A DNA stretch of 64,000 nt from Octopus vulgaris (GCA_951406725.2 OX597833.1:37634001-37698000), one strand, 5' to 3'; counted from the stretch's first letter, positions 1 through 64,000 are shown. Program-made: numbers and translations. The notes: generated by a model not told the origin, from the sequence alone.

Positions 1-584
1 AGCGGTTCGGCAAAAGAGACTGATAGAATAAGTACTGGGCTTACAAAGAATAAGTCTCGGGGTCGATTTGCTCGAATAAAGGCGCTGCTCCAGCATGGCC
101 GCAGTCAAATGACTGAAACAAGTAAAAGAGTAGAGAGAGAGAGAGAGTATGTCACACTGAACAGAAGTCACTCTCCATTGTGTATGTGATTGTATTACAA
201 GATGTTTTGACAGGTAAATATGGTGTGTGTGTGTGGGGGGATGTGTAAGTATTAAACTGCATTAAATATTTACATTTGCTGAAGAAGGAACAAATAAATA
301 AGTTGTAAATGTTAAAATGAATGTATACACGTGCACATAAGCTTGTGTGTGTGTGTATGTGTGTGTGTGTGTGTAGGCATATAAGAAATTAAGTGCATGT
401 ATGTGAATGTATTTATTTATATGCATTTGAATGTCATTGTATGTGTGTGTGTGTGTGTGTGTGCATGTGTCTGTGGTATCTTCTTTGTCTGCATGTGTCA
501 CTCTGTCCTAATCACTGTGTATGTGTGTTTGTGTGTTCATATGAATATCAGTGTGAGACTATGTGAGTGAATCTGAAAGTGCAT

Positions 585-788
585 ATACTCTTTTACTTGT
601 TTCAGTCATTTGACTGCAGCCATGCTGGAGCACTGCTTTTAGTCGAGCAACTCGACCCCGGGACTTATTCTTTGTAAGCCCAGTACTTTTTCTATCGTTC
701 TCTTTTGCCGAACCGCTAAGTGACGGGGACGTAAACACACCAGCATCGGTTGTCAAGCAATGCTAGGGGGACAAACACAGACAGACAA

Positions 789-821
<33 letters not shown>

Positions 822-990
822 CATATATACGATGGGCTTCTTTCAGTTTCTGTCTACCAAATCCACTCACAAGGCTTTGGTCTGCCCGAGGCTATAGTAG
901 AAGACACTTGCCCAAGGTGCCACGCAGTGGGACTGAACCCGGAATTATGTGGCTGGTAAGCAAGCTACTTACCACACAGCCACTCCTGCG
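585..990 (-). mobile_element. tRNA-derived SINE family 1 (~400 bp, internal TA/TG microsatellite)
   Basis: Head GTGGCTGTGTGGTAAG...TTCAGTCCC (box A/B-like) and AAAGAGT tail. Other copies: 1-131(+), 10645-10870/11936-12100(-), 16315-16725(+), 25470-25870(-), 35210-35626(+), 39698-40087(+), 43388-43773(+), 49748-49980/54000-54180(-), plus older ones. Confidence 0.9.
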
Positions 991-1340
991 CTGTATGAGT
1001 GTTTACATATTTTGTTTTTTTATATATTTATCCATGAAGTAGTCAAGTTGAAAAGGTGGCCAGCTATGGCTGACTACTGATGGAAGAGAAGTTTGGAGTA
1101 GATAATTATTTCATCACACACACACACACGCATGTGCATGTGAACAAACACAAACGTACATACCACCAGGCTCACTTCTGCATTAAACATGAAGTTTTGT
1201 GAGAACAAACCCTACCATCACCAATCCAGTCAACTTTGTAATTTGTGCTATAACATTGGATGTAAAAGGTCAATGTTAACTTAATGCCAACATTTCAAAC
1301 AAATTAATACTAAGGTTAAAGTTGAAAGTTTATATATATA

Positions 1341-1974
1341 CTAGCAGTATCGCCCGGCGTTGCTCGGGTTTGTAAGGGAAATAACTATATAAGCATTTTT
1401 AGAGAGTTATAGCCAAAAAATAGCAAAAAATGCATTAAAAATGGAAAAAATATGATGGTAAATTTTTTTAAAAATCGTTGACTCATCGTAGACATTTTTA
1501 GAGAGTTACTTCCCTTATATAATAGCGAAAAAATGCATTAAAATGGAAAAAAAACGATGGTAAATTTTTTTTTAAATCGTAGACTCATGTAGACGCTTTC
1601 TTAGCCATTTCTGTTTTGGTGTCTTCAAGCCATGAAGTCGTTCTAAAAGAACGCTGGTCTCCTTGACAATGCATTACGACGTTGATTTCCTTACACTCCC
1701 TTCCCCACAGGTGCAGGTGTGAGCGTGGACGCCAACTCCGCCGCCATCGACACACGAAAAATTATGCATTAAAATGGAATAAAAAATGATGTTAAATTAT
1801 TTTTTAAATCGTAGACTCATCGTAGACGCGCGCTAATACTCAGACGGGCTCGATATGAATCACGACTATAAGCTACCCGAATTTGGTTAAACTGCACCGC
1901 AAAATGTGGGAGTAGTTAGGAATGTAAATCGAAGGGGACAGACACTCACACAACTACAGTTTTATATATATAGA
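1341..1974 (-). mobile_element. Non-autonomous Helitron (family A)
   Basis: On the minus strand: 5' TCTATATATATAAAA, 3' hairpin CCCGAGCAACGCCGGG and terminal CTAG. Sits in a TA tract with no TSD. Confidence 0.85.
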
Positions 1975-2019
1975 TATACATAGCGCAGTAGTGGTGAGAT
2001 GTGACAGCAAAGAAAAGCA

Positions 2020-2550
2020 TACATTCACTCTCTGCATGCAATTAGACTCGGAAAGTTCGTGAGGAACCCATTGACCCAATTTGCTGACTTTTCCGATAGC
2101 ACACAGGTCTCAATGAATGGTTGAATGACCAAATCCAAGCTTCTCTGCTAGTTCCTCAACAGTTACGATGATATTTTGTTCCACCAGGGTTTTCAGGATG
2201 TCCTTGTCGAGTTCTACAGATCTTTCAGGATGAGGCTCGTCTTCTAGCCTGTAGTTTATGGCTCGGAATTTCTGGAACCACCATTGACACTGCCTTACGC
2301 TTATTGTCCAATCCCCTTATACTGCATTAATATTTCTTGTACTTTCCGTTGCGTTGTTGTCTTTATTGAACTCATAAAGCAAAATATGCCAAATATGCTC
2401 CTTTGTTACTTCCAATATAGCTTTGAAAAAAATAGCTGTTAAAATCGAAATGCACTCTTCAAAACTTGCACTATGAATAAGGACAAGATAAAATTACTAC
2501 CTGCTTTTATAGCAAGTTAATATAAGTAGTTTATCCCATTCCCCTCTGAC
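2020..2550 (-). mobile_element. Degenerate mariner-like fragment
   Basis: Non-microsatellite stretch with mariner 5'-region-like character. No intact ORF; weak call. Confidence 0.35.
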
Positions 2551-3144
2551 ATTTAGTTCAAGCTGTTGAAAAAACCGCATTATTATATATATATACATAC
2601 ATATACATACATACATATACACACACACTCTCTCTCTCACACACATGCACACATTTATATTCTGTTATTGTTTTATACGTTTCAGCCTTGAGGTTGTGGC
2701 CATGCTGGATCATGTGTGTGTGTGTGTGTGTGTGTCTATCTGTCTGTCTGCCTGTATGTATATATGTATATGTATGTGTGTGAACAATAATATTTTCAAC
2801 AGATGTGTTGCAAATGTATCTGATTGTTCTCAAGCTTCAATACTGTGTGTGTGTGTATGTGTGTGTGTATGTATGTATGTATGTATGTATATGTATGTAT
2901 GTATGTATGTGTGTATGTATGTATGTGTGTGTGTATGTATGTATGTGCGTGTGTATGTGTGTGTATGTATGTATGTATGTATGTATGAGTGTATGTTTAC
3001 TTTATTACTAACACAAGCCACTACAGTTATTTAATGTAAAGTCTTCCTCAAATCACTCTCTTTGGCTATTTACTCTCTTCCAAGAACATTTTCACTCACA
3101 CTTATGTGTTAGCTTCCCATACATTTTACTCATGTATCTATCAG

Positions 3145-3463
3145 CGTCATAGTCGTCATCGCATTCTATTGTCTACCTGTCAACACACTGAATTAGTTTC
3201 ACTTTATTCGTAGCACACTGTGTGTGTGCGTTTGCTTGTGGTGTAAACCAGACTAAGAAAAGCATTTGACACACACACCAGAATGTGAGTTTTCTGTAAA
3301 TTTTGCTTAATTGGAGTTTAAATTTTAAAAAGTGGACCTGGCATGACGCGATGCATTCTACTCTCAAAATTGCTAGGTAAATTGTAATTGAAGAAATCCT
3401 ATATTGTAGATTTGTATAACTCCCAAAGGGAGGCAGATAAAATCTGCCTTTTATAATAAGAGA
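3145..3463 (-). mobile_element. Helitron-like 5' module (family B); also at about 51620-51898 and 53610-53999
   Basis: Three near-identical copies that begin on the minus strand with TCTCTTAT(T/C)ATAAAAGGCAG. No CTRR end of its own was seen. Confidence 0.7.
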
Positions 3464-3639
3464 TATATAAAACCAGTTATGTTGAGTGCATGCGTAACAA
3501 AAACAATAAGAAACAAGGTTATTGTGAAGAGAGGTGCATCTTGACGGCACTGCTTCGTTAAAGAATTTTGGTTTTGAAAGTCATCTATTGTTATTGCCCT
3601 GATTGAACAAACCTAGAACAGGAGCATTCATGACCATAC

Positions 3640-3873
3640 CTATTTCTTTATTACCCACAAGGGACTAAACACAGAGGGGACAAACAAGGACAGACATAGG
3701 TATCAAGTCGATTACATCGACCCTAGTGTGTAACTGGTACTTAATTTATCGACCCCGAAAGGATGAAAGGCAAAGTCGACCTCAGCGGAATTTGAACTCA
3801 CAACGTAACGCAGACGAAATACCACTAAGCATTTCGCCCGGCGTGCTAACGTTTCTGCCAGCTCGCCGCCTTT
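3640..3873 (-). mobile_element. tRNA-derived SINE family 2 (~230 bp)
   Basis: GGCGGCGAGCTGGCAGAAACG...GAGTTCAAATTCC...GCCTTTCATCCTTTCGGGGTCGATAAA. Other copies: 15957-16186(-), 41985-42215(-), 57765-57985(+), and many degenerate ones. Confidence 0.88.
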
Positions 3874-5248
3874 CATGACCATACCATTTTTGTTTCCAGC
3901 AGCGGTAGTGAACCTTGGATTACATTATGCAATGTGTCATTTTTGAAAGAGGTAGGGTGCTGTTTGATTGTGACTTGCTTATTATTTCTAGCATGTTGAG
4001 CAACCCTACATGACATATGTAGAGGTTTCCTGTTATTAGGGTTTATGTATGTAGAGGCACATGGCTTAGTTGTTAGGGTGTTGGACTCATGATTGTAAGA
4101 TTGTGGTTTTGATTCCTGGCTGGGAGATGTGTTGTTGCTCCAGTCCACTCAGCTGACAAAAATGAGTAATCCTGCAACGGATTATCATCCTATCCAGGGG
4201 GACTATATATACCACAAAATCCAGGAAACCAGTGCTATGAATCTATATGACTCGAGAAGGAGTCATTTATACTTTATTTTTTAAGGTTTATGTATGTTAC
4301 AAGTCAATAAGGGATCCTCTACATGGTCATTTGACCTGCCAGGAAGAGCAGCCAATTTTTCCACAACCCACACCTTACTATTTTTAAAGAAAGTGTAGGA
4401 CACAAGACAAGGTGGTCATAACTGGAATGCTTTTGATCACAGATCTACTCAGTCATAACTGATGTTGTGGTATTTTAGGTGTGAAATCTGAATTAATCTG
4501 CAGATTCTAATAATAAACCTGCTCAAGGACTGAGATAATTATTACATTCACAAGCAATTGGTGTTGTGTCGCCCTTTTGTTACTGATAAAGCACAAACGT
4601 GTATACACACATATACATACCTACATACACACACACACAAACATACACACACTCATAAGTGATCACACACACACACACACACATACACTCTTCCACATGC
4701 ACATACATATACACACATATATAGACACATTCATAAACATATACATACATATACATGCACACGCATACACATTCGAATTAGCGCTTTTGTATAAGTAGCG
4801 GACTATAATACAGTAATTTCCCTTTGTATAACGGTCTTTTTTCATAGCGTTTTTCAGCTGGCCAGATAACCGAAGAGATGATGTTGTGGATTTCCACCTC
4901 GGCATCCGAAACTTGGCTACCGAATAATTGTCACATATTATTTTACAGATAAATTTCCTCTATTTACATAATATTAAGGTCTCTTTCTTTCTTTTATCTT
5001 ACTAAGAAGTTATGTATCCCAATAATGTAAGGAGTAGCTTCACTAGCAAGGGGTTCCCGATGGTAGTCTAAGACAGCATGTTATAAATGTTACCCTCATT
5101 GTAAATGTAAGTAAAAATAGGGAGTTTTATAGAAAATGAAAGTATTGATGTCACCATGAAACAATGTGGTGGTTATAGAGTGGGGAGGCAGCTAACAAGT
5201 AGGGTTATCCAAATAAACTTTATGATTCATATGTTTAATAAACATATA

Positions 5249-7144
5249 CCGTAAATTCCGGACTACAGAGCGCACCTGATTAAAAGCCGCATGCTCTACT
5301 TTTAGAAAGAAAATCAATTTTGTCCTTGTACAGGCCGCACCGGATTTTAAGCTGCAGGTGTCCAACGTTGTAATATGAGATATTTACACAGAAAGATATT
5401 ACACGTGAGGACTTTTTGACTTTTAATTTAGTCTGTATGATATCATAAACAAACACATTTTGCAAATGCTTTTTTTCAAACAGTGCCTGCTACCTTTAAA
5501 TATATGTATGTATCAGTAACACACAAATTACGTTACTTATGCTTTTTTACTGAACAGTACACGAACGACATTCCTCCTAACGACATTCCTCCTATATATA
5601 TACACACACTGCAGCTTACCAGGTCAAAAGTTATTGATCGCCTTCTTCATCTTCTTCCTGCACACTGAAACCATCGAAGTCCTCTTCTTCAGTGTCCGAA
5701 TTGAACAGACTCAGGATCTCGTCACTCACTTCATTGTCGCTCTCACTTGAGCACACCCAGTACTCTTCATCATGCAGCAGTCCAGCTTTTCAAAACCCGT
5801 TGGTGATGATGGATGTTTTGACACGGCTCCATGCATTTAGTTGAGTGAAAGATGCTCTTCGCATGCAGCCTGTTTTGGTGAAGGATTTCTCGCTGCTCGT
5901 CATCCAATCCTCCCACTCACGGCGCAGTGCCACTTTAAATGCCCGGTTCACGCTGATCTCCAGTGGCTGCAAATACTTAGTGGTGCCACCAGGAATTACA
6001 GCTGGAATTGAGTTTGTACTCTTGGTGGCAGCTTTCACTGAATCTGTTATATGGGCCCTCATGCTGTCCATAAAGAGCAATGCTTTTTTTGTGTGAAAAA
6101 ATCCCCCAGGTCATTTGGCATAGCACTCTCTGAGCCAATCCTTCATTAGGCTCTCCATCATCCAACCTTTCTTATTGACTTTCACCACAATTTCTTTTGG
6201 GAATTTTTCCTTTGGCATTGTCAGCTGCTTAAAAATCACCATCGCTGGAAGCTTTAGTCTGGATGCTGTGCACCCCAGAACACAGGTAAAATGCATTCTC
6301 TCATGGCCACTTGTTTTCAGTGTGATGGATGAGTCACCTTTTTTATTAACAGTCCAAGTGAGTGGCAGGTCAAACGTCAAAGGTACTTCATCCATATTTA
6401 TGATATTTTCTGGCCCGATGGAATTCTTTGCTATCTTTGTTTGAGTGAATGTGAGAAAGTTAACAAGTTTTTCCTCATAGTCGGGAGGGAGCTGCTGACA
6501 CAAAGTCATGCATGCCCTGACGGACAGGCCTCTTCTCATAAATCTAAAACACCATGATGGCCCACATCCAAAATCTTCGATTTTCATTTCAGTGACGATT
6601 GTTTTAGCCTTCAGTCTGATCTGCACAGTGGAAATACTGCAGTTGCTTGCTCTCCATATGTTAACCCAGTCTTCAAGAAAGTTTTCAAGTTTGAGCCATC
6701 TGCTATAGTTACCTCTGAAAGCTTTCGTTGTTTTTTTGCACTGACTCAGTTCTTCCTGCTGGCATCTCCACTGTCTCACCCTCGATTCATTTATGCCAAG
6801 TTTACGTGCAGCAACTCGATTTCCTTCTTCAACCGCCAGATTGACCGGCTTCAACTTAAAAGCTGCATCATATGCTTTTCTTCAAGTGTTTTCCATGTTA
6901 ACGAGGGTGAATACAAATGACAGCTTTACAATACCGGTAATCGATTTGTGAAAGTGCTCTTGATTTATCGCACAATTTCATTGGACCTCTGTGACCTACT
7001 CATCAATTTGATTGGTCTACTGTTGTGAGGCAAAACGTTTTTTGCGGCATGACAAAATAAAACATGCATTAGCCGCACCATAGTATCAGCTACAATGTTC
7101 AAAGTGTGGGAAAAAAGTAGCGGCTTATAGCCCAAAATTTACGG
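5249..7144 (-). mobile_element. pogo/Tigger-like DNA transposon, both ends present, decayed transposase
   Basis: TA|CCGTAAATTCCGGACTA...TAGCCCAAAATTTACGG|TA terminal inverted repeats with TA target duplication. Confidence 0.9.
5790..6896 (-). pseudogene. pogo-type (POGK-like) transposase, frameshifted
   Basis: ORFs 6111-6854 and 5790-6080 carry an HTH region and DDE_1 motifs (NMDEVP, FMDS..AH, IPGGTTKYLQPL.ISVN) split by a frameshift. Confidence 0.88.
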
Positions 7145-9479
7145 TATTTTGTCTGGCTGTGAACAAGCAGCTGAAAGCCTTGTGATTTAATGACAGAAAC
7201 CATCTTCATAAGGAGATCGAGCATATTTATAAAGCATATGGATATGGTTCTATATATTCTGCATTAAATCAAGAAATGCTGATGAGTGAAAATTTTGTAA
7301 ATAATAATTGGTGTGGGTCTGATTCCCATTTTTTTATGTTGAGGGCTTATGTGCCCCAATATTGGACTATTTTCTATAGCCAATACACGATGAACACTTA
7401 CAAGTTCTGTCACCACTGTAAGAGACAAATATACAGCAACACTAGGAACTTTCTAGGAGGTATATAACTTCTACTATCATTGGTTAGCTTTCACCTTTCT
7501 ATGTTAGCATGGGTCAGATGGAATCCATTGGGGCACACTTTGCAGCCAGATATCCTTCCAGTTGCCAACTTTCACTGGTTTCCAGTAAAAAATAATATTT
7601 CTCCATGACCAGACACATATTTCACAGAACATTGGAAACAAAGAACACCACTTGTCTGACGGTATGCTTCTTTACAACTACTGAGTTGGGGACTATTGAA
7701 GCAAGCTTGCTTCAATACTCCTCACACTACCATGAAACTACTTACTTCCTCCCTCCACTACTGCTTACCTTCCTCTTCACCCATTCTACCTTTAAATTTC
7801 CTTGCATTATGATTTGAAATGCTAGATTTTTATCTCTCCACCCTGAAAACAGAACCAGATCTATCCAATATTTATGAGCTTCCGTTACTGGTTGCATATT
7901 TTTGTGAACTACATCTGCCAACATTATGAAGTAAATCTGAGTCCCCAGAAACAGCAGTTGGACCTGTAACACCAGACCTTCTCCCCTTTAATTTTTCTGT
8001 GTCTTTGTACTCTGTGTAAGTTTGCTCTGTTAAATAGCTATCTATATAATTATACATGAATATTAATTGTCTGAAATTTTTCAGTCTTTGCTTTCTCTCT
8101 ATTTACATGTATACATAAATGTATATTTTATATATCTAACCCAAACAATCTTATTTCTTTATTTTCATCATTATCTCCATATCTGCTTACCTGGATTCCT
8201 CTTATAGCCACTCTTTACTCCAGAGCTTTGGTCCTTTGTAATAATTTTGGAATATAGGTTCAAATCATTTGAGCGCTACAAAGTGTTTCCTATATTGAGG
8301 ATTTTTGGATCACATCTTTTGACTATATATATATATATATATATCATCATCATCATCATTGTTTAATGTCCGCTTTCCATGCTAGCATGGGTTGGACGAT
8401 TTGACTGAGGGCTGGCGAACCAGATGGCTGCACCAATCTCCAATCTTGATCTGGCAGAGTTTCTACAGCTGGATGCCTTTCCTAATGCCAACCACTCCGA
8501 GAGTGTAGTAGGTGCTTTTACGTGCCACCGACATGGGGGCCAGTCAGGTGGTACTGGCAACGACTTCGCTCAAATGTTTTTACATGTGCCACCGGCACAA
8601 GTGCCAGTAAGGCGACATCTTGTAGTATGCCATTTAAAGCCCATACACTATATACAGCTACTTGATGTCATCAACAGTATGGCTGTAAGTGCCACTGGAT
8701 TTACTTCAGGAATTCATTCATGTTCATAGAGTTTATAAGATATGAGAGAAAGAAAATGGAATTCACGAGACTCTTTATTATTCACTACAATCGTTTCAAC
8801 CCATTATGCCCCAGTGCCTCATGGGTAAGATACTGTACAAACAATAGTGGTGCATCATAGATGTAGATGTGTCAAAAGGTACCTCACTTTTTAATCTCCG
8901 TTTTTGCTTATTTTCTTCAAAATACATTTTAGTAGTTGTAGTTTGCTACTTGACTATACAAGGAACTGGGTTATGATGTAGAATGCTCCTCATATAAGCA
9001 ATAAGCTGACTTACAAAGGATCAAAAATAAAACAAAATAAATTATATATATACATATTATATTAATATATACAGTATATTATACATATTATCCACATTAT
9101 ATTATATATTATATATATTATAAACATTATATTGTATGTGTATAAATATGTATATATATATATATATATGAAGACAGAGGAGGGAAGAGAAAGAGAAAAG
9201 TGAGAGAGAGAGAGATAATGGCTTTTTCTTTTAGTATACCAAATCCACTTACAAGGCTTTTGTCAACCCGAAAAGCTATAGTAGAGGATACCTTCCCTAG
9301 GTACCACACACTGGAACTGAACATGAAGCCTTGTGGTTTGGAAGGGAACTTCTAAACCACATAGCCATGCTTTATATATAACTCAACAAGACAAGTACTT
9401 GTGGTGTGCTCAGCCAGTTATACTATGACTCAATGAATAAAAAGTTCATTTGCTTAAAAAGGTGGAATACTCATAATCA

Positions 9480-9854
<375 letters not shown>

Positions 9855-10490
9855 CTAGTGAGAAACAAATAATAATAAGATTCAGTGACCAAACTCATGA
9901 AACAAACTGCCAAAATGTTCATCTTACAGAATGGGTTTTCTGTTTTCTTATTTGAAAATAAAAAAATTATGCCATTAATTTACAAATATTGACTGTCACT
10001 TTGAAACTTTTGGATGCCAGGAATGACATCAAGTAATGGAGCTAATGTTGGATGATGTGGCTAATTTTGGTTACAAATTTTGGTCATGTAAAAGCGCCCA
10101 TGCAGTACCATGTAAAAGCAACCGGTACACTCTGTAAGGTGTGTTGGATGCTTTACATTAGGAAGAGCATCCAGCCGTAGAAACCATGGCAAATTAGACT
10201 GGAGTCTAGCGCAGTTCCCTAGTTTGCCAGCGATGGTCAAACTGTCCAACCCATGCAAGCATGGATGACGGACGTTAAATGATGATGATGATGATTGCCA
10301 GAAATTTCAGGGAGCAGGTAAGTCAATTACATCAACCCCAATGTTCAACTGGTACTTATTTTATAGACCCCGAAAGGATGAAAGGCAAAACTGACCCTGG
10401 TAGCATTTGAACTAAGAAAATAAAGATGGACGAAATACCACTAGGCATTTTACCCAGTATGCTAACAATTCTGTCAGCTCACTACCTTAA

Positions 10491-12173
10491 CCCTTTAGCA
10501 TTTAAACCAGCTATATATCTGGCCGAAATATTCTACATGCTTTATATTGAAACTAGCCAAATTCAGCCTCTCACACCTACCCTACAATGTTAATCTAAAA
10601 ATAAACAATCACATCTTTAAAATTTTGAAGCTACAAAGTAATATACTCTTTACTCTTTACTCTTTTACTTGTTTCAGTCATTTGACTGCGGCCATGCTGG
10701 AGCACCGCCTTTAGTCGAGCAAATCGACCCCGGGACTTATTCTTTGTAAGCCCAGTACTTATTCTATCGGTCTCTTTTGCCGAACCGCTAAGTAACAGGG
10801 ACATAAATACACCAGCATCGGTTGTCAAGCAATGCTAGGGGGACAAACACACACACGCATATATATACATAACTGGTTGAAATCCTTCATCCTCAGCCGA
10901 AAGGAGGTAGTCACAGTTCTAGGACAGCACTCTACACCATATGAGATGTCATCGGGTGTACCACAGGGATCTGTCCTTGGTCCCCTCCTGTTTGTGGCAT
11001 ACATTAATGACATAGATGCCAATTTAAAGAATGCCACAGTATTGAAATATGCAGACGACATCAAGCTGTACCTTGAAATCAAGAGGACTGATCCTGATGT
11101 CTACAACTCTTTCCTGCAATCAGACCTAGACACAATGCAGCAATGGATCACAGACTGGCAACTGAAACTGGCTGTGGACAAGTGTACCACCATGCATTTT
11201 GGGAGAAAAAACCCTGCGTCCACATACTCCCTTCACAACACTGATATCAAGAAATCCTCTTGCGAGCATGACCTAGGCATCACTGTCAGCAGTGATTTGC
11301 GTTGGACAAAGCATATCTCTAAAATTGTCAAGAAGGCCAAGGGTGTCTTGGCATCACTCAGCAAGACTTTTGTTAGCCGCTCTCCAGCCATCTATTTAAA
11401 ACTGTATACAGCTATGGTACGACCACACTTGGAATTCGCATCATCAGTTTGGAATCCCTATCTTGCTCAGAACATTGACCTCCTGGAATCTGTCCAGAGA
11501 CGTGCAACCAAATGCATACCCTCCATCAGACACCTACCATATTCTGAGCGCCTTGTTTCCCTGGGCATGGATTCACTGAAGCTCCGGCGTCTGGCGACGG
11601 ACTTGGTAAACACCCACAAGGTTATCAACCACCTCACCAACAACAACACTGAACACCTTTTTGATCTCCATGTGTCTAACACACGTGGACATGCCTACAA
11701 AGTCAGAAAACAGCACAGCTCCCATGACTTTCGGAAACATTTTTTCACGCTCAGGGTTGCTGAAGCGTGGAATAAACTGCCTGCATCAGTTGTTGACTGC
11801 CATGACACTGCATCCTTTAAGGCCCTCATGCTTCCCGAAATCCGTCGAAACTACACCTGATTATATATACACTTTAGATGAGTTGTAGTGCACCTGAGCA
11901 CTGTACACAATTATTATTATTATTATTTTATTTTATACGACGGGCTTCTTTCAGTTTCCGTCTACCAAATCCACTCACAAGGCTTTGGTCGGCCCGAGGC
12001 TATAGTAGAAGACACTTGCCCAAGGTGCCACTCAGTGGGACTGAACCCGGAACCATGTGGTTGGTAAACAAGCTACTTACCACACAGCCACTCCTGCACC
12101 TATATATGATTAAATTTAAGAAATGTGAATAAATAAACATCACTTTTGACAAAGTAATCTGACTGCTAAAGGG
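10491..12173. mobile_element. piggyBac-like MITE carrying a nested SINE and LINE
   Basis: TTAA|CCCTTTAGCA...TGCTAAAGGG|TTAA. Same family as the copies at about 42510-42735 and 61120-61550. Confidence 0.85.
10871..11930 (+). mobile_element. 5'-truncated CR1-type LINE (RT C-terminal half) with a (TTA)n tail
   Basis: ORF 10832-11860 has SGVPQGSVLGPLLF, YADD, RPHLEF.SSVW.P, LESVQRRATK, TRGH and WNKLP. It is inserted in the microsatellite of a SINE. Confidence 0.92.
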
Positions 12174-12329
12174 TTAAAGGCAAAGTTGACATCTGCGGAG
12201 TTTGAACTCAGAGCATTAAGCTGGAAGAAATGCCGCTACACATTTTGTCCATTGTGCTAATGATTTGGCCTGCTTACCGGCTATGATGTGGTTAATATTG
12301 TTTGGTATTTGGATTAACAGTGATTAGTA

Positions 12330-12492
12330 GGGTTAACATTGGGAGGGGATCTAATATTGGGAAGCAAGTTTAATATTGGGTGATAGGGTTAACATTGAGT
12401 CAAAAGGGCTGACATTGGGTGACAGGGCTAATATTGGGTGACACATCCAACATTGGGTTATGCACCTAAAGTTAGGTGACAGGTTTAACATC
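12330..12492. repeat. Degenerate ~19-20-bp minisatellite (AACATTGGGTGAYAGGG)
   Basis: About 8 periodic units visible. Confidence 0.7.
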
Positions 12493-14066
12493 TTAGTCTT
12501 TCTTCTAACACATTCTCATCCTCATTCTCTCTCTTTTACCATCCCTTCTTCTATGGTCCTCTCTATCATATTGCCCAGAACAAGTGGAAACAATATGGAG
12601 CAGTGAGTTTTGGCTGGAAACAAGGCAATCTTTCTAGTGCTGTGCTAAGATAAAAATACATCCACTACACCCTGTAAAGTGGTTGGTGTCAGGAAGGGCA
12701 TTTAGTCATAAAAACCATGTTAAAATGGAAAGTATAAGTGATACATGGTCCTCAAACCATCTTGTTCACACATTTTGTTTATGAAATGTATGAGTGAGGC
12801 CAATAAGAACTAACTCAAACTATAACAACACATGTTTTACCTACACAAACTGAGTATAAAATGATGATGATGATGATGATGCTATATTGGTATATATTAC
12901 TTTACACAAATGCTCTAATTTTGCTCATATAAATTCCTTTACAACACACACACATGCAAATGCTATTTCTATGTTGAGTACTCCTGCCAGTAAATATGTG
13001 TTAACCTGTTCTATGTGAGACAGCAAAATAGTTGTCTAAAATCATCCTTAATATTTCCCTTCATATCTCTCATAGTTCAAGACTTAACAACTCCCAACTG
13101 CTACATACACAGAAAAACTCTGGTTGTACAGGTGAATAATACTAATTACAACATTACACAGCAACACTGTTGTTATACAGGTGAGAGATACTAACTACAA
13201 TACCACAGTTAGTCTGCTTTTATACAGGCAATATTGACTACAACACCACATACATATATTGTAGCTGTACAGATGAGAAATGATAATTTCAGTGCCTTGA
13301 GGCAATGACCAACCCTTACCATCTGAAAGACATTTACATAGTATTTACAATATCAAGGGTATGAAAACCATTTGGAAAAGACCAGAAAGTTCTTTTACCT
13401 TTCAATTTGCTGCTAGACTTTCTGTTTCTTCTCCAAATCATCCTTCTTTGCCAAAACTGCAAAATCTCTAGAACTTACTCCTAATCCCATATTACCTACA
13501 GGTCTCAACTTAGAGAAGTTGATGTTCAGCTGAGGAGGTTGATGTTCAACTTGAACACAACTTCATCAAGTGAAAGGGTTTGAAAATGATATCCACCTTC
13601 TTTGGTTAAATTACAATAGTAGCAGCAAACACAACAACGGTAATAATGATTTCAAGCATGGACACTAGGGTTGATTAGATTAACTATTATATTTATCCTA
13701 GTATATGACTGGTACTTTAGTTTTATCAGTCCCAGAATGATGAAAGTCAGCATCCACTTAATCAGGATTTGAAATCAAAATGTAAAACAACAAAAGTAAA
13801 TACTGTAAGGTATTTTTTCTCGTTGTTCCACTACCCATTCTGCCACCCACCACAATTTACTACAACTACAATTACTACTACTAAACCAAAAGAATAAATC
13901 CCTCGTTTTATAAACAATATACGAGGAGCAGCAGTGTCTAGAGTAAAGGGAGATAACAGTGTCAATTTAACTTTTAACAAGAAGCAAGAAAGATTTTAAA
14001 TTACTAGACTCAAATGTACGCTTAGATTAAAGAAACAGTGTTACATAATAATTATCTTGTGATAGT

Positions 14067-14420
14067 GGAGGCACAAGGGCCCAGTGGTTAGGGCAGCGGA
14101 CTCGCGGTCGTAGGATCGCGGTTTCGATTCCCAGACTGGGAAAACACCTAAAGCTTCACGAGGCTCCTGCAGGGGGTGGTGGTGAACCCTGCTGTACTCT
14201 TTCACCACAACTTTCTCTCACTCTTTCTTCCTGTTTCTGTTGTACCTGTATTTCAAAGGGCCAGCCTTGTCACACTGTGTCACGCTGAATCTCCTTGCGA
14301 ACTACGTTAAGGGTACACGTGTCTGTGGAGTGCTCAGCCACTTGCACGTTAATTCCACGAGCAAGTTGTTCCGTTGATCGTATCAGCTGGGACCCTCATC
14401 GCCGTAACCGACGGAGTGCT
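14067..14420 (+). mobile_element. tRNA-derived SINE family 3
   Basis: GGCCCAGTGGTTAGGG...GGTTTCGATTCC head. Related copies at about 39135-39430 and 4055-4260. Confidence 0.75.
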
Positions 14421-15004
14421 CCTATATATATCTTGTGATAATAAAGAGGTAATTCTTTCCTAATGACATGAGCAAGCAGATGTGTAAATGTATCCAGAGT
14501 AAAAATAAGAAGTACTTCATTGTAACCTAAGTAGTACCTCCTTGTAATCCCATTACTAGAACTGGTTCATATTCATCCTTGTCATCAAATCTTCGATAAG
14601 TGTTCCACTAAATTGCAATGCTGAAGTTACATCATCTCATTGTTACTACAATATATCTCTCTAATTTGCAGTTGTCAATTTGGAAATCAGGATTGTTGTT
14701 GTATAGCTCCAGGTGAGCCCTAAATGAGATGTGCATTTAAATAGTTTCCAGCCAACCACTTATTCTCTTTTTTAATGCCTATATTTATTCCTTTGCTGAA
14801 CCTCTAAGTTGCAAGGATGCAAACACACTCATACTAGTAGTCAAGTGGTGGTGAGAAACAAACACAGACACAAAGATATATAAACACACACACATACGTA
14901 CACATATGCACACACGCGTGCATGCACGCACGCACGCACACACAGACAGACACACACACACACACACACATACACACGCACGCACACACACACACACACA
15001 CAAA

Positions 15005-15038
<34 letters not shown>

Positions 15039-17533
15039 GAGGAATATCAATGATAATTTGGGTGATCATCAGATCTAAGGGGCAACTTTAAGCAAGTAAG
15101 CAAGGACTATATTATGCAATGTGTTTCTACCTCATTAAAATCGGGATGAGATTTGAAACAGATTTGGCAACCATTTGTAGCAGGTTAGGTGACAATATAG
15201 AACAGTGGTTCCCAACCGGGGTCCATATCCCCCTGAGGACCCATATAAGATTTTGAGGATCCACACAACAAAATAGCAAATTGGAGATCTACAATAGCAT
15301 TTTAAGGGCCCCTGAAGAAATTTTGCTTTTGATGTATATGTAGTGACTGTGCATGCAGATAAGGGGCTTCCAACAGGCCTTCCAGAAGACTACTCCCTGC
15401 ACATGCATGAATGAAAATCACAAAATGGTGTCTGGAACCAGGCGTCACTACAAGAGCTTTCTTAACATGAAACCAATGGTAGCCTTAATCCAGAAATAAA
15501 GAATCTTTATCCACCAACGTGGTGATGAGCACTCACTATCATTGTTTGATATATATGTATGCTCACACACACACATGCAGACAGAGAGGAATAGGAAACC
15601 TAAAGATTATGACAAAATATATTGAAAGAAGAAAGAAAAATTAGTACAAATACACTTTTATCAGTGATAATATTTCTTAGTATTATTTGTATTATTTAAC
15701 CCTAGAAGTAAGTATAAGACAGTAAGGTGAGGTATAGCATATAAATTATCTTACTTTACATGTTATATGTGTCAAAGAAATAATCAACAATTAAAATATA
15801 TAACTAGAATTTCCACCCATTAACACTTAAACAAATAGATATGTTAAGTCAGACATGGAATTCACTTAAAGTATTCTTTGTTGTTTAATTTAAATTGAGA
15901 TCATTGACGTCGTCATCATCACCATAATAATCATGGTTACTATGCAGGTGATAACCTATTTCTTTATTACCCACAAGGGGCTAAACACAGAGGGGACAAA
16001 CAAGGACAGACATAGGTATTAAGTCGATTACATCGACCCCAGTGCGTAACTGGTACTTATTTAATCGACCCCAAAAGGATGAAAGGCAAAGTCGACCTTG
16101 GCGGAATTTGAACTCAGAACGTAACGGTAGACGAAATACCGCTAAGCATTTCGCCCGGCGTGCTAACGTTTCTGCCAGCTCGCCGTGCTGGTGATGATTG
16201 TGCCAGCTTGGCTTGGACAAGACTTCTTGAGACAGTATTCTATGAACGATTGCTATTCTCAATGCCAACCCTTCACTTGTTTGTAAGTAAAGTATTTAAT
16301 TCCACCAGTCTTAGACGCAGGGGTGGCTGTGTGGTAAGTAGCTTGCTAACCAACCACATGGTTCCAGGTTCAGTCTCACTGTGTGGCATCTTGGGCAAGT
16401 GTCTTCTGCTATAGCCCCGGGCTGACCAATGCCTTGTGAGTGGATTTGGTAGACGGAAACTCAAAGAAGCCCGTCGTATATATGTGTATATATATATATA
16501 TGTATGTGTGTGTGTTTGTGTGTCTGTGTTTGTCCCCCTAGCATTGCTTGACAACCGATACTGGTGTGTTTACGTCCCTGTTACTTAGCGGTTCGGCAAA
16601 AGAGACCGATAGAATAAGTACTGGGCTTACAAAGAATAAGTCCCGAGGTCGATTTGCTCGACTAAAGGCGGTGCTCCAGCATGGCCGCAGTCAAATGACT
16701 GAAACAAGTAAAAGAGTAAAAGAGTCTTCACATGTTGAACCAATGAGTTGTGAAACATATTAATTAAGGGGTGAGTGAATTAACAAATGTCACTGCTACC
16801 CCGCAAGCAGTGGCAATGTGAAGCATGCATACACACATACACACACACTTACATGTCATTGCCATTGTCATCATCATCATCAGTGTCGTCATCGTCATTA
16901 TCATCTTTGTCGTCATCATCATCGTCATTGTTGTCATCATTTGGCATCTACTTTCCATGCTCGTATGGGTCAGGCAGAATTTGCTGAAGCAGATTTTCTC
17001 TGGCCAGGTGCTCTTCCTGCAACCAACTCTCACCTGTTCCTAGTAATCATGATTATTATGGTGGTGATGATGATGATGACGACAATGATCTCAATTTAAA
17101 GTAAACAACAAGGAATACTTTAAGTGAATTCTGTGTCTGACTTAACATATTTATTTGTTTAAGTGATAACAAGTGGAAATTCTATTTATATATTTTAATT
17201 GTCGATTATTTCTTTGACACATATGACATGTGAATTAAGATAATAGCTATTTATAATGCTATGCCTCACCTTACTGTCTTATACTTACGTCTAGGGTTAA
17301 ATAATACAAATAATGCTAAAAGCCAACCCTCACCTGTTTCTCTATAGCCAGACACGTTTTTCACAGAAGATAGGAAATGAACGACCTTTGCTAGTATGAT
17401 AGTGATGATGAGGCTCATTTACAACCATCATGTGATGTCTAGACAAGAGTATAGACAAATGCACATACAAACGCAAATGCAATCATATATATACATACAT
17501 ATATGCATGCATATACACAAATATGCACACACG

Positions 17534-17607
<74 letters not shown>

Positions 17608-18495
17608 ATGAACTTCTTTCAGTTCTTGCCTACCAAATCGACTAGCTTTGGTTGGTCAAGGCTTATAGTGGAAGACACTTGTTCGACATGCTGCACAATG
17701 GAACTGAACCCAAGACCACATGATTGGAAAGCAAGTTTCTTAACCATAGAGCCACAGAACCACAGGCTTTTGCACAGCTTCCAGCCACCAAATTTCACTC
17801 ACAATTAGTCGACCCAAAGTGGGATTGAACTTGAAACTGCATAGCTACAAAGCAAACGTTTTAACTATACACTATACCTGCACCTACAGCCACACTTGGG
17901 CCTATACATAATGATACTAACAGCCTAGCGTTAGAACTCAATATACATATGCCTCAGAATAAAGTGATAGGTGAGTACAGAGCATGACATGAAATTAAAG
18001 AAATTCACATTAAGGGGACAGAAATTACATAATCAGCTTCATTAGCTAAGAGTTGTTTCTGCTATAAGGTGCAGTGCACTCAGAGATAAGTGCTTGAGCA
18101 TCATCTCATAACTTCCTCAGAGTTTCTAAAATTCAAGGAAGCTATAAGGCGATGCAGAAGCACTCAGCTCTGAGTTCACAACATCTTATAGAAGAAACAG
18201 CTGTAAGGTATTGAAGATGGTTACATAATTCCTGTTATCTTGTCATTTCTTTAAATGCATATTGAAATATCTTTATCTTTTACTTGTTTCAATCATCAGA
18301 CTGTGGCCATGCTGGAGCACTGCCACGAAGAACTTTTAGTTGAACAAATCGACCTCAATACTTATTTTTTTTGCTTAGCCTGGTACTTATTTTATTGGTC
18401 TCTTTTGCCAAACCACTAAGTTAGAGGGATGTAAACACACCAACACTTGTTGACAAGCAGTAGTGGAGGACAAACAAAAACACAGGAAACACACA

Positions 18496-18935
18496 CTTGG
18501 TCTCAAGAATTTGTCTTATGAAGAAAGGCTGAAAACGCTCGACCTTTATTCTCAAGAAAAACGACGGCGCCATGGTGATCTCATTCTTGCTCACAACATC
18601 ATAAGCGGAAAGTGTAACCTCTCGAAAGAGCTGTTCTTCACTCCTGCTCCAGAGCGTCGGCTGCGAGGTCACTCCGAAAAGCTCTATCTGCGACGATTTC
18701 ATCTCAATCGAAGGAGAGGGGCTTACTCCGTCCGGGTTGCGGATCCGTGGAATAAGCTGCTGGACGAGATGGTGAAGATGCCAACGACCGCTCGGTTCAA
18801 AGTCTCCCTTGACCACAAGTGGCCTGAACTCTTTACATGAACACCACCCTGTACATAACTCCATGTCCCCTTACATGGCCTTGCTTTTTGCTTTTTGAGC
18901 CAAAAATTAACTAACTAAACTAAACTAAACTAAAC
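18496..18935 (+). mobile_element. CR1-type LINE 3' end with a (CTAA)n-type tail
   Basis: LSYEERL..L.LYS...RR.GDLI...LRGHS.KL...RV..PWNKL, followed by a 3'UTR and microsatellite tail. Confidence 0.88.
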
Positions 18936-19788
18936 AAACACACACAACGATAGGTTTCTTTTCTAGGAAAATTCTTTATATTTTTGTTTTGTTAAATTTT
19001 GATTTGATGTGTCATGCTTAATGCGTATTACAAGTTCATGTGACAATATATTATCAGTCACAAATTTGTGTAACATGACATTGTCCTATGTCTCAGATCC
19101 ATGTCACATTGATACTTCATTATTGGTTCATGTAACATTGATTTGTTGTTTGTTATGTCACAGGTCTATGTAACATCACACCATCACTATCTCTCTGGTT
19201 CATGTAACATCACTTTGTCACAATAGTTAATGTAGAGTTGACTTTTGTGGTTTAGAGTGTGTGTGTATGTGTGTGTGTGTGTATGTGTGTGTGTGTGCTT
19301 GAACAACTGTGTAAACATACATGTACAGGCATGTGAGTGAGAAAGAGAGAGGGAGGGAGGGAGAGAAAGGGACAGAGAGACAAAGGGAGAGAGAGAGAGA
19401 TTCTTCCTACTTGCACTGCTACAAATGTCAAATTGACAGATACAGACACACACACACATTCTAACATACACTCACACACATTTACTCTCTCATGCACACA
19501 CACACACACACATTCACAAACATGCACTCACACGCATACCCTCTAACACACATTTGCACATGCACTCTCTCTCCCTCTCACACACACACACACACACACA
19601 CACATTCACAAACATGCACTCACACGCATACCCTCTAACACACACTCACACACATTCACTCACACATACATGCACTCGCACATGCACTCTCTCTCCCTCT
19701 CTCTCACACACACACACATACACACACTTTTATATACAGACATACTGATAGAGATATCTGGTATGAATATATAAGAGTGTTTAGTTAC

Positions 19789-19909
19789 CTTTCTGAGGAC
19801 CAGTCCATGAGCAATGCTTTCACTGAGCATATAACCAGCCACCAAGTGAGTCACATTGCCAGCTTCTCCACAATGAGGCCGAAGGACAAATGTATTGAAA
19901 CCACGTTCT
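19789..19909 (-). CDS. AMPD2: AMP deaminase 2-like exon (ERGFNTFVLRPHCGEAG...IAHGLVLRK), catalytic H/E
   Basis: LRPHCGEAG catalytic motif. tcag acceptor, gtaact donor, 121 nt. Confidence 0.97.
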
Positions 19910-20114
19910 CTGAAACAACAACAATGGATGCAAGTATGATACATGTAATAGATGTATGCATAGGCACAAGTGTGGCTGTGTAATAATAAACCACATGGTT
20001 CTGGGTTCAGTCCCACTATGTTGCACCTTGGGCAAGTGTCTACTACTTGGGTGCACTAAAATCTTGTGAGTGAATTTGGTAGGCAGAAACTGAAAGAAGT
20101 CTGTCGTGTGTTTG

Positions 20115-20151
<37 letters not shown>

Positions 20152-20995
20152 ATGCGCGTGTGTATGTGTGTGTGTGTGTCTGTCTGTCTGTGTGTGCGTG
20201 TGCGTGCGTGCATGCACACGTGTGTGCATATGTGTACGTATGTCTGTGTGTTTATATATCTTTGTGTCTGTGTTTGTTTCTCACCACCACTTGACTACTA
20301 GTATGAGTGTGTTTGCATCCTTGCAATTTAGAGGTTCAGTAAAGGAATAAATATAGGCATTAAAAAAGAGAATAAGTCCTGAGATCAATTCATCAAACTA
20401 AAATTTCTCCAAAGTGGTGCCCCAGCATGGCTGCAGTCTAATGACTGAAACAAGAAAAAGATTTTAAAAATTGATCTATGTTAACGTAGGTTAGACAGGT
20501 CTGCAAATTCAGATGCAATGAGTAATTCAAGGTACATGCGTGGTGTTTAGGTGGAGTGTGAGAAAGTACCAGACATACCTAGGCGAAGATCAAGAAATAC
20601 ATGAAGAGAAGGGATGAAATCTGATCTCATGATGTCTGTTTTCAAATATAGTACCAGATCTCTTTCAGAAATCCAGGGATATTATGCAATATCATGCAGG
20701 TATATTGTATCCTGCAGTGAGCAAGCAGACGTTCTTTTTGGAGTTGGTTAATTTGCATATGGTTTGTTATAAGTAGTTCTGTTCTATATATATGATGGGC
20801 TTCTTTCAAATTCTGTCAACCAAATCCACTCACAAGGCTTTGGTCAGCCCAAGCTTTGGTCAGCCCAAGCTTTGATAGAAAACACTTGTCCAAGCCTTAG
20901 TGGAAGACACTTGCCCAAGGTGCCATGCAGTGGGACTGAACCTGAAACCATATGGTTGGGATACAAACTTCTTACTACAAAGCTATGTCTGTGCC

Positions 20996-21033
<38 letters not shown>

Positions 21034-21152
21034 CACAATTGAAAAATAGGATAAAATCTTTATAAGAATTTATCAAGTAGTTAGCGTGAATGGTAGTTTT
21101 GACTTTAAGAGTCCCTCTTGGCGTGAGGCATTAATGTATAGTAATGCCCTTA

Positions 21153-21214
<62 letters not shown>

Positions 21215-21322
21215 CCGATGCAGGATTGAGATTGTACAGCAACTTTATCTAATACAGTTCTATATTTAAGAGATGAGGAATTATGTACATTATTTACATC
21301 TTGTTTGTTGTTAAAACGTTTC

Positions 21323-21674
21323 GGCTGATATACCCGCCAGCCTTCTTCAGGTGTCTTGGGGAAATTTCGAACCTGGTTTCTCATTCCTAAGGTATATTTC
21401 GATGTTATTATTATCATTATTATTATTGTTATTGTTATTGTTCAGGTCACTGCTTGGAATCGAATTCGGAATCTTGGGGTTAAGAGCGTGGGCTACTAAC
21501 TCCAAGATCCCGAGTTCAATTCCAAGCAGTGACCTAAACAACAACAACAACAGCAGCAGCAACAGCAACAGCAACAACAACAACAACAATAATGTCAAAA
21601 AATGCCTTAGGAATGAGAACCCAGGTTCGAAATTTCCCCAAGGTACCTGAAGAAGGCTGGAGGGTATATCAGCC
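21323..21674. repeat. Palindromic Penelope-like repeat with a hammerhead-like terminus
   Basis: 21323-21480 is the inverted copy of about 21500-21674. The arms end in CCTGAAGAAGGCTGG...CAGCC(GAAACG). Confidence 0.8.
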
Positions 21675-22487
21675 AGGTAGGAATATCTCAAAAAGTATAT
21701 AACAGATACAGACAGATTAGTACTCAGACTGGATCAGATAGCTAAAACCCAGCATCACCATGAGAGACAGAAACCAGGAGTTGACCACAGGAAATGTAGC
21801 AACTGAGTTAATGAAAGTATTATAAAATACAAAATGGATAGACAACTGTTAATGGCACCAAGGCATTTATAAATTGGTTACACAGAAGTGAGTATAAATA
21901 TGATGGTGATGATGATGATGAAGATGACGATGATGATAATAATGATGATTACAAGACAATAATGATAATGACAATGTGGAGGAAGAGGAGCTGGTGGTGG
22001 TGGTGGTGGTGGAAATAATGGTGGTTATCTTACACTCGATCAAGGTAAATGATATGCTTTCTCTTAGAATTACACATGCAAAGACTGGAAGATGAGGAAA
22101 CATGACACACAGCTTACATAGGTCTTCAGTGAGAAGAGTTGAGAATGAGAAATCTATGTTAACAGAAAAGAGTGATTGGAAGTTACCTTATGTTAAGCAG
22201 TGAACTGTTGTTGTTGTTGTTGCTGTTGAAAAGAAAACTTAGTTTTGTTGTATTTATATTTTTACTCATCAAATTGAGAAGAGAGGGCAGTAGCCAAGGC
22301 CTTCATCAACTTCAATAGACTGAGGAGATAGGAGGGATACAGCTAACAATCAATTTGAAAATTATTAACTGGTTTGTTAAACTGGAGAATGAAAATTATG
22401 TGCGGTCACAGACTTGTCACTAAGACTTAATCTCAACTTAGTAATGCTTGTCAACAACAACAAAAACAACAACAACAACAACAACAC

Positions 22488-22530
<43 letters not shown>

Positions 22531-22569
22531 CATAATCATAATAATAATAATGATAATGATAAAGCTGAC

Positions 22570-22733
22570 CTGCGGAATTGATTGAGGACGGTCAAGTTAG
22601 CAAACATATAGTACAAATAGTAATTATATGGTGGGTTCTCATCATTGGTCCAGTTGCGTGGAAAGGGACTGTCAGCATCAAATACCACATGCTCAGATTT
22701 CGATTCATCATCCACAGAATCAAAACCTGAAAC
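22570..22733 (-). CDS. AMPD2: AMP deaminase 2-like exon ([14 protein letters not shown]...[22 protein letters not shown])
   Basis: [10 protein letters not shown] and NPPY.YY motifs. atag acceptor, gtcagc donor, 164 nt. Confidence 0.97.
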
Positions 22734-23960
22734 CTATAAAAGAAAAGTCAAGAATCATATAACAAGAAGCATCAGAGTTCAAGAAATTTTAAAAAACTTA
22801 TGAAGGATTCCTACAGACTCCATTTTGCAGAGAGAGTGGGGAGGGAGATGGAGGGGGAGCCCTTTGTTGCCAATACAGAGAACAACTCATTGGACATCCT
22901 CCCTTTTTCTTATTCTTTCATTTCAGTTATCCCATGACTTTGGTAAAGAAAATAGCTCAGCTCACAACAGGCAGCATAATACTAACAATGAAACAAAAAT
23001 GCTCTAGCATGGCCATATCCAGATGGTATGAAGCTAATTAAAGCACTAATTATCATCATCTTCTTTGTTGTTGTCATCATCATCATTGTTGTTGCTGTTA
23101 TCATTATTTTGTAAGCTAGTTTCTATGAGGTCTTCAGCATGGCAACTCACCATTTTTTCTGATCTTTGTCATCTTGAAAACTTCTCCTCATGTCTTCTTC
23201 AGGGTTTCTCTTCCACAGGTTCCTCCCACTTGGATCACTCAAAACCCCTTTACCCAACTATCATCCTTCATATGCATAACATGCCTGCACCAGTATTATT
23301 TTCTTTCCAGATGGGTGCAGCAAACAACTTGGAGTGTAGTGGTGGAAGGGGACAGCAGAAAGGCTTAAGTAGGAAGTCAGGAGGGTCCAGCAGAAGGGTA
23401 TGAAATATATAAGTTTACTTACCTTCAGTGTTTAGTTAATTTAGTTATCATAGTAGGTGGCAGAGTAGGAAGACAGTAGGAGCTAGCAAGTTGTGCTCAT
23501 AAGGCATTGTAGATGGGAGAACATTTAATAAATATGGCTGATTTTACTGGCCTTCCTCAATTCTAAATCTCTCAGCATCTCAAATTTAGGAAATCCCATA
23601 TTACAGGGTTCACACAAAGATTTCAATAATAGAAATACTATATCTTTGTTTAAACTGTAAAGTTAAGACTAAGAATATTAATTTATTTTTCCTTTGTATT
23701 TTTAAAACTATATATATATATATATATATATAATATTAGGGAATATGATTCCAAACTTACAGTGAAAAATTCAATTTAGTAAAACTAAATCAAATTTCAC
23801 AATACATGATATATGTATATAAATTAGAGAACCACCATGTAGCAATTCAACAATGATATAATTAAATCATACCATATAGAACAAAATTAAATATACGATA
23901 AAACATTTACCTAGAACTAAATAAAGTACAAAATAATAAATAAATAGTAATTAGTAAATA

Positions 23961-24042
23961 GGATACGCGTGTTTCATGGCTATATTTTGAAACTGATAAC
24001 AGTAAAATCAATTCAATTTAAATATTGTCACTCTTCAGATCC
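23961..24042 (-). ncRNA. Candidate type I hammerhead ribozyme (Penelope-associated type)
   Basis: GGAU-CUGAAGA-stem II (GUGACAAUAUUU/AAAUAUAGCCAU)-GAAAC-ACGCGU-AUCC, within an AT-rich repeat (about 23730-24520). Confidence 0.55.
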
Positions 24043-25868
24043 AAGATAAAAACAATAAAATAATTAAATTAATATACGTATATTATCTTATAAGAAAATA
24101 TAAATATATATAAAAATACGTAATTTTTCAATAAAAAATTGAACAAAATTCAATGATATATCCTAAAATAAAAACCCGAAATATCTTAACAAATATATTC
24201 TGTTAATTAAATCTTTAAACATAGGACTTATTGTTTATAATAAATTTATCGCATTAAAAACGTGGTATAAATATAACTAGAATAAATAGATATAAATGAT
24301 GAAATAGATGAAACGGAAAATAAGGCTGGAGAAGAAATGCCTGTCGCAAAGTGTGTTTCGTAAAAGATGGAAGTATATAGCAAGTATGTTGCGAGTGAAA
24401 GAACCTGTTTAATCGAGAATGTAAAAAAGGAGAAAGCAAAGTCTTCAGTGTGAGTATGTGGTTTGTGGGGTCAACCGTGTCCTCCGCTTCATTTTGTGTT
24501 AATCACTCATTCTCATTTAATTGTATATATTTTAATTGTTTCATTAACTACCTTGTTCCTAGCTGAGTTGAATGTCCAGCCCAGAAACACAATGACATAC
24601 TAGCAGTGGATTTGAACTCACAAATGAGCAGTTAGAAGTTCATAACTTATCTATTCAGTCATTTTTTCATCTCTACTAATATTCTTTCTGCACAGCCTGA
24701 AATTTTGAAGGAATGGGCTAATCAGTTACATTGACCCCAGTGCTGAATGGTAATTATTATATTGACCCTAACAGGATGAAAGACAAAGTTGACCTTGGTG
24801 AAATCTGAACTCAGAATGTAATATCTCTACTAATATTATTATTGCGTCATGTTTGATAAAATTGTATAATCAGAAGAGTATTAAATTGCATACTTTGCAC
24901 TAGGTAGTCATATTACATTTTATTCTAAGCTCAAATCACAAAGTCAACTTTGTCTTTCATCTGTCTGGCTATCAATAAAATAAAATACTAGTCATAAAAT
25001 AAAATACTGGTGTCATTTTCATTATTTTTTCTCACCATGGAAAACGAGTGGCTTTGTGATAATATTTAGATATCTGTAAGATAGACCAACAAAGAAAATT
25101 CCTAAACCTGCAAAGAATAGCAGCTAAATATTCCTGAAATGATACCCTTCTTTCTAAAAAAAAAAAAAAGAATACACTGAACAATATAGTCATTTATATA
25201 AAAAAAAAACAGGATGATCACAACAAAAAGATCTTTAGTCATAGGTACACTTAGTCAAAATTGACCTGGGGCTAAACAACAACATCACAACATGAGATGT
25301 CGCTGATCTTTGTTTAGATTTCTGCAAAGTATTGACAATAAAAACTTTATTGCAGAAAGAACAGAATGGTCACAGGATGTTGGTCTGAATACTTACAGTG
25401 AGGGATAGCTATTGCAGCCAGAATACATAGATGCAGGGAAGAAGACAACCATTGGTGGCTAGAATATATTCTCTTTTACTCTCTTTTATTTGTTTCAGTC
25501 ATTTGACTGCAGCCATGCTGGAGCACCGCCTATAATCGAGCAACTCGACCCCGGGACTTATTCTTTGTAAGACTTATTCTATCGGTCTCTTTTGCCAAAC
25601 TGCTAAGTGACGGGGACATAAACACACCAGCATTGGTTGTCAAGCAATGCTAGGGGACAAACACAGACACACAAACATACATGCACATACATATATATAC
25701 ATATATACGACGGGCTTCTTTCAGTTTCCGTCTACCAAATCCACTCACAAGGCTTTGGTCAGCCCGAGGCTATAGTAGAAGACACTTGCCCAAGGTGCCA
25801 CGCAGTGAGACTGAACCCGGAACCATGTGGTTGGTAAACAAGCTACTTACCACACAACCACTCCTGCG

Positions 25869-25903
<35 letters not shown>

Positions 25904-25927
25904 TTATATGTGTGTGTGTGTGTGTGT

Positions 25928-26807
25928 GTGGTGTGATCAATAATTATCCGGACTGATGTTATAGTAGCAAAGCTAAAACACAGAGAGTGGAGCTGCTTAG
26001 CACAGATTGACATTGAACTCTGCTATGCATGTGCACAAAGCTTTAATGTTCTAGCTCACTTCTGCTGCAAACAGCAGCAATTGGAAGAAAGGTGTGTAGC
26101 ATGTCATCATCATATTGACCATGACAGAGAAAGTTGAGCTGAGAACATGCATCAAATTTTGCCAGAAGCTTGATGATATGCAAAGTTTTCGAAAGTTTTT
26201 CATCATTCTTGACACAATCAAGGAGCTCTTGTGCAACTGAAACTCTAGTGTCTTTTTGGTCAGCTGAAAGCAGTTTTGACACAAACTTGGCAGACACGTG
26301 TCTCATACCAAAATCTTCAGTGATAATGGACTGAACTGAGCCATAACTAATCTGCACATCCTCTGTTAACTCACAGATGGTGATTCAACGATTTCCCTCA
26401 CAGTTTCATGTACATTTTCAATGTTTTTCTCAGTTCTGCTGGCTGCAGGTCTCCCAGAACATTCGTCACTATTGGTATTTTTCTCAACCATCTTGGAAAC
26501 ACCTGAACCCCTCAAACACTTGTGTGTAGCTCATACACTCCTCTCCATACACTTTCTGCAACTTTTTGTAGGCCTCTGAGCAGGTATCGCCATGACAACC
26601 TTCTCTGTCACGGTCAATGTGACAATCACATGCTACACACCTTCCTTCCAAGCACTGCTGTAAACAGCAGAAGTGAACTAGAATGTTAAAACTTAATACA
26701 CAAGCACAGCAGAGTTCAGGGTCAATCTGTGCCAAGCAGCTTCACTCTGCATGCTTTAACTTCATTACTATGGCAACTGTCCGGATACATATTGATCAGA
26801 CCTCATA
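25928..26807 (-). mobile_element. Mariner-derived fold-back element with two left ends and a partial transposase N-terminus
   Basis: TIR-like TGATCAAT..TATCCGGAC at both ends with ~180-240-bp inverted arms. ORFs 26484-26735 and 26043-26357 encode mariner HTH-like pieces (YGEECMS..QVF; GSVQSII...M..VSAKFV.KLL). Confidence 0.85.
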
Positions 26808-27263
26808 CAGAAAGGAGAATAGTCAATTGTAGTGAAATATATACATACACACGTGTATATATTCTCTTTTACTCTTTAATTTGTTTCAGTCATTAGACTG
26901 TGGCCATGCTGAAGCACCACCTTGAAGAATTTTTAGTTGAATGTATCAATTTATTTTTCTATTTTTTATTTTTTTAAAGCCTAGTACTTATTCTATCAGA
27001 ATCTCTTGTTGAAGCGTTAAATTACAGGGACATAAACACACCAGCACTAGATATATATACATACATAAATAGAAATATATTTACATATATATACATGCAC
27101 ACACACACACACACACATATACAACAGGCTTCTTTCAGTTTCCATCTACTAAAGCCACTCCCAAGGCTTTGGTGAGCTTGAGGCTAGAGTAGAAGGTGTC
27201 ATGCATTGGGATTGAATCCAGAACCATGTGGTTGGGAAGCAAGCTTCATGGCCACCCCAACGC

Positions 27264-27296
<33 letters not shown>

Positions 27297-27363
27297 CACA
27301 CACACACACACACACAGAGAGAGAAAAGGGAAAACAGCAATTGTAGGCCACCAGGATACTTAC

Positions 27364-27490
27364 ATACTGAAGGAAAGCATGTAACTGAGGATAACTCTTA
27401 GGATCATTTGTAGCAGCAAACAATGGCTCGAAGATATTCTCTAAGATCTGTTGGAAGTTGCTCACTAACTTGTTGGAACGATACACATCA
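27364..27490 (-). CDS. AMPD2: AMP deaminase 2-like exon (DVYRSNKLVSNFQQILENIFEPLFAATNDP...FLQY)
   Basis: Matches 'NFQEMLENIFLPLFEAT'. aag acceptor after a long pyrimidine tract, gtaagt donor, 127 nt. Confidence 0.95.
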
Positions 27491-27997
27491 CTTGAAGAGA
27501 GTAAAAAAGAAAAAACACAAAGAATATACTATTAAAATATACACAATGAGAACATGCGGTTTTGAAATATATGCCATCAATTGGAATGTATACCATTATT
27601 ATATACACATTTAGTGTATATACCATTGTTATCGTCATCATCGTCGTCATTGTTGTCATCATTATCATCATAATTATTTAACATTTATTTTCCATAGTGG
27701 CATGAGTTGGATGGTTTGACAGGAGCTCAATTGTCTACTTTGGCAAGGTTTCTATAACTCGAAGCCCTTCCTAACACCAACCAATTTACGGAGTGTACTG
27801 GGTGCTTTTTATGTGGCACCTGCAGCAGTGAGGTCACCAAGTAACTTACAAGACATGACTCCTCAACTGAGTGGGGAGTAAGAGTAAGGAGGTGGCTTAG
27901 TGCCAGGTGATGGGAGGTTAGAGTATGAACAGAGGGACAGAAACAGGTATTTTGCTGTAGAGGAGATGCATGGCTACCTTAGTTGGAAAAGAAAAAG

Positions 27998-28048
<51 letters not shown>

Positions 28049-28737
28049 GGTGAAGATGTGTTGGGTGTACCCCAAAGATAGACGCAGAGAAATGTAAGCA
28101 CAGTGGTATGGGAGATTGGATAGGGTAAGTGGGCTGGTAAGTTTGTGAATAAAACTACTGAATAATAATAATAACAACAACAACAATAATAATAATAATA
28201 ATAACAATAATAATAAACATATATTACTTCTGTATACTCTTCTCAGATCCATGTGATCCTCTTACATTTTTCTTTCTATGGTTGGTGTGGTATTAAACTT
28301 AGAGGGCTCAAGTTGGGGCTGTTCCCATTCAAGTGACCATCCAGGTTCATATCCAGAGAAGAGTTTGTGCCAGTGGATGACTTTTTGACCCCAAGCTGGC
28401 TCTTTCCTGGGAGACATGCCTCTAGATTAACTGTAGGACAAGCAATTTGGTGTGGTCGTAGTTTTCCTTTTTGCTTCATTAGACATATTTGTGCTACATT
28501 AAAATTATTAGTATTGAGCTCTATGTGACAAATGTAGAGACAGTTGTGGTCTCTGCCACGACTGTCAACTCCACCAGTGATGACATTGGGATGGAATTTG
28601 GTCTTGATAAACGTGCCAAAGCTACTTCCCAAAAAGGGAAATTATTGACCTGACATTCAATGGTGTTAGATGTTGACATGGTTATAAAAGAACTCAAGCA
28701 GGAATAAACTTGCAAATACCTTGGAATAAATGAGGTC

Positions 28738-30840
28738 GGCACTGTCATGCATTTGGGTGTCAGAAGTGAAAGTAGAGAAATCTGACGTCAGACGTCAACT
28801 TCGTGTATATACGTCGTCTTTCGTTTATTTACGCCGTTTATTTACGTACCACTGAAATGCAAGTAAAAGCTTGTATGTATGTATGTATGTATGTATATAT
28901 ATATACATACATACACACATATATATAATATACATGTATATATACATATATATATATATATATTTAATACATACATATATATAATATATACATGTATTTT
29001 TACCGCCTTTAGTCGCACAAATCGACCCCAGAACTTATTCTATCGGTCTTTTTTCTTAACCACTATACATTATATACATACATACAGATAGATAGATAGA
29101 TACACACACACACATATAATAGATATAAAATGTGTACGTGTGTACATTTTTCAGAAAAAAATTCATACATTTTAAATATCAATAGCATTTCTCTTATTTT
29201 TTACATGAAGTTTTCGAAAAATGAATTTAGAATGTAAAAATCAAATATATCAAATTAATAAACGCAAATTATTTTCAAATATCATTTTCAACGGTGAGAT
29301 TATCAAAATATAAACTTGAAGTTAAGTTTAAAAATAAATGCGATACTCATTCTGTCTTGATACTTATGCTCAAATACATGGATATAGCTGTCGAATTTGT
29401 TCTATCAACTTCCCGAATATATCATCCTTAAATTCATAGCACCACATGAATTCGATGAGATGGGTCTGAAGTAAATTTCTGGCTGTTCCACATTCTCTCC
29501 TATTTCGAGTCTTTACGTGTTTCCATAAACATTCTATGTGGTTGGTTGTGGCAAATGATTGGTGTATGTAATCGCGGTGATGGTCATGGGGGTTCATTTG
29601 TGCAGATTTTGGTGTGATTTCTTTTTTAAAAACAATAATGAATAATGCAAGAATATATTTATTGGAGGAATTTTTGCCGCGATGTATGTGCAGAATATTA
29701 TGTTGCACAGAATATTAAACTGGGAGGACCCAATAGAATCGTTGAAATAGATGAAACTGCGTTTGTTAAGAGAAAATATCATGTTGGCCATCGGGTTAAA
29801 ACGCAATGGGTGTTTGGTGCATTAGAAAGAGATAGCAGAAGATGTATTTTAGTGGCAGTTGAAAATCGAACAGCGGACACTCTATTACAGATTATACGCG
29901 AGCGTATATTGCCTGGTACAACAATAATATCCGACCTTTGGCGTTCGTATAATACACTCAGTCAGCTAGGATACAGACATTTGACCGTGAATCATTCTAT
30001 AAATTTTGTTGATCCGGTAACATTTGCCACAACCAACCACATAGAATGTTTATGGAAACACGTAAAGACTCGAAATAGGAGAGAATGTGGAACAGCCAGA
30101 AATTTACTTCAGACCCATCTCATCGAATTCATGTGGTGCTATGAATTTAAGGATGATATATTCGGGAAGTTGATAGAACAAATTCGACAGCTATATCCAT
30201 GTATTTGAGCATAAGTATCAAGACAGAATGAGTATCGCATTTATTTTTAAACTTAACTTCAAGTTTATATTTTGATAATCTCACCGTTGAAAATGATATT
30301 TGAAAATAATTTGCGTTTATTAATTTGATATATTTGATTTTTACATTCTAAATTCATTTTTCGAAAACTTCATGTAAAAAATAAGAGAAATGCTATTGAT
30401 ATTTAAAATGTATGAATTTTTTTCTGAAAAATGTACACACGTACACATTTTATATCTATTATATGTGTGTGTGTGTATCTATCTATCTATCTGTATGTAT
30501 GTATATAATGTATAGTGGTTAAGAAAAAAGACCGATAGAATAAGTTCTGGGGTCGATTTGTGCGACTAAAGGCGGTAAAAATACATGTATATATTATATA
30601 TATGTATGTATTAAATATATATATATATATATGTATATATACATGTATATTATATATATGTGTGTATGTATGTATATATATATACATACATACATACATA
30701 CATACAAGCTTTTACTTGCATTTCAGTGGTACGTAAATAAACGGCGTAAATAAACGAAAGACGACGTATATACACGAAGTTGACGTCTGACGTCAGATTT
30801 CTCTACTTTCACTTCTGACACCCAAATGCATGACAGTGCC
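28738..30840 (+). mobile_element. Fold-back Merlin (IS1595/ISXO2-like) DNA transposon with 820-bp inverted arms
   Basis: Ends are GGCACTGTCATGCATTTGGG...CCCAAATGCATGACAGTGCC. 28738-29557 is the reverse complement of 30021-30840. It interrupts an R4/Dong LINE whose sequence resumes on the other side. Confidence 0.92.
29645..30208 (+). pseudogene. Merlin/IS1595-family DDE transposase, N-terminally truncated (catalytic domain open)
   Basis: Motifs GGP..IVEIDE, WVFG.LER, I.PGTTIISD.W.SY, H.TVNHS.NFVDP, TN.IE.LW are typical of DDE_Tnp_IS1595/Merlin. Confidence 0.9.
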
Positions 30841-31624
30841 AGGGCTCTGGCACCCAGCATGCAAGTATGAAAGAGAACATGAGGAAGAAATATTCCAGGG
30901 GAGTTCAAGCAGCCATAAACCCAAGTTAAATGCATGTAACAAGGTGTTAGCTATAAATTCCTTAGCAGTTCTAGTTGTTATTTACAATTTCAATGTTTTG
31001 AACTGGAATGTGAGCAAAATAAGGAAGGCTGACAGGAAAATCCATAAGCTGCTGACTTGCAATAAGATGCACCACCCAAAGGCAAATGCAGATCATCTTT
31101 ACCTTCCCAGAGCTCGAGGAGGTCAAGGCTTGATCCAATTTGAAATCTCTTACAAAACAATCACAATTGGACTGGCCAAATACCCTGAAACATCTAATGA
31201 CTGGATGCTAAAACTCGTTGAAAACCATGGTAGACATGAGAAGCTTCATTCTGTAATGAAGGAGAGCAAAAAATTTGCTGGTATGTTCATGCATAATACC
31301 CAGGTTGAACAGCATGATGGAAGTGCAGCAACTGTAATTGCAAAAGAAGTGAAATCAATAGCAAAGCAAAATGCGTTTGAACAATTGGCTGATATGTGGG
31401 AGAAAAAACTTCTGCATGGCAAATATGTGGCCCATAGCAAACAAGCTGATGTAGACCAGAAGCACACCCATCAATGGCTACAAAGCTCAGGGCTAAAGGC
31501 AGAGAGAAAAAAGTTTTATCTTGGCTGCTTAAGAGCAGAGCTTACTGATCTGAACCTGTCAAGCTAATGTAATGGAAAATGGAGTAGACCCAAAGTGCCA
31601 ATACTGCAATGATGGGATTAGACA

Positions 31625-32010
31625 TAGTGTTAATTGAGAAAGAAAGCAAACGATGCTGGATCATAGATATTGCACGCCCAACTGGCAACAAGGTATGCGA
31701 TAAGGAAGAAAGAAAAGATGATAGCTATGACAGGTTAGCATAGGAGGGTAAGTAGTTGTGGTCGATGAAAAAGTTGGTAGTAGTACCAATAATTGTCGGA
31801 ACCCTGGGAACAGTGAGTAAAAATCTTGAGAAGTGCATGGAACAAATAAGGGCTGCAATAAGCATGGATCACTTGCAGAAAACAGCACTGCCTGGAACAG
31901 CTCAAATACTCTGGATGCTGCTCGGAAAATAAGGGGTATTACCTTAGTTCACTGGCACCATAGTACGTCTCCAGCATTAGAAGCTGTGCAAAGACAATAA
32001 ATAATAATAA
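31625..32010 (+). mobile_element. 3' fragment of a second R4/Dong-like element ending in a TAA repeat
   Basis: Degenerate endonuclease-end sequence (IIDIA.P...VVVPIIVG.LG...LQKTAL.GTA) followed by (TAA)n. Confidence 0.7.
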
Positions 32011-32814
32011 CTAATGACAGTTCCAAATGTATGATCTTTACAAAGAATTTACAAATGAAGAATGAATTAGGGACTCTTTGTTGCTGTAACTAGTGGAACT
32101 TGATTTATGATCTCCACATAAGACTTTAAAGGAATTTCATTAGCTGAATCTAGGCTGTCACTTCTCATCTCAGTTAGGTAAAATAACAGTTCATTGATTT
32201 TACCACTGGAGGCTTACAAGGATCATGCTAGAGATCAATTTTATAGTCAAAGTTCAATTGGGGCAGTGTTATTAAACTGAAATACTAACAAAAACAAGTC
32301 AGATGAATTGTAGATTTGCTTAGCTCTAGTCACATGATTTCAGGGTAAATTACAGAAAACCGATCTGAATTATCATGTTTTGAAAAGGCCAGAGAATTAA
32401 TTGCAATTAACAATTACATTGACAATTTCAAAGCAGTAACACTCATCTTAAGGAGTCTGCAAAATTCATGAGTGCTACTAAGCTATAAATATTTTTGTGA
32501 AAGTGCTTCAGGGCTGAAAATAATATTGACAACATTTCAACAATAGTGATGATAATGCTCTGAATCTTACTGAAATATATTGGTTAACAACTGTCTATAA
32601 GTGCTGAGACTGATTGGCAGAACACTTGGAATGCTGCAAAGGACCTTAAAGTTAAACATTTTACTCAGACTTATAGTTATGTTCCAAAAGATGAAGCTTC
32701 TTTTGTAACATTTCTCTTATTGTAATTGTTTCAAATTGAATCCCGTATAATGATAAATTTTTTCTCTTTTTGGTAAATATGGTGGAAGGGGCAGTACTCG
32801 TGGCTTTCACAAGG

Positions 32815-33900
32815 CTTTTAAGTCTGGTGTAATTGATACCATTACTGCCCTGTTGCAAGTCAATGGCTGCAGGATATACATGTGCAGAAAGAGAATTCCA
32901 GAGAGTCAGCATTCTATGGAGAAGGGACTAGACATAGTGGTTTGTGTGGTGCCTGAGAAATTGCACACAGTATGGGTGATGAGAAGAGAAGAAAGAGTAA
33001 ATTGGTAGTGCCTGAGTGGAGTGACATGAGACTAACCAGGAGCAAAGACTGTCATAGTAAACATAGAAGAAAAATATACAGAGAGAGGAGGCAGCATGTA
33101 TGTAGATCAGAGGCTGGATCATGTCTGAGGGAATTTTTGCTAATCAGTTGTGTAACCTTTCTCTGATGTGGCCAAAGATTTTTCTGTATGTAGTAGCAGC
33201 ACCATCCTAGATGTAGAAACAGTACTCCATTGTGAATCTCCTCCAAGATTTGTGGGACATTAATTGTTGAGGACTGAAGTACTTTCTGACTCTGAAGGGA
33301 AAGACCAGACTTTGAGCTGCAATACTAAGTGTTAAGGACATGTATTTACCATCAGAGATTCTCAGAATTGTGATGTTTATCTTTTGAAGCAATTGCAATA
33401 ACTCTAGTTGTGTGCTGCTGACGTTTAAGAGGCGAGGTTCAATGATGTTTGGATGATTTGAGCAGAACTGGCGTTCTTACCATTTTATTTTTTTCTATTT
33501 TGATTTTGATCTTCACAATGACAAACTACTCAAGGTCTCTGTTCATAAAGTCAATGCAGATTTAGCAAGAGGCATATAAGTTACATATGGATAAGTTTGA
33601 ATACAAAAGGAATGAAGGGCGGATATCATCAGTGTAAAAGTAAGCATTGTTGAACATGATGACAAATAGGTCCTTGATGAGAAAAGGAAAAAGGGGTAGA
33701 ACAGAAAATATGAGATCTGATACAAAATGGATCTGAAAGTTTTCTATCAGTGCAGGCCACAATAAGTTACCAAATCATGAGATAAAAGATGGATGAAAAC
33801 TGTAGGCAGATATTTTGACAAGAGATTTGCTTGCTGGACACAATTAAAAGTGAAGCTGATGTTGAGAGAAATAACATTACTTTCACCAAATTTCCTTGAT
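32815..33900 (-). mobile_element. Old degenerate CR1/L2-type LINE
   Basis: Fragmentary LINE C-terminal motifs (LWNSL...YP..DLQ) on the minus strand. Boundaries approximate. Confidence 0.55.
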
Positions 33901-34298
33901 ACAAGAGCCCACGGGTGAGAAACATAGAGAGTAGTCCTACAACAAATCAAATTTTACAAGATTGTACAAGTGGTCAATAAAAAGAAAGTCAGAAATTCAG
34001 AAATGTTATTGTTAATGGGTGTATCCATTACTTTTGAGATATTTAAAGGTAAGTGCTATAGGACAATAACTAGCAGAATCAGAAGAGTTGTTTTTCTTTA
34101 GAATGGGATACGCTGTAGTAGAAGGTACATTGGATAATTTAGCAATTTATACAAAAAAAAGTTGGGAAGGCTACAAACAGAACACCTTTTATTATAGATA
34201 TTCTATCTGTGACTAAGAGTTAAACAATAACAGTATCATGATTAAGAAACCCCCCAAAAAAATTAGGCCATAGAGTCACAAAAGTTATTGATACTTAC

Positions 34299-34462
34299 TA
34301 TAATCTTGGAATTTGGATTAACCAACGAACATTATCTGAATGGACTTGGTTGACCACAGCCCATTTGGCTAGTTTCTCCCATTCTTGTTTAGAACGGCCA
34401 TATATAGACAAACGGCATTCGGCATTTTGATATTTGCTCTCCTCCAAATCACTCATCACTTC
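34299..34462 (-). CDS. AMPD2: AMP deaminase 2-like exon ([24 protein letters not shown]...[11 protein letters not shown])
   Basis: Near-identical to the AMPD2 motif. gcag acceptor, gtaagt donor, 164 nt. Confidence 0.97.
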
Positions 34463-35813
34463 CTGCAAAAAGAAACATGTGAATGTTTGATATATTTATC
34501 ATAGCATGAGATTATAATGGCAATAATTATTTCCAGTTAAGTCAGATACAGAGAACAAATATAGAGAACTGGATTTATAGATATATATAATCCAATTTGC
34601 ATATTTGGATAACTTTGTATGAAGTAGGGAGAAGAGAATCTTGATATATTGAGTAAAGACCCACATCGGAGAAAGAAAATCATTTCCCTACTGAATTTAC
34701 AAATGCTTTTTGTCTCCTTTTGGATGGAAGCTCTCATGACATCATTTATTTTCCATTTTTACTTTGAACAGATATTGTTTAAGCAGCAGTGCTGAGAAAG
34801 AGTCAAGCCTCCTCTAACATGTTTCTACTTCAACTTAAATAAAGCACTCAATTGCAAGTTAGGATATAGTTATGTATTTATTCCAAGTGAATTTGTAGTC
34901 ATTTGTAGTGAATTTGTAGTGAATTTGTAGTCATTACACTGACTAGTCTCACGAAACTCAAGTTAGTATTCAACACTTTCAGTGAGAATATATATATATA
35001 ACTTTATACAATCTTCCATGTATATAAATGTATTTATAACTGTTAATATTCAAGCAGCCCCAAAGGCTACCAAATTCATCCAACTACAAAATTTTGGCCT
35101 TAAAGGTATAACTTCTCTTCCTTCTTTCTCTTAAATGTTTAATATTTTAGTCATAATCCTTTAATATGAAAATTTATGAAAAGATGTTCCCAAATCGCCC
35201 AAGTATTTCAAGTGGCTGTGTGGTAAGTAGCTTGTTTACCAACCACATGGTTCCGGGTTCAGTCCCACTGCGTGGCACCTTGGGCAAGTGTCTTCTACTA
35301 TAGCCTCGGGCCAACCAAAGCCTTGTGAGTGGATTTGGTAGACGGAAACTGAAAGAAGCCCGTCGTATATATGTATATATATATATATAAATATATGCGT
35401 GTGTGTGTTTGTGTGAGTGTGTTTGTCCCCCTAGCATTGCTTGACAACCGATGCTGGTGTGTTTATGTCCCCGTTACTCAGCGGTTCGGCAAAAGAGACC
35501 GATAAAATAAGTACTGGGCTTACAAAAGAATAAGTCCCAGGGTTGAGTGGCTTGATTAAAGGCAGTGCTCCAGCATGGCCGCAGTCAAATGACTGAAACA
35601 AGTAAAAGAGTAAAGAGTAAAAGAGTATTCTTTTTCCCTAAACAATATTATCAATCAAATTGTAAATCCACATATTGTAGAGTTCTTTCCCTTCCAACCT
35701 GAGTGAAAGTTGAAATAACCATGAAGTTCTCAGATGGTACAATCCCTATCCCCACACATGTATACATACCCTTCTCTCTCATATAATTTTTTTAAAGAAA
35801 GCATTAGGCTTAC

Positions 35814-35945
35814 CTTTATCACATTTGCAAAGTATTTGCCCCCGATGTGATTGTCAGTTTTAATAAAAATTTCACGTAATTCACTTTGGCCAATCGGGTT
35901 GTATTTGGCATTGAATTTGTCAAATCGATGGAAAGTGTTTCGATC
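35814..35945 (-). CDS. AMPD2: AMP deaminase 2-like exon ([32 protein letters not shown]...IK)
   Basis: Conserved [14 protein letters not shown] motif. ttag acceptor, gtaagc donor, 132 nt. Confidence 0.97.
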
Positions 35946-37376
35946 CTAAAATGAAGCAGAGAGAAAATGAAAATGCTGGGGGTGGTTTCCTTGCAACTAA
36001 AGCAATGCAACATCACACTTAACAAAATCAGTTATAACTTCATACTAATGATTTTGGTACTCACATTTTAGTACTTATGATTTTGGTAATTATATCTTAG
36101 TACTAATATTCTCATACTCACATCTTAGAACTTGTAATTTTTGGTACATTAGTATTAGTCACTTTGATACCTAGTCATACTGCTAAGGATTTGGGATATA
36201 TACAACTTAATGCAAGTAATTGTGGAGCTTATACCTTAGTGCTAAATCTTTAATAAAATGTATTCCAGCAATGACCATCCTATCATTATGTCAAACATAA
36301 TGTATCAGGGACTACATTATACAATGTGCCTTTTTTTTTTTTTTTAATGGTAGGATGTGATTGGAGGGAGAACTGACTGCTATTTATAGCACATAGAGGC
36401 TCTCTTGTTGGCTCCAATAAGCACCAGTAATATACTGATATTTGATTCAATCAATGATAGCCCACCGCTACAAACCTGTAGCCCTGTAGCAATGTAATAA
36501 ATCAATATTAACACTATAAGTTGACTGAAGTGTAGTAATTGAATTTTATGTCTCAATGAATGACACCACATCTTTAAGTGTCAGTGCTCAGTCCAGTATC
36601 TGTTAAGTTGTTGTTAATCCCAGCTTAGCCCTGACACACCAAACCCATGACGAAAGGTGTTGAAGGTATGACTGTTCTATCATACTCAGACTTTGTATAC
36701 CTAGGACTACATTATCCAATGTGTCACTCTTTTTTCAAGATGATAGGGCTTGATATGAAGGAAGAGATTTGGCAACTATTTCTAGCAGATTGACTGAATA
36801 AATAACTACATTATTGGTTTAAAGGGTCTGTTATTATCATGATATCTTCATAGTTCACATGAACAGAAATGTTAATTAATAACATTAATTAATAAATTGG
36901 TGCTATTAACCTACTATAATAGAGCAATGAAGTTGTTCAAGACAGGCATAAGACTAAATGCTTTGCTGTATTTTGTTTTAACTTCCTAACTCAGTTCAAA
37001 CCCTACTGACATCAACTTCATGTCACTTCATTTCTCTGGCATCAATAAATTACATACCAATAACATACTATGGTTGAGTCTGTTGATTATAACCTCTCCT
37101 TTTATCAAATTAATTTTTGATGCAATATTATACCAAAACCCTGTAAACAACTAAATGCAACCATGTTAATTGCACATGCACATACACACACACACACACA
37201 CATATATATATACTCTGGGGAGTTATTAGTGCTAGGAAGGGCATCCAGCCATAAAAACCATGCTAAAACAGGCACAGAAGGCTCCTATCTGGTCACCTCC
37301 TGTCAAACCGTCCAACTCATGCCATCATGGAAGGGGGATGTTAAATGATAATGATGATGATGATGATGATACTTAC

Positions 37377-37439
37377 TGCATGAACATCAAGCATGTCCAC
37401 ATTGAGCTCATATGTATTGATTCCAAGACTATCAAACAC
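37377..37439 (-). CDS. AMPD2: AMP deaminase 2-like exon (VFDSLGINTYELNVDMLDVHA)
   Basis: acag acceptor, gtaagt donor, 63 nt. Matches AMPD '[21 protein letters not shown]'. Confidence 0.95.
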
Positions 37440-38424
37440 CTGTGGAAGACAACCAATGTCATGTTTATATTAAGTTATTCATTTCACTTTCACATCAAAA
37501 ACTTAATTAAACAGCAATCAAATCTGATAAATACTGAACATATTTACTAAGTTTTTAACTATAGTACAGCTGTAAAGTGCTTGAGCAACTGAGATGATAT
37601 TTACTGAGTAATACTGCAAAGAAATGAAACCATGCCAAACATGCAAATTTGTAATTTTTTTCCACATTAGATTTATTCTACATGTCAACTATGTTGAAAT
37701 AAGGAAACATTATGACTTCATAATTGAGCTAAAAGAGCAGCTAAGTTAAATTGTGGAACAACTCTGAAGTCACCAGTCATTTTGAAAGGTCTAAAAGTGA
37801 GGCCCTTATAGTAAATATATCATCCACACTGTATGATAAATAACAAATAGTACACTAAACACTAAACAGAGTGTTATACACACTAGATATCAGTAAATTT
37901 TGTATGCATTTTGGTATATTAGTGTATGTGTGTATGGATGTGTATCCATGGTTGCGCCTACCTGTATAAACTGGTGTAAATACATTGTCGTAGTTAGGTC
38001 CATCAAAGGGAACTAACTCTATAAAGGGACATAACTCAGTAATGCATATTAAATAGAGTTAGATAAAATGAATGCCAAACTATAGTGGTAGGGAGATATA
38101 TTTTAGTAAAACCCTTGAAAGCAATGCCCCTGCCCAAATATAGCCACAGACTGATGCATGGAACCAGTAAAATAATAAAAAAATAAACTCTGCATGTTTG
38201 TGTGGAAAATTATCCTTTCTTACTATAGGAATACTGCTTGAAATTTTTGTGGAAGGGGCTAATCAATTAAATCAACCCCAGTACTTAACTAATACTTATT
38301 TTATTGACCCGAAAGGAAGAAATGTAAAGTCGACCCTGGCAGAATTTGAACTCAGAACATAAAGACAAACAAAATGCCACTAAGCATTTTGTCCGGCATG
38401 CTAACGATTCTACCCACTCACCAC

Positions 38425-38464
<40 letters not shown>

Positions 38465-38727
38465 TATAAATTATATCAGAAAGAAGAGTTCTAAGTTTGG
38501 TTAATTGGTCCTGAAAATAATTAGTTAGTGATTCCCGGTACATTTATTTCTCTTGTCTTCTTTCCACTTGAATCAAGAAGTTTTGCTCAAATGTATAGAT
38601 GATCTAGAAATCAAACTAGAGCAACTGTTGCTACGGCTGTGGCTGCTGCAGCTGCTGTTGCTGCTGCTGTTAGCAACAGGGGAGTTACCGAGATTTTGTA
38701 TAACCTTTAACAAACCAATTGTATAAC

Positions 38728-38862
38728 CTCTTTCAGCTTCATCATTTTGCCATCCTTGCCACAGGAGACAATTTCACTGGGATTAACTTTCATTTGCTTT
38801 TTGATGAACCTCAGTAGATGTTTCTGATTCATGCACGAGGATGCATGGATGTGTGTATCCAC
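38728..38862 (-). CDS. AMPD2: AMP deaminase 2-like exon (VDTHIHASSCMNQKHLLRFIK...KLKE), Zn-binding HxH
   Basis: Canonical AMPD VDTHIHASSCMNQKHLLRFIK motif. ccag acceptor, gt donor, 135 nt. Confidence 0.97.
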
Positions 38863-41095
38863 CTGGAAGAGATTAAAGTCAAAGTAAAGAAATCGGTACA
38901 ATAGAGCATTGGTAAGTTATAATGAAATTCGATCTTTTGACCAATACATGACTAATAAGTTATTAGTCATGTATTGGTCAAAAGATCAAATGTTATTAGT
39001 GATAACATTACACACAAAAACACACACACACAATGAAGGGAAAAATAAGAACTGAGCCTATGATTTCTGTTTATTTACTCATAATCTACACTGAATTGGT
39101 TGGTATTTCAGTAACTACTGTCAGGTCGAGAACAAACATGGCCCAATGGTTAGGGTATTCAGCTCATGATCGTAAAATCTTGAGTTCAATATCCAGTGGC
39201 ATGTTGTATTCTTGAGCAAGGCACTTTATTTTATATTGCTCCAGTCCATTCAGCTGGCAAACAAAAGTTGTACCAGTAATTCAAAGAGCCAATCTTGTCA
39301 CATTTTGTTCTGCTGAATCTTCCGGAGAACTACATTAATGGAATGCATGTCTGTGGAGTGCTCAGCCACTTGCACGTTAATTTCACAAGCAGGCTGTTCT
39401 GGAACTCTCATCATCATAAACAACAGTGTGCTAGTTATTGTCAGGCCATTGAACTTGTACCATTATTATAAATAAGTTATGATGAATAGGAAAAGTTGCT
39501 CATACTTTAAAGAGCTTTGTTAAATTAATAGTGCTGATTAATAAAAGAAAACGAAAACAAGAACACAGGCACAACAAGGGCAATAAAAGATATACATAGG
39601 AAACAAGACAGGCTGAAATATTAAAAATTTTGGTTGTTAACTGAATATTGATTAGAATAACCAACAACTTTTATAGACCATTCAATATTAATATATATAG
39701 GCGCAAGAGTGGCTGTGTGGTAAGTAGCTTGCTAACCAACCACATGGTTCCGGGTTCAGTCCCACTGCGTGGCATCTTGGGCAAGTGTCTTCTGCTATAG
39801 CCCCGGGCCGACCAATGCCTTGTGAGTGTATTTGGTAGAGGGAAACTGAAAGAAGTCTGTCGTATATATGTATATATACGTATGTGTGTGTTTGTCCTCC
39901 TAGCATTGCTTGACAACCGATGCTGGTGTGTTTACATCCCCGTCACTTAGCGGTTCGGCAAAAGAGACCAATAGAATAAGTACTGGGCTTACAAAGAATA
40001 AGTCCCGGGGTCGATTTGCTCGACTAAAGGCGGTGCTCCAGCATGGCCGCAGTCAAATGACTGAAACAAGTAAAAGAGTAAAAGAGTATCTATACACACA
40101 CACACACACACATAAATATTTATATATAGTGATTAAATTATTTTGTTACAATCTGTAATATGTTTCAATCATACATCATTGACAAACATTCAACAATGTC
40201 CAAAGATGAAACATATTGAATTGCAGTTTGTAACAGAATTATTATACAAATAAACAAATACTAATTCTTGACATATATGTCTTGAGTCATTTGAGTTCTT
40301 GACATTGGCTAACCCCAGTCACAGACAATAGATGAGGCTTCTGTAATTTCTTGCTCAACAAATGATTTGTTTATAGTGATCAAAAGTTTGTGCAGTACAT
40401 TAGTTCACAGCTGCCATCAAATTCACATTGTCTGTACAGGTGTATGGTGTGCCACATGTCAGATGTCATAGTGATTGCAGAGCAAAGTGAAATGAAGTGT
40501 TTTGCTCAAGAACACAATGCAATGCTTGATCTGGAAATCAAAATCATTGTTTTATGATTATGAATTCAATACTTAATTACGAGACCAAGCAGCTTCACAA
40601 ATAGATATGTATGTATGTATGAATGTATGTATGGATGTATGTTTGTATGTATGTATGTATATAAGTATGTTATGTTGCTGATGTCATAAGAATCTTATAA
40701 ACTCTTGAGAGAAGGAAGAAGTTTTTTTGAAACATTGGATCTTGAAGCTCATCACTTAAAGCTATGAATAATAGCATGTAAATATTAGGTTGAAAAACCT
40801 TTTTGGATAGAAATGTTGACTCTTTCTATCCAAAAGGGAGTTTTTTCAACTGAATATCTACATGCTATTATTTATAGCTTTAAGTGATGTACTTCAAGAT
40901 CCAATGTTCAAAGCAAAAAGGAAGAAAAAAAAGAATTAATACATAAGTATGAATGAATGCTTGTATGCACGTATCATCATCATCATAGTCTTTGTCTATT
41001 AAATCACTGCTTGACTCAATCCTAGTCTATTAGGCCTACATCTTTAGATCTTCCACCCCTGTCGCCCTTGTTCTTTGTTTCCTTTGTTTCTCCTC

Positions 41096-41537
41096 TTGGT
41101 TCTTGGTCTCAAGAATTTGTCTTATGAAGAAAGGCTGAAGACGCTCAACCTTTATTCTCTAGAAATACAATGACGCCGTGGTGATCTCATTCTTGCTCAC
41201 AACATCATAAGTGGAAAGTGTAACCTCTCAAAAGAGCTGTTCTTCACTCCTGCTCCAGAGCATCGGCTGCGGGGTCACTCCGAAAAGCTCTATCTGCGAC
41301 GATTTCATCTCAATCGAAGAAGAGGGGCTTTCTCCGTCCGGGTTGTTGATCCATGGAATAAGCTGCCAGACGAGATGGTGAAGATGCCGACGACCGCTCG
41401 GTTCAAAGTCTCCCTTGACCACAAGTGGCCTGGACTCTTTACATGAACACCACCCTGTACATAACTCCATGTCCCCCTACATAGCCTTGCTTTTTGCTTT
41501 TTGAGCCAAAAATTAACTAACTAACTAACTAACTAAC
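41096..41537 (+). mobile_element. Second copy of the CR1-type LINE 3' end
   Basis: Highly similar to 18496-18935, with a (CTAA)n tail. Confidence 0.88.
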
Positions 41538-42262
41538 TTCTACAAATTCATTCTATCACACACACACATTCTTTCACTCAAAACTCAGACACCATCAGCT
41601 AGCCATCAACACTAATGCACTCATCTCTCTAACATATATAAATTGATACTTTCAATATCTAGTCATCACATGCTCTGCTCCTTTGTGACATTTTTCTTCA
41701 TACTGGTGAACATTAATCATCCAGTGACTTTGATTAACTCAATTCTTCTCATCTTTCACAAATCTTCCACATTCAAGGTCCATGTCTCACCACTATGCAA
41801 ACATCAGATGCTTTACACCACATACTTCCCCATAATTATTTGTTGTTTGCACAGAGAATAAGAAACTTCCGTACCAACAGAGATGAGAGAACAGTCAAGG
41901 ACACGTAGTTCTGGCTCAATCACCATCATCAGCATGATAATTAAGGTTGGACAATTATATAAGCATACCTGGGGCTAAACTATATATTTCTTTGCTGCCC
42001 ACAAGGGGCTAAACATAGAGGGGACAAACAAGTACAGACAAACGGATTAAGTCGATTACATCGACCCCAGTGCGAAACTGGTACTTTATTTATCGACCCT
42101 GAAAGGATGAAAGGCAAAGTCAACCTCGGCGGAATTTGAACTCAGAATGTAACGGCAGACGAAAAACAGCTACGCATTTCGCCCGGTGTGCTAATGTTTC
42201 TGCCAGCTCACCGCCCTAAACTATGGGGCTAAACTATAACAACATTCAACAAAATAACTGAC

Positions 42263-42392
42263 CTTTCTGATGTTGTAGAAATCACGGTGGGGCACTTCTT
42301 TCTGGGCAGCTGATTCCTTTATCTCATTCAACAAAACATGTAACTGGTACTTGTATGATAGATAACTCAGGCGCTGGTAAGAGAATGATTTC
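42263..42392 (-). CDS. AMPD2: AMP deaminase 2-like exon ([23 protein letters not shown]...[11 protein letters not shown])
   Basis: Conserved [10 protein letters not shown] motif. acag acceptor, gtcagt donor, 130 nt. Confidence 0.96.
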
Positions 42393-43794
42393 CTGTAACA
42401 ACAATTAACATCAGTTAACATCAAGAAGAATATATAAAGAACAATCTTATTCATTTGTGGTTCTTCAACCATCATCATCGTCATGTTTAAATATATGTAA
42501 AGTATGTCTAACCCTTTAGCATTTAAACTGGCAATATCAGGCCCAAATATTGTACCTGTTTTATGTTCCAAATGACTAGATCTGGCCTTTCACACCTACT
42601 CTACAATGTCATTCGAAAAATAAACAGTCACATTATTAAAATGTCAAAGCTACAAGATAAAGCATGATTAATTCAAAGCAATGTGAATAGATATGTATTA
42701 CATTTGACAGCATAGTCTGAATGTTGAAGTCCTAAACAAAATTCTAATCCTATTTTTCTCACTATTTGTCAAATCAAACATTTTTAATGTTTTACTTTCT
42801 TTTATTTATATATGCATTTATTTATTTATTTGTAACATTTTATTTGTACTCTAAGTACCAGCGTGGATTCTAGGTGCTAGTGTAGTTAAAGAGTTTGTTT
42901 AGCAATTCCATGGTTCTGAGTTCCATCCCATAGTGAAGCAGTGGGATGGAACTCAGTGCTGGGTATGGGGGTATGATTACCTACTATGTATATTTTCTAT
43001 TTAGTACATCCCCAGTACTAAATAGGAAATATATGTAGAAGGTAATTATACCACCATACCCCTAGTTTATATTTATATACATGTAGAATAGTTAGTGGGC
43101 AGTTATGTAGATGTATGTATGTGTTCATGTGAGTGTGTGTGTGTATGTGTGTGTGTGTGTGTGCGCGTGCATGCACATATATGTATATGCAATGTATATA
43201 GGTAAATGGATATGAATGTAAGCAGATAGACACACAGATTGATAGATACATAGGTAATATGAACAGACAAGCACACATACACACACACATATGGAAATGA
43301 AGACTGAAACACATAACCATATACACACACACTTCACCTCACACAAGGACACATATGGAGACACACATCCATATATACAGACACAGTACAGGAGTGGCTG
43401 TGTGGTAAGTAGCTTGTTTACCAACCACATGGTTCCGGGTTCAGTCCCACTGCGTGACACCTTGGGCAAGTGTCTTCTACTATAATCTTGGGCCGACCAA
43501 AGCCTTGTGAGTGGATTTGGTAGACGGAAACTGAAAGAAGCCCATCATATATATGTATATATATATGTTTGTGTGTCTGTGTTTGTCCCTCTAGCATTGC
43601 TTGACAACCGATGCTGGTGTATTTATGTCCCCGTCACTTTGCGGTTCGGCAAAAAGAGACCAATAGAATAAGTACTGGGCTTACAAAGAATAAGTCCCGG
43701 GGTCGAGTTGCTCGATTAAAGGTGGTGCTCCAGCATGGCCGCAGTCAAATGACTGAAACAAGTAAAAGAGTAGTACATAGTCTCCAAAAAAACC

Positions 43795-43829
<35 letters not shown>

Positions 43830-43980
43830 GCATGCACACACAAGGAGACAGAGGTACACAGACTCACACATGCAAACACACATAAAAAACCCACAAACAG
43901 AAAACACAAACACACAAACACATGAATATGAGGAATACATACAAACATATGCACATACATATATACATATGCACATACAC

Positions 43981-44011
<31 letters not shown>

Positions 44012-44127
44012 TACACACTTACATGCATGCATGCATACATACATACATACATACATACATACATACATACATGTGAATGCGCACACACATAGACCCACAC
44101 ACAACCACACAAACAAACAAAAAACGC

Positions 44128-44353
44128 AGCTTGGATAATGGATAGAGTCAATGACTATTGAAAAGGTCGCAAGATGCAACGAAAATTTTAGAAAAAATAA
44201 ATAAGTAAACAAGTGGATATTTTACCAGTGAGTTTGTTAAATTATAAGGCACTAAAAGAGAATGACTCTCCCCAGACACAACAATCATCATCATCATCAT
44301 CATCGTTTAGAAAAAATAAATAAGTAAGCAAGTGGAAATTTTACCAGTAAACA

Positions 44354-44396
<43 letters not shown>

Positions 44397-44576
44397 CCAC
44401 TTGTTTACTTATTTATATATTGTTGTGTCTGGGGAGAATCATTCTCTTTTAGTGCCTTATAATTTAACAAACTCACTGGTAAAATATCCACTTGTTTACA
44501 TATTTATTTTTTCTAAAATTTTCGTTGCATCTTGCGACCTTTTCAATAGTCATTGACTCTATCCATTATCCAAGCT
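44128..44576. repeat. Inverted repeat with ~158-bp arms (44128-44285 / 44419-44576)
   Basis: The arms are near-exact reverse complements. The spacer holds further partial copies around a (TA)n tract. Confidence 0.9.
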
Positions 44577-44789
44577 CAGATCATATTATTCAGATTATTA
44601 GCGCTTTCTCCCATTCCAGTGATTTGAAAACCCCACTGGAATGGGAGAAAGCGCTAATAATCTGAATGATATGATCTGAATGATATATATATATATGTAA
44701 AAAATGTAATATATAAATAAATATCTATAAACATGAACCATCCGATCTTCTGATTACCTCATTTCTTCTAATATATATATATATGTATG

Positions 44790-44830
<41 letters not shown>

Positions 44831-45147
44831 GATTGAAACCTGGTGCAGCCTCAAGACTTGCCAGTTCTCAATCAGATTGTCCAACCCATGCCAGCATGGA
44901 AAGCGGACATTAAACGACGACGACGATGATGATGATGATGATGATGATATATATATATAATGGGCTTCTTTCACTTCTCTATCTCCCAGATACCCTTACA
45001 AGGCTACTTAGTTGGCCCAGGGCTGTAGTAGAAGATACTTGCCCAAGATGCCATGCAGTGGGACTGAACCCAGAACCATGTGGTTGGTAAGCAAGCTACT
45101 TACCACACATCCATGCCTGCACGTATATAGATGAAAAGGAAACTTAC

Positions 45148-45367
45148 AATGGTCCATCACTGATAAGTGTATACATGATATTCTGATCATTTAGGAAAGT
45201 GGCACAGTCTGGGTATGTCCAATCAAATGGCTTGTCTTGATCCATGGATGCTTTATCGAGGTACACTTTCATCACACCATTCACCATTTTGAACTCACAA
45301 TTCACACTATTTGGCAGTATACAATCAAATGGATCTCCGTCAGTTCTCGGTGCATCAATCGGGTGAT
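45148..45367 (-). CDS. AMPD2: AMP deaminase 2-like exon (DHPIDAP...KMVNGVMKVY...YPDCATFLNDQNIMYTLISDGPL)
   Basis: tttgcag acceptor, gtaagt donor, 220 nt, phase 1 to 2. Aligns with AMPD2 'MVRGVVHVY...YPDLQEF...NGPI'. Confidence 0.92.
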
Positions 45368-47889
45368 CTGCAAAACAAACAAAAACAATAGTTCTCTCAC
45401 ATATACATTATATTGTGTGTGTGTGTATGTGTGTGCATGTGCACACGTGCGCCGTGCGTGTGCGTATATATATATGTGTATCTTGCTGGTATTTCATTCA
45501 TTGCTAACATATTTGTTTTTCATATGGTATGTATTACACATGTATACTCACTGGTTACCATTACTGATTTCCACACTATGCACCTTCACTAAATTATCTC
45601 CACCATTCCCAGAGATATCTGCTATAAATGGCTTCCTCTGTTCATTACTAAAGACGCTCACCACAGAAACATATTCAGACCAAAACAACTCTGTCAAGAA
45701 TGGAGCAGTGTATTACCTGCACAACAACCCCCACTTTATGACTACTGCACTAAATTACATTCCAACTAGTGAGAAAAAAATCCAATCAAAGATAAACATA
45801 CATTATTTAACCCTTTTGTTACTATATTTCTCTTAATATACACTACTTTTGTTCTAATTGATTTTGAAACTAATGAATAATTTAGTGAAATAATTATATC
45901 ATTATTAAACTAGTGTTTTGAAATTAAATTAATATAAAAGCTTGATGAAAGGTTTTAATTTAGCTCGTTTTAATTTAGTTTACATCACAAAACCAAACAC
46001 ATTTTTAACCAGGTTGGTTAAGGTGTTGCTATAATTTCAATTACTCAAATGACTATATTTCATACAGTTTTTTTCTATTCTTTTAGCTAATAAACATTTT
46101 CTTCAGGTTGGTTTTTCTTTCTGACTTCAATGGCAGTCTGTCAACCTGCTAGCAGCGAAATTCCCTAAAATCTTGCTCTACCTTTTTAGAAATGGGAAGT
46201 CACAACCTTTCCTTCCTGTAGTATCTATTTCACAATCCAATAAAAACTGTTATAATTAGTAAAATTAGGTGAACATTTTCAATGCAGGGAACATTAAAAA
46301 GGTTAACTAGAAGTAAAATACACAAGGAGAAAAAAAGGACAATAATAGTTAATTGCTGGAATTATTTTCAATTTTTTGCATGTACATAAGACAACTCCAT
46401 ACACATTTTGGTCTTATTCTGACCTCATCAATAAATCATAACCTTTATAACACTAGCAAATTATTGATTGGACAATTGCTAAATAAATGTACAAAATTAT
46501 ATATATGTGTATAGGTTAGTGGATGATGGCATCTTTGAATCTGATATTATTACACAAGCCAAACTAAATTTCATCAAAACAGTCAACAAAAAGACAATTG
46601 ATTAAGGTTTTTGACAGTGTCATAGAACTCCAATTTTACATTACCCTCAACGCCCTTCATGCACTGGCGATTGTTAGGGGTTGTATCTGATGCTGAAAGT
46701 TTATTTGATTATTTTTAATATTAATTATTCAATTTACATTGAAAACAAAAAATATTATTGGTGTTGTTATACAAGTAACGATAACAATGCCTAGTAAGAT
46801 GTTAAAAACAATGATGGTTATAATAAGAATTTAGCACACACACACACACACCTATTTATATACTATTGATGGTCATAAACAAGTATAACTGGAATATTTT
46901 TGAGGATGATGATAATGATAATGAAACTTTCTTAATTATCTTACTTGTACACACACCATATATTTATGTGATTAACAGAAATGAGTATTTGAATGATGGC
47001 AATAAATCAGGTAGTAGAAGGATTTGTTTATATGCATGCCTCTTCAATGCTTGGTATCGCAGTGAAAAAAGAGAGGTTATTCTGAATCACATAGTTTTCA
47101 TTCCTGAAAATCTTAACACTTTTTTTTTTTTGTTATAGTTACAAGATACTCGTCAAAGAGTGAGAGAGGGAAAAAAGTCAACTTACTTGCCCACATTACA
47201 TTACTGATAGGAGACTCACTTATGTGATATAAGTAGAAAAATTTCAGTTATCCCATGCAATTAGTAGAATTAAAAAGAAATTCATCTAAGGGGGTGATAA
47301 GAAACTAGAAAAAAAATCAAGGGAGGTAATTCCAGTAAACCTACTAATTCTACAATTTGGGTGTAATAAAGACAACACAGATGAGTGTGGATGTCATTTT
47401 TTAATATTTTATATTCCCAATGGAATGAAAGACAAAAGCAGCCTTCGTGAGAATGAAACTAGTCTTCAAAACAATAAATAGCTATTGTGAAGTAACCAAA
47501 TACTATCGTCTACACCATTCCACAATAATATCTACAAGAGCCAAGAAAGGCACCTTAGATTGTCATTGAAACTGTTAGAACATAGCAACCAAATATCCTT
47601 CAAATTACACCCTATCATTAAAAAAGAAAAAATAGGACACATCAGATCATTTAGTCCTAGGTATATACTACATCTGAGAAGAAAAATGGACAGTCATGAA
47701 TGGGAAGTCTTTCAACATTGATAGATCCCCTCAATTAGAGGTGATCTGGGGGTTAAATAAAGTCAAAGTTAAGTGATTTACTTGTACTTAATGCAGTATA
47801 AATAATAAAGCATCGACTATTGACCAAATTTCACACTTTATCCATTCAGTCACTCCACCTCTAAGCACTAATTATAGCCACTCACAAAC

Positions 47890-48786
47890 AAACCATTAGA
47901 ATCTGATAAAGGCAACAATCAACAGAGAGCAAATGTAGAATCTGCAGGAAAGGAGATGAAAATATCAACCACCTCTTAAGTGAATGCAGTAATCTAGCAC
48001 AAAAGAGTATAAGCACAGGCCTGAGAGTGTAGGTAAAATAGTGCATTGGGATGTGTGCAGCTTTGAAATGACAGGAAAGTGATGTGAACATGAACTAGAC
48101 ACTGTGATAAAGAATAAGAAACCTGATATGATAATAGAGGACAAAATGAATAAACAGCATAAGAGCATAGACTTTGTAATATCATATGGCAACAGAGTGG
48201 ATGCCAAAGAAATTGAGAAAAATTGGGAAATATCAGAACACAGCCAGAGAAATTAAAAGAATTTGGAAGACTAAAACAACAATTATTCCTGTGGTAATTG
48301 GTGCACTTAGCATAACACCCAAACTGCTACCTAAAAGATAGAAAGATACTGAAACTGAGACTTGTATTATTGACCTGCAGAAAAGTGCAATCCTGTATTC
48401 TGCAGAATCCTAAGAAAGATACTTGAAACTTAAAGAGACTTGTTGTCACCAAACCTCAAAATAAAATATCTGCTAATTAAATTAGCAGGTAATAGTTTTG
48501 GAATAACAATAATAATAATAATAATAGTTTTTTCTGCTATAGGCACAACGCCTGAAATTGCGGGGAAGGGCACTAGTCAATGTAATCGACTCCAATATGT
48601 AACTGGTACTTATTTTATCAACCAGGAATGGTTGAAAGGCAAATCCAACTTCGGCAGAATTTGAACTCAAAGTAAAGACAGATAAAATGCTGCTAAGCAT
48701 TTTGGCTGGCATGCTAACAATTCAACCAGTTTGCCGCCTTAATGATGATCATGATCATGATCATCATGATCATGATGATCATGATA

Positions 48787-48821
<35 letters not shown>

Positions 48822-49270
48822 CATTCCATCCTTTGGAATTTCAGTGTTCAGACTGATTGGGAAATACAGGCGAACCGAGTAGATCTCATTGTGAAAAATC
48901 ATATTGTAAAGACTTGTCTTCGGATTGACATTGCATTCCCACCTGACTAAAACATGTCTCCGAAAACGTTTGAAGAACTGACCAAATATAAAGACTAGGA
49001 GATTGGAATCAGAAGAATGTGGAATCTCAAAACAACAACATTACTTATTATTATTGGGGCACTTAGAATGATATCAAAAGGAATAAACAAATATGTAGAC
49101 CAAATTCCTAGCAGCTCCAAACTAAGTGAAATTCAAAAGACTGTATTTATGAACACCTCACATGTTCTATGTAAATTCCACTTCATGTAAATGCAGTCTT
49201 GCTTTGTTCCAGTCAAAACGAACAGTTGGAGGTAGGTCGAACATTTAAAGAAAAAAGACAAATAAAATAT
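47890..49270 (+). mobile_element. Two degenerate R4/Dong-like 3' fragments (about 47890-48480 and 48820-49270) next to (TAA)n tracts
   Basis: Recognisable ILWNF.VQTD..I.ANR.D...IDIA.P and IPVVIGAL...LQKSA.L remnants. The second fragment starts directly after (AAT)n. Confidence 0.7.
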
Positions 49271-49980
49271 TTAAATGAAAGACAGATAGGGTGATTGAAA
49301 TGGAAATAAAGTGTTATTGTTAAATGAGGAAAAAATCATAATGGCATAATACATTGAAAAAACACCAGCAACAACATATCGATAACCAATCAGTTAACAT
49401 TTAATTCATTTCATAGTGAAATGGAACATATTTAGTGATTAAATTTTAGAAGTGTGAGTTGTATGCAATAAAGACAGGGAGACAACTTCTGTCAGACCAG
49501 AGTTGTAAGGTAGGGAAGTCTATGAAAGTTGTATGACTATGCTATATGTGAATGTATTGGAGTTAAAATACTATAAGTAGAGTTGTTACTGGATTGTAGA
49601 TGTAAATAAATGAAAGAATAAACTCAACAATAGATGGATGGAGAAGGACCATTCAACTAAAGAAGATTATTATATCATTTTATTCCCTTACAAGGTGTAA
49701 GGGAATAAATTTATGCGTAGTTATATGCGTGTATATGTATGTGTGTATACTCTTTTACTCTTTTACTTGTTTCAGTCACTTGACTGCGGCCATGCTGGAG
49801 CACCACCTTTAATCGAGCAACTCGACCCCAGGACTTATTCTTTTGTAAGCCCAGTACTTATTCTATCGGTCTCTTTTGCCATACCGCTAAGTAACGGGGA
49901 CATAAGCACACCAGCATCGGTTGTCAAGCAATGCTAGGGGGACAAACACAAACACACACACGCACATATATGTATATATA

Positions 49981-50363
49981 CTAGCAGTATCGCCCGGCGT
50001 TGCTCGGGTTTGTAAGGGAAATAATTATATAAGCATTTTTAGAGATGTAAAGTATAATAGCCATCTCAATATGGCTAACCACAAAGGGGGAGGGGTGTTA
50101 CTGTAGCTTTTTACGTTCTGAGATTTAATAATAAATTTTAGAGAGTTACTTCCCTTATATATGTTAAAAATGGGAAAAATTGATGGTAAATTTTTTTTTA
50201 ACTCGAGACTCATCGTAGACGCGCGCTAATACCCAGACGGTCTCGATATGAATCACGACTATAAGATACCCGGTTTTGGTTAAACTGCACCGCAAAATGT
50301 GGGAGTAGTTAGGAATCTAAATCGTAGGAGACAGACACACAACCTCACTTTTATATATAAAGA
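49981..50363 (-). mobile_element. Non-autonomous Helitron (family A)
   Basis: Same CTAG/hairpin 3' end and TC...TATAAAA 5' end as 1341-1974. Confidence 0.85.
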
Positions 50364-50525
50364 TTTCCTCTATTTACATAATATTGAGGTCTCTTTCTTT
50401 CTTTTGTTATCTTACTGTTTTTACCAATATACATATATATATATATATAAATATATATATAGTTACAGAGATGTACTTGCATAGCAAGTGACTTGATCTG
50501 AGATCGTGTGCTGGAACGAAAACAG

Positions 50526-50784
50526 TTGCAGCGTTGAAGGTGTTTATAAGCCATTTAAGAAACACACAAAAACCGTTAGATTCACTTCAACATTTAAATT
50601 TAATTTGTCAAAATATTTTCGTCGCTTTGAGACCGCGACCTGTTAGCACGATATTTTTGTCAGTGAACAGGTCGCGGTCTGAAAGTGACGAAAATATTTT
50701 GGCAAATTAAATTTAAATGTTGAAGTGAATGTAACGGTTTTTGTGTGTTTCTTAAATGGCTTACAAACACCTTCCACGCTGCAA
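50526..50784. repeat. Inverted repeat with ~119-bp arms (50526-50644 / 50666-50784)
   Basis: Direct comparison of the arms shows only a few mismatches. Confidence 0.9.
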
Positions 50785-51139
50785 TATATATATACACACA
50801 TATATATATATGTATGTATGTGTGTATATGTGTATGCATGTATGTTTGTGTGTGCGTGTCTGTGCTTGTGATTGTCCTCCACCACTGCTTGACAACGAAT
50901 GTTGGTTTGTTTACATCCCTGTCACCTAGTGGTTTGACAAAGGAAACAGATAGAATAAGTACAATGCTTACGAAAATAAAACTGGAGTTGATTCATTAAA
51001 CTACAATTCTTCAAGGCATTGCCCCAGCATGGCCACAGACCAATGGCTGGAAAAAGCAGAAGAATAAAAGAATACATTCTCTGCTTTGGTCTTATGTTCA
51101 AGGCATGAGAAAGCTTGAGTTTACATGAGAAGGCCTAAC

Positions 51140-51405
51140 AGACCTGGTAGAAACAGCAGCCAAATCTCCCTCAAATCACACCTTACTGTCTTATGTATGT
51201 ATATATATATGAGCCAATGAGGGGGACCTCTACATGGTAGCTAACCTGGTAGAAATAGCAGCCAAATTTCCCCCAAATCACACCTTACTGTCTTATCTAT
51301 GTATATATGTATGTATGAGCCTATGAGGGAGACCCCTACATGGCAGCTAGACATGGTAGAAATAGCAGCCAAATCTCCCTCAAATCACACCTTACTGTCT
51401 TATCT
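51140..51405. repeat. Three tandem ~105-bp copies of a repeat fragment
   Basis: GGTAGAAA(T/C)AGCAGCCAAAT..CCC.CAAATCACACCTTACTGTCTTAT occurs three times. Confidence 0.8.
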
Positions 51406-51898
51406 TTCTGCTACTTATATTCGTCGTAAAAAACTTTCCTGTCACACACTCACGCACATGCACACACACACACACGCACCCTCACACACACACACACGCT
51501 CGCACACACACACACACTCACACACACGCACGTTAGCTTACAATTTTATTTATATATTTGCGTGTCTATGCGTGGAAAGAGGAAGTGGGAGGCAGAGTGA
51601 AAGAATCACTCACTACAGTAAGTGAATTAGTTTCATTTTATTCGTTGCCCACTGTGTGTGTGCGTTTGCGTGTGGTGTAAAACCAGACTAAGAAAAGCAT
51701 TTGACACACACACCAGAATGTGAGTTTTCTGTAAATTTTGCTTAATTGGAGTTTAAATTTTAAAAACTGGACCTGGCATGACGCGATGCATTGTACTCTT
51801 AAAAATGCTAGGTAAATTGTAATTGAAGAAATCCTATATTGTAGATTTGTATAACTCCCAAAGGGAGGCAGATAAAATCTGCCTTTTATAATAAGAGA

Positions 51899-52292
51899 CT
51901 AGCAGTATCGCCCGGCGTTGCTCGGGTTTGTAAGGGAAATAACTATATAAGCATTTTTAGAGAGTTATAGCCAAAAAATAGGAAAAAAATGCATTAAAAA
52001 TTGAAAAAAAATTAAGGTAATTTTTTTTTTAAATCGTTGACACATCGTAGATATTTTTAGAGAGTTACTTCCCTTATATAATAACGAAAAATATGCATTA
52101 AAATGGAAAAATATGATGGTAAATTTTTTTTAAATCGTAGACTCATCGTAGACGCGCGCTAATACCCAGAAGGGCTCGATATGAATCACGACTATAAGAT
52201 ACCCGCTTTTGGTTAAACTGCACCGCAAAATGTGGGAGTAGTTACGAATCTAAATCGTAGGAGACAGACACACAACTTCACTCTTATATATA
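51899..52292 (-). mobile_element. Non-autonomous Helitron (family A)
   Basis: Same termini as 1341-1974. Its CTAG abuts the TC end of a family-B piece at 51898. Confidence 0.85.
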
Positions 52293-52408
52293 AATATATA
52301 AACCACGTAGTTATATACACATACTTTGTTATATACACATTCTTAAAAGAAAATGTTATTTTGAACACAACATTTACAAAGAATAAAATATTTTTTGGTT
52401 TTTCTTAA

Positions 52409-53231
52409 CCCTTTCGTTACTATATTTCTGACCAAAATACACCCCTTATGTGTTTCAATTAATTTCTAACGTAATCATAAATTTAGTCTGGTTTCATTAA
52501 ACAACTATAACTTTTTTATTTATGAATATATTAATCTGATTTTTGGAAGATAATTTAGTGAAATGTTCTCAACCAATTCTATACTATAATTTTTGTCACA
52601 AAGTGACTCTAATTGCAGGTAGATACAGGTAAATTGAACAATATATAAAATTATTAAAATTTTGTTCAAACATCGCTATAGAAAATGGGTTATTAGCTAA
52701 TATTCAATTGGGTATACAACAAAATTTTACGATAGAATTTGTTATTCTGGGTAACTTTCTAATACCCATAATAATATTTATGGCAAAATAGGCCTTAATT
52801 TCATTTAAGGTTGTGGGAAATAACAAACTATCGTTTCTTTCGCTTTGTTTAGGTTGAGATCAAATACCACATGCTTTTTTTTTTCAGTCATAGAGTTAGA
52901 TTTATGAAGGTCTTCAGTAGAAAATCCTTCGAATTCTGACTTGCTGCTTGATATAATGAAATTCGTATCCATTTTTTGTCAGAATTACAAATTTTGAAAA
53001 CACAATAGGAACAAATTTCGGGAAAAAATCTCCCATAATTCACGGAATTAAAATTACACTTCGATTTTTGTACAAAACTGTAGTTGAACTGTTTACGAAG
53101 TATAATACGTGTTTTCACGAATGTTCTAAAGAGATTTACTCTGATATTCTCATTTAAATATGAATAGGTAAATTCGGGCGGCTTGGTCACATTAACCAAA
53201 ATTTTTTTCGGCCGGTTTGGTAACGAAAGGG
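52409..53231. mobile_element. Non-autonomous piggyBac-like element
   Basis: TTAA|CCCTTTCGTTAC...GTAACGAAAGGG|TTAA. A related end is at about 45810. Confidence 0.88.
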
Positions 53232-54522
53232 TTAAACGGATGCATACATTTATTAATAACTATATATAAGTGTCGTCTGTTTATACATAAACACTGTTTC
53301 ATACTGCAATTATATATACATATATCTATATATAATATTATATAATAAAATATATACAGAGTAAAATAAAAACCAATTTACCTTTTCTGTATTGTTATTC
53401 GACCGTCCGTGTGTCTTTGCAAATGTGTTGGAATGATAAGTGAGTTGTGTTTTGGCGCCTTTTTTTACTAATAACAAACATACACGTGTTTGTATGTAGT
53501 TGTTTGAAACGTTTGTGTTTGCCACTCTCATATATGTATGTGTATGCGTGTGTGTGAGGAATGACACACACACACTCACGCACGCACACATGTACATCAA
53601 TGCTTTTATGAGCGTCATAGAGAGAAACAAATATTACATCGCCATCGCCATAGCCATTGCCATCGCCATAGCCATCGCCATAGCCATCGCTGTCGCATTC
53701 TATTTTCTACCTGTCAACACACAGTGAATTAGTTTCAGTTTATTCATTGCACACTGTGTGTGTGCGTTTGCGTGTGCTGTAAACCAGACTAAGAAAAGCA
53801 TTTGACACACACACCAGAATGTGAGTTTTCTGTAAATTTTGCTTAATTGGAGTTTAAATTTTAAAAACTGGACCTGGCATGACGCGATGCATTGTACTCT
53901 TAAAAATGCTAGGTAAATTGTAATTGAAGAAATCCTATATTGTAGATTTGTATAACTCCCAAAGGGAGGCAGATAAAATCTGCCTTTTATGATAAGAGAT
54001 ATATATATATATACATATATACGACAGGCTTCTTTCAGTTTCCGTCTACCAAATCCACTCACAAGGCTTTGGTCGGCCTGAGGCTATAGTAGAAGACACC
54101 TGCCCAAGGTGCCACACAGTGGGACTGAACCCGGAACCATGTGGTTGGTAAACAAGCTACTTACCACACAGCCACTCTTGTGTATTTGTGTGAGTTGTGT
54201 ATTAGTATGCATCTACATGTGTTAGAAAAAAGGAATAGTTTTGAGTTTTAAAGTAAAACAACTGCCAAGTATTTTAAAACCAAAGGGAGTCCATGTATAT
54301 ATATAGTTGAAATTTACAGTAAAACAAAAGATGAAGACAGGTGTATGAACAACAAGTAGGTGTATTAGTTTGACGCTTGGGAAAGTGATAAAGTCTTTTA
54401 TGTTTCAAACCTACAATCTTCATTTGAAAGGAATAAGAGAAAATAAACAGAGAGAATAAAAAAAACTTGTGGATTTAGCAGTCAAGTATATATATGAGTG
54501 TGTGTGTGTGTGTGTACACACA

Positions 54523-54900
54523 CAGTGTGGAGTGAATAAATTGTAGTCTAAATTATGCAAATATGAAAATTACACTGACATCTCATTTTAACAGATATAT
54601 TTACAAAATTTACATAAAAATATCTTGAAATACTAAAGAGTAAATTTATTCAATAAAATCGCCATTGACTTCAATCATGGCCTACAGACGACTTTGGAAT
54701 CTCCTGCAACTCTTCTGGACAGTCTCCTTGTTTAAGTTGGTGAATACTACCATAATCCTTGCCTTCAGTTCATCTTTGGTGTTACAAGGAGTTTTGGTGG
54801 TCCCTTGCTCAACTGTACTCCACACATAATAATCAAGGGGGTTCACCACTAGAAAAAAATCCCATTTTCCGTAGTGGTGTCGTATGAAATTGTCACCCAT
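54523..54900 (-). mobile_element. Tc1/mariner 3' fragment
   Basis: ORF 54682-54900 (NPLDYYVWS...LKARI...CRRFQSRL) is a Tc1/mariner transposase C-terminus. Confidence 0.75.
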
Positions 54901-55144
54901 AATTATAACCCTAGTATCGATCTATTGCATTTCAATCTAAGCATGAAATGCTTAGAAGTATTTCACCTATCACTATATTTTGAGTTCAAATTCCACCAAG
55001 GTCAACTTTGCCTTTCATCTTTTCGGAGGTCTATGAAATAAATACCAGTTACACACTTGGGTTGACATAATTGACTATCCTCCTCTCCCAAATTTCAGAC
55101 CTTGAGCCAATAGTAGAAAAGATTATTGTTGTTGTTGTTATTAT

Positions 55145-56896
55145 TATCTTTTTTTTTCTTCTTCTTCTTTCAAATTTGCTTCCATTTCTTGCCGAGTGTC
55201 TTCCCGTCTCCTAGGGCAAAGAAACTCATAGTATACATTGGTATGCCATTAAACTAAACTCACTAGTTCGTTCATTTTTTTTTTTAATTAAAATACATGG
55301 GTAGTAATAGTTCTCACGTCGACAATGCTCTTCTCAATATGTGTGATGTACCAGTTAAGACAATCTTTTGCACTTCTTGCAGGGATGGTAAGCCAGGGAT
55401 CATTCTCATATAATTTTCAGTTCCCTTCTTGATCATTCCTAGTGCTCCTATGATCACTGGTATTGTAACCGCCTTGAGATGCCACATTTTCTCAATTTCA
55501 ATGAGCAGGTCTTTATATTTTCTGAGCTTGTCAAACTCTTTCGCCGAGATATTATGATCACAGGGGATGCTCATGTCGATCAATAAGCAAACTTTATTGT
55601 TTTGGTCTTTCACAACAATATCCGGTTTATTGGCTTTGATGGTTCGGTCTGTATGTACTGGAAAGTCCCACAGAATCGTTACATTTTCTCCTTCAGTTAC
55701 AGCTTCAGGGTGGTGATTATACCACTTGTCGGCAGTTTTGATATTGTAAGGCCGACTTATTAGCCAGTGTAGATATTGGCCAACTCTGTCATGTCTTAAT
55801 TTATACTCCACTGGTGCTAAGACTTTACATCCAGAGATTAGGTGGTCCACTGTTTCAGTCATGTCATTGCAGAATCGACATTTTGGGTCTGCTCCATTTC
55901 TCATCACATTGGCCTGGTAGTTCCGGGTTAATAGGCTTTGATCTTGAGCAGCCAGGATGAAACCTTTGCTCTCTGCTTTTAACCCTGAGCTCCGTAGCCA
56001 CTGATGGGTTTGCTTCTGGTCAACATCAGCTTGTTTGCTACGGGCCACATATTTGCCATGCAGAGGTTTCTCCTCCCACCTATCAGCCAATTGCTCATGT
56101 GCTTTTTTCGTTGCCACTATTTTCACCTTCTTTGCAACAATAGTTGCCGTACTTCCCTCAGGTTGTTCAGTTTGGGTATCCTGCACGAGATCAATAGCAA
56201 ATTTTTTGCTTTCCTTTATGATAGAATGAAGCTTCTTTCGTCTCTCGTGATTTTCCATGAGCTTTAGCATCCAGTCATTCGTTATTTCAAGATATTTGGC
56301 CAATCCAATTGTGATTGTTTTGTAAGCTAGTTCAAATTGGATCAGGCCTCGACCTCCTTGGACTCTGGGAAGGTAAAGGTGATCTACGTCTGCCTTTGGG
56401 TGGTGCATCCTATTACAACTCAGCAGCTTGCGTATTTTCCTATCTATATTCTTTACTTCACTCATATTCCAGTTCAACACATTGTAGCTATAAGTAACAA
56501 CTGGAACTGCTAAGGAATTTATAGCTAACACCTTGTTACGTGCATTTAGTTCAGATTTCAGGACTGCACAAACTCTTCTATAACATTCCTTCTTGATCTT
56601 CTCTTTCATGCTTGCATGCTGAATACCAGAGCCTTCATTTATCCCTAAATATTTGTATGTTTGTTCTTGCTCAAGCTCTCTTATGACTGTGTCAACATCT
56701 AACACGACTGAATTTGTGGTCTTCACTTTCCCTTTCTGGAAAGTGGCCTTGGCACACTTCTCAAGTCCAAACTCCATCCCAATGTCATCACTGAATGCTT
56801 TCACAGTGCGCAATAGGCCTTCAAGTTCATTATCGTCTTTACCATAGAGTTTTAAGTCATCCATATAAAATAGATGGCTTATTTTTTTATTGGCAA

Positions 56897-56898
<2 letters not shown>
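55145..56898 (-). mobile_element. 5'-truncated R4/Dong-clade non-LTR retrotransposon in a (TAA)n tract
   Basis: ORF 55314-56996 has RT C-terminal YMDDLKLY, a CCHC knuckle (CRFC...HLISGC), RHD and a restriction-like endonuclease (KPDIVV..D...LID). Both ends border TAA-type repeats. Confidence 0.92.
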
Positions 56899-56928
<30 letters not shown>

Positions 56929-57151
56929 GCAGAATCATTAGCATGCCAGGCAAAATGCACATCAGCATTTTGTCTGTCTGCACATTCTGGGCTCAAATTC
57001 TACCGAGGTTGACTTTGCCTTTCATCCTTTCAAGGGTTGATAAATTAAGTACCAGCTAAACACTGGGGTCAATGTAATCAACTAGGACCCTCCCTCAAAA
57101 TTCCTGGTCTTGTGCCAAATTATGAAGCCTTTATTATTATTATCATCATCG

Positions 57152-57188
<37 letters not shown>

Positions 57189-58730
57189 GGTGAAGAACTG
57201 AAAGAATTACTAGCACACTGAACAAAACAATTTGTAGCATTTCTTCCAGCTTTATGTTCTGAGTTCAACTTATGTCTAGATTTCCTCTTTATCAGGTAAG
57301 TAGTCCACAAAGAGCTTCTCACATGAAAGACTGAATTTGTAATGGAAAGGGAACTGTCTCTAGTGCAATTCTTTTTTGTCACAAAGATCCACATTGGTTA
57401 ATTATCTATCATTGTCTTAAGTGAAGTGACAAGCAATGAAATATTGTCAGTATTCTAATAGTTTATATTAGAATTGAAGTTATCTATGTCCAGTCCATTA
57501 CAGCATGGAGGACAGACATTAAAAAATGATGATATGTATATATTATCATCATCAGCAGCAAAAACTGAGTTCTAGAAGTGCTGTATATCCCAGCCACACA
57601 CAAGAACACTTCTCATACTCTCTTCTCTTCCTCACATTTCCTCTTCATGCAATATGCTTACCTCCCACTCCCCAATCCTATCCTCTTGGTCCTGTGCCAC
57701 TGTATCATTGCTCCCCACTAGCCCCCTCCCAACCTGTGTGTTCTACCCGCATGCCCTGTCTCAAGCTGGCAGACACGTTAGCGCGCTGGGCGAAATGCTT
57801 AGCGGTATTTCGTCTGTCATTATGTTCTGAGTTCAAATTCCGCCGAGGTCGACTTTGCCTTTCATCCTTTCAGGGTCGATAAATAAAGTACCAGTTTCGC
57901 ACTGGGGTCGATGTAATCGACTTAATCCCTTTGTCTGTCCTTGTTTGTCCCCTCTATGTTTAGCTCTTTATGGGCAATAAAAAAATATATATCATTGCTG
58001 TCTGCTAGCTCCTTCCCGACCTGTGTATTCTACCCACATGCCCTGTCCCACTATATCATTGCTATCGGCTAGCCCCAACCTGTGTGTTCCACCCTCATGT
58101 AACAAGAAAACCTTTCACACACCCAACCTCAATACACCAATCTACTCCTCCACGTCTCTTCCTCCTTCATACACTATGCCCAGCTCTCACTCCCCAATCC
58201 TGTCCTCATGACTTTGTTCCTCTGAATCATTGCGGCAGCCTCCTTGACTATATATATTCAGGTTTTCACCACTCACTCCCCCCGCCCTCTGCACTCTTTA
58301 ATTGTGCTTCTTTTGCAATATCCTGTCACTTATATTATTACCTTCGAACTCCAAGGGTATGCCCTAGCACTTGCCACCATCCATATCTCTCTCTTCCTTT
58401 ACTCAACCATCCCATTTATATTCAGATCCCTGTCCCTTGTAAGCACTTTGCCACCATCTCTATCCTGCTGACTCCCACTTTCTCTCCCCATCTCTTGCAC
58501 TTCCCTCAGATTGGGTAACCATGTCACTAGCATAGCTAGAGTGTGTGCTGCCCAGGGTGGCCCTTCCGTTTGCACCCATGGACCCCACAAAATATACATT
58601 TGCCAACAACAGACCCAAAAGTGGTGCCCCTTTAAAAGTGCTGCCTGGGGCGGACTGCCCCTTCTGCACCCACATCCACTTCCACTAGTGAAACCTGTAT
58701 TTTCTTTGTGGCAGTGCACCTATTTCTGTC

Positions 58731-58761
<31 letters not shown>

Positions 58762-59124
58762 CAGCCAGGTAATCTTGTACTTCCTCTACAACATGACACC
58801 TGTTTCTGTCTCTCTCTCTCACTATAACTTATCATCAACCAATACAAGATCACCTCCTCCAATGCCACTTCCTCTCTCAAAAGAGATTTTTTTTTTGTCT
58901 TGCAAATACTTAGTGACCCTGTTAGTGCAGGTGCTACTTAAAAGCACCCAGTCTACACTGTAAAGTGGTTGACATTTGGAAGGGCATCCAGCTGTAAAAA
59001 CCTTGCCAAAACTGACATCGCCTGTGTTTGTGCCTTGTAAAAAGCACTAAGTCCACTCAGCTGAGTGGTTGGTGATAGGAAGGGCATCCAGCTGTAAAAC
59101 TCCTACCAAAACAGTTACAGAAGT

Positions 59125-59830
59125 CTAGAATGCCCATTATCGGAGTAATGGGCATTCAAAAAAGTATGTATGTATAGAAATGTACAAATGAAGTCTTTAA
59201 TGTTTAAGATTCAAATTAAAGAAGTACAATAATAAATTTTAGCAGTTCAAAACTGTGAGTAGTGAAATGCAGAATTAGGTCGTCTGATTGTGAGAATCAA
59301 ATATTGATCACTTCGCTAAAATCTGCAGGTGGTATGGGTTATTTCCCTTGGGTTGTTTAAATAAAATATTAGTAATATGTAGTAGATAGAAGGATCCATT
59401 GGAAGGGCACTAGTATCGATTTTCAACAATCTAAGTATGTCTCGAGGTTTCCAGACATGAGTTCTACTCATGTGTCAAATAAAGTAAAAAAAGTGATACT
59501 GTCTGCAAAAATTAGAAATTGGACACAAAAAATCAATATTCAAAACATAAACAATGAAAGGAGTTATTTCCCTTGAGTGTTTAAAAAATATTGTTCAGGT
59601 GCTATGGGTTATTTCCCTTCAGCATTTTGAAAAAATAGTTATATGAGGCAGATATAAAGGTCCCTTCCAGGGGCTGTATTATTGATTTTTTTCAACAATC
59701 TAAGTATGTCAAGAGGTTTCCAAACATGAGTTCTACTCATGTGTCAAGTTTCATCAAAATAAATAAAACGATGTATGAGTTAGATAACAATGCCACAAAC
59801 AAACACACACTGATTTTCCACATATGTAGT
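59125..59830 (-). mobile_element. Helitron-like element with an internal ~270-bp direct duplication
   Basis: CTAG plus the GAATGCCCATTA/TAATGGGCATTC hairpin at 59125-59157. 59330-59480 is repeated at 59600-59750. Confidence 0.55.
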
Positions 59831-59832
59831 AG

Positions 59833-59870
<38 letters not shown>

Positions 59871-60122
59871 ATATGTATGTGGGTGTATATATATATATAT
59901 ATATATCCACAAACAACAATAGACTGATTGTAGTTCAAAACAGCTGTTTCAGATATGTCTTTTATTGATGAACAAAAGTGTTACATCACCGACCTGACCT
60001 TGGTACTTTACTATTTAAGTACCTGATTCTCTTGAATCCTGCAAATTTATATATACATACATACAGTTTACAGAAAGAAGAAGTAAGAAAGAGAAGAAGT
60101 AATATTATCCAATATTATTTAC

Positions 60123-60315
60123 CTTTGATTGTTTTCTTTTCACAAGCAGCACAACCATCAGAAATCATGTGGAAATCATTCTTGTCAATCACACTCTGCA
60201 GACATCTGTTGATGATTTGGGGGAAACTCTGCTGAGAGAGCATCATGTACTTCTCTCGAATAGTAAGCGCCTTGACTAAGTTCTTGGAAGCTTCTTCGAG
60301 GTCTTTCAGTGGGAT
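60123..60315 (-). CDS. AMPD2: AMP deaminase 2-like exon (IPLKDLEEASKNLVKALTIREKYMMLSQQSFP...KKTIK)
   Basis: Manual translation matches the AMPD 'ALxIREKY...S.QSF' motif. ttag acceptor, gtaaat donor, 193 nt, ends phase 1. Confidence 0.92.
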
Positions 60316-60555
60316 CTAACATGGGAAACAGATAAAGGAAAAGAGAGTGAAATTCAAATCATTAAATGCTAAATTGATTTAAAACATAAGGATTTCTCAC
60401 ATTGGTACAAGGAATTGCACATATTTATAAACGGCAATGTGTGTGTGTGTGGCCGGGGAGGGGGTATTGAATTATCACCAAAACATAGTTGGTACTTATT
60501 TTATGAATCTCAAAGGGTGTCACTGTTGTCATCACCATTATCACAGTTGTTGTCG

Positions 60556-60586
<31 letters not shown>

Positions 60587-61119
60587 GTAGTTGTTCAAGC
60601 TAACAAGGGATCCCTCGTGATCACTCAAACTGTTTGAAATAACAGCCAAAATTCTCCTCAAATCACAGTATACCATTGTAAAAAAAAAATAAAAAGAGAA
60701 GAATACATTGAATGATGTAATCTTAGATATACAATGTGTGAAAGCAAACCCTAACTAAAATGCCTTTGATCATTTGCCTGGGGCTGAACAAAGACAAACT
60801 CATGAAATTGCAAATTCTCAGCAAATAGAATCTGACTTCAAATCCAAGGTGTAACAGATTGTGTTATTGTTCTGATATCATCTTATAACTACAGTTTGTA
60901 TGGAATGACTACACATTGTATAGAAAATAACTATGCATTGTATGAAATGATACCACAGTATATGAAATGGTTAGACATTATATTTACACATTGTACCAAC
61001 TTGCTACACAGTGTAGAAAATGATTACAGGGTTGTAGGAGATGACTGCACATTGTATGAAATGAAATCACAGAGTAAGAAATTATCATATATTGGAAATA
61101 TCTACAATTTGCTTGAAAT

Positions 61120-61552
61120 TTAACCCTTTAGCATTTTGTCAAATGTATTGCTTATTTATTCACATTATTTTGAATTAATCACACATTATCTTGTAGCTTT
61201 GAGATTTCAATGGTAATTTCTGTATATTTCTAGAATGACGTTATACGATAGGTGTGAGAGGTTAGATGTGGTAAGTTTTAGCATAAAACAGGTAGAACGT
61301 TTGGGCCGGATACAGTTGGATTAAATACTTAAGCATTCAGATTACTCTGTCAATTGTAATGCTTATTTTATCACATTGTTTGGAATTAATCATGCATTAT
61401 CTCATAACTTCAAGATTTCAATGAATGTGCTTGTTTATTTTTAGAATGATATTGTAGGGTAAGTGTGAGAGGCCAGATCTGGCCAGTTTGATCGTAAAAC
61501 ATGAACAAAATATTTAGGTTGGATGTAGCCAGTTTAAATGCTAAATGGTTAA
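61120..61552. mobile_element. piggyBac-like MITE (internally duplicated)
   Basis: TTAACCCTTTAGCATT...AATGCTAAATGGTTAA with two tandem internal units. Confidence 0.7.
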
Positions 61553-61882
61553 ATGAATGTTAAGAAAACTATTTTTGGCAATTAGAAACTCTGATAAGAT
61601 CTATAAAGTGCCCATTTAACACCAACAAATGTCACAAATCTATTTCATTGAAAAACCATGGATTCATATATATGAACTGATTATATAAAATAATTCCAAA
61701 TTCTAAATATAAGAATTTGTTGGGAATTAAACTCTCAGTTCTTTCAACTAGAAATGCTGACTGGATACTTTGTTTAAATGATTACTAACACGGCACAGAT
61801 CAACCCAAACAAGTCTGATGTGCAGAGTGCACACAATAACAACAATAACAAGAAAGGGCATTTATAGAGTTTATAGACTTAC

Positions 61883-62063
61883 ACCACTGAAATGTTTTCC
61901 TTGAACTCCACATTTGTTGACTATGGAGATTCTTTCAAACATTGGAGACAGATCAATGTCAGGGGTAGATTTAGTCTCGTCAATATCTGGAACACTCTCT
62001 GCTCTTTTCCAACAGCGATTTGCTTCATCTTCAGGTTCATTATAGTGCATCCAAGGACTGGAA
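61883..62063 (-). CDS. AMPD2: AMP deaminase 2-like, coding exon (SPWMHYNEPE...FERISIVNKCGVQGKHFSG)
   Basis: Polypyrimidine tract + tctag acceptor, gtaagt donor in phase 0. FERISI...SG resembles the AMPD2 segment that precedes 'VPFTDL'. Joins in frame to the next exon. An alternative acceptor at 62057 is possible. Confidence 0.75.
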
Positions 62064-62596
62064 CTAGACAAAGAATAAGAGAAGGTTTAAAAATATATAG
62101 ATTTTTTTTCATTTGAAACAAACTTTAAAATAGTGAGCCACTGTGGTAGCTTCTATCAGCTAGAAATAGTGACCAAAACTCCTTCAAATCACACCATACT
62201 GTCTTAAAGATAAAAGCTATATTGGATAGCTTAGATTTGGATATACTCTGACTGAAAAGGATAAAAAAACAAGATAATCACATCTGGAATGCCTTTAGTC
62301 ATAGCTTTAGTTAATCAGGACTAACCTTGACTAAACAACAAGTTTGAAAGATAATGTTAAAATACACCCAGGTCTGAAAATTATAAAGCAAAGTGAACTA
62401 TGCCATTTAGGTGCATAAAAACATAAAAAAGGGATGAACTTCAGTCAGTCTCATTCTCTTTGATCCTAAATAACAAACTAAGATTAGTAGTTCAAGGGGT
62501 TTTAATTTCAGTGTTTTTCAAGGTCTCTGGGACAGGTTGAAGGCAGTGAAGAAGTTACCTTCAAACCTGAGACCTGGCACAAATGCTTATAATAAA

Positions 62597-63028
62597 CTAG
62601 CAGCATAGCCCGGCGTTGCCCGGGTATGTAAGAGCCCCTAGTAGGCAACGATTAATCTCAATCTAGTCCTTTCCCTCTAGGGAACGAAGGCGCATGTGTA
62701 GGTTGCAATGTCTTCTCTTCACTCGAATACTTCTGTGTATACAATGTTCCTAGCTGTCCCTTTGGGCGATAAAAAGGTCGAGTTGTGTCACCTAGACAGA
62801 AAATGTGTTGCATATAAAAAGCTTAGATTCTCGACCCCATGTCGAATTTATTGATTTTTTTCAGAACTGGGGGAACTTTTCAAAATTTTCGCTGCGTTAG
62901 TTTTGAAATATGACATTGGGCTATGTGTGTGTCAAGTTTCATCAGAATCGGTTGAAAGCCGTGGTCAGGGTGAGGGTACAACCTGACAGACACACAGACA
63001 GACAAACTGCCGTTTATATAGAGAGAGA
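62597..63028 (-). mobile_element. Non-autonomous Helitron (related family)
   Basis: 3' hairpin CCCGGGCAACGCCGGG + CTAG, and a 5' TCTC...TATAAAC end on the minus strand. Confidence 0.8.
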
Positions 63029-64000
63029 TAAGGTGAATTCTACTAAAAACCCAAAAACTGAGTGGTGGTATTAAACTGGATGATGGATGAAGTCTATTAC
63101 CTAACAACAAGAACAATCTTTCCAACAAGTTTAAGCACAATGTCTGTCTATCAAATTTTACTCACAAGCTTTTGCTCATTTCTAGACTAGGGATTGAACA
63201 TTCAGCCTTGCCTGTACCTATATGTATGTATATGTATGCATGTAACTAAGGCAGTAAGCTGGCAGAATCATTAGCACATCGGATGATGTGCTTAACAGCA
63301 TTTCTTCTCTTTGCATTCTGGGTTCAAATCTCATCCAAGGCCAACTTTACTTTCATCCTTTTAGGATCAAATAAAGTAACTACCAGTTAAGCACAGGGAT
63401 TTATTTAATTGACTTACCACTTGCCTAAAATTACCGGCCTAGTGCCAAAATTTTAAATCATGTGTATATACATGTACACCTGTATTTTATTTGTTTGAAC
63501 GTATCTCTTTCATTGCTCTCTCTGGAAATATAAAATTAGATACATGAGTATCATATATGCAAGTATTCTGCATATATGGGATTTTGTAAATAAGTGTATA
63601 GACATGTAAAGTGTTTAACTGTAAATGCTTGTTTCTAAATATACTGTTATTCACAGTGATGCATATAATTGTATGTATGATTGTGTGTGTGTGTGTGTTT
63701 ATGTTATATTTATGCATTAAGTCTTAATACCAAGCATATATGTGTACTTTTACATGTATATTCATGTATTTGCATGTGTATGTGTGTGTTTATTAAGTAT
63801 GATTTATCAGGTGAGTGGAAGTATATGTGCATGTCCACGAACATATGTATGTGTGCAAGTACATGTGTGTGCATATGTACATGCATATATATGTGCATAT
63901 GTACATGCATAAATATATGCACACATACATACATATAAACACACATGCACACACACACACAATCATAACAGCAATAAAAGCCTGCTAGCATTGCCTTGAA

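Follow-up and report, generated by a model that had tools for sequence, protein, structure and literature searches.

A twin-ended Merlin element with perfect 820-bp arms in an octopus AMPD2 intron, probably descended from a palindromic parent

Transposon derivatives with replaced ends and long terminal inverted repeats (TIRs) are known in mariner and Galileo elements, where their origin has been called elusive or attributed to an unseen dimer (PMC4678618; PMC4161770; PMC3573991). In the portions of the literature drawn on here, the closest precedent for the octopus element described below is the mariner lineage Rpmar17/Rpmar49 of Rhodnius prolixus. There, as in our element and its relative L032, the 5' part is replaced by an inverted 3' part, the long TIRs contain transposase homology, and the breakpoints are copy-specific around one region, as they are across the octopus Merlins; its authors hypothesise a dimer progenitor followed by independent deletions (PMC4678618). 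The Drosophila mariner MITEs Dromar7, 11, 28 and 36 also resemble our element in having one end swapped for the inverted other, long TIRs and 5'-derived termini (PMC4161770). In the extended-TIR (2RT) Galileo elements, internal sequence was recruited into the repeats, like in the octopus arms, a process attributed to break repair and recombination (PMC3573991). The maize loci Mu killer and Ac killers have in common with ours a partial inverted duplication with two 5'-side termini, located in or beside a host transcription unit (PMC3440606; bioRxiv 2020.01.07.897926). Finally, the octopus element has the features of the Merlin/IS1595 superfamily: the DDE_Tnp_IS1595 domain, terminal GG, 8-bp target site duplications (TSDs) in its family and internal tandem repeats (PMC8101967).

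The element lies in the window, by which we mean the whole 64,000-nt stretch of Octopus vulgaris DNA that was analysed. What we report on the identity of the arms, the type of the ends, the axis, the deletion junctions, the capture donor, the structures of the siblings and their clade was read from assembled sequence, that is, from the window and the 2.8-Gb assembly. A sequence-only reading of the window had described an 820-bp fold-back free of indels, with paired coordinates summing to 59578, and this holds at 820 of 820 positions: 28738-29557 and 30021-30840 are exact reverse complements, their pairing breaks off sharply at both limits, and a spacer of 463 bp separates them. In the self-comparison of the window, this is the longest and the sole perfect large inverted pair, the next ones being 584 nt at 82% and 272 nt at 93%. 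The mirrored ORFs at 28879-29091 and 30487-30699 do translate identically, as had been pointed out, but this is a trivial consequence of the identity of the DNA. The self-comparison also revealed a self-complementary stretch of 260 bp (90%) at 50526-50784. The element is made up as follows.

28738..29557, minus strand: left arm, an exact inverted copy of 30021-30840 (820/820 complementary).
28738..28852, plus strand: terminus derived from the canonical Merlin left end, including a 53-bp TIR that starts with GG (comparison with ordinary ends).
28853..29242, plus strand: captured host DNA of ~390 bp, with microsatellites, the tail of a high-copy repeat and AT-rich unique DNA; boundaries approximate (donor-like locus).
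29370..29557, minus strand: the transposase stop with the 62 codons before it, in antisense to the right-arm copy (188 nt of ORF in the stem).
29558..29655, minus strand: inverted 98-bp remnant of the transposase 5'UTR (100% over 108 bp to L031, L033 and L034).
29656..29659, no strand: 4-nt loop of the ancestral fold-back axis, which reads GCAAGAATA-loop-TATTCTTGC in siblings (axis match in siblings).
29645..30208, plus strand: 187-aa ORF that takes its ATG from the inverted 5'UTR and continues in frame into the catalytic half of the transposase (PF12762, E=3.5e-18).
30021..30840, plus strand: right arm, with the transposase 3' end, 3'UTR, a remnant of the 46-bp subterminal repeats, captured DNA and a left-end-type terminus (comparison with ordinary copies).

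Both ends begin with GGCAC, as in the rest of the family, and thus with the 5'-GG of Merlin elements. The element had been taken to carry two right ends. Instead, outside the TIR that the two ends have in common, the canonical left end is a far better match to both termini (53 identities, score 79) than is the right end (40 identities, score 26). The proposal that a second right end replaced the left end and the transposase N-terminus stands for the last 62 codons, which do lie antisense in the left arm, but not for the termini, which are of the left type. The captured DNA has a donor-like locus devoid of Merlin sequence at G000:C19:50.59 Mb (L113). A 27-mer from this DNA gave 2,393 genomic matches at up to one mismatch and was discarded as a subfamily marker, as it belongs to a high-copy host repeat; Merlin sequence was present in none of the 22 further loci checked from it. 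A variant at 28809, with its mirror at 30769, is private to the window copy and absent from all siblings.

The spacer is not plain remainder of the transposase but a composite of inverted 5'UTR, loop and deletion junctions. Relative to a sibling arm, the 98-bp remnant is joined to the left arm through an 817-bp deletion at a TG microhomology. On the other side, four bases past the loop, a deletion of ~553 bp at an ATT microhomology (29661-29663) created the ORF fusion and removed ~120 N-terminal aa. The resulting open frame has about 187-188 codons, starts at 29642 or 29645 and ends at 30208 on the plus strand. With a predicted product of 187 aa, against ~301 aa, and without these N-terminal residues, the window copy cannot be autonomous. 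When the deletions are restored, both halves rebuild to an arm of 1,735 bp (98+817+820 and 4+553+1178), which implies a parent of about 3.47 kb.

The element interrupts a retrotransposon that itself lies in an intron of the gene for AMP deaminase 2 (AMPD2).

27490..34300, minus strand: GT..AG intron of the host gene for AMP deaminase 2 (its flanking exons are 34301-34468 and 27358-27489).
28520..31930, plus strand: decayed non-LTR retrotransposon (LINE) split by the element, limits approximate (~80% identical to the paralog at 55317-56999, minus strand).
28733..28737, plus strand: left target-site remnant AGGTC (alignment of the LINE flanks to the paralog).
30841..30848, plus strand: right target site AGGGCTCT, which agrees with the LINE sequence of the empty site (paralog alignment).

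Aligned to the paralog at 55.3-57.0 kb, the LINE flanks are colinear across the insertion, which adds five bases beyond the element (AGGTC on the left, AGGGC on the right), where the ordinary family has eight. The sequence-only reading was thus right that the LINE resumes on either side with a degenerate target duplication. Taken as 8-mers, the two sites match at only 2 of 8 positions, and the TSD of the window copy is a net, imperfect duplication of 5 bp rather than one of 8-9 bp. The five extra bases prompted us to consider a superfamily with 5-bp TSDs, which is ruled out by the 8-bp TSDs of the family. In view of the abnormal TSD, either the window insertion did not come from a clean transposition or repair has reworked it.

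The placement in an AMPD intron was also correct. The exons on both sides of the GT..AG intron belong to AMPD2 on the minus strand, the 12 exon matches of the octopus AMPD2 protein span 62065-9681 on that strand, and for one AMPD exon of the window the identity with AMP deaminase 2 from Octopus species is 100%. Since the element lies within this intron, the pre-mRNA of this allele would contain both arms, and the long hairpin envisaged earlier could form if the intron is transcribed.

The locus has several other features. Two AMP deaminase genes lie in tandem, at G000:C20:37.60-37.68 Mb and at 37.875-37.90 Mb, and the one in the window has much longer introns than its neighbour. The LINE paralog at 55317-56999 (minus strand), with Pfam matches to RVT_1 and, weakly, to zf-RVT, has an open frame of 561 codons, is inverted relative to the interrupted LINE and forms with it a second long inverted pair (771 bp, 80%) in the AMPD2 pre-mRNA. 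The assignment of the interrupted LINE to R4 was made in the sequence-only reading. Another AMPD intron holds the remnant of a pogo/Tigger-type transposase (HTH_Tnp_Tc5, DDE_1) at 5793-6881 (minus strand). A frame of 113 codons at 26046-26384 (minus strand), which by eye resembles the N-terminus of a mariner transposase and has no Pfam match, is flanked by a 214-nt inverted pair (25923-26136 and 26596-26809).

To place the window copy in its family, we searched the genome with the centre of the element, which returned at least 188 matches from the 40 of 121 candidates that were scored, and with the TIR pattern, which has 73 exact matches; 20 loci were taken for comparison. Ordinary copies (e.g., L040) are ~1.6 kb long and consist of a left end, a 5'UTR, an ORF of 301 aa, 46-bp subterminal repeats and a right end. 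Their TIRs have 53 bp, extendable to about 69 (L036, L037, L038, L040, L041, L043), and their left and right ends are distinct. Among the other two-ended copies, the TSD is perfect (8/8) in 8 of 10 and matches at 7/8 positions in 2 of 10, with the provisos that one of the eight perfect ones is an uninformative TA run (L032) and that two had ends placed by eye. The domain DDE_Tnp_IS1595 (PF12762), found in the window ORF with E=3.5e-18, is present in all three full-length copies searched (66-68 bits), and the best homologs are Octopus ISXO2-like proteins. Pfam found no Zn_Tnp_IS1595 in any of the three full-length proteins; to our knowledge, Merlins lack the IS1595 zinc finger. The full-length transposase at L040:3805-4707 has an N-terminal CxxC...CxxxC motif, for which the Pfam zinc-finger match is below threshold (E about 0.03). 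Full-length ORFs are present in L033, L034, L035, L040, L041 and L044. The older copies L099-L104, tandem or rearranged, are direct duplications or deletions and not fold-backs. At L035:3107-3663 (G000:C7), tandem expansion of the 46-bp subterminal repeat to about 12 units has given rise to a proto-satellite within the element.

These ordinary copies bear on another account of the arms, namely that this is a Merlin family with naturally very long TIRs. Merlin TIRs of 24-462 bp have been reported (PMC8101967); the ordinary TIRs fall in this range, whereas the 820-bp arms of the window copy lie outside it, and its TSD is abnormal for the superfamily. The six ordinary full-length copies, with terminal repeats of 53-69 bp and distinct ends, refute the account, as does the presence of coding sequence and captured host DNA in the arms. 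Hence, in line with the earlier reading, long arms are not the family norm, and we regard natural long TIRs as extremely unlikely.

Nor is the element a one-off event: it is one of nine loci that go back to a common fold-back. The young left-type end has 10 matches in the assembly, which together with the error-rich L048 define these nine loci. Besides the window copy, four of them keep or start at the same axis, and two have the same twin termini with other centres. The axis 20-mer occurs four times in the 2.8-Gb assembly, three times in Merlin copies and once in L052, a match unrelated to Merlin that was set aside. L034 retains the axis between arms of 368 bp, with 0 mismatches and 3 gap columns. 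The axis forms the start of L031 and L033, which have 11 and 8 bp from the opposite arm, respectively, and the start of L035 falls within the loop. The loop is found in both orientations among siblings. At the corresponding site of canonical L040 there is no more than a stem of 4 bp around a 4-nt loop (-0.3 kcal/mol, vs -9.8 for the derived axis). Among the twin-ended relatives, L032 (C1) has arms of 1,161 and ~1,142 bp around a different centre that contains filler, and its left arm shows one difference from the window arms in 819 aligned sites plus one indel. L096 (C13) is an element of 127 bp with a perfect 8-bp TSD, and both its ends carry a TIR variant otherwise private to the window copy and L032. 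Two siblings are asymmetric, L034 and L035: they have a left-type end on one side of the gene and a right-type end on the other, together with full-length ORFs and perfect 8-bp TSDs. Centres and breakpoints differ among the window copy, L032, L096, L034 and L035. No two of the 10 young left-type ends lie ~3.4 kb apart in the assembly, as the ends of a full palindrome would.

Some of these loci deserve a separate description. L034:2922-5035 (G000:C8) holds a near-perfect palindrome of 741 bp over the 5'UTR and the N-terminal coding part, together with a full-length ORF and a perfect TSD; it adjoins a copy of the LINE family that the window element interrupts, and, as in Mu killer, its hairpin comprises the 5' part of the gene. 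L031 (G000:C20, about 865.9-867.7 kb) is a half element that starts from the axis, with host flanks that form a direct duplication of 132 bp (97.7% identical); it could be, in no order of preference, a one-ended insertion, a repair product or an assembly join. L042 and L048 (G000:C27, 22.60 and 22.66 Mb) are truncated copies in a large inverted duplication, ~56 kb apart and near a 100-N gap, and as one copy is error-rich, this may be an assembly duplication.

The error-rich sequence of L048, in a large inverted duplication near a gap, and the 100% identity of the window arms even through microsatellites are what one might expect if the palindrome were an artefact of assembly or of a read folding back. 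However, the LINE is colinear on either side, the spacer holds the family-wide axis and two microhomology junctions, and twin-ended relatives occur on two other chromosomes with flanks of their own. An artefact is thus very unlikely, and the earlier view of a real insertion is upheld.

A tree of the 3' half of the transposase (26 rows, copies with fewer than 400 aligned bases left out) groups all nine rows from fold-back-derived loci in one clade (100/99). This clade is nested among ordinary elements, contains none of them and is the youngest of the family. The window copy is at its tip, in agreement with the recent Merlin-derived insertion suggested before.

We consider it likely that the window element is a copy of a head-to-head palindromic Merlin parent of ~3.5 kb, most of whose centre was lost by two microhomology deletions. 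In a first step, a broken strand of an ordinary 1.6-kb Merlin would have folded back in the 5'UTR (canonical position ~185), at the 4-bp inverted repeat and its 4-nt loop. Synthesis primed there would have made a second, inverted copy of the transposase cassette, and the arm so formed would have been joined to the left end. The new arm then captured ~390 bp of host DNA and the arms became identical, as their structure attests, giving twin left-type termini; the symmetry may have arisen by arm-to-arm exchange, compare the two orientations of the loop among siblings. The twin-ended form would next have been mobilised to at least three sites (window, L032, L096), as indicated by their distinct locations and target duplications. 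A different part of the hairpin-prone centre is missing from each copy, presumably lost later by hairpin or cruciform breakage repaired through microhomology joining, which widened the spacer. In the window copy, it went from 4 nt to 463 bp, a change that would raise stability. In yeast mutants, fold-back priming occurs on repeats of 5-9 bp, and short spacers are less stable (portions of PMC7999016). Some observations weigh against this parent. The assembly holds no full palindrome, the TSD of the window copy is abnormal, and the variant confined to both arms of that copy would require later arm-to-arm conversion or consensus polishing. The 4-bp seed stem is shorter than the 5-9 bp of the yeast mutants (portions of PMC7999016), and the TA run that makes up the TSD of L032 is uninformative. 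For the twin-ended parent, sequence corresponding to canonical 291-768 is present on one arm only, so that we infer its full symmetry.

The same copies can be explained without a symmetric mobile parent, if an asymmetric insertion like L034 or L035 had its TIRs extended in place, as in Galileo, by end-over-end conversion separately at each locus. Such asymmetric elements do exist, with perfect 8-bp TSDs and full-length ORFs, and the recruitment of internal sequence into longer TIRs is documented in the relevant part of the Galileo study (PMC3573991). The damaged TSD and the private variant in both window arms also point to local repair; they suggest further repair or conversion at this site, although the shared variant could alternatively result from consensus polishing. 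However, the same conversion would be needed at three unlinked loci, no assembled asymmetric element has the captured DNA, and the window copy retains the axis and 98 bp of inverted 5'UTR, with both halves rebuilding to equal arm length. We therefore regard extension in place as rather unlikely and favour the palindromic parent.

If there was such a parent, was it autonomous? The shared transposase changes that followed the fold-back are 11 synonymous and 6 nonsynonymous (p=1e-4 vs neutrality), and the later trunk changes in the 3' half are 7 and 0 (p=2e-5). These mostly silent changes would fit a palindromic lineage that stayed autonomous. However, the contrast between coding and UTR positions counts against this simple reading: trunk sites number 27 in 900 coding positions, with no derived site in 333 UTR positions (the two UTR differences are ancestral states). 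Between L034 and L033, 26 of 300 third codon positions have changed, vs 2 of 300 UTR positions (Fisher p=2e-6); in ordinary pairs, UTRs and third positions diverge about equally (p=0.41 for L040-L041). Between L034 and L035, all 301 third positions are identical, which means that the trunk changed much faster than these inserted copies. The coding sequence was possibly imported from an unsampled sister lineage. Import from the older assembled subfamilies was discarded, as 21 of the 29 sites are in no older copy, and a genome pattern search found no ordinary element with the young variant. Among the coding changes of the young lineage (L033, L031, L034, L035 and window 29663-30208), 11 of 27 are G to A on the sense strand. 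We can thus only tentatively suggest, and rather doubt, that the active form is an autonomous perfect palindrome of ~3.5 kb, with two outward-facing transposase genes and a 4-nt loop, under purifying selection and with fast synonymous change, of which only collapsed descendants assemble; L031 and L033 would then perhaps be mis-assembled or resolved palindromes.

The sequence-only reading also likened the element to Mu killer: read-through from AMPD2 would produce an 820-bp hairpin, and hence siRNAs that silence Merlin in trans. This is a matter of function and is compatible with an origin from a palindromic parent. The element does lie inside the AMPD2 transcription unit, and no other inverted pair of at least 150 bp and 80% identity has both arms in that intron. 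Both its termini come from the transposase-proximal end, as in Mu killer (portions of PMC3440606), there is a documented case of an Ac killer that a host gene drives from an intron (portions of bioRxiv 2020.01.07.897926), and the full-length ORFs in L033, L034, L035, L040, L041 and L044 are candidate targets. However, coding sequence makes up only 188 of the 820 stem bases, 30 of the 31 inverted pairs of this size and identity in the AMPD2 gene span are others in the same pre-mRNA, and the youngest clade kept inserting after older hairpin-capable copies, e.g. L034, existed. Even for Mu killer, the read-through model is disputed by one study (PMC3440606, in part). In addition, the consulted part of a mollusc survey that includes Octopus bimaculoides reports no siDicer, siAgo or Dicer-type read pairs; this survey saw no endo-siRNA signature and suggested editing for such duplexes, while allowing for rare exceptions or cell types (PMC12479628). 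We thus deem the window element unlikely to act as a silencer of Merlin. In squid, editing is widespread on repeats and introns (portions of PMC9068888). In view of this and of the mollusc survey, ADAR editing would be a likelier fate than dicing if the allele is transcribed: the AMPD2 intron is predicted to fold into an 820-bp duplex, which would probably be A-to-I edited and discarded with the intron, not diced. The locus is in any case a clean natural substrate for the way molluscs handle a perfect intronic duplex of 820 bp, be it by editing, dicing or the feeding of piRNAs.

How does the octopus lineage differ from the systems described before? In the sources as far as consulted, the Rpmar17 lineage is a mariner with about 200 loci, vs about nine loci of the superfamily Merlin here (PMC4678618). 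The octopus copies have left-end termini and sizes from 127 bp to 2.3 kb, and some of those with the axis have a full ORF. Unlike in Rpmar17, the axis itself is still present in several copies and corresponds to a 4-bp inverted repeat in the ordinary element. This favours fold-back priming over a deletion between two neighbouring copies. In the Dromar MITEs, 5' sequence replaces the 3' part, with one fixed breakpoint per sublineage (PMC4161770, in part), whereas the octopus copies have left termini fused to the 3' part of the gene and a centre of their own in every copy. Galileo has natively long TIRs, and the portion of that study drawn on here does not describe a head-to-head coding cassette with a common axis (PMC3573991). 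In Mu killer, the duplicated segment is ~1.3 kb from the 5' part of mudrA (PMC3440606, in part), whereas the window stem has 115-bp 5'-derived termini and 188 nt of the 3' end. The maize loci, in the same partial sources, are single alleles with demonstrated trans-silencing in an siRNA-competent host, and in the Ac killers with dsRNA and siRNAs, whereas silencing by the window element is hypothetical.

The string 'palindrom' is absent from the main text of the Merlin survey (PMC8101967). In a literature search that covered few subscription journals, we found no report of a head-to-head palindromic autonomous transposon, while Repbase-type supplementary tables may hold similar Merlins. If the palindrome is indeed the autonomous form, transposon catalogues based on assemblies would miss such masters. 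The axis, the inverted repeat that would have seeded it and the collapsed copies are all readable in one genome, which makes the route from fold-back through palindrome and transposition to central deletion directly testable. Compared with the known systems, the novel features of the octopus lineage are an axis that has survived along with its seed repeat, left-type termini on 3' arms, and axis-bearing copies with full-length ORFs.
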